DNA of 64,000 nt. It comes from Guillardia theta CCMP2712. Lineage: Eukaryota > Protista > Cryptophyta. The notes under the pieces were generated by a model. That model was given only the letters and a program-made list of their open reading frames with translations, searched no databases and was not told the DNA's origin. Of the stretch, positions 1 to 64,000 are shown one piece after another (within the stretch, counting starts at the first letter, position 1; the number at the start of each line of letters is the position of its first letter). The translations under genes were made by a program, and so were the position numbers. Where the stretch lies: assembly GCF_000315625.1 (NCBI RefSeq), contig NW_005434562.1:56980-120979 (forward strand), given 5' to 3'.

Positions 1-1825
1 GAGCGATCCCGTCGTCGTGAAAGACATTCATCTTGTACATCTGTCCCTTGATGAGGATAACAATGTGTGCACTCCTACGCAAACGCTCATGTCAACTCAG
101 GCTCAAGCGAGGAGAAACCACCTTGTCGGCAAGAATGTGAACAATTCATCGCAACCTTCTCGTGGTACCCTGCAGGTAAAGAACACACGACGATACTGGG
201 ATGACACGTTTCAAATGCAAACATCTCAAGGCTTTTATGGCACCTGCCACATGCACAACGGCACATAACCCATGATCTGCAGAGGCTCGAGCTTCTCTCG
301 GTTCTGTCGGGCGCATGTCAGCCTCTTACTTGTGCTCGAGCCTGTCTCACCAGGTGTCGCATGAATCTGATCGCCCCCGATACCAGCCAGGAAGCCCTCC
401 AGGATTGCGAGCAGGAGCTGAGCAGTCTACATTTCAGCGAACCAGCTTGCAAGCTCGTCACTGAAGCTCACGGTGAATCAGGTCGGTCAAGGCCGTACCA
501 GTTCCCATAGACTGTGATGTCAAGCTCATTCGTGATGCTCGAGGTGAGGGCGGCAACGTACCCGGAAGGGGAAGACGACACCTGAGGAAGTGCTCCTTCT
601 CCCACCATTCCTGCGCAACTCCATCAACCCGCTCCTTCCTGCCTTCTGCCTCCTTGTGATCAACCTCTAGCCAGGACGAGATGCCCTCCAACGCTCGCGC
701 TCGCTTCACTAGAGCTCGCTGCATCTTCTCACCGACACCGCCTACCGATCAACGTGAGGACAAGCGACGAACCCAGCAGGCAGCAAACCGGCCGACGCGA
801 ATTGCAGCACTACTTGCGCGCTGCTCTCCCAGTCCGCAGACGACATCAAGGGCCTTACGCTGTCCAGGAAGCGGTGGCAGGTGTCTCGTAGCTTCGGAAC
901 AGGGAGAGGAGGAAGGGTGTCTTGAACGGCATAGAGGCTCCTTGGTCGCCTCCCCCGAAGCCATCGCTCAAAGGCGATCCACTGATACAGGCGGTGAGAC
1001 AAGAGAAAGATAAACAAGATGATCGACACAACCTTCCACAGAATCCATACGCATCCTAGATACAGCCTTTGTCGGAGTTGAATGCTGGAGCTTGTTTTCA
1101 GCCCTCCAATCTACTCCAATCAGCCGATCCTCTCAAATCTCAACAGACACATTCAACCTTTCCATGCTCCTTGTACAGCCATGCGCGGTGCCGAAGTAGA
1201 AAACGCATCAACAGCCTGTGACATCGATGATTTCTAACCCTGCTTGGAAAGTAATAGCAAACCGGCCAGGCGATAGGTAGCTTGTCACAAGAATGACGGA
1301 GGCAACCAAGCTTGTGCACGCCAACCCAAGGCTGTTGCAACAGCAGAATACATCAATGATATGTGAAGCATACATCCCGTGAGGACTCTCTATTCGAAGA
1401 ATACATCTCCTTGACATGTAAGGGAAACTCGGGTCGCATCGAATTGTTTTGCAGAAGATACAACACACACCACAAGAATGTATGACAATAGTGCTCGATG
1501 TTCATCTGATAGGCCTTGGGGCTGTAATACAGCTGACAGGAAGCAGAGCCAAGTACTCAAGGAGAGAAATAAACGTCACAGAGCTGGAGTATTCCACTTT
1601 CACAGAGCAGCTGGTTGGCCAAGTGCACAAGCACACAACATGCAGCATATCAGAGAAGCATGCGCTACAACGACATGCGCGCACACACAGTGCAGCGGGA
1701 GATGGACATGAAACCGATGCTAGTTCAACCCTCCATCGCTCACCGTGAGCCGCGAGACAGACCCCGCCATGCCATCGGCATTGCACTGGCGGGGGTTCCG
1801 TACGTAGGGTGGGGGTGGGAGCCAT
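1..1825 (-). CDS. Carnitine O-palmitoyl/acyltransferase (CPT1-like), multi-exon 5' part, runs off the window start; start codon uncertain
   Basis: ORF 742..1029 has QDTLPPLPVPKLRDTCHRFLDSVRPL (LPxLPVPxL signature of choline/carnitine acyltransferases). ORF 458..724 has WWEKEHFLRCRLPLP, similar to CPT1 WWEEYIYLRGR. Upstream LLMRFLLRHRAWLY resembles the CPT1 post-membrane segment. Confidence 0.75.
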
Positions 1826-2264
1826 GTATCTAGGGGGTGGTGTAGGTACAGCAAAGGGGTCATGAATATTTGCAGGGGTGGTACAGGGGTAGTTTTCAGG
1901 TACGCAGTTGAAGGGGAAGGAAAATTTTCAGGTCAAAAGGAGGGGTACTTTGAGGAAAAGTAGGGGTGGACCGAAACATCAGTAATAGTGAATCAGGGGG
2001 TATAGAGGGGTAGGGGTACTTCTATCTCAACCAAGGGTGGGTAGAAGGTTCTTGAAACTGGAGTAAACTAGGTAGGGGGTGGTCCGAGATGTTTACACGG
2101 GTGTTTATGGGGGAAATCGTGGGGTAGTTGCACCTTGAGGTAGGGTCCAATTTGCAGTAAATCGGGGGGTAGTGAATCTGTACATCACCGGTCATTTGAA
2201 TAAGAACATTCAGGGTGGGGGTACCAAGAACCCTCACTGAAGGGATGCATCTAACGACCAGACG

Positions 2265-2333
2265 AGGGAGGGAGGGAGGGAGGGAGGGAGGGAGGGAGGG
2301 AGGGAGGGAGGAGGGAGGGAGGAGGAGGAGGGA
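2265..2333. repeat. (GGGA)n/(GGA)n microsatellite abutting an assembly gap
   Basis: Directly visible repeat. Confidence 0.95.
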
Positions 2334-2433
2334 NNNNNNNNNNNNNNNNNNNNNNNNNNNNNNNNNNNNNNNNNNNNNNNNNNNNNNNNNNNNNNNNNNN
2401 NNNNNNNNNNNNNNNNNNNNNNNNNNNNNNNNN
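2334..2433. other. Scaffold gap (100 N)
   Basis: Run of N. Confidence 1.
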
Positions 2434-3489
2434 CGAGCAAATATCCGGACTCTTAGCATCCGCCGGGCATTCAGGGTTCCTTAGCGCAGTGAAAGACTGC
2501 AGTCGGTCCCACAACGGGCCCGGCCGCCAGGATCGGGTCCAGAAACAGCGGTCTAAAGGGAGGTTTTCTTCCCCTGGGAGAAATGTCCTATGGGTTAAGG
2601 ATCCGAAATATAAAGAAGTCCCATTTCGCTCCACGTGATGCGTTACGTGCCTGGTCACGTTAGCCTTTCACCCGGGTCAGGGTCCCCGTCACCCGGCGAT
2701 CAAGTTAGGGAGGGAGGGAGGGAGGGAGGGGAGGAAAGATGATACCAGAGGATGACTGAGGGGAAAGGGGGAAAAAGTGAGAAAAGTCTACTGTAGAAAG
2801 ATGCAAGAGATGAGCAGGTGCAAGGCGAGCTGTGTGCTGCGATCATAGTCGTGGGTTACACTTTCGACATGAGAGGGAACGAGTAAGTGATGGAAAGAGA
2901 AATGAAACTGGAGAAGGGAGCAATCATTGTTGTAGCACAATTCAATCATACTGATCTCCTCAGGTGATTCCCACCTCCCTCTTTAAGGCAAGCAAGGCTA
3001 GAAAGATGGAGAATGAAACGGGAGAGCTGAAACAGAGATGAAGAAGCACAAGGGTGATGATAGCGAGTGCGGTCGAGGGGTACAGAGAGGGAGAGGGAGA
3101 GAGTTGGAGTGATTTCTCCCTTCCTTTACCTCAAGCAAGATCCCCTTCTCTGTCCACAGATCATTTTATATACCAATCATGCCACGAGTCTCTGTCGAGC
3201 TTTTACTCTTCCCTTCCAGTACCCCGCCTCCCACCTTCCTCTTCCCTCTTTGATGGCATGAAAGGCGTGAGATGCAGGCATGAAGGCTGTCTGCACTCAG
3301 GAACAGATTCATGACAGGGATCAAGATTCGACTTTGAAAGCAGGTGTAGCAAGGTGGTTGGGGTCAATCTTGCTGCAGCCTCTGCATCAGGGCATCGGCG
3401 ATATGACACTATGTCATCATTAAAATTGGAAGCTGATACGATTCAAAGCGGCATGACTGAATTGACATTTGTATTGATACCTCGCAACT

Positions 3490-3548
3490 TAGATAACTTG
3501 ATCACATAGATAACTTGATTACTTGGATAACTTGATAGCTCGATTACT
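3490..3548. repeat. Short imperfect tandem repeat of GATAACTTGAT (3-4 copies) just 3' of the giant surface-protein gene
   Basis: agataacttgatcacatagataacttgattacttggataacttgatagctcgattactt. Confidence 0.75.
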
Positions 3549-3620
3549 TTCTCCACTCACACTACAGTCACCATGTGCTTCCCTATCGACCAACAAGGCT
3601 TCCAGCCGCCCTCAGTCGTC

Positions 3621-6600
3621 TCAAGCAAACATGAAGGGGAGGCCATATTGAAGCTTTCCCGTCAGGCTGGTGGCAGGAGGTTCCTGATATGGTGGCACGT
3701 TGTCGCTGGGAGCCTCGTGCACCTCCGGAACCGCGACCTCCTCATCTCTCCCTGTCCTCGCAGCCTCACGTGAAGTCGGTTTGGCGGTCGGCAAGGAGTA
3801 CTTGTAGATGAGCAAGCCGATGCCGAAGACAAACACGGGGATCAGGACTGACAGCAGGACGATGAGCATGAGCGAGGGTCCACCGGTATCCTTAGCCTCG
3901 ACCCCCGGCGGGGTAGTCAGAGGGACTTCCTTGTCAGCCGCCGTGCTCGAATCAGGAGCAGAGGTGCTTTCAACTTCAGCCTTGCTCGTTGCTGGGGAGC
4001 TGCTGGTGCTTTCAACGACGGTCGTGTTGCCAGCGGTGCCAACGGTGACGATGCTCAGAGTCGCTCCTTGGATCACCTGGACATTGATGCTCTGCTTGCT
4101 CAACTCCGCGCTGAGGGCTGACTGCGTCAGCTGCTTGCTCACCGACTTCCAGTCCGCGTTCAGGTCGAGCAGGATCTTGATCACCAGGTCGGAGCTGACC
4201 AGGAGCAGCCTCCTGGCAGGGGTCAGCTGACCACCCTGGCCCTCCACCTGTACACGATCTGAGCTCACATTGACGAGTCTAGCGACGGAGGCGAGCAGGG
4301 TCTGCCTCAGAGCTTCTGCTGTTGCATTCTCGCTGCTGATACGGACGGTCATGGTCACCTGCAGCTGCCCCTGCCTGCCGCCCGCGGCACCGGAGGGGAG
4401 ACAGAGCGCGTCCTGCTGAGTCGATCCTTCAGCGCAGCCCACGAGTTGCACCTCTCCTGCCGAGCAGTTCTTGCACACCCTGCAGGATCCTGTTGATCCT
4501 CCTCCGCACGCCGACCGGTAGAAGCCTGAGGCACAGCTGAGCTGAGAGCAGGGAGAGCATCTCCTGTCTTGCTGCGACGTGCACGGCTGGACCTGATACT
4601 GACCCGCGTCACAGGTCGAGCAGGTCACACACGATCCCTTCGACTCGTTCCCGCAGCCCTGCAGGTACTGCTGCTGGGAGCAGTTCTTGCTGTAAAGCTC
4701 GCAGTCGTAACTTTTTGGGTCGCCGACCACAACGAGGCTAAAATCCTGGGGGGCAGTCGACTGCATCAGCCTCCTCGAGTCCAGCTGGCGGAGGCTGCAC
4801 TTACACGTCACAGTCTCTCTGGTCAGGTCCACGAGCTCCACTTCACAGGCATCGCTCTGAAAGCTGTTGTTGCTCCACCTCAGACACCTTGCCGTCAACC
4901 GATCCGATCGCAGCGCTGACAGCAGCGCGCCCCTCCTTATGGGGGTCGACACCAGCAGGAAGCCCAGCTGACGCGTCGCCGCCTGCCGCACGGAGGCGCC
5001 GAGGAGGGGAGAGAGCGGAGAGGAACCGTTGATCAGACCTTGAAACAACTTGTAGACCCGCACCGAGACCGAGGTGGTATCCTGGGTCGCAACCTGACCA
5101 GAGGAAAGACGAAAGCCAAAAGAAACATTCTTGGTGGAGAACAAGCCTTCCAAGACTGTCGGGACACTCACAGCAAACGTCCCTGCCTGCACCTGCTCCT
5201 CGGTCTTGAGGAAGACGGCTTGCGCGATGTTGGGCTTGACCAGCGCGAGCTCCTGTCCTACCACCAGAGTGTCCAAGAAGCCTAGAGAAACAGCGAGCAA
5301 GGTCGACTGCATGCGGTTGACCAGCTGAGCATCGAGCTGCGAGTAGCTGGCGAAGTACCACGACATGGCGTCACCAAACAAGTCAAGCGAGTGCGACAGC
5401 ATGTCCTGGCCGACCTGACCCGAGTACCTGCGGACAAGGCCTTCAGCCAGCTGCGTCGCCTCCTCGACTGACGTGTTGCTCTGAGCACGACTCTCGCTGC
5501 TTGTGCTGGCCAGCGTGCTCAGGGAGTCGGAGAAGAAGGACTGAGTCATGGGGTAGGACGCGTAGGCCTGCCTCGCTAGGGTCAACATGTAGACCACGAG
5601 GGAGCGAGCGACAGCTTCGCTGGTCGAGTTCGAGCTGATCTGGTTGGTGAGGTCGAGGGATACCGAAGTCATGAGCTGGTTCAGCCCTGCCATGTCTTGC
5701 GTCTGCGACTTCTCCAGCAGGTCGCTCTTGATTCCCGTCCAGTCCGTGCCAGCCGCTAGCAGCCGCCTGCCGCTCGCCGCAGTCGTCACCAGGTCCTGCA
5801 GCACAGGCGTCGCGGCTCCTCTGCTGTCTCGAACGATGGCGTTGATCTGGATGGCAGAGCTGGACGGCAGCCTGAGGCTCAGGAACGGGAGAGACGTCGG
5901 CTGGAACCACTTGCTCACCAGCTCTCCGTCCTGCACGAACGAGAAGCCAAACTCGTAGGATGGAGGAGCGTCGGTGTCAATCCAGTTGGTGCACGTGACC
6001 ACGAATTCGTCTAGTAACGGCCTCCCGTCCTTCCTGCAGTCGCCGGAGCTCGAGGCGACGCAGGCAGCACAGGATCCTCCTTGAGGTGGCGTGTTGACCT
6101 GGAAGCTCGTCGACGACGTCCCGACACTCCCGTTGACAAGGCAGTCAAGTTTGACAAGGTAGACTGAGCCTGAAGTGAAGACGGATGTGCTGGTCTGCAC
6201 CAGGAAGGTAGCGCCCTTCTGTCCGAAAGGAAACACCCCGGTTGCCTCGTACGGCACGTTGAGAGTCGGTTGGATGGTCCAAGTGTAAGAAGGAGAGGGG
6301 TAAGGGCAGGAGGCCTGGAAGACAACAGTCTCTTGCTGGTTCACTATCCCAACAGCGCCGTCAAACGCCGAGATGCTCGAGGTGATCATGACCGTGGGTA
6401 CGAACCCCTTGACAACCTGGACGTTCTTGCTTGCTGTGGAAGGTGTCTTGGCGCCCTTTGACGCCATCAACAAGAAGGTATAGAACAAGTCTCCTGTCGC
6501 TGACAGCGAGCCAGCCGGCAAGGTAACCTGAGGTGTCTGCTGCTGCCCCAGCTGGAGGCCAGCGATCTGGCAAGGTTGGGAGACGAAACCGTCGGAGAAG

Positions 6601-9600
6601 TAACAGCTCCAGAGGTAGGAGAGCCCTTGATCCGCCCCCTTCCTCAGATCCAAGTCTCTAGAGCCGCTTCCGTCCAGCTGCAATGCCGAGCTCTCCGACA
6701 CCTGGATCAGATCTCCCCCAGCTATGGAGGCCACGAGCGGCAGGTTGCCGGTCACGATGGTGTAGCGAGCTGTCGTCGATACCGAGCTGTCTCCCAGCAT
6801 GCTGACGGTCAGGTCGAACGTGTACGTGCTGCCAGCTTGCAGCTCGTACTTGGGTATCCACAGTTGTGAGGTGCTGCTGGGAATGTAGCTGGGAGACACG
6901 GTGGGGCCGGAAGACTGTGTCCAGCGGAATACCATGTCGTTCTTGGCGACAGGGCAGGAGGAGAAGACGGCAGTGGCGGTGAGAGTCACGTCCTGGTCCA
7001 CCAAGGTGGAGAAGGGAGACTGGGGAGCGAAGACGACGGTGGGAGAAGGGAAGGCCTTCTTCGTCACGGACACCACAGCCTCCTTGCTGGAGAAACCCAA
7101 GAAGTCCTTCACTGTCACTCCGATCGTGTACGTCTTGCCTGCTGTCGTCATCTGCGGCACGCCAGCGTCGAACTGCACAGTGCTGGTGCTGGGGAGGAGG
7201 TCGGTGAGGAACGCGTTCAGCCCGTCGTCGTTCAGACACCTCCAGCTGTAGCTCAGCTGCCTGGCGCTCTTGGAGAGAGCTCGGAGGGTCAGGGGAGAGC
7301 AGGGGTCCACCTCTTGAGGGGCGCTGACTTGCACGGAAGGATACAGGGGCGAGACTGGCGTCCCGACCCTCACAGTCTCCAGCATTGGCATCGAGACTTG
7401 GTTCTTCGACCGGACGCCCCTGATGGTGACGGCTGACCCTGGCAAGACGGTGGCTCCGGCGGAGAGGAAGATGTTGAAAGATTGATCCGAAGTCCAGACG
7501 CACTTTGGAGCTGTCTGCCCCAGCAGCCCAGCGTCACTCCCCACGATCTCACTGCAAGACTCGGAGGAAGCGAACTTGACCCTCCCGTCCGTGCTCTGGT
7601 CGAACACGACGATCACGAAGGCCCCGGTCGGATCGAAGTTGGCTGAGACCACCTGGGGGCTGCCCCAGTACACCAAGTCTGTGAGAGCCACCACTGTCGG
7701 ATCTGACCTCATGGTCACCTGGAACTTGACCGTGGCCGTCCCAGCTGAGAGTGTGCAGGAGTTGCAGGTGAACTGAGGGGGAGTGAGCAAGATGGTGATG
7801 ATGGTCGCGTTGCAGGTCAGGACGGTGAAGTCAGCTCGGAGAGAGCCTACGGAGACGACGAGCTGATCCTCAGCAGCAGACTTGCTCGTCAGGGGGACGT
7901 TCTTGATGGACGCCGTCAATGGCGAGGGGTTCGTCACAGAGGCAACGCAGGCGGCTGAGAGGCATCGGACCTCTCTCCGATCGTCGATGAACTGCATCTG
8001 GAACGCCACTGTCCAGCTCAGCATCGAGTTCCCGCTCGTCCTGAGAGTGATCGACCCGTCAAGAGACCCGAAGGTCTGAAGTTGCGGCATGCGAGCTGAG
8101 AACAGCGCCCGTTGGCGGTCAAGCACCAGGACTGGGGTCACCCCAGCAGGCAGGTCAGCCACTGCTTGATTCAACCCGACGGTGATACCGAAGGCGGCAG
8201 AGCCGACGAGTTTCCCATCAGCCCCGACGCTCGAGCTGATCCACTCGTCAATGTTGTCAACCGTCAATTGTAGGACGTTGTTGTTGCCCTGCTGCTGCTG
8301 GTCTGACCAAGTCACAAACCCTGCCTGCGCGGCCTTCCCACCTCCGCAAGCCCCGTTCACGATGCACGTGCTCCCAGGATTGCACATCGGGCAGAAGCGG
8401 ACGAGTCTGACAGCTGGGGGCGGCTGATAGTAGGTGAACGTAGTCGAGGTCTCTCTGACAAACCCTCTCTGTGCTCCAGCGCTCCCCTGCTTCACGCTGA
8501 TGGTGGTTTGACCTGAAGTCGCTCCTCCCAGCACCTCTCGTGCTGGAGGGACGATGACCTGGAGCTCGGTGACAGCCGTCGTGCTTGTGAGCCCCACGAT
8601 GCCGCAGTAGACGGGGCACGTCGGGATCACACAGCGACACTCAACGCTACCAAACGTCAGCACAACCTCAGCTGGGGTTGTCACGACCGGGAAGTTGACG
8701 ATCCTGAGGGTCGTCATGAGGGATTTGTCGCCCACCAGGTTCGGATAGGTTGTGCCTTGTGTTGTCGCCACGCTGGGCACGATGCTGATGACTGACGGCC
8801 TGTTCGCGTAGTCGAAGTAAAACTTCGCCACCTGGTTGTTCAATCCGTTGGCTACCACCCCGACTGCACTTCCAGCGCTTGCAGCTGAGGGAGCGACGTA
8901 AGCAAGAGACACAAGATTCGATGCGAGATTTTGACTGAGAGGCAGGACCTCGACGTTGGTGCTCTGCACAGAGACAGTGATGGAGGAGGAGGAGTTGATA
9001 GACAACAACCCCCAGGCTGACACATTCATCTTGATGCCTCCGTCCACCGGGCAATCGATCGGGTTGACTTGAGCAGGAGGGATGAGGTAGAAGAAGTCTT
9101 GATAGCCGACCTTGTGAGTTCCGTTGCTTATCTCCACCTCACTCGCTCCTGGAAAGGACCAAGGAGGAACAACAAAGTCCACCTGCAGCATCCCGTTGAC
9201 AAGTCTTACCCTCACGTTCTCAGCTCGCAACGTCGCAGACTCGACTGCGAAAGTGACGTTGATACCTGGTGCGTCGGCCTTGCACTGAGAAGACAACAAG
9301 CAAGCAGGGATCAAGTTCTCCAGCATGGCCGTAGCCGTAGAAGATTGAGCGAGGCAGCTAGTATCGCTCGGTTGCATGCAGATGTACTGCGAGGATGGCT
9401 GGAAGAATCGGATCTTAGGTTGATTGCTCGCTAGGTAGTCAAAGCTGTAGGAGATCGAGATGTTGTGGATCTTGATCACAACTTGAACCGAGCCAACGAA
9501 GTTGTCAACAGCCGGCATCGTGAGAGTCAAGTCCACGACCGAACACTCGGGATACAGGCAGTTGGGGTTTCTAGAGCTTACGGTGTTAACTGCCACCGGT

Positions 9601-12600
9601 CGCGACTGATTCAGTGATATCTGGAGAGAGACTTCAAAGTCACCACGGGAGGCCCCGGGCTCGAGGTACTGCAGGGAGACTTGCAGGTCAGTCGCCGAGT
9701 CCGACGCTCCTGACGTCGGAAAGGATCGCAGGAACTTTGGGGGAGGAGTAGGCTGGACCATGACCTGCACGCTCGCTCCTCGCTCACACAGAGCTCTGCT
9801 CGTGCAGGCCTGCGAGCTCAGCCCGTACCGAGCACACACGTCGTCAGAGACGCGGTAGCATATGGACACTGTCAGCGCACCCACTGACCAGCGCGAGGAC
9901 GGAGCAGGAACTACCAGCAAGACGCGCGTGCTGGTCGAACTGGAGGAGATGATGGAAGTCACAGCGACGTTGTTCAGCTGGAATGACGTGGAGTTGACGT
10001 TGAAGACGATCGCAGAGGAGTTGAACGGAAGCTTCAGCTGGGGAACGTTGCCCAGCTCCAATTGGAGGCTCAAGTCCTCAGTCCTCAACACCGTTGAGGG
10101 GAAGAACGACTGGACCCGCGCGGCTCCGCTGAGCAGACCCAAGTACTGATAACGGAAGGAGGCGGCTCTGACGATCGCGCCCAAGGTCAAGGTCAGAGTG
10201 ACAACAGCGACTTGGTCCTCGTTCTTTGGCAACTGCGGCATGTTCATCACCAACGAGCCGCTGGAAGCCAGCAGGGTAGAGCTCCGTGCCATGGTCAAAG
10301 TGTCCGGGGCAAGGAGGAACTGACGGCCTTGGACGTTGACAGCGATCAGCAAGTCGGCAGGCAGAAGTGCTGGGAAGTTGCTGAACTGAACGAGGACCTT
10401 GTTGTTCCCCGTGACCATCCCGACACTCTGATTCACTGAGAGGATGGTAGCCTGCGGCACCAGCGCATCCTGGACGCAGTATGCAGCGTCGCAGGTCGCA
10501 GCAGAGTCTCCCTGCAGGAGCAACACATCGGGAACTGACTGCATGCCGCAAAACGTCTCATAGTTGCAAGGAAGGAACGTGCTCAAGGAGAACTGGTACG
10601 AGCTCATAGCTGGGCCCTGCGGAAGGAGCAGGAGGAGAGGAAGATCTCCGAGGGACGTCAGGGGAGGAAGCATGACCTTCACCTGGGTCCGGTTGCAGTA
10701 GGGAACCTCAGGTGGGCAAGAAACAAGGTTGTTCACGGAGAGAACTTGTGACAGAAGGCCGCTGACGGTGACGTTGAAGCCTCCGGAGCCTAGAGTTTGC
10801 GGGAAGTTTGCAATCAACAAGGTCACCACTGTCTTGTAGCTGATGGACCTCCCCAGCACAGTGACTGACACGGGAACAGCTTGGGGGGCCAGGCTCATGA
10901 TCTTCAGGGCAAACCCATCGAAGAACGTGTAGGAAAAGTTGACGGTCTTGAGAAGACCTCCGGCCGTCACGTTCACCAGCACCGTCACGTTCTCAACGAG
11001 GGGATAGTAAGGCATCTTGACTTTCAGCCTGGTGATTTTGTCGTCAACCCTGACCGGAGCTGAGACGACACTCGCCTTGAAAGTCTGATTCCCAACAACA
11101 CCCACGCTCACCGAGGAGAAAGTCTCCCAAGGGAAGTTGACTAGGTAAACATCCTCGAACAAGGTTTCGCTCTTGGCTGGGCCCTGCCTTGGTAAGGGGT
11201 CGACCACCTGGAGCAAACTGGTGTCTTGCTGGAGGAAGTTGAAGCTAACCGTGTCACAATTTGTTCCACAGCCTGTTGGGCTGACAACCACGACCACCTG
11301 ACCAGGAACGCTGGCAGGGGTCACGATGCTGAGGACACAGGAGAGAGGCGAGGAGAGGACGGACACGGCGAACGTGCCGGCAAGCTTGTCGCATGTCGTC
11401 GCTACAGGGGCATCGGAGAGCGCAGTTGAACCGAACTGCACAGAAAGACATTGCGAAGGGACATCAATACAGTCTTGAATGGCAGACGGATATCGGAAAT
11501 GTGAGATGTCCACTCGCACTGCCTGGCATCCCGTGCTGGGTCCACTGGTGACTGAGACGGAGCTGAGTTGCTGGGGGTAAAAGACGTAGGTGTAACTGAA
11601 GTTGACAGCCTTGAGTGTGCTTCTAGATATAATCGACGCCACGACTGTCTCCTGCGTGCTTGCACCAAGATTGAACGATGGAGGGAACAGTCTGACCTGC
11701 GTGACATCAACGACAGACCTCAGCAGCTGCCAGTTGGAGGCAGGAAGATCTTTCCCAGCCAACCGAAGCGTGAGATCGCTGGACAGGACAACAGGAAAGT
11801 TCGCTATCCCGACATCGATTGAGTTGCCTCCTGTGTCAGGCCCCTGAGTGCTCGAAACAAATTGGACATACGGCAGCTTGTCGTACAAGTCAAACGCGAA
11901 ACAATTCGTGACAAGGTTCTTGCACACTCTCTGACAAGAACTCTGCTCACAACAAGTCGTCGGGCAGTCTTCCTTTCCATACACCAGGATCCCTCCGATC
12001 GGTCCAGCAGTCACCCCACCTGACACGTTGGCTGGCACGCTGAACTTGATCACTCCTGACTGTGTCGCGGCATCGACCGAGACGAGGTACGAGTCGATGC
12101 AGTAGGAGTATCCCGAGCAATTGCTACTGTACCGATACCTTCCCACCTTGACAGTGTAGTCAGCACGCGGAACCGATGGGTCGGCGTTCTGTATGAAGAG
12201 AGACACCAAGGTAGCGGCGTCTTGTTTGACTTTCACAGAACTTACACCGGAGTCACCGAACTCGTTGGTAATCATGTAAATCCTTGCTTTCCTGTCATTG
12301 AAGAAGAGGAAGGATTCATACGTTGCCCTAGCATCCGTATCCCTCGCGAGGTCTTCCTTGGAGTAGTACCTCCTGTGGTAGATCACAACAGTCGCTGGGC
12401 CCACGGGGACGCTGTCGCCATTCGGGGAGGAGACATCCACAGTCAAGGGCCCCGCAAGAGAAGTCGCCAGCTGCCTCTGACATGCTTGGACCTGTCCTTC
12501 AAGAGAGGTAACATTGCCGTTCATCGCCCACTCGAACATCACCACAACGTCTCCGCATCCGCCCCCTGATGATTGAGTCTCAGGGAAGTTTTGGACGGCA

Positions 12601-15600
12601 ATCTGTATGCGGACAGGGGCTGAGACCCCGCCGGTAGAAGGAAAGATAGAAGAGACTTGAAGGTTGGGAGCAGCGACGTAACGGTAGACGGGAAGCCTCA
12701 GCTGCACGGGGTTGGAGTCCTTAGCAGAGTTGGCAGAGATTAGAGGCTGGAGGGTGGTGCTCGTGCCGATCGGAGGGAGGAGGAACTGGATGGTAGCCAC
12801 GTTGGAACAGTATTGCGAAGCTTCGTACGTCACGCTCACAGCTGCTAAAGTCTGGTTCGTTGAGCTCAACAACATCTGGAAGGCCGTGGTCGGTTGCTCT
12901 GCTAACACGTTGGACAAGCGTACAAAGAAGGACGTGTAAGCATAGCGATACCCTGAGCTGGGAAATGAGTCCAGCAGATTGAGAGCTGTCTGACTGATCA
13001 GTTCGACCAGGAAGGTGACGTTGCGTCCACAAGGATTGAAGTCGCAAAGGGAAACTTGCACGGGTTGAAACCCGACGGCGGCGAGCGGAGCCTCCACCCG
13101 CATGTCTACCGTGATGATCTTCCTGCTCAGATCCAACGATGTGACCAGCACGGACACATTGAGAGTCGCTGAGGCCACGGCAGGGACGGGCAGGTCGTCG
13201 AGCTGAGGGGATCGGATGACCACTCGTGTCACGAAGCTTCTTCCGCTGCATCCCGAGGCCGGGGTGACGCTGGCGACCGAAGGAAAATCCCAGCAAGTCC
13301 CCCTGCTGCCGTTCCCACACCCAGTCAAGTAAGATCCTGGAGGACAGCGATACTGCGAGCATTCAGCGCAGACGCGATCAGAGACCAGCGAGCATGGCGA
13401 GAGCTCGTACTGACTGCCTGAGCAGACGCGGCAAGAGGAGCAGCCTGTATCCGCCGTTGTGCTGCAGTTGGCTGTGAGGTATTCCGAGCTCGAGCAGCTG
13501 CTGCATGCCTGACAGGATCCAGCACTGCCGTTGCCGCAACCTTGAACAAACTCCCCGGCATTGCAACGCAAACTGCAGTCTGAGCAGCTTCGATCTGAAT
13601 CTTGACTGCATGCCGAGCTCTGGTATTCGTTAGACCCGCAGGTCCTGCACTGACTACACTCGCCAGTGGAGCCGTTGCCGCATCCCCATCGGAAGGACTC
13701 GTCAGGGCACTGCAACGAGGAGCAGTTGAGACAGAGTCTGTCGACAGAGGTTGAGCATGCGGAAGCCTCGTACTGCCCTGCACCGCAGGTGGAGCACGAG
13801 GAACAGCTCCCAGCACTTCCGCTTCCACATTGATCGAGGAATTCTTCATCGCCACAACGACGTGAGCTGCAGTTTTGGCAGATCGTATCAGAGGTCTCGT
13901 TGCAAGGAACCGAGATGTACTCGGCTGTCCCGCATGTTTTACACTGTTTGCATGTTCCTGCGAGCATCAACAAGTCAGTCAACATGTTTGTGAGAGAACG
14001 ATTGAGAGAACGTCAAACAACAGCAGATTTGACTGAAGAGAATATGAAACACAACCAAGGAAAACAGTTTAAGGAACAATATACAATGAAACTCACCATT
14101 AAAGCCCCCACCGCAACCGTCAAGATATTCGCCGGGCGAACAAGAGTCGCATTGCACACAATGACCTGAAGAACTTCCGGAACAACCAGAAAGAAATGAT
14201 CCAGAAGGACATAAGCTGAAATCACACTCGACACAAATAAACATATCAAGAACAGACGAATATTGCACAAATTGACCATGACTACAATCTGGAACATCCC
14301 GCATCGAACAATTGGCTCCCGTGTACCCCTCGTAGCACACGCATGCTCCCGTCTGCCCTCCGCACCGCCCGTTCCCGTTGCAGTCCCTCTCCATGTCGCA
14401 GACCGCCGTGCATCCCTCCCCGTACACGTCCGCCCCGCAGATCTCCTCCCCTCCTGCTTCCTCCGAGCAGTTGGCTCCCGTGTACCCCTCGTAGCACACG
14501 CATGCTCCCGTCTGCCCTCCGCACCGCCCGTTCCCGTTGCAGTCCCTCTCCATGTCGCAGACCGCCGTGCATCCCTCCCCGTACACGTCCGCCCCGCAGA
14601 TCTCCTCCCCTCCTGCTCCCTCCGAGCAGTTGGCTCCCGTGTACCCCTCGTAGCACACGCATGCTCCCGTCTGCCCTCCGCACCGCCCGTTCCCGTTGCA
14701 GTCCCTCTCCATGTCGCAGACCGCCGTGCATCCCTCCCCGTACACGTCCGCCCCGCAGATCTCCTCCCCTCCTGCTGCCTTCGAGCAGTTGGCTCCCGTG
14801 TACCCCTCGTAGCACACGCATGCTCCCGTCTGCCCTCCGCACCGCCCGTTCCCGTTGCAGTCCCTCTCCATGTCGCAGACCGCCGTGCATCCCTCCCCGT
14901 ACACGTCCGCCCCGCAGATCTCCTCCCCTCCTGCTCCCTCCGAGCAGTTGGCTCCCGTGTACCCCTCGTAGCACACGCATGCTCCCGTCTGCCCTCCGCA
15001 CCGCCCGTTCCCGTTGCAGTCCCTCTCCATGTCGCAGACCGCCGTGCATCCCTCCCCGTACACGTCCGCCCCGCAGATCTCCTCCCCTCCTGCTTCCTCC
15101 GAGCAGTTGGCTCCCGTGTACCCCTCGTAGCACACGCATGCTCCCGTCTGCCCTCCGCACCGCCCGTTCCCGTTGCAGTCCCTCTCCATGTCGCAGACCG
15201 CCGTGCATCCCTCCCCGTACAACGTCCGCCCCGCAGATCTCCTCCCCTCCTGCTTCCTCCGAGCAGTTGGCTCCCGTGTACCCCTCGTAGCACACGCATG
15301 CTCCCGTCTGCCCTCCGCACCGCCCGTTCCCGTTGCAGTCCCTCTCCATGTCGCAGACCGCCGTGCATCCCTCCCCGTACACGTCCGCCCCGCAGATCTC
15401 CTCCCCTCCTGCTGCCTTCGAGCAGTTGGCTCCCGTGTACCCCTCGTAGCACACGCATGCTCCCGTCTGCCCTCCGCACCGCCCGTTCCCGTTGCAGTCC
15501 CTCTCCATGTCGCAGACCGCCGTGCATCCCTCCCCGTACACGTCCGCCCCGCAGATCTCCTCCCCTCCTGCTTCCTTCGAGCAGTTGGCTCCCGTGTACC

Positions 15601-16114
15601 CCTCGTAGCACACGCATGCTCCCGTCTGCCCTCCGCACCGCCCGTTCCCGTTGCAGTCCCTCTCCATGTCGCAGACCGCCGTGCATCCCTCCCCGTACAC
15701 GTCCGCCCCGCAGATCTCCTCCCCTCCTGCTGCCTTCGAGCAGTTGGCTCCCGTGTACCCCTCGTAGCACACGCATGCTCCCGTCTGCCCTCCGCACCGC
15801 CCGTTCCCGTTGCAGTCCCTCTCCATGTCGCAGACCGCCGTGCATTCCTCCCCGTACATGTTGTTATTGCATATTTTGATTTCGCTGGTAATACTGGGAT
15901 CGCTTTGACTTCCATTGTTTGATCGGATCGCTATCAATTTAGGATTGAATGGTGCGTTCAATCTCTGCATTGACACTGATCTTGCTTTTATTTCGAAGGA
16001 GTTTAATCCAACAGCCCAGCATAGTAAGACGATTGGGATGAAGTTTCTGGCTTGCTGATTCCGATGCCACATGTTTTTTGTTATTGTAAGCGCGATCACC
16101 ATTTTCAGCGACAC
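3621..16114 (-). CDS. Giant (~4,100 aa) type I membrane protein: 10 EGF-like repeats, TNFR-like Cys repeats, IPT/TIG repeats, PKD/REJ-like region, GPS-like motif, more Cys repeats, one TM helix, short tail. Exons about 16114-14097 and 13957-3621; apparent frameshift near 15221; true start uncertain
   Basis: The 3454-aa ORF joins in frame to the upstream EGF exon through intron 13958-14096 (GTGAGT donor, CTGAC branch, CAG acceptor; junction NG|TCKQC). TIG-like segments SVSVTSGPSTG and STQGPDTGGNSIDV. REJ-like segments LQLDGSGSRDLD, VNTPPQGGSC and CTNWIDTDAPPSYEF. TM helix LMLIVLLSVLIPVFVFGIGLLIY. Confidence 0.88.
14312..15858 (-). repeat. Coding tandem repeat: 10 x 159 bp (53-aa EGF-like unit CGADVYGEGCTAVCDMERDCNGNGRCGGQTGACVCYEGYTGANCS..AGGEEI)
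   Basis: The anchor ttggctcccgtgtacc recurs at 14312, 14471, 14630, 14789, 14948, 15107, 15267, 15426, 15585 and 15744. Units are nearly identical. Confidence 0.97.
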
Positions 16115-17092
16115 CAGAATATCAAGAAGTCAAACAACACAAGCAGCATCAACAAGATTCAAGACATCTGTCAACCATCCTCTGCTCTCACTCGTGACCC
16201 TGACTTCCTGGCATGGCCCCGTACGCCGAGCGCTGCTGCCAGCTGCCATACCTCTACAATATATTTACAATAAATATGTTTTATGTAGTACCGCGATTCA
16301 ATTTAAAAACTGTTATTCATGTTGAAGTTGACAAATGGGGAGGAGGATAGGGTTCACGTCAGCCATTCATAAGTTTCTCTTTTTACACCCCTCCGATTCA
16401 CCAAATATTGTTGGTCATTTCCCATAGGGGTAGGGTGGTACAAATCAACATGAGGAGTGGCAGGGTAGGGTGAGGTATTTCTGGCAGCCGTAATAAAAAC
16501 GACTTGTATGATCAAGAATGATTATTTACCCGAGCAAAATAGATTAACTACCCGAGGGAGTGACCGAACTACATGAAAGAGGAGAAAGGAAAGACGAGCG
16601 AGGAGAGTGGAGAGGAGAGAGGAGAGAGGGGAGAGGGGAGAGGAGAGGAGAGGAGAGCAGGAGGATCAAAAAGGAGGAGAGGGAGGGAGGAAGGGAGAGG
16701 TGGAGATAAGAATGTAACAAGGAGAGATGACCAAAGTGAATTGAGGCTTAACTTTGAATTGAGGGCATATCAGGTGGAATTTAGGCAGGGGAGAGGCATG
16801 TGAAAACGAGGTGGAAGAGCTTTTTAGATATGATAGTATGCAATAATCAAGGAGATGCATAGATTACTTGAAGACGTTTAGACAAAAGTTGCTATGATCC
16901 GAAGCAAAACGGAAAACAGGCCCAGAAGGCGCAAACTAGTGAAAGCAAGGAGGATTCGGAAACGACTTGTCAAGGAAAATGTTTGATGTGATGAGAGCAT
17001 GGTGGTGCTAGAAAGCTGTTATCAGTAACCGTGTCTGAGTTGCTCTCTGATCATGTCCAGGTGCTCTGAGTGAAAATTTTCTCTCCTGTCGG

Positions 17093-17547
17093 ATGTTCAT
17101 TAAGAACATTCGACTTCTTCTGCGGAGCAGTGTGAAATACCCCCAGCACATATACCAATCTGCGGCATTAGCGAAGAGGAGCATGTCTACAGAAGGAAAG
17201 GGTGAGAAGTTATGAGGAGCTGTTCACAATGAAGTCCTTTGTGATCCTTGATGATGGTGACAGGCCCAATCTACAGCAGCATCTGGAATGTCATCGACAA
17301 GCAACTGCAACCAACTCACATCGAACTCGTTGACGATTCCGCAAAGCATGCTGGACACGAAGCAATGAAAGGCTCCACTGCCAAGGAGACACACTTCCGA
17401 TTGAAGGTGGTATCTTCCAAGTTTGAGGGGCTGTCGCTGGTCAAGAGGCACCAAATGGTCTATGCGTTGTTGAACGAGCAGTTTCAGCAAGGGTTGCATG
17501 CTCTAAACATTGTTGCGAAGACTCCACAGGAAGTAGAGAAGCGGTGA
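17093..17547 (+). CDS. bolA: BolA-family protein with mitochondrial-type presequence (exons 17093-17201 and 17264-17547)
   Basis: IELVDDSAKHAGH...ETHFRLKVVSSKFEGLSLVKRHQMVYALL...LHALNIVAKTPQE is a classic BolA. Exon 1 reads MFIKNIRLLLRSSVKYP...KRSMSTEGK and joins in frame across a 62-nt GT-AG intron. Confidence 0.93.
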
Positions 17548-17822
17548 TGTCGAGATTGTACTCTCAAAAAAAATAGATCAAGATTGCTTCACAAGAGTTG
17601 ACCACGTGTGAGTTGTTCACAAACCTTTTCAACCTGTCACTCGTTGTCATCATGCTGGACAATCTGTGCGTTGTGTCAGGTTGAGATGAACTCACAAGAA
17701 GCAAGCGACCTGCTCATGAGACTCAAGGAAAAGGTTGATAAACTCAAAGTACTCCAACTGTCCGTTGAGTTCAGACGATGCGACATCGTACCGTCCAAAG
17801 AGTGCGAGAGCCTCTCGGAACG

Positions 17823-18830
17823 TTATGTAGATCCCCAATGTCTGCACAATGTGCAGAAACTCCATGTGGCCAATGATCGGATGCCCCAGGTCGGCACCTG
17901 CTCAGACCTTAGCACGTCAACTCTCTCACGCTGCTGGGAAGACCTGTCCTGGCATAGAAATTGAAAAGTTTCATCATGTCTTTGGGGGCACTCGTGACCT
18001 TTGCGGTCACTCTCTCGGCCAGCTGGGAGGTCACAGTCAAAGAGCCAGTCAACAACGGCATCGTTCCATACTTGTCGATTGAGGTCGTCCACCCTGCTCT
18101 TCCCCACTATCGCCTGCGCAACACTGTACCTGCCAAGATCGTGTGAGACGACTCCGTGGCAGGTAAGGAAGCGACGTCACCTGTAGATCAAGGGATCATC
18201 GGACGTGGGATCCAGGATCCTGTTCGCCGCCACTGAAGTCTTGGAGGAAGGAGCCCTTCTTGACCCTGTGCTTGCCGACCGCTGCAGGATGCTGCTAGCG
18301 GTGGTCAGCTGATGAGAGCCAGTACTTGGTAGCCGGGCGAAGGAGGCATTGGCACCAGAATTGGGAGTCTGAAGCCTTTTGGGGCTGCTGAGGTTGGACT
18401 GCCTGAGGTCTGAGAACGAGCGTGTCAGATTGGGACTCTCGTCCTCGCTCTCCGGTTGGATCTTCTCATCGTACGACTCTTTGAAGGTGGTAGTGAACAT
18501 GTGCTTCCCCGTGTAGTAGTACCCGTCTCCAACAGTGACCTGCGACCGGTTCCTCAGAGGATTCTTCCGCTGCGTGATGGACTTGGGGTTCTCCTTCCTC
18601 ATCCGGTCCACCTTCCTCTGCAAGTCCTCGTAGTAGCTGGCGAGGTTGACCGGTCCTCCCTGCAGGAAGGTTCTTGGCCCCACGTTGTCATCCTCATCTG
18701 AAGGATCCAGGCCCCGGAGGCTGCTGAACCCTGTCCCGAGGATGGGGCTCGATGTCATGACTCTGCGCCGGCCGACCCTGTAGTCCATGGTGACGGTAGT
18801 ATCGAAGTCTGGAGTTGGCGGGCATGCCAT
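17823..18830 (-). CDS. Hypothetical multi-exon protein (may extend 3' to about 17560)
   Basis: A coding-like ORF of about 218 aa starting at ATG 18830 ends at a GT donor near 18181 and continues in ORF 17823..18107. No domain recognised. Confidence 0.55.
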
Positions 18831-18889
18831 CACCGCACCTAGTTCACGTTCTCGTCATGTTCACAGCATCCGTTCTACCTTGCACTCAC

Positions 18890-19475
18890 GTGTAGCAGAA
18901 GCAAATGTCAACCCATGGTGAAACTGAAATTTTGGTATGAAGCCTGAATACCCAGGTATCTGTGCAAAATACAGCATTCAGTACGTCGACAGGCGGCATG
19001 GCTGCCTCTCACATGGTTCTCGAATCTATAGTTGACTCCGAAGGGTTCCAAGTCTTTGGACTCTGACGACAGAGACATCGAGGTAGGATACAGTAGCTTC
19101 AAGGCAACATGCTGCGGGGATGGTTGAAACCCTGCTGAAAAGTCTTGATCAAGGCGTGTGAGGGCGTTCAGTGTTAAGAGCAAGAAAAATACTGATCAAT
19201 GCATCTACAGGAAGGCATACACTTCCGGTGATGATGGCTACGAGATCAAATTGTCTTAGTGTCCCCCTCTATGACTCTCGCGCACGTGAAAAATTGACCA
19301 CCCTGTTGTGGCATCTACACCTCCAACTCAGCTCTCTTCCTGGCCGCCATCCCAGCCTCCCTGTCTCCTCTCCTCGTTGGAGCTGGCAACGCTCCTCATC
19401 GCTTCTCCCTTCTTGCCGTGAGTGCGGCAGTCAAGGATGGATTGTGCATTGGCGGTATTATCCGTTAATCGCATC
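18890..19475 (-). CDS. Possible small multi-exon hypothetical gene
   Basis: Coding-like ORF pieces (19328..19546 and 18908..19183) with plausible splice sites, divergent from the 19773 gene across an AT-rich stretch. No motif recognised. Confidence 0.3.
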
Positions 19476-19772
19476 GGGGTAGGGCCTGTGAGACTTAACC
19501 GACTCGGAACCTCCGAGGCTGTCGACCAACTGCAGTACTCGTACAATCACCTTGTACCAGTCTTAGTAATTGTATAGTACCAATACCACATGCGTAGGTT
19601 GCTTTCAGTACTGAATTTAATTAATTATTAGCTCAAAAATTATATATATATTTATTAAAAGCCGGTGTATTGTAAAACGAATATGTATCCAGCTGTTTTA
19701 AATTTGTATCAACTTTGAACAAAAAAAACTTGCCTACGTTTTACACGAAAAAACAAAACACAAGGGACCGTG

Positions 19773-20620
19773 ATGCCGACGATGCTGCGAGCGTTCGTGG
19801 TGGCTCTGAGCGTGACAACGATCAGCTATACACCTGCACGTGCTGACGAAGTGTCGGTAAGATCTGAAATCATGTTCTCGCTGTAACTCCGTCATGTCTT
19901 CCTCTGCTAACATGCTTCTTGTCCACACTTTTTCCCTTGTTGCAGTTCGTAGGATTGTGCACTCCAAGCCTCCCTGCCGCCCGTATTTTAAGAAAGCCAT
20001 TCGTGACACCAACCATGACATCGGATTCGAAGCAATATAGCAAGTACCAGCCCATGAACATGCTTGACAGGAGGTCGTTCTTGTCGAAAACTCTTCTAGT
20101 TGCTCCTGCACTGTCCTTCGGTTTTCAGGCTACTGAGTTCGCTGCGGCGGAATACGACACGAAAAATCTTCCTGTATCCTTGCAGAAGTTGATGGGCGAC
20201 TTTCCACTCGAAGATGCCACCATTGCAATCTTTGACGACAACTCCAAATTGCCTCAGAAAATGTTGAAGGAGCTTCAAAACAAGGGCATCAAGGCTATTG
20301 GGATCGGAGCGGGCGGCGACCTCGCCAGCATGAGAGATAAGTACAGAGAGAATGAGTGCTATGCGGCCATTGTCCCAGACGGCAAGTTTGTCAAGAATAT
20401 CATGAGCGGCCGCGGTCTAGAATGTGATCACTGCAGCTTCTACGGCGACACATCCCCACCAAAGTGGATCGTTGTGCTGCAGGCCAACGGCAAGGATGGG
20501 AAGACCATCCAGTCGGAGTCGGCACTGCTCGGCAGGGAATGTGATCCGAACGGAATTTGCTATCAGAGCGGGACTCCGATCCCGATCTTCACGCTCGAGG
20601 AGCTCCAGGCACTGAAGTGA
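19773..20620 (+). CDS. Putative thylakoid-lumen protein of unknown function with a tripartite presequence (exons 19773-19856 and 19946-20620)
   Basis: Signal-like MPTMLRAFVVALSVTTISYTPARA, GTAAG...GCAG intron in phase 0, transit-like FVGLCTPSLPAARILRK, then a Tat-like DRRSFLSKTLLVAPALSFGFQATEFAAA-E. Confidence 0.7.
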
Positions 20621-20788
20621 TTCGTGTTTCGGGTGGTCCACAGGAGAACCTATCAGGGGTATTTGTATCTTAGGAAGAGCTCATAGCTCTAGATACAAAG
20701 CCTTGAGGTAGACAAGACATTGAAAGTAACGCAATGAACACTTGCCACATACGACGTTGCCTACATCACCCTGTGGATGTTCAGATAC

Positions 20789-22224
20789 TTATGTCCGGGC
20801 GACGGGATAAAGCTCATCGTCTTCCTGATTTCCCCACTCCCCTGAAGAGCACAAGTTAGCCAGCTGGTCGGTAGTATAATAGTGGCCAAGAGCGAGGCTA
20901 CCCCATGATCCGTCGTAGTTCGACAGGTTGCAAAGAGGGATTCCAAGCTTCCAAAGCGCAAATAGAACAGCAGTGCTTGCAACCCCGCCGTTACAGTACC
21001 TGCATTGAAGTTTACCACTGGAAGAAACTCAATTGGGGATACAAGAATGTCTTGCGATTCTTCATATCTTGGACATCAAGTCCTTCATCTTTTAGAATCT
21101 GTCATAAGTTTAAGATCGTACTTGCTTCGGATGACAGGCGATTACTGCGATCATTTGCTCATCGCTGGGAGCATCATCAGACATGAGCAGGCATTGCGGA
21201 GATGAATCACCTGAGGTATCCTCCCATTTCTTTGTTGATAAGTCGCTTGTAAGGAATGTTCGTCGCTCCAGGAATACAACCAGACCTATGCAAATCAACC
21301 AACGTTGATGTGATTGAACATGTCACACCTCTTAGCCCGGCGCTCTTTCGAAGTGAACTGCGCAGCGTTGCGGGCATCGACTATGCACGCATCGCTTGTT
21401 TTCTTGATTACCTCTCTCATGTCCGAGGCCACGCACCTCAAAGAAGGCAGTTCCACTCTGGCGTTGAATTCAGCATATTTCTTGAGGGGGCATTCAGTGT
21501 CGACGCTAATGTCTCTTTCTTCTGCACACCAGCGCTTCCAACCACCGTTGAGTATTCGAACATCTTTGTGACCGTAGTATGTCAGAGCCCACCATAACCT
21601 CGTTGCAAACAGCATGTTCCCATTGTCATAGACCACTACAGTGTTGTCATTGCAGACTCCCCTTTCTTCCATGGCGGCCTCGAACAAATCTTTTGGGCTG
21701 AGCTGCACAGGGACGAGTGACTGAGGGTCGACAATATCCGCAGTCCAGTCTACGAACTCTGCTCCAGGAATGTGGCCGTTGAGGAAGTCTTCCTTGCATG
21801 GTCGGTACACCGTTTGCACGAAATCAGCTTCGGCGGGTAGCTTCTCAACTTCGCCGCGAATGTCCAGGATGGTCACCTCTTCCAGGTGTTCTTGCAGCCA
21901 GTCTGTGCTGACCAGCGCTCGAGCTCGGATCACATCTTCCTCCAAGCTGCTCCCTCCAGCTGACATCGCCATCGCTCTTGTTCCGCTACATCCCCGGTCA
22001 CCCCTTGTCGAACGGCCCAGCCTAGTGGACGGCCTGCGGCAAATCAAGCATGCTCCCAACCTTGCAAGCACAGGAGGAGCTACCCTCGAGGTGTACATAG
22101 AGAAGCAGCTGATCCTACTTGTCCACACGAGCAACAGCAGGCTTGCCCTGACTTGACCTCCTGACATGCCCAGTGTTCCACGGTTCGCAGTCCGGCCGGG
22201 GCGGCCTTTGTCACTCATCGCCAT
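20789..22224 (-). CDS. Rhodanese / 3-mercaptopyruvate sulfurtransferase (tandem rhodanese domains), probably plastid-targeted, multi-exon
   Basis: LVSTDWLQEHL, ILDIR, FLNGHIPGAEFVD, VVVYDNG..ATRLWWALTYYGHKDVRILNGGWKRW, IVDARNAAQF; later exons IAYCNGG and C-terminal EWGN. N-terminal hydrophobic stretch followed by ISCF. Confidence 0.92.
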
Positions 22225-22705
22225 CCGAGGCTGGCACTCAGCCGCGGGCCGCGCCCGGCCCGGCCCACCGTGCCCCCGGGGGCCGCGGCGGCGCGGTCCA
22301 GTTCAGTTCCGAAGCCTTCCGGCAATCTACCACTGACAGCCTGTGACTGACGCTACGGCCGGGTGCTGACTCAGGGATCTGATGGTGATCGGTTCTGTGG
22401 CGGTCAGCGTTCAACACTCAGGCTCGGAGGCCCTCCTTCACTGTACGACCGTACCCGGCCCGGCGTACATTGAAGCTGCCCGGAGACACGATATATCAAT
22501 ACCGCTCGAGAGTTTCACTAAAACGGTTCCTTGAATTGGTCGGAACACGAGCTTTACTTTCAAAGATCAAAAATGGCCAATGATCATAGACTCACAGTGA
22601 ACTTAATAGAAGTCTAATTTTCAACCGGCGAGTCCAAACAGTTGATAATTTCATTTACATTCATACCTTGTTGCCTCTATCGCATCCTTATTGATTCATT
22701 AATTC

Positions 22706-23302
22706 TCACGTGTCAGGATGCTGGAGTTCTTCTGTCAACATGTACCAAGCTATCCAGGCTGGCTCTAGCAGATTGCTCTCCTCGTGTAGGTATTGGTCAA
22801 CTTCGACACCCACGGGAAAGGGCTGTTCAAGATCGCAACCAAACCCATTTACATGATGAGTATAGTAAGGCTCAGTCCCGCTGGCAAACGCTGGTTCCTC
22901 CATATATGCGTCGTGGATACAGCTTGAACTTTGACCTGCTGCATGAATATCCGAAAAGGCTGAATCGTCATCCAGCAGAGGAGGATGTGAATTGCTTGCT
23001 TGCTGAGTTTCTCCGTCTGAAGCTTGAGGCAACGATCGAAACCTGCTGTAGGGCCACTTCACGATGCCGAGCTTTCTGCAAACGCATTTGAGTGCCGTCA
23101 ATGAAATCCCCTATTGCAAATGATCAGGCAATTTCGAGATGTCCCACAAGAACAAGTCACTCACCAGCAACTTCGCGGCATCGCTTTGCTTCATATCGAA
23201 CATTCGAGTGATGTCTTCACGGCTGAGAGATAATCCTTGCTTCTTTGCCATGCTTGACTGCTCATTTCTAGATCTTCTTGGCAATATTTTTGCGGCCTGC
23301 AT
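22706..23302 (-). CDS. RWP-RK domain transcription factor (2 exons, intron about 23113-23164)
   Basis: LSREDITRMFDMKQSDAAKLL|GISLTALKCVCRKLGIVKWPYSR matches the RWP-RK consensus (AA..LG.S.T.LK..CR..GI.RWP.RK). Confidence 0.9.
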
Positions 23303-24536
23303 GGCCAAAACTCCACAAGAATGTGCAGAAATACTTTCAGGTTAGGGACTCCGCGACGAGCACTTCAGCGGATAAAGGAAGAAGGAGGAAGAGAAGTTGG
23401 AGCGAAGGAGGGGAAAGACACAGGTGAACTCTGCAACGAGGACAGGAAGTGCGACGACAACTGATATTGCGCGCCCTCGCGCGCAAGTTTTTACTATTAT
23501 GAGTTCCGACGCCGGTTGTAGGGGTCGTTTAATGCTAATTTGATGGGGTACTATCTTTGCTTCCATGCCCGAAGCACCTACCCCACCATGAACTGTATCA
23601 AGCAAGACAACCCTACCCTGGATCCTATTCCTTCTACCCCCACCCACTAAAATTAGCACAAGTACCCTTTATTTTCTGTAGTCAAAACGAAGCGTACCGC
23701 ACCCGACCAGTCAAATTTTGCCAAAGTATATCCGTCCTACTACCCCACCCCACCTCGTCTCTTCCGAACTTTACAACAGCCTTTGGAACCAAGGAGAGTA
23801 CCCCCATCTCCTAGCATCAAATACACCCCCCCATTCACTTTACGCGCAAGCCCGTATCCATTGGACGCTAGACATAACCAGCTATTTCCCCACACTACCC
23901 CTCTATCCCGATGACCACCCGTACCTATACCCATATCAAATTCACCGAAGTGTGGAGTAGTAAAGTTGAGTCGCGGAACTTTCCGAAGTTCCGGTCAGTC
24001 AGTCTCTCTAGAGCTCCTGGAGAGCTCCCCCGGTATCTAGCAAGCGGTAGTAAGAGGCTACTTCTGACTTTTTGCCTGGCCTGCAGTGTGTGCACCACCA
24101 CCCCATCATGGCACCTTCTGTCCAGTACTACCATAAGGCCTGCCCGGGGGTGGGTACTACGGATGGGTACGGTCCCTGTCGCCGCATCCCGGCGATCGGC
24201 GGCCGCGCGACTCTCGGCCGGGCGGCCGGGGGTCACGAGGCAACGAGTCCGAGTCTGTCAGGCTGCATAATAGTATGCAGTTTGAGTAAAGATCATAGAG
24301 TAGCTCCGGCAACTTGAAGCAGCCGGGATAACCTGCCAGTGTGAGCCGCTCCGGGAGCCGCGGGATCCGCAGATCAGACTCCTGAAGTAAAGTGATTTTT
24401 TAACTTCACTTTGAGTAAACAGCCGGGCCGAAACACGGTCCGATCCCTGCGGCCCGGCCAGGGCCTGGAGGAGTCGCCGCCGGCCCGGCGCCGGGAAGCT
24501 TGGCCTGTTAGCTGTATCTTGGGGAGCGCAGAAGTC

Positions 24537-27500
24537 ATGGGACATGGTAGCGGGCGCGCCCTCGGGAAGAAGAGGGGAAGGGAGGGGAGGGAGGGGAGAC
24601 AGGGAAGGGCTGCGGCTGATGAGAAGAAGGACGATCTCCAGGCTCACGCTCCTCCTAGGAGATGCCCGGGAAGGCCAAGGAAGCACCCAAGACCCTCTCC
24701 ACCACCAGAACCAAGTGCACCTCAACCTGAAACCAAGCCACATGACAGGAGCAAAGACAGCGGCAAAGCAGAAAGCGCAAGCGCAAACAGCCCTTACTCG
24801 AGAAGAGACCGTGTGCCCAAGAAAACTTCAGAGGATGAGGTCGGCGGCTTCGCAAGTTTGATCCCTAGGACCAGGAAGCCTGCAGCCGAGGAAAAGAACG
24901 AAGCGCCAGCCTCCTCTGACGTCTCTGCCAAGAGAGTTAAGGAAAGTGATAGACGTTTGCCTGCTCGAGATGCTTCCCCTGATCCTTCCGCTAATAGAGG
25001 GAGGGGGGGGATGAGGGGGAGGGGGAGGGGGAGGGGGAGGGGCAGAGGGCGGGGCAGAGGGCGGGGGAGGGGTAGAGGAGGTGGACGAAGCAATGCAGAA
25101 GGGCAACAAAATGATGGCTCGGAGGATGAAATGGACGAAGACGAAGATGACAATGATAATGATGCTGGTGCTGCTGAGGTAGAGGGAGAGGAGACGGACA
25201 ATGCACAAGCAGGTAAACTTTGTGTTGGAAGAGGAATGGACGTTTTGCTCAACAGTAGAACAGTGACGGAGAGCCAAGGTCATACGCTGGAAGCAAAGCA
25301 AGAGGCCACAGTTGATTCAGGAAACTACAAGGACGGAAACTTTACAGAAGCAACCGAGAAGAACAAGTCTGATGTGAAATCAAGTACTTCGAACATGGAT
25401 GGTCCGAATCAAAGCTCCAATTTTGATTTAGAAGGTGGACACTCCGGTGCTCAGCAATCAGCAGATGGAAAGCGAATGGCGCTGCAGGGTGGCAATCTGC
25501 AAAATTCCGATCGCAGTCAGGTTGAACAGAGGTGAATTCCAAATCTTTAGATTGCTTAATTCTAGGGAGATATTTGTTTCGGCTTTGGACTGACGTTCGT
25601 CTTCCTTTTACAGTGAAGCCTCAACCACTGAAAGCCTCAAAGGAGAGGGCGCAGTAACCGCGCAAGAAAAACCATCTGTAATCTGACTCGTGATCTACTC
25701 AGACGACTCACCTACTTGTTTGCTTCGGCAACAGGAAAAAGGAGATCAGCAAGTGAGTGTGACCTCCAGCCAGGGAGTTTCCACAATACAACAAGTAGCT
25801 CTCCTTTCATTCTTTGTGCATGATTACTTATGCTTTGTAGATGGCTGCCCTCCAGCTTGCAAGAAACAGTGGAAGTCCAACGGCCAGCCATAAGTGGGCC
25901 CATCTCGCTGGAGCCCCGATCCCGGCCAACGCCTCCTCTCCCGAGAGCGCAAGAGCCGGGTAGACGCACTGGTGACGCGGCTGAAAGCATGATGATGGCT
26001 CGTTCGCAGGTGGACCTCGTTGAAATATGCTGCTCTTGCTACTCCCCCGATCCCTGCGGGAAAGCGACCTTCGTCACAATCGAACGCACCTGTGACTGTC
26101 AGCAAGCCTGCTGAGATTAGCGGCACAGAAGGGGATTTGAGCCAAGGAGGATTGCAGAACAATGTCTCGAATACATTGAAGGGGAATGAGAGTGCGAGAA
26201 ATGCAAATGCGAACTCGAAGGCCATCGACGCTTCTGAGGCTGAGCAGCAAAACATCTCAAATGCCAACGTGCCTTCATCTCAAGGGGGAGGCGCAAAGTC
26301 AAGTTCCGAGAGCTCGTTTGCCCTCAAAGATATTTCTGTCGAGCAGGTTCTCTTCGTCTTGACCCTTTGAGCTCCAATCAGTAACATGAACGAATGACAG
26401 AACCCACCTCATACCAAGTCAGATGCCCAGAAAGAAGAGAGCGGAAAGTCCGAGGTATTTGCATGTTTTTTCAACAGGTGGTGGTGTCAACAAGTTACGA
26501 CAGGAATATACAACGCGCATGCTCGCAAGCTCCCAGGAGCTGAAGGGTATCAAAGTCTACTTGTTGGTTGCTTCTTTGTAAATTACTCACAGTCCCACGC
26601 ATCGCAAAAGGACAACGGATCTTGTGGACTCCAGTAGACGATGCGCTTCTACGTAAAGCTGGTTGTCTTAATTGATAATCTACTACCCATCTCTTACTGC
26701 TGCTGTTGTTTGCAGTGGAGAGTGGCCTTGATTTTTCAGTCATCGCCGCAGAAATGGTGCTGGATCGTGAAGCAGGAGTTGAGCCACTGAGCTTGATATC
26801 CAGCCGTTCACTTCGCCATTTTCTGTGCGCGATCTTGAGACGAGATGGTTTTCCATGCTCTACGACCCTATGATTGCGATGGAGGTCTGCTGTGCGATAT
26901 TGCCAACCGCCAGTCTGAGAGGAACTCACCAGGTTGCTTCGGAGTACGCCGTGATCCAAGGAAACGCTCCAGCTGCCAAGTTACCTTCGTCTCAAGGCAT
27001 TTTGTGATGATTGGAGGAGGAGGAGAATCGACTCATCATGCTGTGTGTGTGGCAGGAGGAAAGTTTGGGCTAAGACGACGTGACTCGGCAGAGGAAGGCT
27101 TCGGAGGCGGAAGGGCGATGATCTGCAGCGCATCGGACGCGTGAGTGTCCGCTGTCGCCATCGCGTCTTCCCTTGCCTCTGAAGCAGAGCTGCAGGCTGA
27201 TTCAAGGAGTGACGCCCAGTCTCGCCAAGGATAGCGGTATCACGGCTCTTGTTGAGGCGGTGGACTCCTCGGAGGCGGAACCAGTCAATCCCCTGGCAGC
27301 GATCGATGGTGCCGAGCTCCACTGCCTGGTGTACAAGACCAAGGTACTGCCATGGCTCCCCTGGTGTCGCCGCCTTATGTCTACCCTGTCAGATCTCGAT
27401 AGGAAGAAACTGCTCCGAAACTTCTCCGCAGGATGCTTCTGACATTGACCTCGGAGTTGAGGGAGACGCCAAGGGAGTGTCTCGCCGTCAAGCTTACATC

Positions 27501-27707
27501 CGGAAGGACAGCAAAGGCTGGTGGCTCGACAACGTTGGACCCATCTCGCACGCCCTTCTGTACTGATCTGTGACTTCGCAGGTCGGTAGAGGAAGCGTGT
27601 ATATCAACGGGAGCTCGGTGCCAAAGGGAGGCAGCAGCGAGCTGCCGGGGCGCTGCCTTCTCGTGATCGGAGGACTCAAACTTGTATTCGAGCGAGAGAA
27701 TGCATGA
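24537..27707 (+). CDS. MCRS1: Microspherule protein 1 (MCRS1/MSP58)-like: AT-hook, RG tract, long disordered region, MCRS_N domain, C-terminal FHA domain; multi-exon
   Basis: WTPVDDALL...FSVRDLETRWFSMLYDP (MCRS_N). LAAIDG, ISIGRN, DIDLGVEGDAKGVSRRQAYI, LDNVGRGSVYING, LLVIGGLKLVFE (FHA). PGRPRK AT-hook. Confidence 0.88.
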
Positions 27708-27799
27708 GGAGGAGGAGGAGGAGGAGGAGGAGAAAAAGATTTAACATCAACACAAGTTCAAAGTTACAGAAGAAATCTTAATCCAAACACAACGGTGTG

Positions 27800-28862
27800 T
27801 CTGAGAGAGTTATCCGTTCTTGGCTGACATCATCGAGTCACAACCAATCAACTTCTCCTTCCCCGCCTTCACTTCACTCACCTGCAACGTACAACAAAAA
27901 TGCGCCAGTCACGAGCGGTATGCCGATGAGCAAGAAGCTGAGAAGCACTCGGAGGGGCCTGTAGCTGCATGCTAGGTCAAGGTCAAGACTCTCCTCCCCA
28001 CAGCTCAACCTGCCGGTCGCCAACCACGAGCTGCTCTCCCACTTGAACATGGCAACAGCTGCCGGGAAATCAGAGGAGCAAAAGGAGAGCGATCAAACCG
28101 ATGCTGAGAACTTGGATGGCACTGCCTGGGATCCTGAGAGCCTGCAGGAACCCGTCAGAGCTGCAGGAACGGGACAGCAGGGCATGACGGGGATCAGAGA
28201 GAAGAGGAGGCTGAAGCTGACGAAGAGGAGCGCGAACAAGATAGCTCCCGAGTTCTCCTGTAGCTCCTCTAGCAACGTGCTGGAAGCTTCGAGCTCCTTG
28301 CCCCGCGTCTGCTCGATCGCCTCGAAGGTCCTCGGCGTCGAGGTGTACCTACCAGCGGAGTCACAAACACCAAGGGCAGACGAGCTGCCCCTGACCTTGA
28401 CCTTACTGAGGATGCGATCGAATGGTATGCGCTATGAAAGGAGGGGACACGATCGAACTCTCCTTCCCCGCTCGTTAAGTGCTTGAAGGGGTCGGCTGAA
28501 TCATTCGGCGTTTCCTCCTCCTTTGCTGGTGGGTCTTCGCTCAAGTACTTGTCACTGCCATGGCCTTCGCTGATACTTTCAAACTGATCTTTCACGTCTC
28601 GGGAGCTCTTCCTTGAGATCGACCTGTTTCCATTCACCTGCTCTTCCTCTTCGCTTCCGTGCTCCTCCTTCCTGCTGTCACTGGGTTGCCCTCCTACCCC
28701 ATTCAGCTCGTGCTCCTTGCTGTGATCGTCCGCTACCTTCCCTGCTGCCCAGCTGTCTGTGACTGCTGTCACTGCTACTTCTCCTTGGAGGAGCGGAGAG
28801 CTCCCTTCCCCCTCCCTTCCCCCCTCCCTCCCTCCTTCCCTCCCTTCTACAGCCGCCGGCAT
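27800..28862 (-). CDS. Hypothetical membrane protein, multi-exon; 3' end approximate
   Basis: An acidic 197-aa first ORF from ATG 28862, followed by exons with hydrophobic segments (GAILFALLFVSFSLLFSLIPV; IQVLSIGLIALLLL). Confidence 0.5.
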
Positions 28863-29082
28863 GTTCTTGACTGCTCTAGCTACGGCCAGTTGTAGTAGGC
28901 CCCTTGGAAACTTTGAAACTTTCTAGGGTGTGGATACTTTGGAAACTTTCAACGTCAACTCAGGAAGTTCGCCCGCTATTATCTCTACCCCCAGTCAAAC
29001 TTGGCACACTACTCTGTCAGTCGTGGAACTACACTTACACAACATCCCGGATCTGATATGATCTCTCTCGTCAGTGCTCATC

Positions 29083-29165
29083 GTCACATCGTCACCAGGT
29101 CAAGTGCTTTACTAACACATCGTCACAAGGTCAAGTTCTTTACTTACTAACACATCATCACCGGG
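29083..29165. repeat. About 2.5 imperfect copies of a ~32-37 bp unit (CACATCGTCAC.AGGTCAAGT.CTTTACTAA) in the malate synthase 3' region
   Basis: Directly visible. Confidence 0.75.
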
Positions 29166-29176
29166 TGAAACTCCCT

Positions 29177-32086
29177 TCACTTGCGACTACCTCTCTGCCC
29201 CCTCTTGTAGTCCCTTCTGAACTGCACAAGGGTGCCTTCTGTGTAGCCGTTGGCGATATCCTTCCCGTCAAGAATGAGCTTGACGGCTGCCTGGAACTCT
29301 AGTCCTTCGAAGTTGCCGACCATGGGCGTGTAGGCAGCGTCATGCTGGTTCTGACGATCAACCACCGCCGCCATCTCCTTGAGAGCTGAGAGCACTTGGT
29401 CCTTGGAGACAATGTTGTGATACAGCCAGTTGGCGATCAGCTGGGCTGAGATTCTCAACGTCGCTCGGTCCTCCATGAGCTGTGTGTCGTTGATGTCGGG
29501 GACCTTGGAGCACCCGACGCCCTGGCCCACCCACCGCACGACGTAGCCGAGGATGCTCTGGCAGTTGTTGTTCAGCTCCTTCTTCACTTCGTCCGCGTTG
29601 AGCTTCCGCTTCAGCAGCGGCACCTGCAGGATGTGATCAAGGTTAGCGCGAGGGCGACCAGCTATGTTCTCGTTCTGCACTTGCTGCACGGAGCACTTGT
29701 GGTAGTGCAGGGCGTGGAGGGAGGCAGCCGTAGGGTTGGGCACCCAGGCACAGTTGGCTCCTGCCATCGGATGCCCGATCTTCTCCTTGAGCATCTGCCG
29801 CATGTTGTCCGGAGCAGCCCACATCCCCTTCCCGATCTGAGCTTTCCCTGGAAGTTTCGCCAGCATGCCGCAGTCTACGTTCCAGTCCTCGTAGGCCTTG
29901 AGCCAGGGCTGCTGCTTCAGCTCTGCCTTGGGGTAGAAGGGACCAGCGCGAAAGCTCGTATGAATCTCGTCCCCTGTACGGTCAAGAAACCCGGTATTGA
30001 TGAAGACAATCCTCTCCTTTGCTGCTCTGATCGCCTCGTAGAGGTTGACGGTCATTCTCCTCTCCTCATCCATCATCCCCATCTTCAGCGTGTTCCTCCT
30101 CAGACCCAGGAAGTCCTCCGTTGTGTTGAAGAGCTTGTTCACAAACTCCACCTCCTCCGGCCCGTGCATCTTGGGCCGCACGATGTACACACTCCCCGTC
30201 CGCGAGTTCTTCGTCTCTCCGCTGCTTCGGAGGTCATGCAAGGCAGCCAGGCTGGTGACGGCCAGGTCGAGCATGTGCTCAGGAATCTCACTCCCGTCCT
30301 CGAGCGTCACAGCATCCGTGTACAGGTGCATCCCGACGTTTCGCACGAGGAGTACAGTAGTCCCCGGCAGCCGCAGCTCCTTTCCAGCTGGAGTCGACCA
30401 GACCCTGTCGGTGTTCATTCGCCGGGTGATCATTCTCGAGCCCTTCTGCATCTCAACACTCAAGCTTCGCTTCATCAGCCCCGCCCATGTCCGGTACACC
30501 TGCACCTTGTCCTCCGCGTCCACGGCCGCCACCGAGTCCTCGCAGTCCGCGATGGCGGTCAGGGCTGACTCCACGACGACGTCCTTGATGCCGGCGATGT
30601 TGGACTTGCCGATGCTGCTCTTGTGGTCGATGACGATCTCAAAGTGCAGCCCGTTGTTGCGCAGCAGCACGCTTCTCAGCTCGTCCCCGTCCTTAAGGAA
30701 ACCCGCAAACTGCGAGGACACGCTTCAGTTCACAAGGTTGTCAATTACTATGTACAGGAGGCTGGAAGCATTTACCTGCTTCCCATTTCTCAGAGTGTCC
30801 TGCTTCCCGTTATCGTACGTTACTGTCAACTTGCCCTGCCAGCCCCCAGTCAGAGAATGCGTGCCGCAGCGGCTATCTCCCACCTCTGAGATGGAAAATT
30901 TCTCCACCTGGGAGTATTTCTAGAGAAGACATCAGCGGACTTATCTAGCAGAAGAGACAAGGACTGACAGCGACTGCGAGCGGGAAAATATCGTCCATCC
31001 AGCGGAAAACTTCTTCAAACACCTGCGGTCTCCGCTTCACCACACGCATCGCTCCCTTCCCAGGATTCTCTTGCCTTCTTCCCTCTCGTCGGGTTGTACT
31101 CCCTCCCCCTGTGAGCGCCACCTGTGCTCCGACAGAGACGTCATCGCGCCATCGACCAACCACAAGGTGCTCACCGTCCTCAGGGATGACATCGGTGCCG
31201 TAGAAGGCGTCAAGAAGCGATCCCCTACCTCATAGCGTCAGGTCACTGATGGAGCAGCCGTCGCCGACCAGCGAGCGTTCGCAGCGTTGAGGATGAATCG
31301 AGGGTTGTCGACAGGACAGACAAGCTGGGGGAAGGTGAGTCAGAGGAAGCAGCCACGTCATCAGTACCTGAGGGCCGGCGACAAGAGCAATCTCAGGATC
31401 GACGCAGTCTGCTGAGCATGTGAGGATCCTTTACAAGCTCGAGGAACCCTGGGGACCTGTTGATATGGAGAAGGGCTCTTTCTCGGGAACCAAGTATCTG
31501 TTGCACATGGTGACGAACAAGCAATGACAACGTTCACTTCGGAGCCTCACCCGATGTCAACCAGGAACTTCTTGTACCTTTCGAACTCTATCGGCTGCGC
31601 AACCACCAATCAGCGCTCACACCATGAGACATGCCCCATCATCGTATCACCGAACGGCCTTCATGAAATTCGTCGATCTTGCTTTGGATTGCACTGCGCT
31701 TATCTAACAGCTCCTTGTTCCTGCCGCTGGCTCATCACACCCATGGCGATCAAAGTGAAGAAACTTGCCTGCTGTGGTTTTCCCTCACCATCTTCCCGAA
31801 GGAGGACCAGAAGGATTCGGACTCAATTCCTGTACCGGGACAGATCTCCTTGACAAAGTCCACCAGCTGCTCGTCTACTTTCAACCCTCCCTTGGCGACA
31901 GACGCCAAGAAACGCGCTGCGTCCACGTGGACCAGGTGAGCACGGCCATGGTTCCTTCACGTTCTCATGAGATCTCCGCAGGTCAAACGGACTAGAAGGT
32001 AACCTTGAGGCCAGAGACAGCATCCCACAGGACAGTGTCGACCTGGCGGTCTTGGCCAATCTGATTGTTTTCTTGAGACCAATCAT
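29177..32086 (-). CDS. glcB: Malate synthase G, multi-exon, with an N-terminal mitochondrial-type extension
   Basis: VLLRNNGLHFEI, ESALTAIADCEDSVAAVDAEDK, VRNVGMH, PKMHGPEEV, MDEERR, FINTGFLDRTGDEIHT, VRWVGQGVGCSKVPDI, LMEDRATLRIS; 5' exons [36 protein letters not shown]. All are typical of the G isoform. Confidence 0.96.
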
Positions 32087-32757
32087 CCTGCAACGGCCTT
32101 GATAAGTCTGATATCTAACAACGTGTAATGCTGTATGACGTAGCTCAATCCAACTGACGACTAGAGCATCTAAGGCATAATTAACCTTTCTCTTCTCATC
32201 GCACGTTAACAACCCTTCTAAATCGCCTAAACCTTCTTCTTCCCCGTTTTCTTCTCAACCCTCCACACCCCGTCTCCTCCGTCTCCTACCTCAACACGTT
32301 CAGCACCTATCCTCTGCTGTCCCTGACCCATCTCTGTGCTGTCCCTGTGCTGTCCCTCTGCTGTCCCTCTCCTGTCCCTCTCCTGTCTCTCTCGGTCTCC
32401 TTCGCTTCCCTCCTCCTCGCGCTTTGTTGTGGTTTCAGATGCACCCCGATCCCTTCGCCTCCCCCATCCCTCCCCTTCTACAATACTTGTAAATCAAAAA
32501 TAATTTAGTTTCCCAGGAATCATGCATCGATCCAGAAAATAAATGTTTTTTAAAAGTCGAAAATGAATATTTTCATAATTTCTACACCGGGGGCCGTGTC
32601 CCTGAATCTTGACTAAAGACCTTCAAATTTGACTACGATCATGCGAGGCGCTAAAATTACTCAAAGCGTGACCGCCGGATCGTTCAGTGACACCCGGCCC
32701 TCACGACGTTCGGCATCCTCCGGGCCCGGACTGAGCGGGGATGTGGCACCAGGAAAC

Positions 32758-35700
32758 ATGTCGGCAATGGACGGATCGGCAGAAAGCGCTAAGAGGAAGC
32801 GAACAGAGGGAGAGGAGGCGGGACAGAAGGCAGAGATGGGAGGGGGCAAGAACGATGGAGCGTCAGAGGATGGGGCTGCTGGTGATGACAGGAAGCTGAT
32901 CAAGGCAGAGGAGGAGCAGCAGGGCCAACTGCTAGATCGTCAAGAAGTAGAGCAACTTGGCTCCTGCTTGACGGCCCTGACCTGATGGCAGGAGGCGCGA
33001 AAGGACGTGGAAAGGTTTCTAGCTCCTATCAGGTCTAGTATGTCTTTTGCTCGACGTGCGACTGACGTGAAGGTGCACTTTAGACGAGAGCACAAGATCC
33101 CCAGGAAGCCGCAAGGTCTGATGCCTCTGCCGTTAAGACGAAGGAGGTTGACCTCTTGCTGGTTGCTTCCTCTCAGAATCAGAGAAGAACGTTGATGCTA
33201 GTGAAGGAAACTCCACGACCCCTGAAGGTCTGTCGCTGGTGAGCCTCCATGGATATGTCTGACTGGGAGCTCCAGTTAGCAGGGAAGAGGTTGTTGCGGC
33301 GAGGTCAAGATGAATGGTGCGAGAGAGAGGAGGAGGAGTGAGACATTCTACAGGAAGGCAAGGAAGGAAGCTGAACGTCAGAGCAAGAGACAGAAGCAAG
33401 GAAAGGGACAGAACAAGAACAGGGGCGATCAGAAGTCAGGGCTCAACCAGAAGGTAGAGAGGCTTGGTCCTACTTGAAGTGATCTCAATGTGACTCAACG
33501 CCCAGGTGATGAGCATTCTCCCTCATCTTTGCAAGAAGATCTCTTTAGGAGCCGAGGTACGAGACTCTGACCCTCTCCACACGCTTACGACGACCTCTCG
33601 TCAGTGTCCATTCGGCACCTCTTGCAAGTTCTCGCACGACGTTGAAGTAACTCTGTGTTTACTGGTCATTTCATCTTCTTTCTCATGCAGCAATCACAGA
33701 AATTTCTTGAGGAATGCAACAAGCTCCATGAGCTGCCTCAAGAGTTGCATGCTGGCATACCGGAAGTTCGTCCGATGTGCATGACTCGCTGCGGCTGATC
33801 CAGCGGCAGGGGAAGTTGTGTAATTGTGGACTCTGCTGTCGATTCAAGGGATGCAGGTAGTTAGAACGGTGTGCCGTCTTTTTCTGAGGAAGAAATCAGA
33901 GAGCGATGGGTTGAATACATCAGGAGCAAGCCTGAAGGGGCTGAAGTAGACATCTTGAACATGGAAGATTACGAGAAGAATATGTTGCCAAGAGACCTTC
34001 AGGTACTGGTGACAATGAGATGTATCATGTGGTAGAGGATGAAACAGAACACTGAATTGTTCTCGTATGATGACTTCGATGCATTGTTTTTCAAATGATC
34101 TACAAGTTGTTCTCGGATGATGACTTCTGTGTTCTCATCTTTCTGACATGAATGCTACAAAGGCTAAGTTGCGGGAAGTGACTGACAGAGGAAAATATGA
34201 TTGGAAGAGATGGAAACAAGAGGTAGAGAGTTCAGCGATAGAAGTTTGTGCTGACCCACTTCTGCAGCATGATGCTTACAAGAATGCGATGAAAGGGAAG
34301 AAGGACAAGAAGGATGAAGATAGAGAGCCAGACGGTTGAACCTTTCGGTAGTCTGACCTGTCTCTAACTAGAAACACAAGGTTACAGTCTCGGCAGTCGA
34401 CTCAGGGCTGAGGAGAAGAAGAAGATTGTGTTCGATCGAAAGGTCCCTTCTATGTATACTTGTTCAGGGCCTCAGCCTCCCGCGCCCCTTCAGACGATCC
34501 TCGCTCCTCTCACCACCGTCGGCAACCTTCCCTTCCGTCGCCTCTGCAAGCTCCAGGCATCTCCTCCTCTCCGCGACTTCCCTCCATCCCTTTCGCTGAT
34601 TGGAATTTCCTGCCTGTCAAAGGGATGCGACATCACGGTCGGGGAGATGGCGTTAGCATCCAAGGTAGTTATGAGTAGGGAGATCGTGATATGATGAGAT
34701 GTTCAGATTGTTGAGGGCAACGGGGGGGAGTGGGCCTTGTTCAGAAGGTCAGAGCTCCTGTTGTCTTGCCAGGAAAGCTGACTTGCCACCAATCCTCAGG
34801 CACGTCAGCGAAGACGTCTTTGGCATCCAGGTGAGAAAAACTCTCTTGAGTTATCAGCTCACTGCACCCTCTCAAAATAATCTTCCCTCCCTCACCTTGC
34901 TCCTCTCTTTAAGATCGCGGGAGGATGGCCGGACGTGGTTGCCAAGTGTGCAGAGCTCTTTGAGAGAGAGTAAGGAGGAGGGGGGGGGAGGAGCACGGAA
35001 TGAATATCTGGCAGGTGCTCAGCCGACTTCTTCGACCTGAACTGCGGCTGTCCTCTCGACGGGATCTGCGGGTGCCGCCCAAGGATTCTGATGAACGAGC
35101 TGAGAACTGCGACAGGAAGGGGATGGGTGCTGAGCTGTTGGAGAAGCCGCAGCGGCTGCAAGAGATCGTCACCATCGCTTCCAGGGTGCGTCAGTCCGCC
35201 AGCTGCAGCAACCTGATGCTTGTGATACTCCTCTCTGCGCAGACGACTTCTCTCCCCATGACGGTGAAGATTCGTGTCGGGCAGCACGAAGACCCCAGCA
35301 GGTCGTTGTCAAGGGGAGAGAGGAGCAGGGAGAGGGGGCGGATAGAGGAGCAGGAAAGTTAGGAGGTTCGAGGAGGAGGAGCTTGGGAAGGGGCAGAGGC
35401 AGGAGGAGTGAGACTGAGAGTCTGAGTAGGAGGAACGCGCATCTCCTCGTCCCACGAGTGAGACGATTACGATGCTCTCCCTTCCCCTCCTCATCCTCCT
35501 TCAGCTCGCCGACTGGGGCGCATCTGCAGTCACCATTCATGGAAGGAGCCGCCAGCAGCGATATTCCCGTCTTGCAAATTGGGAATACATAGAAGAGGTT
35601 TGACCTTTGTTCTACCAGCTCTCCTCCCCATCCTCCTCTTGCTCCCCTTCTCTTCCTTTTCTTCGTCTCCTCCCTCGAATCTATAGCTGCTCCGACTTGT

Positions 35701-36809
35701 ACATTGGAGCAAGTGTCAAGATCCGCATTTTCTTCCTTCAGCCACTTCTCCCCTCATCGTTTCTTGCCCTCTTTTCCTCATTTCATCTCTCCCTCTTTCT
35801 TTCTACCTCCTCACATTCAGCCTACCAGTGCGCTACCATCGGTCAATCCTGCGGCATCCCCGGTCAGTCTCGCCTTCCAGCCGCTGCCTTGCTGACGGGA
35901 GCGACCAGTGATCGGCAACGGAGACGTGCTTTCCTGGGAGGACTACGAGCAGCATCTGCAGGGCGGGAAGGTTCAGACCTGCATGATAGGACGAGGAGCG
36001 CTCATCAAGCCTTGGATCTTCAAGGAGGTAAGAGGGAGGATGGCGGCCATCGCGCTCATTCCCATCCCCTTCAGGTCAAGGAGCGCAAGTATTGGGACAT
36101 CAGAAGCAGCGAGCGGCTCGAGATGATGAAGGCAAGTGACCCGCTCCCACTCCGCCCTCCTCCTACTTCTTCCTCGCCTCACCTCCTCCCAGGACTTCGT
36201 TCGCTTCGGCCTCGACCACTGGGGAAGCGACAGGTGCTGCTCTCTGACCTTGCCCTGCTCCTCATACTCAGGCAGTGTGGGAGTGGAGAAGACGAGGTCC
36301 TTCTTCCTGGAGTGGCAGGTGGCGAAGAGCTGGAGATAGTAGGAGGGGATGAGTAGCTGACAGGCCTGGCACTGCCGCTACATCCCTGTGGGTCTCCTGG
36401 AGATCCTGCCGCCAGTGATCAACCATCGCAACCCTGTATGCCATCCCTTGTGCCTCCTCCTGCTCCACTCAACGCGTCTGCTCGCCCTCACCCTGTCGTG
36501 CTCCAGGGATTCACAGGGCGCGACGAGCTAGAAACGAAACTCGCAAGCACGCAAGCTGACGACTGGATCAAGGTGAAGCAGTGTGGAGTGAAAGAGAGAG
36601 AAGGAGAAGGAGCAGGGGCAGGAGAAGGAGGAGGAGTCCACTAACTTGTTCCGTCAGCTCTCCGAGATGTTCCTCGGACCGGCTCCCCCAGACCTCAAGT
36701 AAGCGCGAGTGATGGGAGGAATGGAGGGGTACGACTGAGGCTCTCCAGGTGGGTCCCCAAACATCGGAGCAGCGAAAAGAGCGCAGCAGACGCACAGGCA
36801 GAAGGATGA
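32758..36809 (+). CDS. DUS3: tRNA-dihydrouridine(47) synthase DUS3 with CCCH zinc finger(s), many exons
   Basis: [135 protein letters not shown]. Confidence 0.95.
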
Positions 36810-36927
36810 GAAACGGAGAGCAGGAGGAGAAGGAGGACGAGGACGAGGGCAACGAGTGGTCTACTTGTATTGTTTACATATCTCGCTTCCCGTAGCATAG
36901 CACAACGATACACTCTTGAGCTCTGAG

Positions 36928-38350
36928 ATTAAACAGCAACCTCCTGTCCTTCCCCATCCAGCAACGCTTCCGGCAGACCCCTTGACAAGGATGAGAACTT
37001 GGCCATGCGCTTCGTCGTTCTCTTGTATCTCACAAAGAGGCACAACCCTGACGCCAGAGCTCCCAGCACAATCCCACCTCCTGCTCCACCCACGATGATA
37101 GAGATCTGCCTGTTGGTGAGAGCATTCGACTTGGGTGGCTGCTTGTAGATGATGTTGAACTTCTTGTCGGCCGGAGTCGCTCCACAGTAAGGGATCGCAC
37201 TTCCTATGAGAGGAGGGGCGTGAGGAGAACAGGAAGGTCGATCAGCCTCAGCTCACCTGACGTTGTCCCCACTGTCCCTGATTGGCGGAATTCGTCAGTC
37301 ATCCTACGAATCTCGTCGGGGTATCTGAGAGTCAAGGTCAACACTGGCGGTGATACAGCACAGACGAGTACACCTGTACACCAGTTGGGTACAACGAGTG
37401 TTCTTGTTTCTCGCTACCATCGACCCTCTTGACAGTTTCATCGTGAAATCAAAAGCGGCAACGGAGTATCTGCAGCACCAGTCAACCAAGTTGATTTTCA
37501 GCAGCAGTCCGAGTACCTCTCCTTGCGCGATTGAAGTGCGATGAAGTATCTCCCGTCTTGTGTAACTGAACAGCCCGTAAGGACTCCCCTACCTCCACAC
37601 CTTGCATGCAAATATCTCACCATTCACGTTGATGCTCTTCACTTTCTCATTTGCATTGATGTTACCATAACCTTGATTGTTCCATGACCCCTCTTGTGGA
37701 ATGCAACCCTGCACAGCCCTTATCAGTTTCCAAGCTCACTCCAACAGACACGCTGACCTGCCCCACATAAAAATCGTAGGCAGGAAGCTTTGCACTGTCT
37801 ACGCTCGACACAGTTGACACCTGACCCTTGGCAACAGGAATGGACTGCGGCGATACTAAAGTGAGGAAAATATTATCCCTCCTTGCATCCGTTCCTGCAT
37901 AGGCATCGCCATTCTGCACGAGGAATTCGAAGTAGTGGTATTGATTCCCCGGAAACACTTGTCCCCGCACGCTCACAATCGGCGCGCCATTGTTCGGGTA
38001 GATATCAGTAGGCGCCCCCGTTGCGTTAAAGATCTGGCTGAAGGTAATCCAGGAGGGATCAGCGCTGTTGCTGTTCCAGAGCTCCGAGATGTTCTGACAC
38101 CTGCAGGAAACAATCATGAGACTTCAAACGTCAGCACGAAACAGTCCTTACATTGAGCAGTAATTCTTGCCGTCCGGACAAAGCTTCGGATCGTACCCGA
38201 TCACATCCGCCTTGTTTGCATCGTAAACGGCGGCGGCGGCAGGGCTGATCAGAGAGCAGACAACAACCAGAGCCAGCACACTGCGACGTAATCTGAAACC
38301 TCCCTTCCCTCTCAGTGCAAGAAGCTCCGAGGCAACTGATGGTAACGTCC
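36928..38350 (-). CDS. Hypothetical type I membrane protein (signal peptide, Cys-containing ectodomain, C-terminal TM), multi-exon; start approximate
   Basis: RRSVLALVVVCSLISPAAAA signal-like segment. C-terminal ISIIVGGAGGGIVLGALASGLCLFV followed by basic RYKRTTKR. Confidence 0.65.
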
Positions 38351-39909
38351 ATGGTACTATCGCGCTTAGCCGACTCAAGTCCAAGCTCCGGCAGAGCTGC
38401 GGTCGGTTGGCACCAGTGGTACCATCCTTATCCCCCCCAAAAGATGAAAGAAAACCAAAGTAAGAGAAATTTTGGTAAGTAGAAGTGCGATCTGATCGCA
38501 TTATTTCTGCCAAGCTGCCGCTCGACGAAAGAATGTACAAGTCCTAGTCTGCCCGATGGAAGTGTCGGGGTTAGAAGTGAGAGAAGAGCTAGATCTTAAC
38601 AAGGGAGGTCAGGCCTGCTGGTTGTATCTGGTTACAATGATTAGATGAACACTCCGTGCCATTCCCCCGACGACCTCAAGCGTATCAGGCAATCCGAAAC
38701 ACAACGCTGGTCATTGCAGTCAGGGATGGGAGGTAATGATCGAGCAGGAGAAAAGAGCCCACAAGGTCGGGGGATGAGGAGAAACGAGAGGACAAGGAGA
38801 CTAAGGAACAGCGAGGAGAGAGGAGGAGGAGGAGGAGGAGGAGGAGGAGGAGGAGGAGCGCACGAAAGGAGGAGGAGGAGAAGAGGGGGGGGGGGGGGGT
38901 TAAGGGATCAGGGGCGGGAAGGAGGAGCTTCTGCACTGAAGCGTCACGGCGGTTGCAATCCGTTACTCACCCCCTCTCTCCAACAGGCGGACAAAAGAGG
39001 GGGTAGGGGTACAACAAGATCATTCAAATACCCCTACTTTTATATTGAAGAAACAGGGTACTTCAAGAAGGGGTAGGGATCTTCTGTAATCAAAAGAAAC
39101 CAAAGTTCGAAACTTTGCACGTTGAAACTTCGAAACATTCAAACTTAGAATCAGACGGACAAAGTTGGCAGGCCGGCCCGGGTTTTAACTGAGGCCCCTG
39201 AACTTGATTTCCACTGGGCCCGGCGTTCACTCGTCTGCGTTCATCTGAGCTTGACAGTCGTCGCTGAAACAGGTTCACGCCGACTCGCCGCTCAGTCGGC
39301 TCAGTGGATGACTGAGCGGCTCGCCGCCTCACTCGGAGGCCGAGGCGAGTCACGGGCCACTGAATCTACTGCCGTGACATCATGATAAAGATAAGACTGT
39401 AGTAGTAGATTGTAGTAGTATGTTCGGAATCGGAGGCCGGGCGGTCTCACTTACCGTAGTACGTACGGTACTGTTTGCAGTACTGTTGTATTAGAGTACA
39501 CACAGTTTAATAACAAAAGAAACGTGTGAGGGTACAAGAGCGCTAACTTACCCTCTACCGATGGCATTACATATGTAATGCCCTCGCTACCATGTACCTG
39601 TAGTTATGTAACGCTCTCGCTACAATGTACCTGTAGTTACGGCGTACTGTAGCAGGTGCCTCGGTAGCTGGGAAGTGTGGAACAGCGCGGCCGCGCCAGC
39701 ATGAATCCGGGGAGGGGAGGAGGGGGAGGGGGCTCGGAGGGAGGAAGGGAGAGAGGAGGAGGTAGAAAGCAAGTTAAAGTAGGGCAGTGAGACGGGAGGG
39801 AAGGATGAGCAGGTTGGCAAACAAGCTGGCAAGGGTGGCACCTATTGCGGAAGTGAGGAGGGATTCTGGGTTGATGTCAGCAATTTTTTGTTGAGGGGGT
39901 AAAGAGGGC

Positions 39910-39921
39910 AGGCTATTTAAG
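39910..39921 (+). promoter_or_regulatory. TATA-like element (GGCTATTTAAGG) upstream of the DUF4258-ankyrin gene
   Basis: TATTTAA about 190 bp upstream of ATG 40101. Confidence 0.35.
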
Positions 39922-40100
39922 GAAAAGCGCTAGGAAGCAGAAAACCTTGGGGAGATAGGCATCAACAAAACATAAGGGACTGCGGAATTGAGATACGATT
40001 GAGCAAAGAATGAGATGTAGTTGTAGTCTTCCTTAGAAAACAAAGTGATTTGTTTGTTTCCCTTGGCACTCACAAAGACGAGAGCAGGCGCTTCAAGAGC

Positions 40101-42386
40101 ATGGAAGACGGAAGGACAGAACCAAGGCAAATAGCCATCTCTAACATGTCAACGGACATGCTGCAGCAGCAGCTCACCCATCATGCCATCCGACGCATGC
40201 AGGAACGAGACATCAACTTCGACCTCATCCGCGAGACTGTCCGTCGAGGGTGGCGGCGAGACTTCCCACCTGCGGTCCTGTACGTCTCAGATCACATCAC
40301 GGTCGTCACGAGCGGCACGCGGTTCATCACTGCGTGGCGCAACGAGCTGAAAAGCCTCTGGCCCCTCATACGAGCTGCCGGTGGAGCCGACGGGCTGACA
40401 GCCGACACGGCCTACGCGTTTGTGCAGGACAAGGACAAGATCATGTTTGCTGGCGTCTTGGACATCTCAGGCACAAGAGCAGAGATAGGGTTCGGCCTGC
40501 ACAGACTTTTTGCGTCGCATGAGGAGAGCTACTACGACGTCATTGTCATCGGGCTTGAGCGGCAGGCGCCTCCCAGAGCTCGGAGAGAGAAGCTGAGGCT
40601 GGAGAGGATCCTCGATCGAGAAGAGAGACGAGCCGTGGTTGATGACGTGGGCCCGGTCAAGCGACAAGACAATGATCTGCTCAGTAGGCTTGCCGATCAA
40701 ATGTCTCAGGCGACAACCAACGACCATGATCAACGAGCAGGATACCCTGCGATTAGCCTCTCGATAGGAGGCAGACAGCACAACGACCTGGCTGTACAGA
40801 GAAGACTTCACTCTGAGCAGGCTGAGCATTCGTGGGTGAAGTTTGGCCCGGAGGTCGATTTCCTCCACCCGTATGCTGGGTTCGGTCGCCTGGTGCAGCT
40901 GATGCAAGAAACGGCCTCTTGCCTGCCAGAGGTCGCCGGTCGCTGGACGTACAGAGACGCGAGATACAACGACGCGGTGTACAAGTACACCATCCTACCT
41001 CTCAACAAGTTACAGCTGGGCAACAACACCTCCTTTCATGTCGTCTGCCTCCACTCCAACGACCATGACGACGAGGAGCATTCGGTGTTCAGACGCATTG
41101 GAGTCGGACGAGGCCTGTTGAGACTTGACTCCACGGGTCAGCCTTCAGCGCTTGTGCTCCGCCTGATGATGGGCAAAGTTGCGCAGGAGCATGGCCGAAC
41201 GATCTATCGCCCCAAGAGGGAGATTTGGCGAGGAGACGTCAGGCACCTTCAAGGTACCACCGACACCGAGCTCGTCAAAGATCCTGCGCCCGAAAGGAGG
41301 GCAGACGACTTGGCTGCCCCCGATGGCTTCGAGGGCATGATAGAGGCGTTTGTGCCGTTGCAGCCGGGCTGGGACGAGGCGATGCAGTGCGGCGAGATCG
41401 ATCGGATAGAGCAGCTGCTCCGAGAGGATCCGAGCCTCCTCCACCAGCGCTTGCGAGTGGACAAGATCCTCAACTCGCCGCGTCTCAATGATGGAAACGG
41501 CTTCCTTGTCCTCCCCATCATCGCCGCCGCTCTGTACCGCAGGTTTGACGTAGTAGACGTCCTCCTCCCATACTACCAAGCTGCAGAGATAGAGCTGGAC
41601 GCGTTCATGCTGACGGTCTTGTCCGGCAGCGCGACAGCTCGAGAGCAGCTGGCGGAGAGGGTCTGCCAAGAGAGCGCTCACTTGCTCGTTGCCACGTGTC
41701 CCAGAAACGTCTCGAGAAGAAACCAGCGAGGCCCGCATCCCCTCTCAGTCGACTCCAGGGTCGACTCGGACGACCTCAGGTTCGTCGGCTGCCGCCTCAT
41801 CGAGATCGCCGCAAAGTTGCTGCTCACAGACACAGTCCAGCTGCTTCTCAGCTTGGGCTCAGCTCACACGCCGGCCTCTGCCCTGCAGACCGGCGACGTG
41901 GAACAAGTGCGGAGGTTCCTGACGACAGGAGAAGGGGACTTCACTCTAAACATGCGCTTCGATGGGAGGAGGAACGCAGCGGTGGCGAACATCGACAGCA
42001 TGACGCCGCTGGTCTATGCCGTGTACAGGAATGACGTCAACATGGTTGGTATGCTGATCAAGTTGGGAGCCGACATCTTCGTACAACGAGCACACCAAGA
42101 GTCGACCAGCATCAACTATGCGCAGATCTATGATCGCAACGTGCAGCAAGGCTTCCCAGTACTTCGGCTGCTGCTAGAAGAGTACAGGGAGAGGAGAAGT
42201 CAGCAAAGGTATCCAAATGACTGGGTCAATCTGAGAGAGAGATGCGAGCGCTGGCAGCACAACACTCATCCTGCAGCCTGGAACCTGATCATCAACTACG
42301 ACTTCGAGAATGAGTTTGAGAACACGGAAGTGGAGGAAGCAGCAGCAGGGCTACATGAAGTGGCAGTGGAGCAAGGAGATGAGTGA
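40101..42386 (+). CDS. Intronless protein: N-terminal DUF4258-like domain, unknown central domain, C-terminal ankyrin repeats
   Basis: LTHHAIRRMQERDINFDLIRETVRRG...ITVVTSGTRFITAWR matches the HA..RM.ER.I...ITV pattern of DUF4258. Clear ankyrin repeat MTPLVYAVYRNDVNMVGMLIKLGADI plus degenerate ones (LPIIAAALYRRFDVVDVLL; LIEIAAKLLLTDTVQLLLSLGS). Confidence 0.8.
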   Translation: MEDGRTEPRQIAISNMSTDMLQQQLTHHAIRRMQERDINFDLIRETVRRGWRRDFPPAVLYVSDHITVVTSGTRFITAWRNELKSLWPLIRAAGGADGLTADTAYAFVQDKDKIMFAGVLDISGTRAEIGFGLHRLFASHEESYYDVIVIGLERQAPPRARREKLRLERILDREERRAVVDDVGPVKRQDNDLLSRLADQMSQATTNDHDQRAGYPAISLSIGGRQHNDLAVQRRLHSEQAEHSWVKFGPEVDFLHPYAGFGRLVQLMQETASCLPEVAGRWTYRDARYNDAVYKYTILPLNKLQLGNNTSFHVVCLHSNDHDDEEHSVFRRIGVGRGLLRLDSTGQPSALVLRLMMGKVAQEHGRTIYRPKREIWRGDVRHLQGTTDTELVKDPAPERRADDLAAPDGFEGMIEAFVPLQPGWDEAMQCGEIDRIEQLLREDPSLLHQRLRVDKILNSPRLNDGNGFLVLPIIAAALYRRFDVVDVLLPYYQAAEIELDAFMLTVLSGSATAREQLAERVCQESAHLLVATCPRNVSRRNQRGPHPLSVDSRVDSDDLRFVGCRLIEIAAKLLLTDTVQLLLSLGSAHTPASALQTGDVEQVRRFLTTGEGDFTLNMRFDGRRNAAVANIDSMTPLVYAVYRNDVNMVGMLIKLGADIFVQRAHQESTSINYAQIYDRNVQQGFPVLRLLLEEYRERRSQQRYPNDWVNLRERCERWQHNTHPAAWNLIINYDFENEFENTEVEEAAAGLHEVAVEQGDE

Positions 42387-42640
42387 AGTAGCGGTCTTGC
42401 TTGCTTGTATGAAGTTGCTGAAACCCATCTCATGGCTCACTGTTGTGCTTGCCTGTACCTCACGGCAAAGAGTAGGAGCCAACCGGCTAAGGTCGAGTGC
42501 CTTCGAGATGCTAGCAGGGCTAGAGGAGAGACGGTCAAGTTACTTGATGTGGGATATTTGAAGCTTAGAGATGTCAGTGGCTCGCTCAATTTCTCCCAGC
42601 TCATCGCGTCAGCTGATTTCCTCTCGTCTCCACTCCACTC

Positions 42641-42794
42641 GTCTCGTCTCGTCTCGTCTCGTCTCGTCTCGTCTCGTCTCGTCTCGTCTCGTCTCGTCTC
42701 GTCTCGTCTCGTCTCGTCTCGTCTCGTCTCGTCTCGTCTCGTCTCGTCTCGTCTCGTCTCGTCTCGTCTCGTCTCGTCTCGTCTCGTCTCGTCT
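42641..42794. repeat. Perfect (GTCTC)30 pentanucleotide microsatellite between two convergent genes
   Basis: Directly visible. Confidence 0.99.
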
Positions 42795-42905
42795 GTCCTC
42801 CCCTGGAGCAGTGTGACCGGGGACTTGAGCGGTGCCAGAGTAGCATCGGAAGGACTCGGACGCTTCAAGTTCAGGTGAACTTAGAAGGGGTTCACGTTTG
42901 AAGTC

Positions 42906-45900
42906 TCAACGGAACTCGATCAGCAGCTCCAGATACGTCTGGTTGCGATCGTACACGATGAACTCCCGGGCCTGCGGGTTGCCGATGACTGAGTCGTAGA
43001 GGCGACCAGTGGAAGCGTTCGGCGGAGGTCGTCGATGGTTCCGCACTTGAGCGTTCTCGATCGGATCGCCGAGGACGACGCGGACGAGGAACATGGACTT
43101 GAGGCCCTGGGCGTTGGGGGAGCAGAAGCCAGCGCTCTTGCTCGAGTTCTCGGCGAAGTAGATCCCGGCCCCGAACGACCCGCCCAGGTTCCCCACCCGC
43201 TCGTCCAACCCTCCATCGATGATGCAGTCGACGCTGTGGGCCTTGGTGCCATGGAAGAGGAAGACCTCGTTGCTCTCCGTGTCTCGCTTCAGCTCGGAGT
43301 CCATCCAGGGCCTGTCGGTCAGTACTGCCGTCCTCTTGCGAGCGACGCCGCTCTCGATCATGCTCTGAATGATCCGCTTCCTCTGCAGGGCAAACGACTC
43401 CCAGTGGTCTCGATTCTCAATCTGGAGGATGCGGACAACGTGGCAGCCCCCGGAGCCTGTGGAGCGCATGAGCTCCTCTATCCTCCCCTTCCACTCCCTC
43501 GTCACGTCCACTCTGCCCCTCCTGACTGTCCCAGTGGTCGCCACCTTCCAGTAGAGGGGAGGGTTGAAGATGACTGCATCCTTCCTGATGTCCTTCTTCT
43601 CCTCCTCGAACTGCTGCTTCTCCTGCTCCCAGGTGCTGAGCTTCCGCTGCAGGCTCAGCTCGCTCCTCTGAAGCTCCAGCTCGTGCAGGCGGATCGCTTC
43701 CTTCTGGTCTCTCAACCTGTTCTCCTCCTCCTCAAGGCGTCGCTTCATGGTCTGCTCCTCACAGTCCAGCTCTCTTCCCTTGTGCTCGAGCTCCTGCTTC
43801 CTCTCCAGCATCTTCTGAGTTTCGGCTTCATTCCTCCTCTTCTCTGCTGCACACTTCGCCTGCTGATCTGCCAGCTCCTGCTGCCTTCCTTGCAGCTCCG
43901 CCAGCTCCCTCTCGTGCAAGCGCTGCATCTGCCTTCGCTCTTCCTCGATCTGCTCTCGCTCGACGATCATCGAGCTGGTGAAGTAAGGATGCGCGAGGGC
44001 TTGCGCGGAGGAGGGGCGAGCTGCACTGTCCTGATGAAGCAAGCTCGAGATCAGCTGGGAAGCGTCACTGTCCTCCAACCTCCTGATCGCATCCAGCAAC
44101 ATCTCCTCCTGTCCCAGTCGCGGCTGGACGTCAGTGAGCAACTGCAGCATCACAACCCCGTATGAGTACATGTCGCACTTGTGCGACACTCGTCGCCGCG
44201 CGTCCTCCAACGAGGAGCAGCCGACGATCTCCGGCGCCGCGTACGCGAGGGTGCCTCCTATCGGCTTGTCGATGGTCGAGGCGACGCTGACTGTGCAGAC
44301 GATCCCGTTGATCCGCTCCTCTTGGTTTCTCGACACGTCGAAGTCGGCGATGCAGGGCAGGGCGTCGGGGGAGGAGGAAGACAGCAGGATGTTCGTCGGT
44401 TTGATGTCGCAGTGTACGATGCTGTTCTGTCGCAGGTGCTCGAGGCCTTGCAGGACCTGCAGCAGCACCCGATGCTTCTGCTGCTCGCTTGGCCGGACCC
44501 CCTGGCACCACTCAAGGAGCGTTCCTCCCTCGTAGAAGGGCATCTTGATGTACCCCCGCAGCTCCGGCAGCCGCCCGTGCGAGTGATCGTCCTCGATGAA
44601 GATGCTCAGGAGCCGGACGAGGAAGGGATGCTCGAGCTTGTGCAGCATGGCAGCTTCTTTCAGGAAGTGCGCGACTTCGCTCCTGCGGTCTGACATGATG
44701 TACTCCTTGAGCACGTAGGTAGCCCCTCCCTGCTTGACAAGGTACACGGAGTGGCGGGAGCCCTGCTGACCAGCCTTTGACAAGTGACGGACGATGTCGA
44801 ACATGGAGATCCTGGAGCAGCTCTCGATCATGTCGACGTGCGGGACTTCGATCCCCAGGGACCTGTCCAGCTGAGAGGTCACCAGCTGCTCCAGCAGGTG
44901 GTTCTTGTACTCCGGGAAATGAGCGACGAGCCGGCACAGGTGCGCGTCGACGTCCCGGAGGGCCCTCAGCTTGCATGCCAGCTCGTCCTTGATCTCGGCG
45001 AACTTCTGTTTCGCCTCCTCAGCTGGGAACCTCCGTTTCGCCGCCTTCTCGATCAGATGCCTCTGGTCGTCAAGATCGTCTTCCAGGACCTCCACCTCCT
45101 CCTTCAGCCTCCTCCGCCTCTTGAACACAACACCTGGGTCCTCCAGCCCTTCCATGCTCGAGACCTCCTGAGCCAGCGGAGAGAGATCGATCACCTGGTC
45201 GACGAGCACGAGCGAGCGTATCAACCATTCCCTCGCACACCGCAAGATTGGATGCAGCAGGTGGTGGGGAAACGAGTCCACGATCGTCTCGCTGCTGAGG
45301 AGAGCCTCTTGCTCCTGGAAGACTTCCTCCAAACTCTTGCAGGACTGTGACAAGGAGCTTGACAGCTCTTCACTGCTTCGTCCCGCTGCCATAGCGTCAC
45401 CATTAAGCATTCTGACAACCTCGCTCAGATCAGATGCCATCGCCCTTGCAATCTGATTTCTCTTGTCGGAGGTTTCATGAATCAGCCTACTCACCTCCGC
45501 GCCCCATCCCCGCATGGTCTCGTTTAAATCCTCGAGGTGCATGAGAAAGATTGTCCTCTGCGTCAGAGCCTCCTCGTTCATCTCCTCTCTCTCCCTCTCC
45601 TCGCTTGACTCCTCCTGCGTGTCTCCTGGACTCTCAGCCAGACGAGCAGAGTGGAAGTCTGCAGCTTCCGCAAGCTCCTCTACCAGGGCCCTGAAGTCCT
45701 CCAAAGAGGTTTTGCACTCGCTCTGGGATCGCGGCAGCCTGTCAAACGCCGCCAGCATGCGCTCTCGAGTCTGATCGCGAACTCTCGACACCTCTTTCAC
45801 ATCCTCGTCCAGCACTGCCCCGCCTCGTTCCTCATCTCCCTCTGACTCCCCTGGCGCCTCCGACGAGGACGTGGCAGTCAGTCCGGAGAGACTCAGCTGG

Positions 45901-47510
45901 AGGTCGTTGAGGTCATGCCGGAGCTTGTCAAACTCAGATTTCAGCCGGCAGACATTCAAGAAGGAATCATGACCGGGACTCTCCATGAGGTGCTTTAACT
46001 GATCGAAGAGAAGGTAGATGTTGATCCCCCTCACTACCTTCTCGTCCTTGAAGTTGGCAGCAAGCGCTCTCAGATCCACTTCATGTGCGGAGCTCCGATG
46101 GAGGAGGCTTCCCCCCCCCGTAGAGGAGGATTGTCTTTCAGCCAGCTCGACAAGTCGATTGATGGTGCAGACACAAAGTTTGTTGTCGTAAGCCGCCTCC
46201 ACCGCCGCTCTTTCGCCCTCGCTTACATCCTGACGTGTCTGCTCGCCCTGACGCTCTTGCTCTACACTTTCCTCCGGTCCAGCTGGACTTGACCTGCCAT
46301 CTTCGGCAAGGATGGGAAAAGAGAGAAAATCCGTGTGTCTGAAGCTGCTCTCCTCCACCACCTCTTCCTCCTCTCCACGACAATGCAGGCATGGCGTGTT
46401 TGAATGGCAGCACTGGCAAAGGTCGCAGGTCTGTTAGGACGGTCTCAACTGGAGATGAATGGTTCTTACGTTCTGCCATCGAATGTCAATGTTAGGGCAC
46501 AACGTCACAATGATGAGCTTACACAACACTTGAGGAAAAGCCGTTCATGGACGAGGAGGCAACAAACTCAAGTCAAATTCCCTTGCGTAAACTGTTGAGA
46601 TTCGATAAATGCTTACCAGCTGGATGGAAAGAAATCGTCGTCAACAACCATGATAAAGAAATGATCAGCGGGGAGACGCAGGGCAAGGATGTGCTTACAT
46701 GCTGAGTATCCCAGTGTGTCATCGTATGAGAGATCGTGGGGAAAGTCGTGTCAGAATGAGATCGAGCACAGGTCATCGCAAGACTCACAATCTTCCATTG
46801 AGGAAGAAAAGCCCATAGACGAAGGCAGCAGCGATCCGATGAAAACGTTAGATCCTGACAAACTTCATGGCTGAACATACCGGCTGCGCACAAAAGATGC
46901 ATCAGCACATTCAGCTATAGAGGGTCTTGGTGATTGCTTACATACTACGTCGAGAGCAGAGAAATGCAGCGAAGAAGTTCATCGCAAGTAAGAGAACAAG
47001 TCAGTGTTTGTGAAGATCTCAAGGAGATTCTTCCTTACAATCTGTAAAGAGAAAGAAGTAAGAGACAGAGAGACAGAGAGACAGAGAGACAGAGACAGAG
47101 ACAGAACAAGGATTGTTCGACTTACTTCCTTTGATCATAGTTGGACAAGGCAGAACCAGCGGGTAACGTCAAGACTCAACGTGTCATTGCATAACATGTC
47201 ACTCTCACCAGCTGGAGGTTCGCAGGAGAGGTCCCGGCGGATGAAGAGAAACAAGTCAGACGAGTGGAGGAAGAATACTACCACTTACTCCCTGATCAAT
47301 TGTGAGCGAAAAATGTCGGAGGAGCTTTCATGATGACTTACTCGCTGTTTTCATTCCGTACAATGTCGAGGATCGAGGTCGAGAGGTAGGCGATGCGAAC
47401 ATGTCAGCACGATGGGATGAAGAAGCTAGTGAAAGCGGCACCGTCTGCATGTCCTGTGAGAAGGAGTAGGAACAGAAGCAGGGGCGGGAGCGGGAGCGGG
47501 AGCGGGAGCG

Positions 47511-47575
<65 letters not shown>

Positions 47576-47878
47576 AGCTGCAAGATGGTCTTACGCAAAC
47601 TTGTGGGCTTTTACTTCCTCGCTCTACAGGGATCTGTGCATTACAAGCCTGAGTTTCAAGAGGTGACGTCCTCCCCTCCTCTTCCTGCCTCTGCCCTCCT
47701 CCCCTCCTCTCCTCCTCCCTCTCCCCTCTTCCTCCTCCCTCTCCCCTCTTCCTCCTCCCTCTCCCCCATCCGCCTCCTCCTCTCCTCCCTCTCCCCTCTT
47801 CCTCCTCCCTCTCCCCCATCCGCCTCCTCCTCTCCTCGCCCTCCATGCCTGGCATTTGTTGCACTGTTTCATTGCCAT
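42906..47878 (-). CDS. Cys/His-rich N-terminus (micro-exon encoded), helical/coiled-coil region, Ser/Thr protein kinase, coiled coil, tankyrase-like PARP catalytic domain. Predicted exons: 47878-47849, 47648-47595, 47453-47442, 12 micro-exons between 47344 and 46470, and a large terminal exon 46412 (or 46430)-42906
   Basis: Kinase: YVLKE, FLKEAAML, IVHCDIKPTNILL, ADFDVS, GTLAYAAPE, CDMYSYGV, ARPSSAQALAHPYF. PARP: FLFHGT, GGSFGAGIYFAENSSKS, MFLVRVVLG, YDSVIG, REFIVYD. The 1151-aa ORF begins at GTG with no nearby in-frame ATG and stays open upstream to in-frame CAG acceptors, which implies upstream exons. Confidence 0.9.
46470..47344 (-). other. Array of 12 phase-0 micro-exons: CGA 47342-44, GGA 47289-91, CTG 47209-11, GAA 47126-28, ATT 47039-41, TAT 46942-44, CCG 46881-83, ATT 46789-91, CAT 46699-701, CTG 46617-19, TGTTGT 46523-28, AAC 46470-72 (R-G-L-E-I-Y-P-I-H-L-CC-N)
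   Basis: On the minus strand each triplet is preceded by CAG/TAG/AAG and followed by GTAAG (9), GTGAG (2) or GTATG (1). Spacers of 50-94 nt mostly carry CTGAC/CTAAC/CTGAT/TTGAC branch-like motifs and pyrimidine tracts. Confidence 0.85.
47061..47104. repeat. (AGAGAC/AGAGAGAC)n microsatellite inside a micro-exon intron
   Basis: Directly visible. Confidence 0.9.
47485..47572. repeat. (GGAGCG)n(GGAGCA)n hexamer microsatellite, intronic in the kinase-PARP gene
   Basis: Directly visible. Confidence 0.95.
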
Positions 47879-48208
47879 CTTGGCACCATGCAAGTGGTAC
47901 TCGTCTTGAGGTGGGGGCTCAAGCCTGGATTTTTATCGATTGCCTTACTAAGCTTCCGGCCCCACCCCCGGGGACCCCCTCTTATGCCAAATAGGTTTCC
48001 TAGCTCGAGGGAACCCAAACCTGCCCGATGTCATTTGGGTGGAGGAGATAACGAGTGAAGTTTGTTCATTCAAAAGTGAAAACGAGAATATCAAGAGACG
48101 GCGACGATGAGCGAACTCACGCCCTCTCTTGTAGCTCTCTTCGAATTACATCCTCATATGCTCAAACTCAGCAGCCTGAAACTTCCGTCACCACAATAAT
48201 CAGACAAG

Positions 48209-49940
48209 TCAAACAGCCTTCACCTTCTTTCCTGTCAGCGCCTCAAAGACACAGACAAGCGTTTCGGCAACCAACAGCCGGCGGATCGGCGCCATGACAT
48301 CGATTCCCCCGTCGGTGTTCACTCCTATCTGGAACTGAAGTCGCATCCCAAAGGCAATCTGGGTGTTTGCAAGACTTGACTTGTTGTCTTCCAGCCACTT
48401 CCTGGCGTTGGCGTCGGTGTCTGCGATGCTAACCTTGCAGGCCTCGATGAAGCTCTCAGGCTTCTTCGCGTAATCTCTTCTTCGCTCTGGCGCGACCTCT
48501 GGGCAGAGCAGGTAGAAGTCGCTCCTGCTCATCTTGTAGCCCGTGGTGTTGGTGATGGTCTGCTGGGCCATGGCATCGAAGGTCCTGTCGATGACTGCCA
48601 TGCGGCTTTCTTCCGACATCTTCATCCACCGATCCATGAAGATGTTGTTGAACGTGCTGTCTTTGAGGAACGCGTCAAGACTCTTCTGATACATGTTGGC
48701 ATGGTGGTTGAGGCCGCTCCCTCCCTCATCCTCTGGTTCGGGTTCAGGTTCTCCCTCCTCTTCCAGCTGAAGCTTGATCGTCTGACCAGGGACGGCATCT
48801 TCCGGAAGCTCCAGTTCGATCTCGCCATGACCAGGGATGTTATACTTGATGGTGCGGTTCTCTGGGATGACGTCTGGGATCGTGATCTCGATGAGCTTCT
48901 CCTCCTCCATTCGGTCTATCTCGGGCTGCAATCTGTCGATTCCTTCCTTAGCCAAGGTATTGCTCGGCTCGTACGACATCGCTCGCTTATAGTCGTCATA
49001 TGCCAGCTTCAGGTCCATCTTGGCTTCATAGATTTTGGCCCTGCAAAGTCTGGCCTTGACATATCTGAGCATGACATCCGTTCAGTGTGTTGTTGAGGGC
49101 ATGAATGAAATTCATCACCTGAAATCATATTTCAACGCTGCAGTACAATCTTCGATAGCCTGATCGGCCTTGTCCATTAGAATGATTGTGTTGCTTTCAT
49201 CCTTCTTTTCGGGAGTGTTTGCAATAGCGCTGCCAATATAGAGTCAATGAAACTTTTGTAGAGATAGCTTCAAGAAGTACATGTTCCATCGTGCAGCTGC
49301 GCGATTATTGTAGTACACAGCGAGCTGCCTCTTGGCGTCTATTCCTCCGTTCACGCCTAGTTGCATCTTCAGTCATCGAACCAGCTCGAGCTCTGACCTA
49401 CAATCAGGACCCGCAAGCTCTATCGCTTTAGAGAAGCAGTCCTCCGCCTCCGCGTACTCTCCCTTGGAGAAATGCTTGTTGCCAGCCTGGTCGAAAGGTA
49501 AGCTAGCAAACTCAAAGACGGAAGGCAGCTACCTCCTTATGTTTCTTTGCTTCCTTTTGGTTCTCTGTCTCCTTTGACGTGCTGTTCACCACCTGTTGGA
49601 CAATGAGACATGCTGCAGGCTTCCGAATCTTTTCGTCTGCACACCGTTCGCTGTGTGCTCGTCTTGAGATCTTCAGCGCGAATAGGGTCTGGTGCTTCAG
49701 GGTGCTTCTGCCTGAACCCAACAAATCAGCAGTTCGCTTTGCTCAGATTCGATCAAGCGCGCATCACCTGAACTCCTCGTAGTCACGAGCACGCTTCTCC
49801 TTCTTGAGACGCGCCATGAGCTTCTGATCAATGTTCGGATGGCTATCGCCTTCGTCATCACTAACTTCGATGTGATCCCACTTGGAGTATTTGAGATTGT
49901 CTGGCAGATCAGACTTTCCCACCGGTCTGAAAGAGGACAT
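48209..49940 (-). CDS. Cdc37 N-terminal-like motif fused to a three-TPR domain and an unknown C-terminal region (co-chaperone-like), multi-exon
   Basis: YSKWDHIEVSDDEGDSHPNID resembles Cdc37 YSxWDHIEVSDDEDxTHPNID. TPR segments: AGNKHFSKGEYAEAEDCFSKAIEL, LAVYYNNRAAA, AIEDCTAAL, YVKARLCRAKIYEAKMDLKLAYDDYKRAMSYEPSN. Confidence 0.82.
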
Positions 49941-50511
49941 CTGAAACTTCAATCAGAGATTTGAAAGCTTCAATCATGTGTTTGACCACAGCATCACATC
50001 GGTCGAAAAATGATCATGAGGAGCAAGAGATCAAAACTAGCGAAAGGGGATGGAGAAAGATGATATCAGCACACAGGCAAAGAGAGGTGGTCGACAGGCA
50101 CAGCCTTGAAATGGTTGTTGTCGTGAGGAGAGGGAGAAGATGAGCAGAGATGGAGAGAGGAGGGCATATATAGTTGATGGTGATGAGATCTGAAAGGAAG
50201 GAGGAAGGAGAAGGAGAAGGAGGAGGGAGGACGATGGGATATCAGCTGCATTAAGCGGCATGTTGGCGCTGAAATTGAGATAGCTGGAGGGGTAGTCCCT
50301 GGACAGGAGGGGGTACTACCCCCTACCCCAGTTTGCCTCATAGAGTTTGGGGCGACGTCAACAATCCTCACGGGGGTAGGTGGGTGGGGTGGGTCAAAGG
50401 AAGATCAAGAATTTCTCGAACGCGGAAAGCAAAAACAATTATTAGCTAATGCAGTTTACTCGTGCTCGTATACTGTAAGTGAGTAAGCTCGTTTCCGAAC
50501 GGGCGGCAGCG

Positions 50512-50796
50512 TCAGACGAGGGTCCCCTCGAAAGGAGAAACTCGGGCCGATGTCGACGACGACCGTCGACTCCCCGAGTGCGCCTCCCGCATCTGTAGAA
50601 GATTTCTCCAGTCCTCCTCACTCATATCGTAGGACTCTGGCGATGAGAGAGACTGAGCGACTGGGAAAAGCGTCCTCACGAGCCCGTCCTGCTTGCTGCC
50701 CGCGGCACATGTAAGACCCTGTAACTTGGGAGCAGGAGGACTTACAGTGCTTCGACGCTGGATCTTTTGGGCGTCCAATCCTCGGCAGGATCGGAG

Positions 50797-50847
<51 letters not shown>

Positions 50848-52733
50848 ACGCCATCGTCGCCTACGAGGACCCTTGTGATCTGCTGCTCGTCAGCGAATCA
50901 TCTCAAGAGCTTCACATTGGCGTTACCTCCCAGCTCTGGTTTTCGCCCTCCCTGCTACGGATGCTTTGAATCATATCAGACACGTCCTCCTGACACCGGA
51001 CCGAGTCGCTCAAGATCCCTGAGGCAAGGCGCTGCACGCATGCTCTCATGATCTCTGCCTCTGCTTCCTTCATGGCTGAAGTTCTCTCCAGCTCGTCGAT
51101 AGCGGCACACTGCCCGTCCTGACGTGCGAGCAGGGCATCCAGAGACGCTTGCAGAGAAGTGAAGGAGTTGTCGACTCGGTCGAGCTCCTCCACTCCCATC
51201 GCGTTCAATTGCTCTTGATGGGCTGTCAGATTCCTGAGAAGCTCCCGGAGGCTCCGAAGAGAGTCAGGGCACATCCTGGTCCTGCTCGTGCTGACGTGGC
51301 GCTTGCCAGGGGCCGCCTTGACCACTGCCAGCAGTTCTCTCGCCTCTTCATCGATCCCAGAGAAGCAATCAGCAACGCAAGTGACGATACTGGTCGATGA
51401 GTCGACATGGCCTGCAATCTGCAAATCATCTCAACCTTGATCATATGCCAAAAAAGCATTCATGACGTCTGTAGCACCTGATCAACAATTGTGCACATAT
51501 CTTCGATCATTGTAGATTGGCGTTCCTGCTCCTCGTATTGCGTTTTCATTTTGTCTTCCAGCCTGTGAAATGCCTGCCGCAACATTGAAATTTCCTCGTT
51601 CTTTGATGTCATCTGTTGTTGCTCAACGTGAAGCTGCTGCTCAAGATCCTGATACAATTTCAGGCTGAGAACCAACGAGGAAAGCAAACAATTACGATCA
51701 CGCGCGATTCAGCAGCTGATAACTGATCCATCGCAGCGCTCAGAGTCATGTCCGTTTCAGCGCAGCGCTCCATCCAAGAATCTACTTCGCTCTGCAGTAG
51801 CTGATTTCTCCGTTTCTGATCAGACAGAGTCTCTTCTAAGTTTTCAATCCCCTTGAGAAGATAGTCAGCTTTCGATGCAGCCATTTGTTGACACTGGAGA
51901 ACCTGAATAATTATCCTCTCTCGTTCCAATTCCTCTTCATCGTGCAGCAGGTCAAAAGTTCTCGGCCTTGCTGCTTGTAAGAACAGCTCAGCTGAATGAA
52001 TCCTTGCTCCTGCAATATCCTTCTGCACGTCAGGGCAATGATACATTGTTGAGCGGCTTTACCAGAGTGTCTCTCAATCTCCCCTGCTCGCGCGTTTGTT
52101 CCTGCAGGGTATGCTCGAGCATTGCGCATCTACAGTTAAGATCAGGAGGAGGCAGGGCAGAGGATGCGACCATGTACCGATTTCTGCTGGAGATCAACTC
52201 GTTCTCCATCTCGTCACGTTGCGCAACCACGGTTTCTAGCATCTTTGAAAGGTTATGTACTTGTGCAGCCGCTCGCCTCTGGCATATCAAGATGAGTCAT
52301 CAGTCGCTGTGCAGCGCTCCTGACCTGCGGCACCATCCTCTCATCCTGTCGATCGAAAACTCTCCTGCTATCCGCAGACATCTTCAGAAACTCCTTTGCA
52401 CCTGCTGACTTGTTTAGCTCCTCCATCTACACGCTCAAGAAGCTCACCCAGCCTTCTCGTGTCTTGATTCCATCCCTGCATCGGTGCGGGTGTGATATTC
52501 TCCTCCGCATTTGCCGAATGGTTGGGCTGTGCTGGTCGTCTATCCAACTTCGACCACGACATCGTCGTGCTCTTGCTGCTCCTTCTGGTTGAGCTGTGGA
52601 CAAGCACGGTTTCCTTGGCAGAGACCCTTTGTGTTTGGGTAGGGATCGGACGAGCTTTGGGTGCATTCCATGCGAAGTTTGAATCCATGCCAAGCTCCAT
52701 CCAGTCCCTTACCTTACGTTCTTCGTCATACAT
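50512..52733 (-). CDS. Hypothetical coiled-coil protein, multi-exon
   Basis: A chain of E/Q/L/K-rich minus-strand ORFs (52368, 52030, 51660, 51460, 50912, 50512) separated by short intron-like gaps; ATG near 52733 (MYDEERKVRDW). Confidence 0.65.
50797..50846. repeat. (TGCTCC)n hexamer microsatellite
   Basis: Directly visible. Confidence 0.9.
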
Positions 52734-53596
52734 GCTGTTCGACACAAAATTAGAGGACAAAAATGGTCTATCCACTCCTCCTCTCCTTCTCCTCTCCTTC
52801 TCCTCTCCTCTTCTCCTTGTCTTCTCCTTCTCCTCTCCTTGTCTTCTCCTCCTCTCCTCCCTTTCGTCGCTCAACCCTTTCATCGTACTAAAATTGACAA
52901 CTTGACTACTTGTTCAACTTTCCTATATAATTTTGCTGTCCTCCGAAATTGATATGAAACTTTAGCGAGGCAGCCTCAGTGTACGAGCAATACTAAGTTA
53001 GCAAGAGGGCAATGGATCGGATGGCAGTAAGATCTGACTCTGATGAAGTCAACGATGAGGAAGAGGTATGTCACCACGAACATCGCTGAGAGCAAAGAGG
53101 TTTTGTTGAAGATCAGCTATCTGTCCCATTGCAGGTGAGGAGAACAGCGACTGAGATTTGCCGAGTCTTCATACCAAACTCCCCATACAAAATTCTGTGC
53201 ATGAAGGTATCTTGCAGCAATACAGGTCGAATGGAGAACAGAACATTGTAGACAACCAAGATGAAGGCCACCGAGTGCATCTCAGTTTGCTAGGCGCTGA
53301 TAGCATCTATTTAACGGGAGAGATTGAGGTCACGTGTACTACAACCTCACGAGTTAGATCGAGAGAGCGATGAAAGGGTCATGTTGCGATAAGAACAATC
53401 GGTCGACATCTCCTGTGCCTGCCTCAATGGGATCGTATGACTGCCTTCATCCCTGCAAGTCTGCGTGCCTGTGGTAGTGAAGATGAAAATGTGCATGAAA
53501 CCTCTTCAGCAAGAAGAGTTGTTTTCAATCTCCTTTATTTTACAACAACATCTGTGATCCTACTCGCCTCAGCCTGCACGTATTGCAAGCTGTCGG

Positions 53597-54268
53597 TCAG
53601 AGCAGTGGGATCTTGTGTCGAAGAGACTCCTGCTGCTCTTTTGGCTTCTTGACGGTCACCTTCAGCACCCCCTCTTCGAACCTCGCTTCAACCATCTCAG
53701 GGGTTGTATGCGGGGGGAGGGAAATGCGCTTCTCAAAGGAGGAAGAGGATGATGTCTGGATTTTTCCTCCCTCTCCCGACATCTTGGATGACGTGCGACC
53801 TGAGATGAGGAGGGAGGGAGAGCCGGTCCCACCTGCTTCCACAACCTCTACAGAGACGTTCTCTCTGGATAGACCAGGAGTGACTACAGAGACGAGCATG
53901 TGCTCCTTCGTTGACTGGATGTCAAACTGAGGTCTGAGAGGCATCATCACACTTCCAGCATGCACCTCCGACGCGTTCACGTGCTTGGTCCGCAGAGTGA
54001 GAGGATGTGAGAAGAATTCGTCGTCGCTGCCGGAGAGGGACAGGAGAGAGTCAAACATGCGGTCCATGTCCTGCTCCATGCGATTGATGCTTGAGATGAG
54101 ATGCCGCGGGCTGCTAAGAATGGAAACCGGCGATCGAAGGAGGGGACTGGGAATCAGCAGGTACGACTGGGACAAGGAGACAAGGCTGTACCCAAGGACG
54201 ACGAAGAGAAGAAACGAAGCTCGAGGAACGCAAGGGGATGATGCACGGGCATGGAAGCAACGAACCAT
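53597..54268 (-). CDS. Small heat-shock protein (HSP20/alpha-crystallin) with a signal-peptide-like N-terminus, intronless
   Basis: PQFDIQSTKEHMLVSVVTPGLSRENVSVEV...FEKRISLPPHTTPEMVEARFEEGVLKVTVKK, C-terminal KIPL (IxI-like); hydrophobic FLLFVVLGYSLVSLSQS. Confidence 0.92.
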   Translation of the reverse strand: MVRCFHARASSPCVPRASFLLFVVLGYSLVSLSQSYLLIPSPLLRSPVSILSSPRHLISSINRMEQDMDRMFDSLLSLSGSDDEFFSHPLTLRTKHVNASEVHAGSVMMPLRPQFDIQSTKEHMLVSVVTPGLSRENVSVEVVEAGGTGSPSLLISGRTSSKMSGEGGKIQTSSSSSFEKRISLPPHTTPEMVEARFEEGVLKVTVKKPKEQQESLRHKIPLL

Positions 54269-54359
54269 GTTGACGTTCTAGCTTGGTGGAGATCAAACAA
54301 ATCAACGGCTAAGCACAAGAGTAGACGGTGAACAGACTGTCGGGGGGAAGACCATCGAG

Positions 54360-54602
54360 GAGGTTTTATAGACCAGGGTGTGCACAAAAATGGAGCTATT
54401 TTTAGCAGCAGCCTCCACCCCACCCCTTTCCTGCCAGGCCTCTACCCCCTACCTTCCCCAGGCGTCGTACCCCCTCCTCAAAACTCTCCAAACCCGCTCT
54501 ATTTTTAGACACACTCTCCTACAAACCCAATCCCTCCATTCTAGAACGCCCCCCCGCTTTTCTAGATCTTTCCAGGCGCCTTCTCCCCTCCTCTATATCT
54601 AC
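54360..54602. promoter_or_regulatory. Bidirectional heat-shock promoter: TATAAAA (minus strand, 54364-70), HSE-like TTCTAGAA (54539-46) and TTCTAGATCTTTC (about 54560-72), TATA-like CTATAT (plus strand, about 54593-98)
   Basis: Alternating nTTCn/nGAAn motifs between two divergent sHSP genes. Confidence 0.7.
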
Positions 54603-54695
54603 CGCCCCTCCTCCTCCTCCCGGCTCCTGCATTGACCTGTCCTACCGGCGACCACTCACTCGACCCCTCCATCCTATCCAAGCCCAAGCCCTCAT

Positions 54696-55475
54696 ATGCT
54701 CTCCCTGCTTTCTGCACGCCCTGCCTTGGATCTTGTCCTCGCCTCTCCTTCCCGCTTCTCCTCCTCCTCCTCCTCCCTCCTGTCCGAGCTGGACTCAGCC
54801 TGGGATGCAGCCCTCCGGTCACCCTCCTGGTACGACCCTGCCCTCACCTCGCGCCGCCTTCACCCAGCTGCCCCGATGCCTCGCCTCGAGTCCCTGCCCG
54901 ACGCCCACGTGGTGACCATGGACACGCCCGGGGTGGCGGCGAGGGACCTGGCGCTGACGCTCGTAGGCGACCGGACGCTGGAGCTCGTCGTGTCGGCCGG
55001 GTCTCCGGCTGCCTCCGACCGAGACGACACTGAGGGCTCCCCCCGCAGCTCCTCCTCCGTCCTCCTCCGCCAGCGCATCGCCCTCCCCTCCGACGCCGAC
55101 CCCCGCAAGATCCGCTCCGAGTACTCTGACGGCCGCCTCCGGGTCGAGATAGCCCGACGCTCTACCGCCGCACACCACCGCCACATCACTCAGGTCCGCG
55201 ACGACGACGAGGAGGACGAGGAGCTTGTTGGGCTCGAGGCCTCGTACGCGAGCAAGCGAGCGCGGCTAGGAGAGCTGACGGAGGAGCTGCGCCGTGAGCG
55301 GCGAGAGCTGGCCGGCCTTGAGTCTGAGCTCCGGGCCGCGAGGCAGGAGGCCCGCCGGAAGCGATCGAGCCGCCGCACTCTCATCGCGATCGAGAGGCCG
55401 GCGGGGGAGGAGCGCAAGCGCGAAGAGGCGGGAGAGAGCGAGGAGGGGAAGGATAGACGGGCAGGAGTAGAGTAG
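54696..55475 (+). CDS. Small heat-shock protein with a C-terminal coiled-coil extension, intronless
   Basis: HVVTMDTPGVAARDLALTL...LRQRIALPSDADPRKIRSEYSDGRLRVEI (alpha-crystallin domain), then an E/R/L heptad region and a terminal LIAIE. Confidence 0.88.
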   Translation: MLSLLSARPALDLVLASPSRFSSSSSSLLSELDSAWDAALRSPSWYDPALTSRRLHPAAPMPRLESLPDAHVVTMDTPGVAARDLALTLVGDRTLELVVSAGSPAASDRDDTEGSPRSSSSVLLRQRIALPSDADPRKIRSEYSDGRLRVEIARRSTAAHHRHITQVRDDDEEDEELVGLEASYASKRARLGELTEELRRERRELAGLESELRAARQEARRKRSSRRTLIAIERPAGEERKREEAGESEEGKDRRAGVE

Positions 55476-55865
55476 AGTAGAGCACAAGCAGTTAAGTGCA
55501 GCAGTAGTAGTAGTAGGATGATGATGACGATGATGATGATGATTTTGACGATGATCATCATCCGATCAGAAAAGAAGAATAAAGCTATGTTTTCGACCGA
55601 TGAATGAATGATGCGGTGGTTGATAGAAGTGATGAAATACTCGATTTGAGGTGGTTTAGATACTCGACTTGAGAGGGTTTTATGAACTTGTTTGTTTCTC
55701 TCTGAACGTCAGTCCTCAGCGAAAGAGACACATGGAAAGACATCTTAATCCGATCGGCTTCTCTCCTTTCAAGCTAGTGGGTTGGACTCTGCTGCTTCTC
55801 GAGACGCAGTACCAAGTCAAGGTTAACAAGATTTTTCAATGCAGACTATCTCCGCCATGACTCGC

Positions 55866-64000: not shown

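Follow-up and report, generated by a model that had tools for sequence, protein, structure and literature searches.

Where does the N-terminus of a kinase-PARP protein come from when the exon that encodes its catalytic domains has no start codon near its 5′ border? This question is raised by a minus-strand gene in the 64,000-nt stretch of Guillardia theta DNA analysed here (the window). Its large terminal exon opens with CCHSNTPCLHCRG and a coiled region, after which come a protein kinase domain (residues 550-811) and a PARP catalytic domain (983-1122). The frame of this exon is closed by a stop codon 7 codons upstream of position 46412, with no ATG between, and the first in-frame methionine lies ~140 codons inside the exon. 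The motif CCHSNT near its start is therefore translatable only after splicing to upstream exons, and this frame demonstrates the need to join the large exon by splicing to coding sequence upstream. We propose that the adjoining region is the 5′ coding part of the kinase-PARP gene, in which an N-terminal module is encoded partly at one codon per exon and these exons are normally included; we put the probability of this reading at about 0.72.

The orthologue in Hanusia phi supports the start of the large exon and is less clear on what precedes it. One transcript protein (P0001) is 66% identical to the large exon and begins at its residue 243, while a second (P0002, EP00960_P043088) aligns from the first residue of the exon (CCHSNTACRNCR versus CCHSNTPCLHCR), and the motif CCHSNTxCxxCR is common to both species. 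In the transcript-derived N-terminus of P0002, CCHSNT is preceded by MLSECKARNPCKDFSHFGSSQ rather than by Cys-Cys-Asn (CC-N). We regard this as an ambiguous fragment that probably retains the last intron, because homology ends exactly at the exon border and FSHFGSSQ reads as a translated pyrimidine tract plus CAG. If P0002 instead reflects a mature mRNA, the orthologue would be without such a ladder end. The comparison with related species that the initial annotation had suggested bears out the shared large-exon start. A tree pairs the window gene with Hanusia P0001 (100/100) and places a clade of the remaining four kinase-PARP genes, each with a ladder, as sister group to this pair. The predicted ladder architecture is by this topology older than the split between Guillardia and Hanusia.

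Searches for this N-terminus were otherwise sparse. Protein searches returned no G. theta protein that covers it (records from its own genome were possibly outside the searched set), and the only finds in the search for a transcript-derived N-terminus were Hanusia P0001 and P0002. One of the N-terminus searches was dominated by low-complexity words. One metagenome scan gave nothing and another gave generic kinases only, at 23-29% identity. Elsewhere in the genome, the first 242 residues encoded by the large exon lack a paralogue.

One-codon units upstream of the large exon

Between positions 46470 and 47344 of the minus strand lie twelve units of the form AG-3n-GT, eleven of them 3 nt and one 6 nt long (Table 1). 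All stand where the initial annotation had placed them, with the donors (nine GTAAG, two GTGAG and one GTATG) and the 50-94 nt spacers that it had described. The intron lengths, in order, are 50, 77, 80, 84, 94, 58, 89, 87, 79, 88, 50 and 57 nt. Each of the twelve has the form of a micro-exon (≤30 nt, with AG upstream and GTRAG or GTATG downstream), every length is a multiple of 3, and none contains a stop codon. The motif AGNNNGTRAG occurs 34 times in the window (expectation 21.4), with 10 of these 34 occurrences inside 882 nt on one strand; by our own arithmetic, ~0.15 units would be expected by chance in the ladder stretch, which gives a Poisson P of ~1e-15. A scan of the ladder region for further strong AG-3n-GT candidates found none, and no domain was found in the other reading frames or on the plus strand of the region.

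Table 1. Predicted exons and upstream introns of the kinase-PARP gene (positions in the window)
Feature	Position	Strand	Remarks
Exon 1, MAMKQCNKCQ (C-x2-C)	47849..47878	-	start codon 47878; then GC donor GCATGG
Intron 1, 200 nt	47649..47848	-	GC-AG; purine-rich GGAGGA-type tandem repeats
Exon 2, 54 nt, ACNAQIPVERGSKSPQVC	47595..47648	-	Cys last; donor GTAAGA
Intron 2, 141 nt	47454..47594	-	(CTCCTG)n repeat
Exon 3, DMQT, 12 nt (uncertain)	47442..47453	-	good acceptor, weak donor GTGCCG
Micro-exon CGA (R)	47342..47344	-	donor GTAAGT
Micro-exon GGA (G)	47289..47291	-	donor GTAAGT
Micro-exon CTG (L)	47209..47211	-	donor GTGAGA
Micro-exon GAA (E)	47126..47128	-	donor GTAAGT
Micro-exon ATT (I)	47039..47041	-	donor GTAAGG
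Micro-exon TAT (Y)	46942..46944	-	donor GTAAGC
Micro-exon CCG (P)	46881..46883	-	donor GTATGT
Micro-exon ATT (I)	46789..46791	-	donor GTGAGT
Micro-exon CAT (H)	46699..46701	-	donor GTAAGC
Micro-exon CTG (L)	46617..46619	-	donor GTAAGC
Micro-exon TGTTGT (Cys-Cys)	46523..46528	-	donor GTAAGC; family-conserved
Micro-exon AAC (Asn)	46470..46472	-	donor GTAAGA; family-conserved
Large terminal exon, 1168 codons plus stop	42906..46412	-	N-terminal start CCHSNTPCLHCRG

Script translation reproduces the in-frame bridge proposed in the initial annotation from the upstream exons to the kinase-PARP exon: the small exons together encode the same 45 residues and join the large exon in frame at 46412. Upstream, intron 1 proves to be a GC-AG rather than a GT-AG intron, and the weak donor of exon 3 makes it the least certain of all the exons. 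The frame is preserved whether or not exon 3 is used, the alternative being a single 250-nt intron from 47594 to 47345 with a CTGAC branch motif 59 nt before 47345. An in-frame ATG lies inside exon 3. A longer exon 3 extending into the first ladder unit was rejected by hand, as it breaks the frame and meets a stop. The purine-rich repeat of intron 1 and the (CTCCTG)n repeat of intron 2 are complementary, which explains the miRNA-like matches, all sub-threshold, that were the only result of an Rfam search.

The introns of the ladder carry signals of their own. Of the 13 introns bordering the micro-exons, 11 contain a CTRAY motif, which in eight of the 13 lies 40-59 nt upstream of the acceptor. 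The final 40 nt ahead of the acceptors are poor in AG (6 where 16 are expected; p about 0.001). In length (50-94 nt), branch motif and AG-poor run, the flanking introns have the features of individually competent introns. Their pairwise similarity is close to that of shuffled sequences (8.3 versus 7.5), and all 24 ladder splice signals are intact while the introns have diverged to this random level. The sister loci have ladder introns of about 105 nt that are look-alike copies, and nhmmer with a model trained on 49 of them found no match in the window. A tandem-repeat origin of the spacers at this locus was also considered and is unsupported: no spacer is a tandem copy of another. Simple repeats occur in introns 1, 2 and 7.

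A Cys-rich ladder gene family

The initial annotation had suggested scanning the genome for other ladders, and the layout does recur at 24 or more loci. The CC exon and, next after it, the N exon are found together at 24 genomic loci, including the window locus, compared to 0 in a reversed control, and the three-unit ladder pattern has 139 matches genome-wide compared to 28 in the reversed control. Within the family, the CC exon is written TGCTGT (10 loci), TGCTGC (9) or TGTTGT (5), the Asn exon AAT (20) or AAC (4), and the introns separating the two exons sort into 13 unrelated groups. Translation of both exons is very probable, given the 24 versus 0 loci, the synonymous codon variation and these intron groups.

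The conservation extends to both sides of the ladder. An exon of the type M-x(2-4)-C-x2-C-[QKE] with an immediate donor lies upstream of the ladder at 18 of the 24 loci, and exon 1 of the window locus conforms to it; at 12 of these 18 loci the donor starts with GC, mostly as GCAAG. Exon 2 of the paralogues has 13-18 codons and ends in Cys before a GTAAG, GTAAT or GTGAG donor, and the window exon 2 is likewise Cys-ended. Four of the paralogues, L004, L006, L018 and L019, likewise encode a kinase-PARP; the large exons of these four start with xGCx[H/L]CK, which aligns with PCLHCR in the window gene, with two invariant Cys. A large exon that opens on G-C-x-H-C-K or a close variant and continues into a homologous coiled region is thus a feature that the window locus shares with the family. 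In most paralogues the Asn exon is followed by a further exon of 36 nt, C-[AS]-K-x-x-G-W-x-x-Y-[DE]-[EK]; this further exon is absent here, where the Asn exon is joined directly to CCHSNTPCLHCRG, which marks the window gene as a divergent, shortened family member. The predicted module and its exon layout are, by these comparisons, conserved across 24 or more loci.

The ladder itself varies from 0 to about 19 codons among the paralogues (strict parser). Its codons (n = 127) are 15% Tyr, 9% Trp and 13% Gly, compared to 1%, 1% and 7% in background AGNNNGT triplets. No stop is found among them, though 19 Tyr codons sit one mutation from a stop, and the residue preceding CC is aromatic at 11 of 17 loci. 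The ladder codons look selected at the protein level. The window ladder, R-G-L-E-I-Y-P-I-H-L, has fewer aromatics and Gly than the family average. Taken with the need to splice the large exon, the recurrence of the CC and N exons, the conservation of exons 1 and 2 and the intact splice signals lead us to consider the ladder units very probably real exons.

Inclusion, skipping and other readings of the ladder

If the ladder is translated as proposed, the N-terminus would be a Cys-rich, probably zinc-binding module, in which C-x2-C (exon 1) and a Cys (end of exon 2) are followed by Cys-Cys, Asn, Cys and C-x2-C. The loop from the third Cys to the Cys-Cys pair would be built from the ten 3-nt exons, followed by the 6-nt CC exon and the 3-nt N exon. 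Each intron would be recognised singly, by intron definition, through a strong donor that is independent of the exon bases, a CTRAY branch that in many cases lies 40-59 nt before the acceptor, and a run poor in AG between the two. With just 3 nt between an acceptor and the donor that follows, adjacent introns are probably spliced out in succession, as in recursive splicing, and the distant branch sites may lessen crowding. All ladder units would normally be included. During evolution, whole units of codon plus intron would be gained or lost, changing the length of the loop without ever breaking the frame, and this turnover would make the loops of paralogues very different in length and sequence.

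All unit lengths are divisible by 3, and the reading frame is thus no guide to inclusion or skipping. It is conceivable that the ladder exists in the DNA as a block of cassettes, vestigial or regulated, that is mostly or wholly skipped in the mRNA, with exon 2 or 3 joined straight to the large exon or with a downstream start; the frame would survive, the Hanusia P0002 transcript has CCHSNT without a preceding CC-N, and the window loop departs from the aromatic and Gly-rich family average. We consider this unlikely, however, as the 24 splice signals have been kept while the introns were randomised and the protein diverged by 34-56% from the Hanusia orthologue. CC-N is moreover conserved in 24 of 24 loci, and a G. 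theta transcript starting in the last intron could not translate CCHSNT. The initial annotation had inferred that independent skipping of the micro-exons could generate up to 2^12, thus thousands, of N-terminal isoforms; in this strong form, stochastic or regulated skipping of single one-codon exons would let one gene yield many isoforms of the loop of the zinc module. While all the exons are symmetric, none is a stop and the loop is hypervariable between paralogues, the uniformly strong donors, the competent introns and the conserved CC and N exons point to constitutive inclusion, at least for the two family-invariant exons, and many germline paralogues already provide diversity. The 2^12 isoforms are thus unsupported, and we judge independent skipping improbable. 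The diversity that is visible lies between paralogous genes and is therefore germline rather than made by splicing. A germline-only form of the idea, to which we give slightly less than even odds, is that turnover of codon-plus-intron units produces a fast-evolving, receptor-like recognition loop rich in Tyr, Trp and Gly. If true, such a loop on kinase-PARP, kinase-U-box and related effectors would give a cryptophyte a repertoire of an innate-immune-like kind.

The remaining readings deny the units a coding role. As splicing waypoints in a non-coding 5′ leader, they would serve the stepwise removal of a ~1-kb spacer, with translation starting elsewhere. The juxtaposition of AG and GTAAG does recall recursive splice sites, and exon 3 offers an in-frame ATG, but three bases between AG and GT always stay in the mRNA and introns of 50-94 nt need no stepwise removal. 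Exon 1 (ATG and C-x2-C) and the terminal Cys of exon 2 are also conserved as protein family-wide, and the ladder codons are biased at the amino-acid level, so that waypoints are highly improbable. A chance or simple-repeat artefact without biological meaning could appeal to the repeats in introns 1, 2 and 7, but is effectively refuted by the cluster P of about 1e-15, by spacers that are not mutual tandem copies and by the 23 other loci with matching architecture.

Comparison with known micro-exon systems

In schistosome micro-exon genes (MEGs), which encode small secreted proteins, most of the coding sequence consists of symmetric exons of 6-36 nt, and exon skipping is documented. The ladder resembles them in its runs of 3n micro-exons within one gene, its multigene family and its association with protein variation. 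It differs in that nearly all units are 3 nt and together give 39 nt of a ~3.6-kb coding sequence, in a large kinase-PARP protein with no obvious signal peptide. Unlike in a MEG, where most of the coding sequence is micro-exonic, the coding sequence here lies otherwise in one 3.5-kb exon and in exons of 30, 54 and 12 nt. Ratchet points (AG-GTAAGT) mediate recursive splicing in very long Drosophila and vertebrate introns and leave no bases in the mRNA. The ladder shares with them an acceptor that adjoins a strong donor, implying stepwise, ordered removal. In contrast to the zero-length exon of a ratchet point, AG and GT are here always separated by three or six bases, 3 nt being retained per step, and the introns are only 50-94 nt long. 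The look-alike ladder introns of the sister loci recall introner-type introns, whereas the introns in the window are related neither to the sister consensus nor to each other, and near-identical intron copies are absent from this locus. The sister-locus copies are also in tandem within one gene family, rather than dispersed in unrelated genes as introners are, and our literature search found no paper linking introners to Guillardia micro-exon arrays.

Isolated micro-exons include a 3-nt exon in MAP4K5 (PMC8632122), three micro-exons of 3, 18 and 22 bp in RPS24 (PMC12207440), and the 1-nt exons of APC11 and VPS55, along with an adjacent pair of 5 nt and 12 nt in rice (PMC8831610). The 1-nt exons of plants have well-conserved strong donors, GTRAGT. 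Exons of one codon or less are thus within reach of the ordinary spliceosome and regularly escape annotation and aligners, and the ladder units share their strong donors. Isolated animal and plant micro-exons stand alone or in groups of no more than two or three, and their positions are fixed and conserved; the ladder has twelve in succession, varies in number between paralogues and would encode a variable loop. The initial annotation knew of no described ladder of a dozen consecutive one-codon exons in an alga, and literature searches likewise found no such ladder.

If spliced as predicted, this gene and 23 or more relatives would indicate that the spliceosome copes with long runs of one-codon exons, far exceeding the isolated 1-3-nt exons of plants and animals, and raise the question of how an acceptor and the next donor are both used when 3 nt apart. 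A protein loop would then be resized residue by residue, with no risk of a frameshift. Gene predictors and spliced aligners do not see genes of this kind, and Cys-rich N-terminal modules on signalling and death-type enzymes may therefore be absent from cryptophyte proteomes as a whole class.

Architecture of the ladder

The run of minimal units between exon 3 and the kinase-PARP large exon very probably represents a set of genuine, translated one-codon exons (probability about 0.7-0.8). A direct reading of 46200-48100 recovers on the minus strand every unit listed by the initial annotation, with AG before all 12 and a donor of GTAAG (9/12), GTGAG (2/12) or GTATG (1/12) behind them. The 45 residues it reported are the translation of the joined small exons, and the frame continues into the large exon at 46412. 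Each unit is a multiple of three, so the reading frame cannot tell inclusion from skipping.

Exons of the kinase-PARP gene and associated features. Micro-exon coordinates were scripted; each micro-exon has AG before it and a GT donor after it.
Feature	Position	Strand	Following intron (nt)
uORF, 6 codons	47869-47889	minus	
Exon 1	47878-47849	minus	
GCATGG donor of exon 1	47848-47843	minus	
Introns 1 and 2, complementary tracts	47454-47848	minus	
Exon 2	47648-47595	minus	
Single intron, alternative to exon 3	47594-47345	minus	
Exon 3	47453-47442	minus	
Micro-exon R	47344-47342	minus	50
Micro-exon G	47291-47289	minus	77
Micro-exon L	47211-47209	minus	80
Micro-exon E	47128-47126	minus	84
(AGAGACAG)n repeat	47061-47105		
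Micro-exon I	47041-47039	minus	94
Micro-exon Y	46944-46942	minus	58
Micro-exon P	46883-46881	minus	89
Micro-exon I (second)	46791-46789	minus	87
Micro-exon H	46701-46699	minus	79
Micro-exon L (second)	46619-46617	minus	88
Micro-exon CC	46528-46523	minus	50
Micro-exon N	46472-46470	minus	57
Large exon	46412-42906	minus	
PARP domain	42909-43460	minus	
(TCTCG)n repeat, 173 nt	42622-42794		

Chance clustering or a disguised repeat is a very unlikely source of the ladder. The window holds 34 AGNNNGTRAG matches compared to 21.4 in shuffles, and 10 of the 34 are packed into 882 nt of a single strand, where ∼0.15 would be expected (Poisson P ∼1e-15). No spacer is repeated within the ladder, and Tandem Repeats Finder reports simple repeats only, in introns 1, 2 and 7. 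Across the region scanned there are no additional strong AG-3n-GT candidates between the units, and the plus strand and other reading frames are without any domain.

The introns themselves are consistent with use. AG is depleted within the ladder introns (17 vs. 27 expected overall), including the last 40 nt (6 vs. 16 expected, p ∼0.001), and of the 13 introns flanking micro-exons, 8 carry a CTRAY motif 40-59 nt upstream of the acceptor and most of the remaining ones carry it at 13-21 nt. Every ladder intron looks individually spliceable. Neighbouring introns would be removed sequentially, since an acceptor and the following donor, 3 nt apart, cannot be occupied simultaneously, and distant branch sites may ease this crowding. 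The (AGAGACAG)n simple repeat occupies most of intron 7, which separates micro-exons E and I; this intron is without CTRAY and contains only CTTAC, ∼18 nt upstream of its acceptor.

Full-text literature searches turned up no account of consecutive one-codon exons, and none of any micro-exon in Guillardia or cryptophytes. Nearest among known cases are isolated 3-nt exons such as that of MAP4K5 (PMC8632122), the micro-exons of 3, 18, and 22 bp in RPS24 (PMC12207440), and, in plants, 1-nt exons whose GTRAGT donors are conserved, together with an adjacent pair of 5-nt and 12-nt micro-exons in rice (PMC8831610).

The 5′ exons and the large exon

Exon 1 (MAMKQCNKCQ) was placed correctly by the initial annotation, while intron 1 proves to be of the GC-AG type, with the donor GCATGG. 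The acceptor of exon 3 (DMQT) is good and its donor (GTGCCG) poor, and the alternative is one 250-nt intron running from exon 2 to micro-exon R, which would use a CTGAC motif 59 nt upstream of 47345; the frame is unchanged with or without exon 3. Repeats of the GGAGGA type make intron 1 purine-rich, and intron 2 consists of (CTCCTG)n. The two are mutually complementary and fold as one long duplex with exon 2 looped out (MFE -205 kcal/mol, z = -2.8), which also accounts for sub-threshold miRNA-like Rfam matches. In the paralogue L022, the first intron is likewise GA-rich and a later one C/T-rich. This pairing may aid or regulate splicing. The uORF (ATG GTG CCA AGA TGG CAA TGA) runs across the main start codon in a different frame.

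In the 1168 codons of the large exon, residues 550-811 form a protein kinase domain and residues 983-1122 a PARP catalytic domain. The PARP domain retains the FHGT, GIYFAE, and EFIVYD motifs, and by eye its His-Tyr-Glu catalytic triad seems to be intact. About 110 nt past the stop codon, presumably in the 3′ UTR, lies the (TCTCG)n repeat (34.6 copies, 97% match).

Close homologues in large protein collections number only two, both transcript-derived and from the cryptophyte Hanusia phi. P0001 (917 aa, 66% identical) starts at large-exon residue 243, while P0002 (EP00960_P043088, 236 aa) spans residues 1-206. The P0002 alignment begins at the first residue of the large exon (CCHSNTACRNCR vs. 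CCHSNTPCLHCR), and this exon-start motif is the best-conserved part of a region otherwise 44% identical. Upstream of 46412, the G. theta frame meets a stop 7 codons away with no ATG between, and the first Met within the exon is ∼140 codons from its start. The conserved motif, the closed frame and the distant Met together indicate that the start of the large exon can be translated only via an upstream exon.

P0002 reads MLSECKARNPCKDFSHFGSSQ ahead of CCHSNT and is without CC-N. Its residues 1-21 are probably the retained last intron of an intron-retaining transcript, because the homology breaks off precisely where the G. theta exon begins, FSHFGSSQ resembles the translation of a pyrimidine tract plus CAG, and CC-N is kept in much remoter paralogues, so that a genuine orthologous mRNA would not be expected to lack it. 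If this is true, Hanusia also has the last ladder intron.

A gene family with the CC-N exon pair

We searched the whole genome (87.1 Mb, 669 contigs) for a 6-nt Cys-Cys exon, a short intron, and a 3-nt Asn exon. The pattern occurs at 24 loci vs. 0 in a reversed control, and the 23 further loci were retrieved for comparison. Cys-Cys is written TGCTGT (10), TGCTGC (9) or TGTTGT (5), Asn is AAT (20) or AAC (4), and the intron between them falls into 13 groups with ≤75% identity across groups. This synonymous variation, alongside diverged introns, argues that the two exons are conserved as protein and not as DNA. Upstream of CC-N, a strict parser counts 0 to about 19 single-codon exons per locus, some of the zeros being ladders whose donors are weaker or whose introns are longer (e.g., L004 and L006).

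Other parts of the gene are shared as well. Exon 1 of the type M-x(2-4)-C-x2-C-[QKE] with an immediate donor is present at 18/24 loci, and its donor is GC at 12 of those 18 (L003, L005, L008-L010, L012, L015, L018-L021 and L023; mostly GCAAGG or GCAAGA), or 13/19 when the window locus is counted. By this comparison, a rare intron type is maintained at one position across old paralogues. In the inspected paralogues and at the window locus, a Cys ends exon 2 right before the donor. Most paralogues carry a 36-nt exon (C-A-K-S-R-G-W-x-x-Y-D-E type) after Asn, then a large exon beginning xGCx[H/L]CK. The window locus is without the 36-nt exon; its Asn exon joins directly to C-CHSNTP-CLHC-R, which aligns with the G-C-x-[H/L]-C-K of the paralogues. 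Kinase-PARP is also found in L004, L006, L018, and L019, and other members encode a kinase alone, U-box plus kinase, or beta-helix plus kinase.

The 127 ladder codons of the family include no stops, which alone is weak evidence (P = 0.11). They are rich in Tyr (15%), Trp (9%), and Gly (13%) compared to background AGNNNGT triplets (1%, 1%, and 7%), and the residue preceding CC is aromatic at 11/17 loci. Nineteen of the codons are Tyr and neither TAA nor TAG occurs among them all, which supports selection at the amino-acid level.

Age and diversification

A maximum-likelihood tree groups the window gene with Hanusia P0001 as its sister (100/100) and joins the remaining four kinase-PARP paralogues into a clade sister to this pair (99/99). 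The CC-N ladder is present in both G. theta clades, and the architecture is thus older than the Guillardia/Hanusia split. The window ladder introns do not match the model of the look-alike intron found elsewhere in the family, and similarity among them barely exceeds that of shuffled sequence (8.3 vs. 7.5; global identity 0.56). All 24 ladder splice signals at this locus are intact, and their retention while the surroundings were randomised argues that they are in use. On the tree and these introns, the window locus is an old member whose introns have diverged and which has an orthologue in another genus.

Look-alike ladder introns are found in L010, L012, L018, L019, and L023, as copies of ∼105 nt whose consensus begins GTAAGT and bears GGCTGACAT near position 45. 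Intron identity within these arrays is 70-75%, compared to a random-level 0.24-0.32 for the codons. Conserved introns with hypervariable exons are the inverse of the usual pattern, and the sequences suggest duplication of units, accompanied by codon turnover or diversifying selection. The initial annotation had proposed that independent skipping could yield up to 2^12 N-terminal variants. This is unsupported; the uniform strong donors and invariant CC and N exons favour constant inclusion, and the visible diversity is between paralogous genes.
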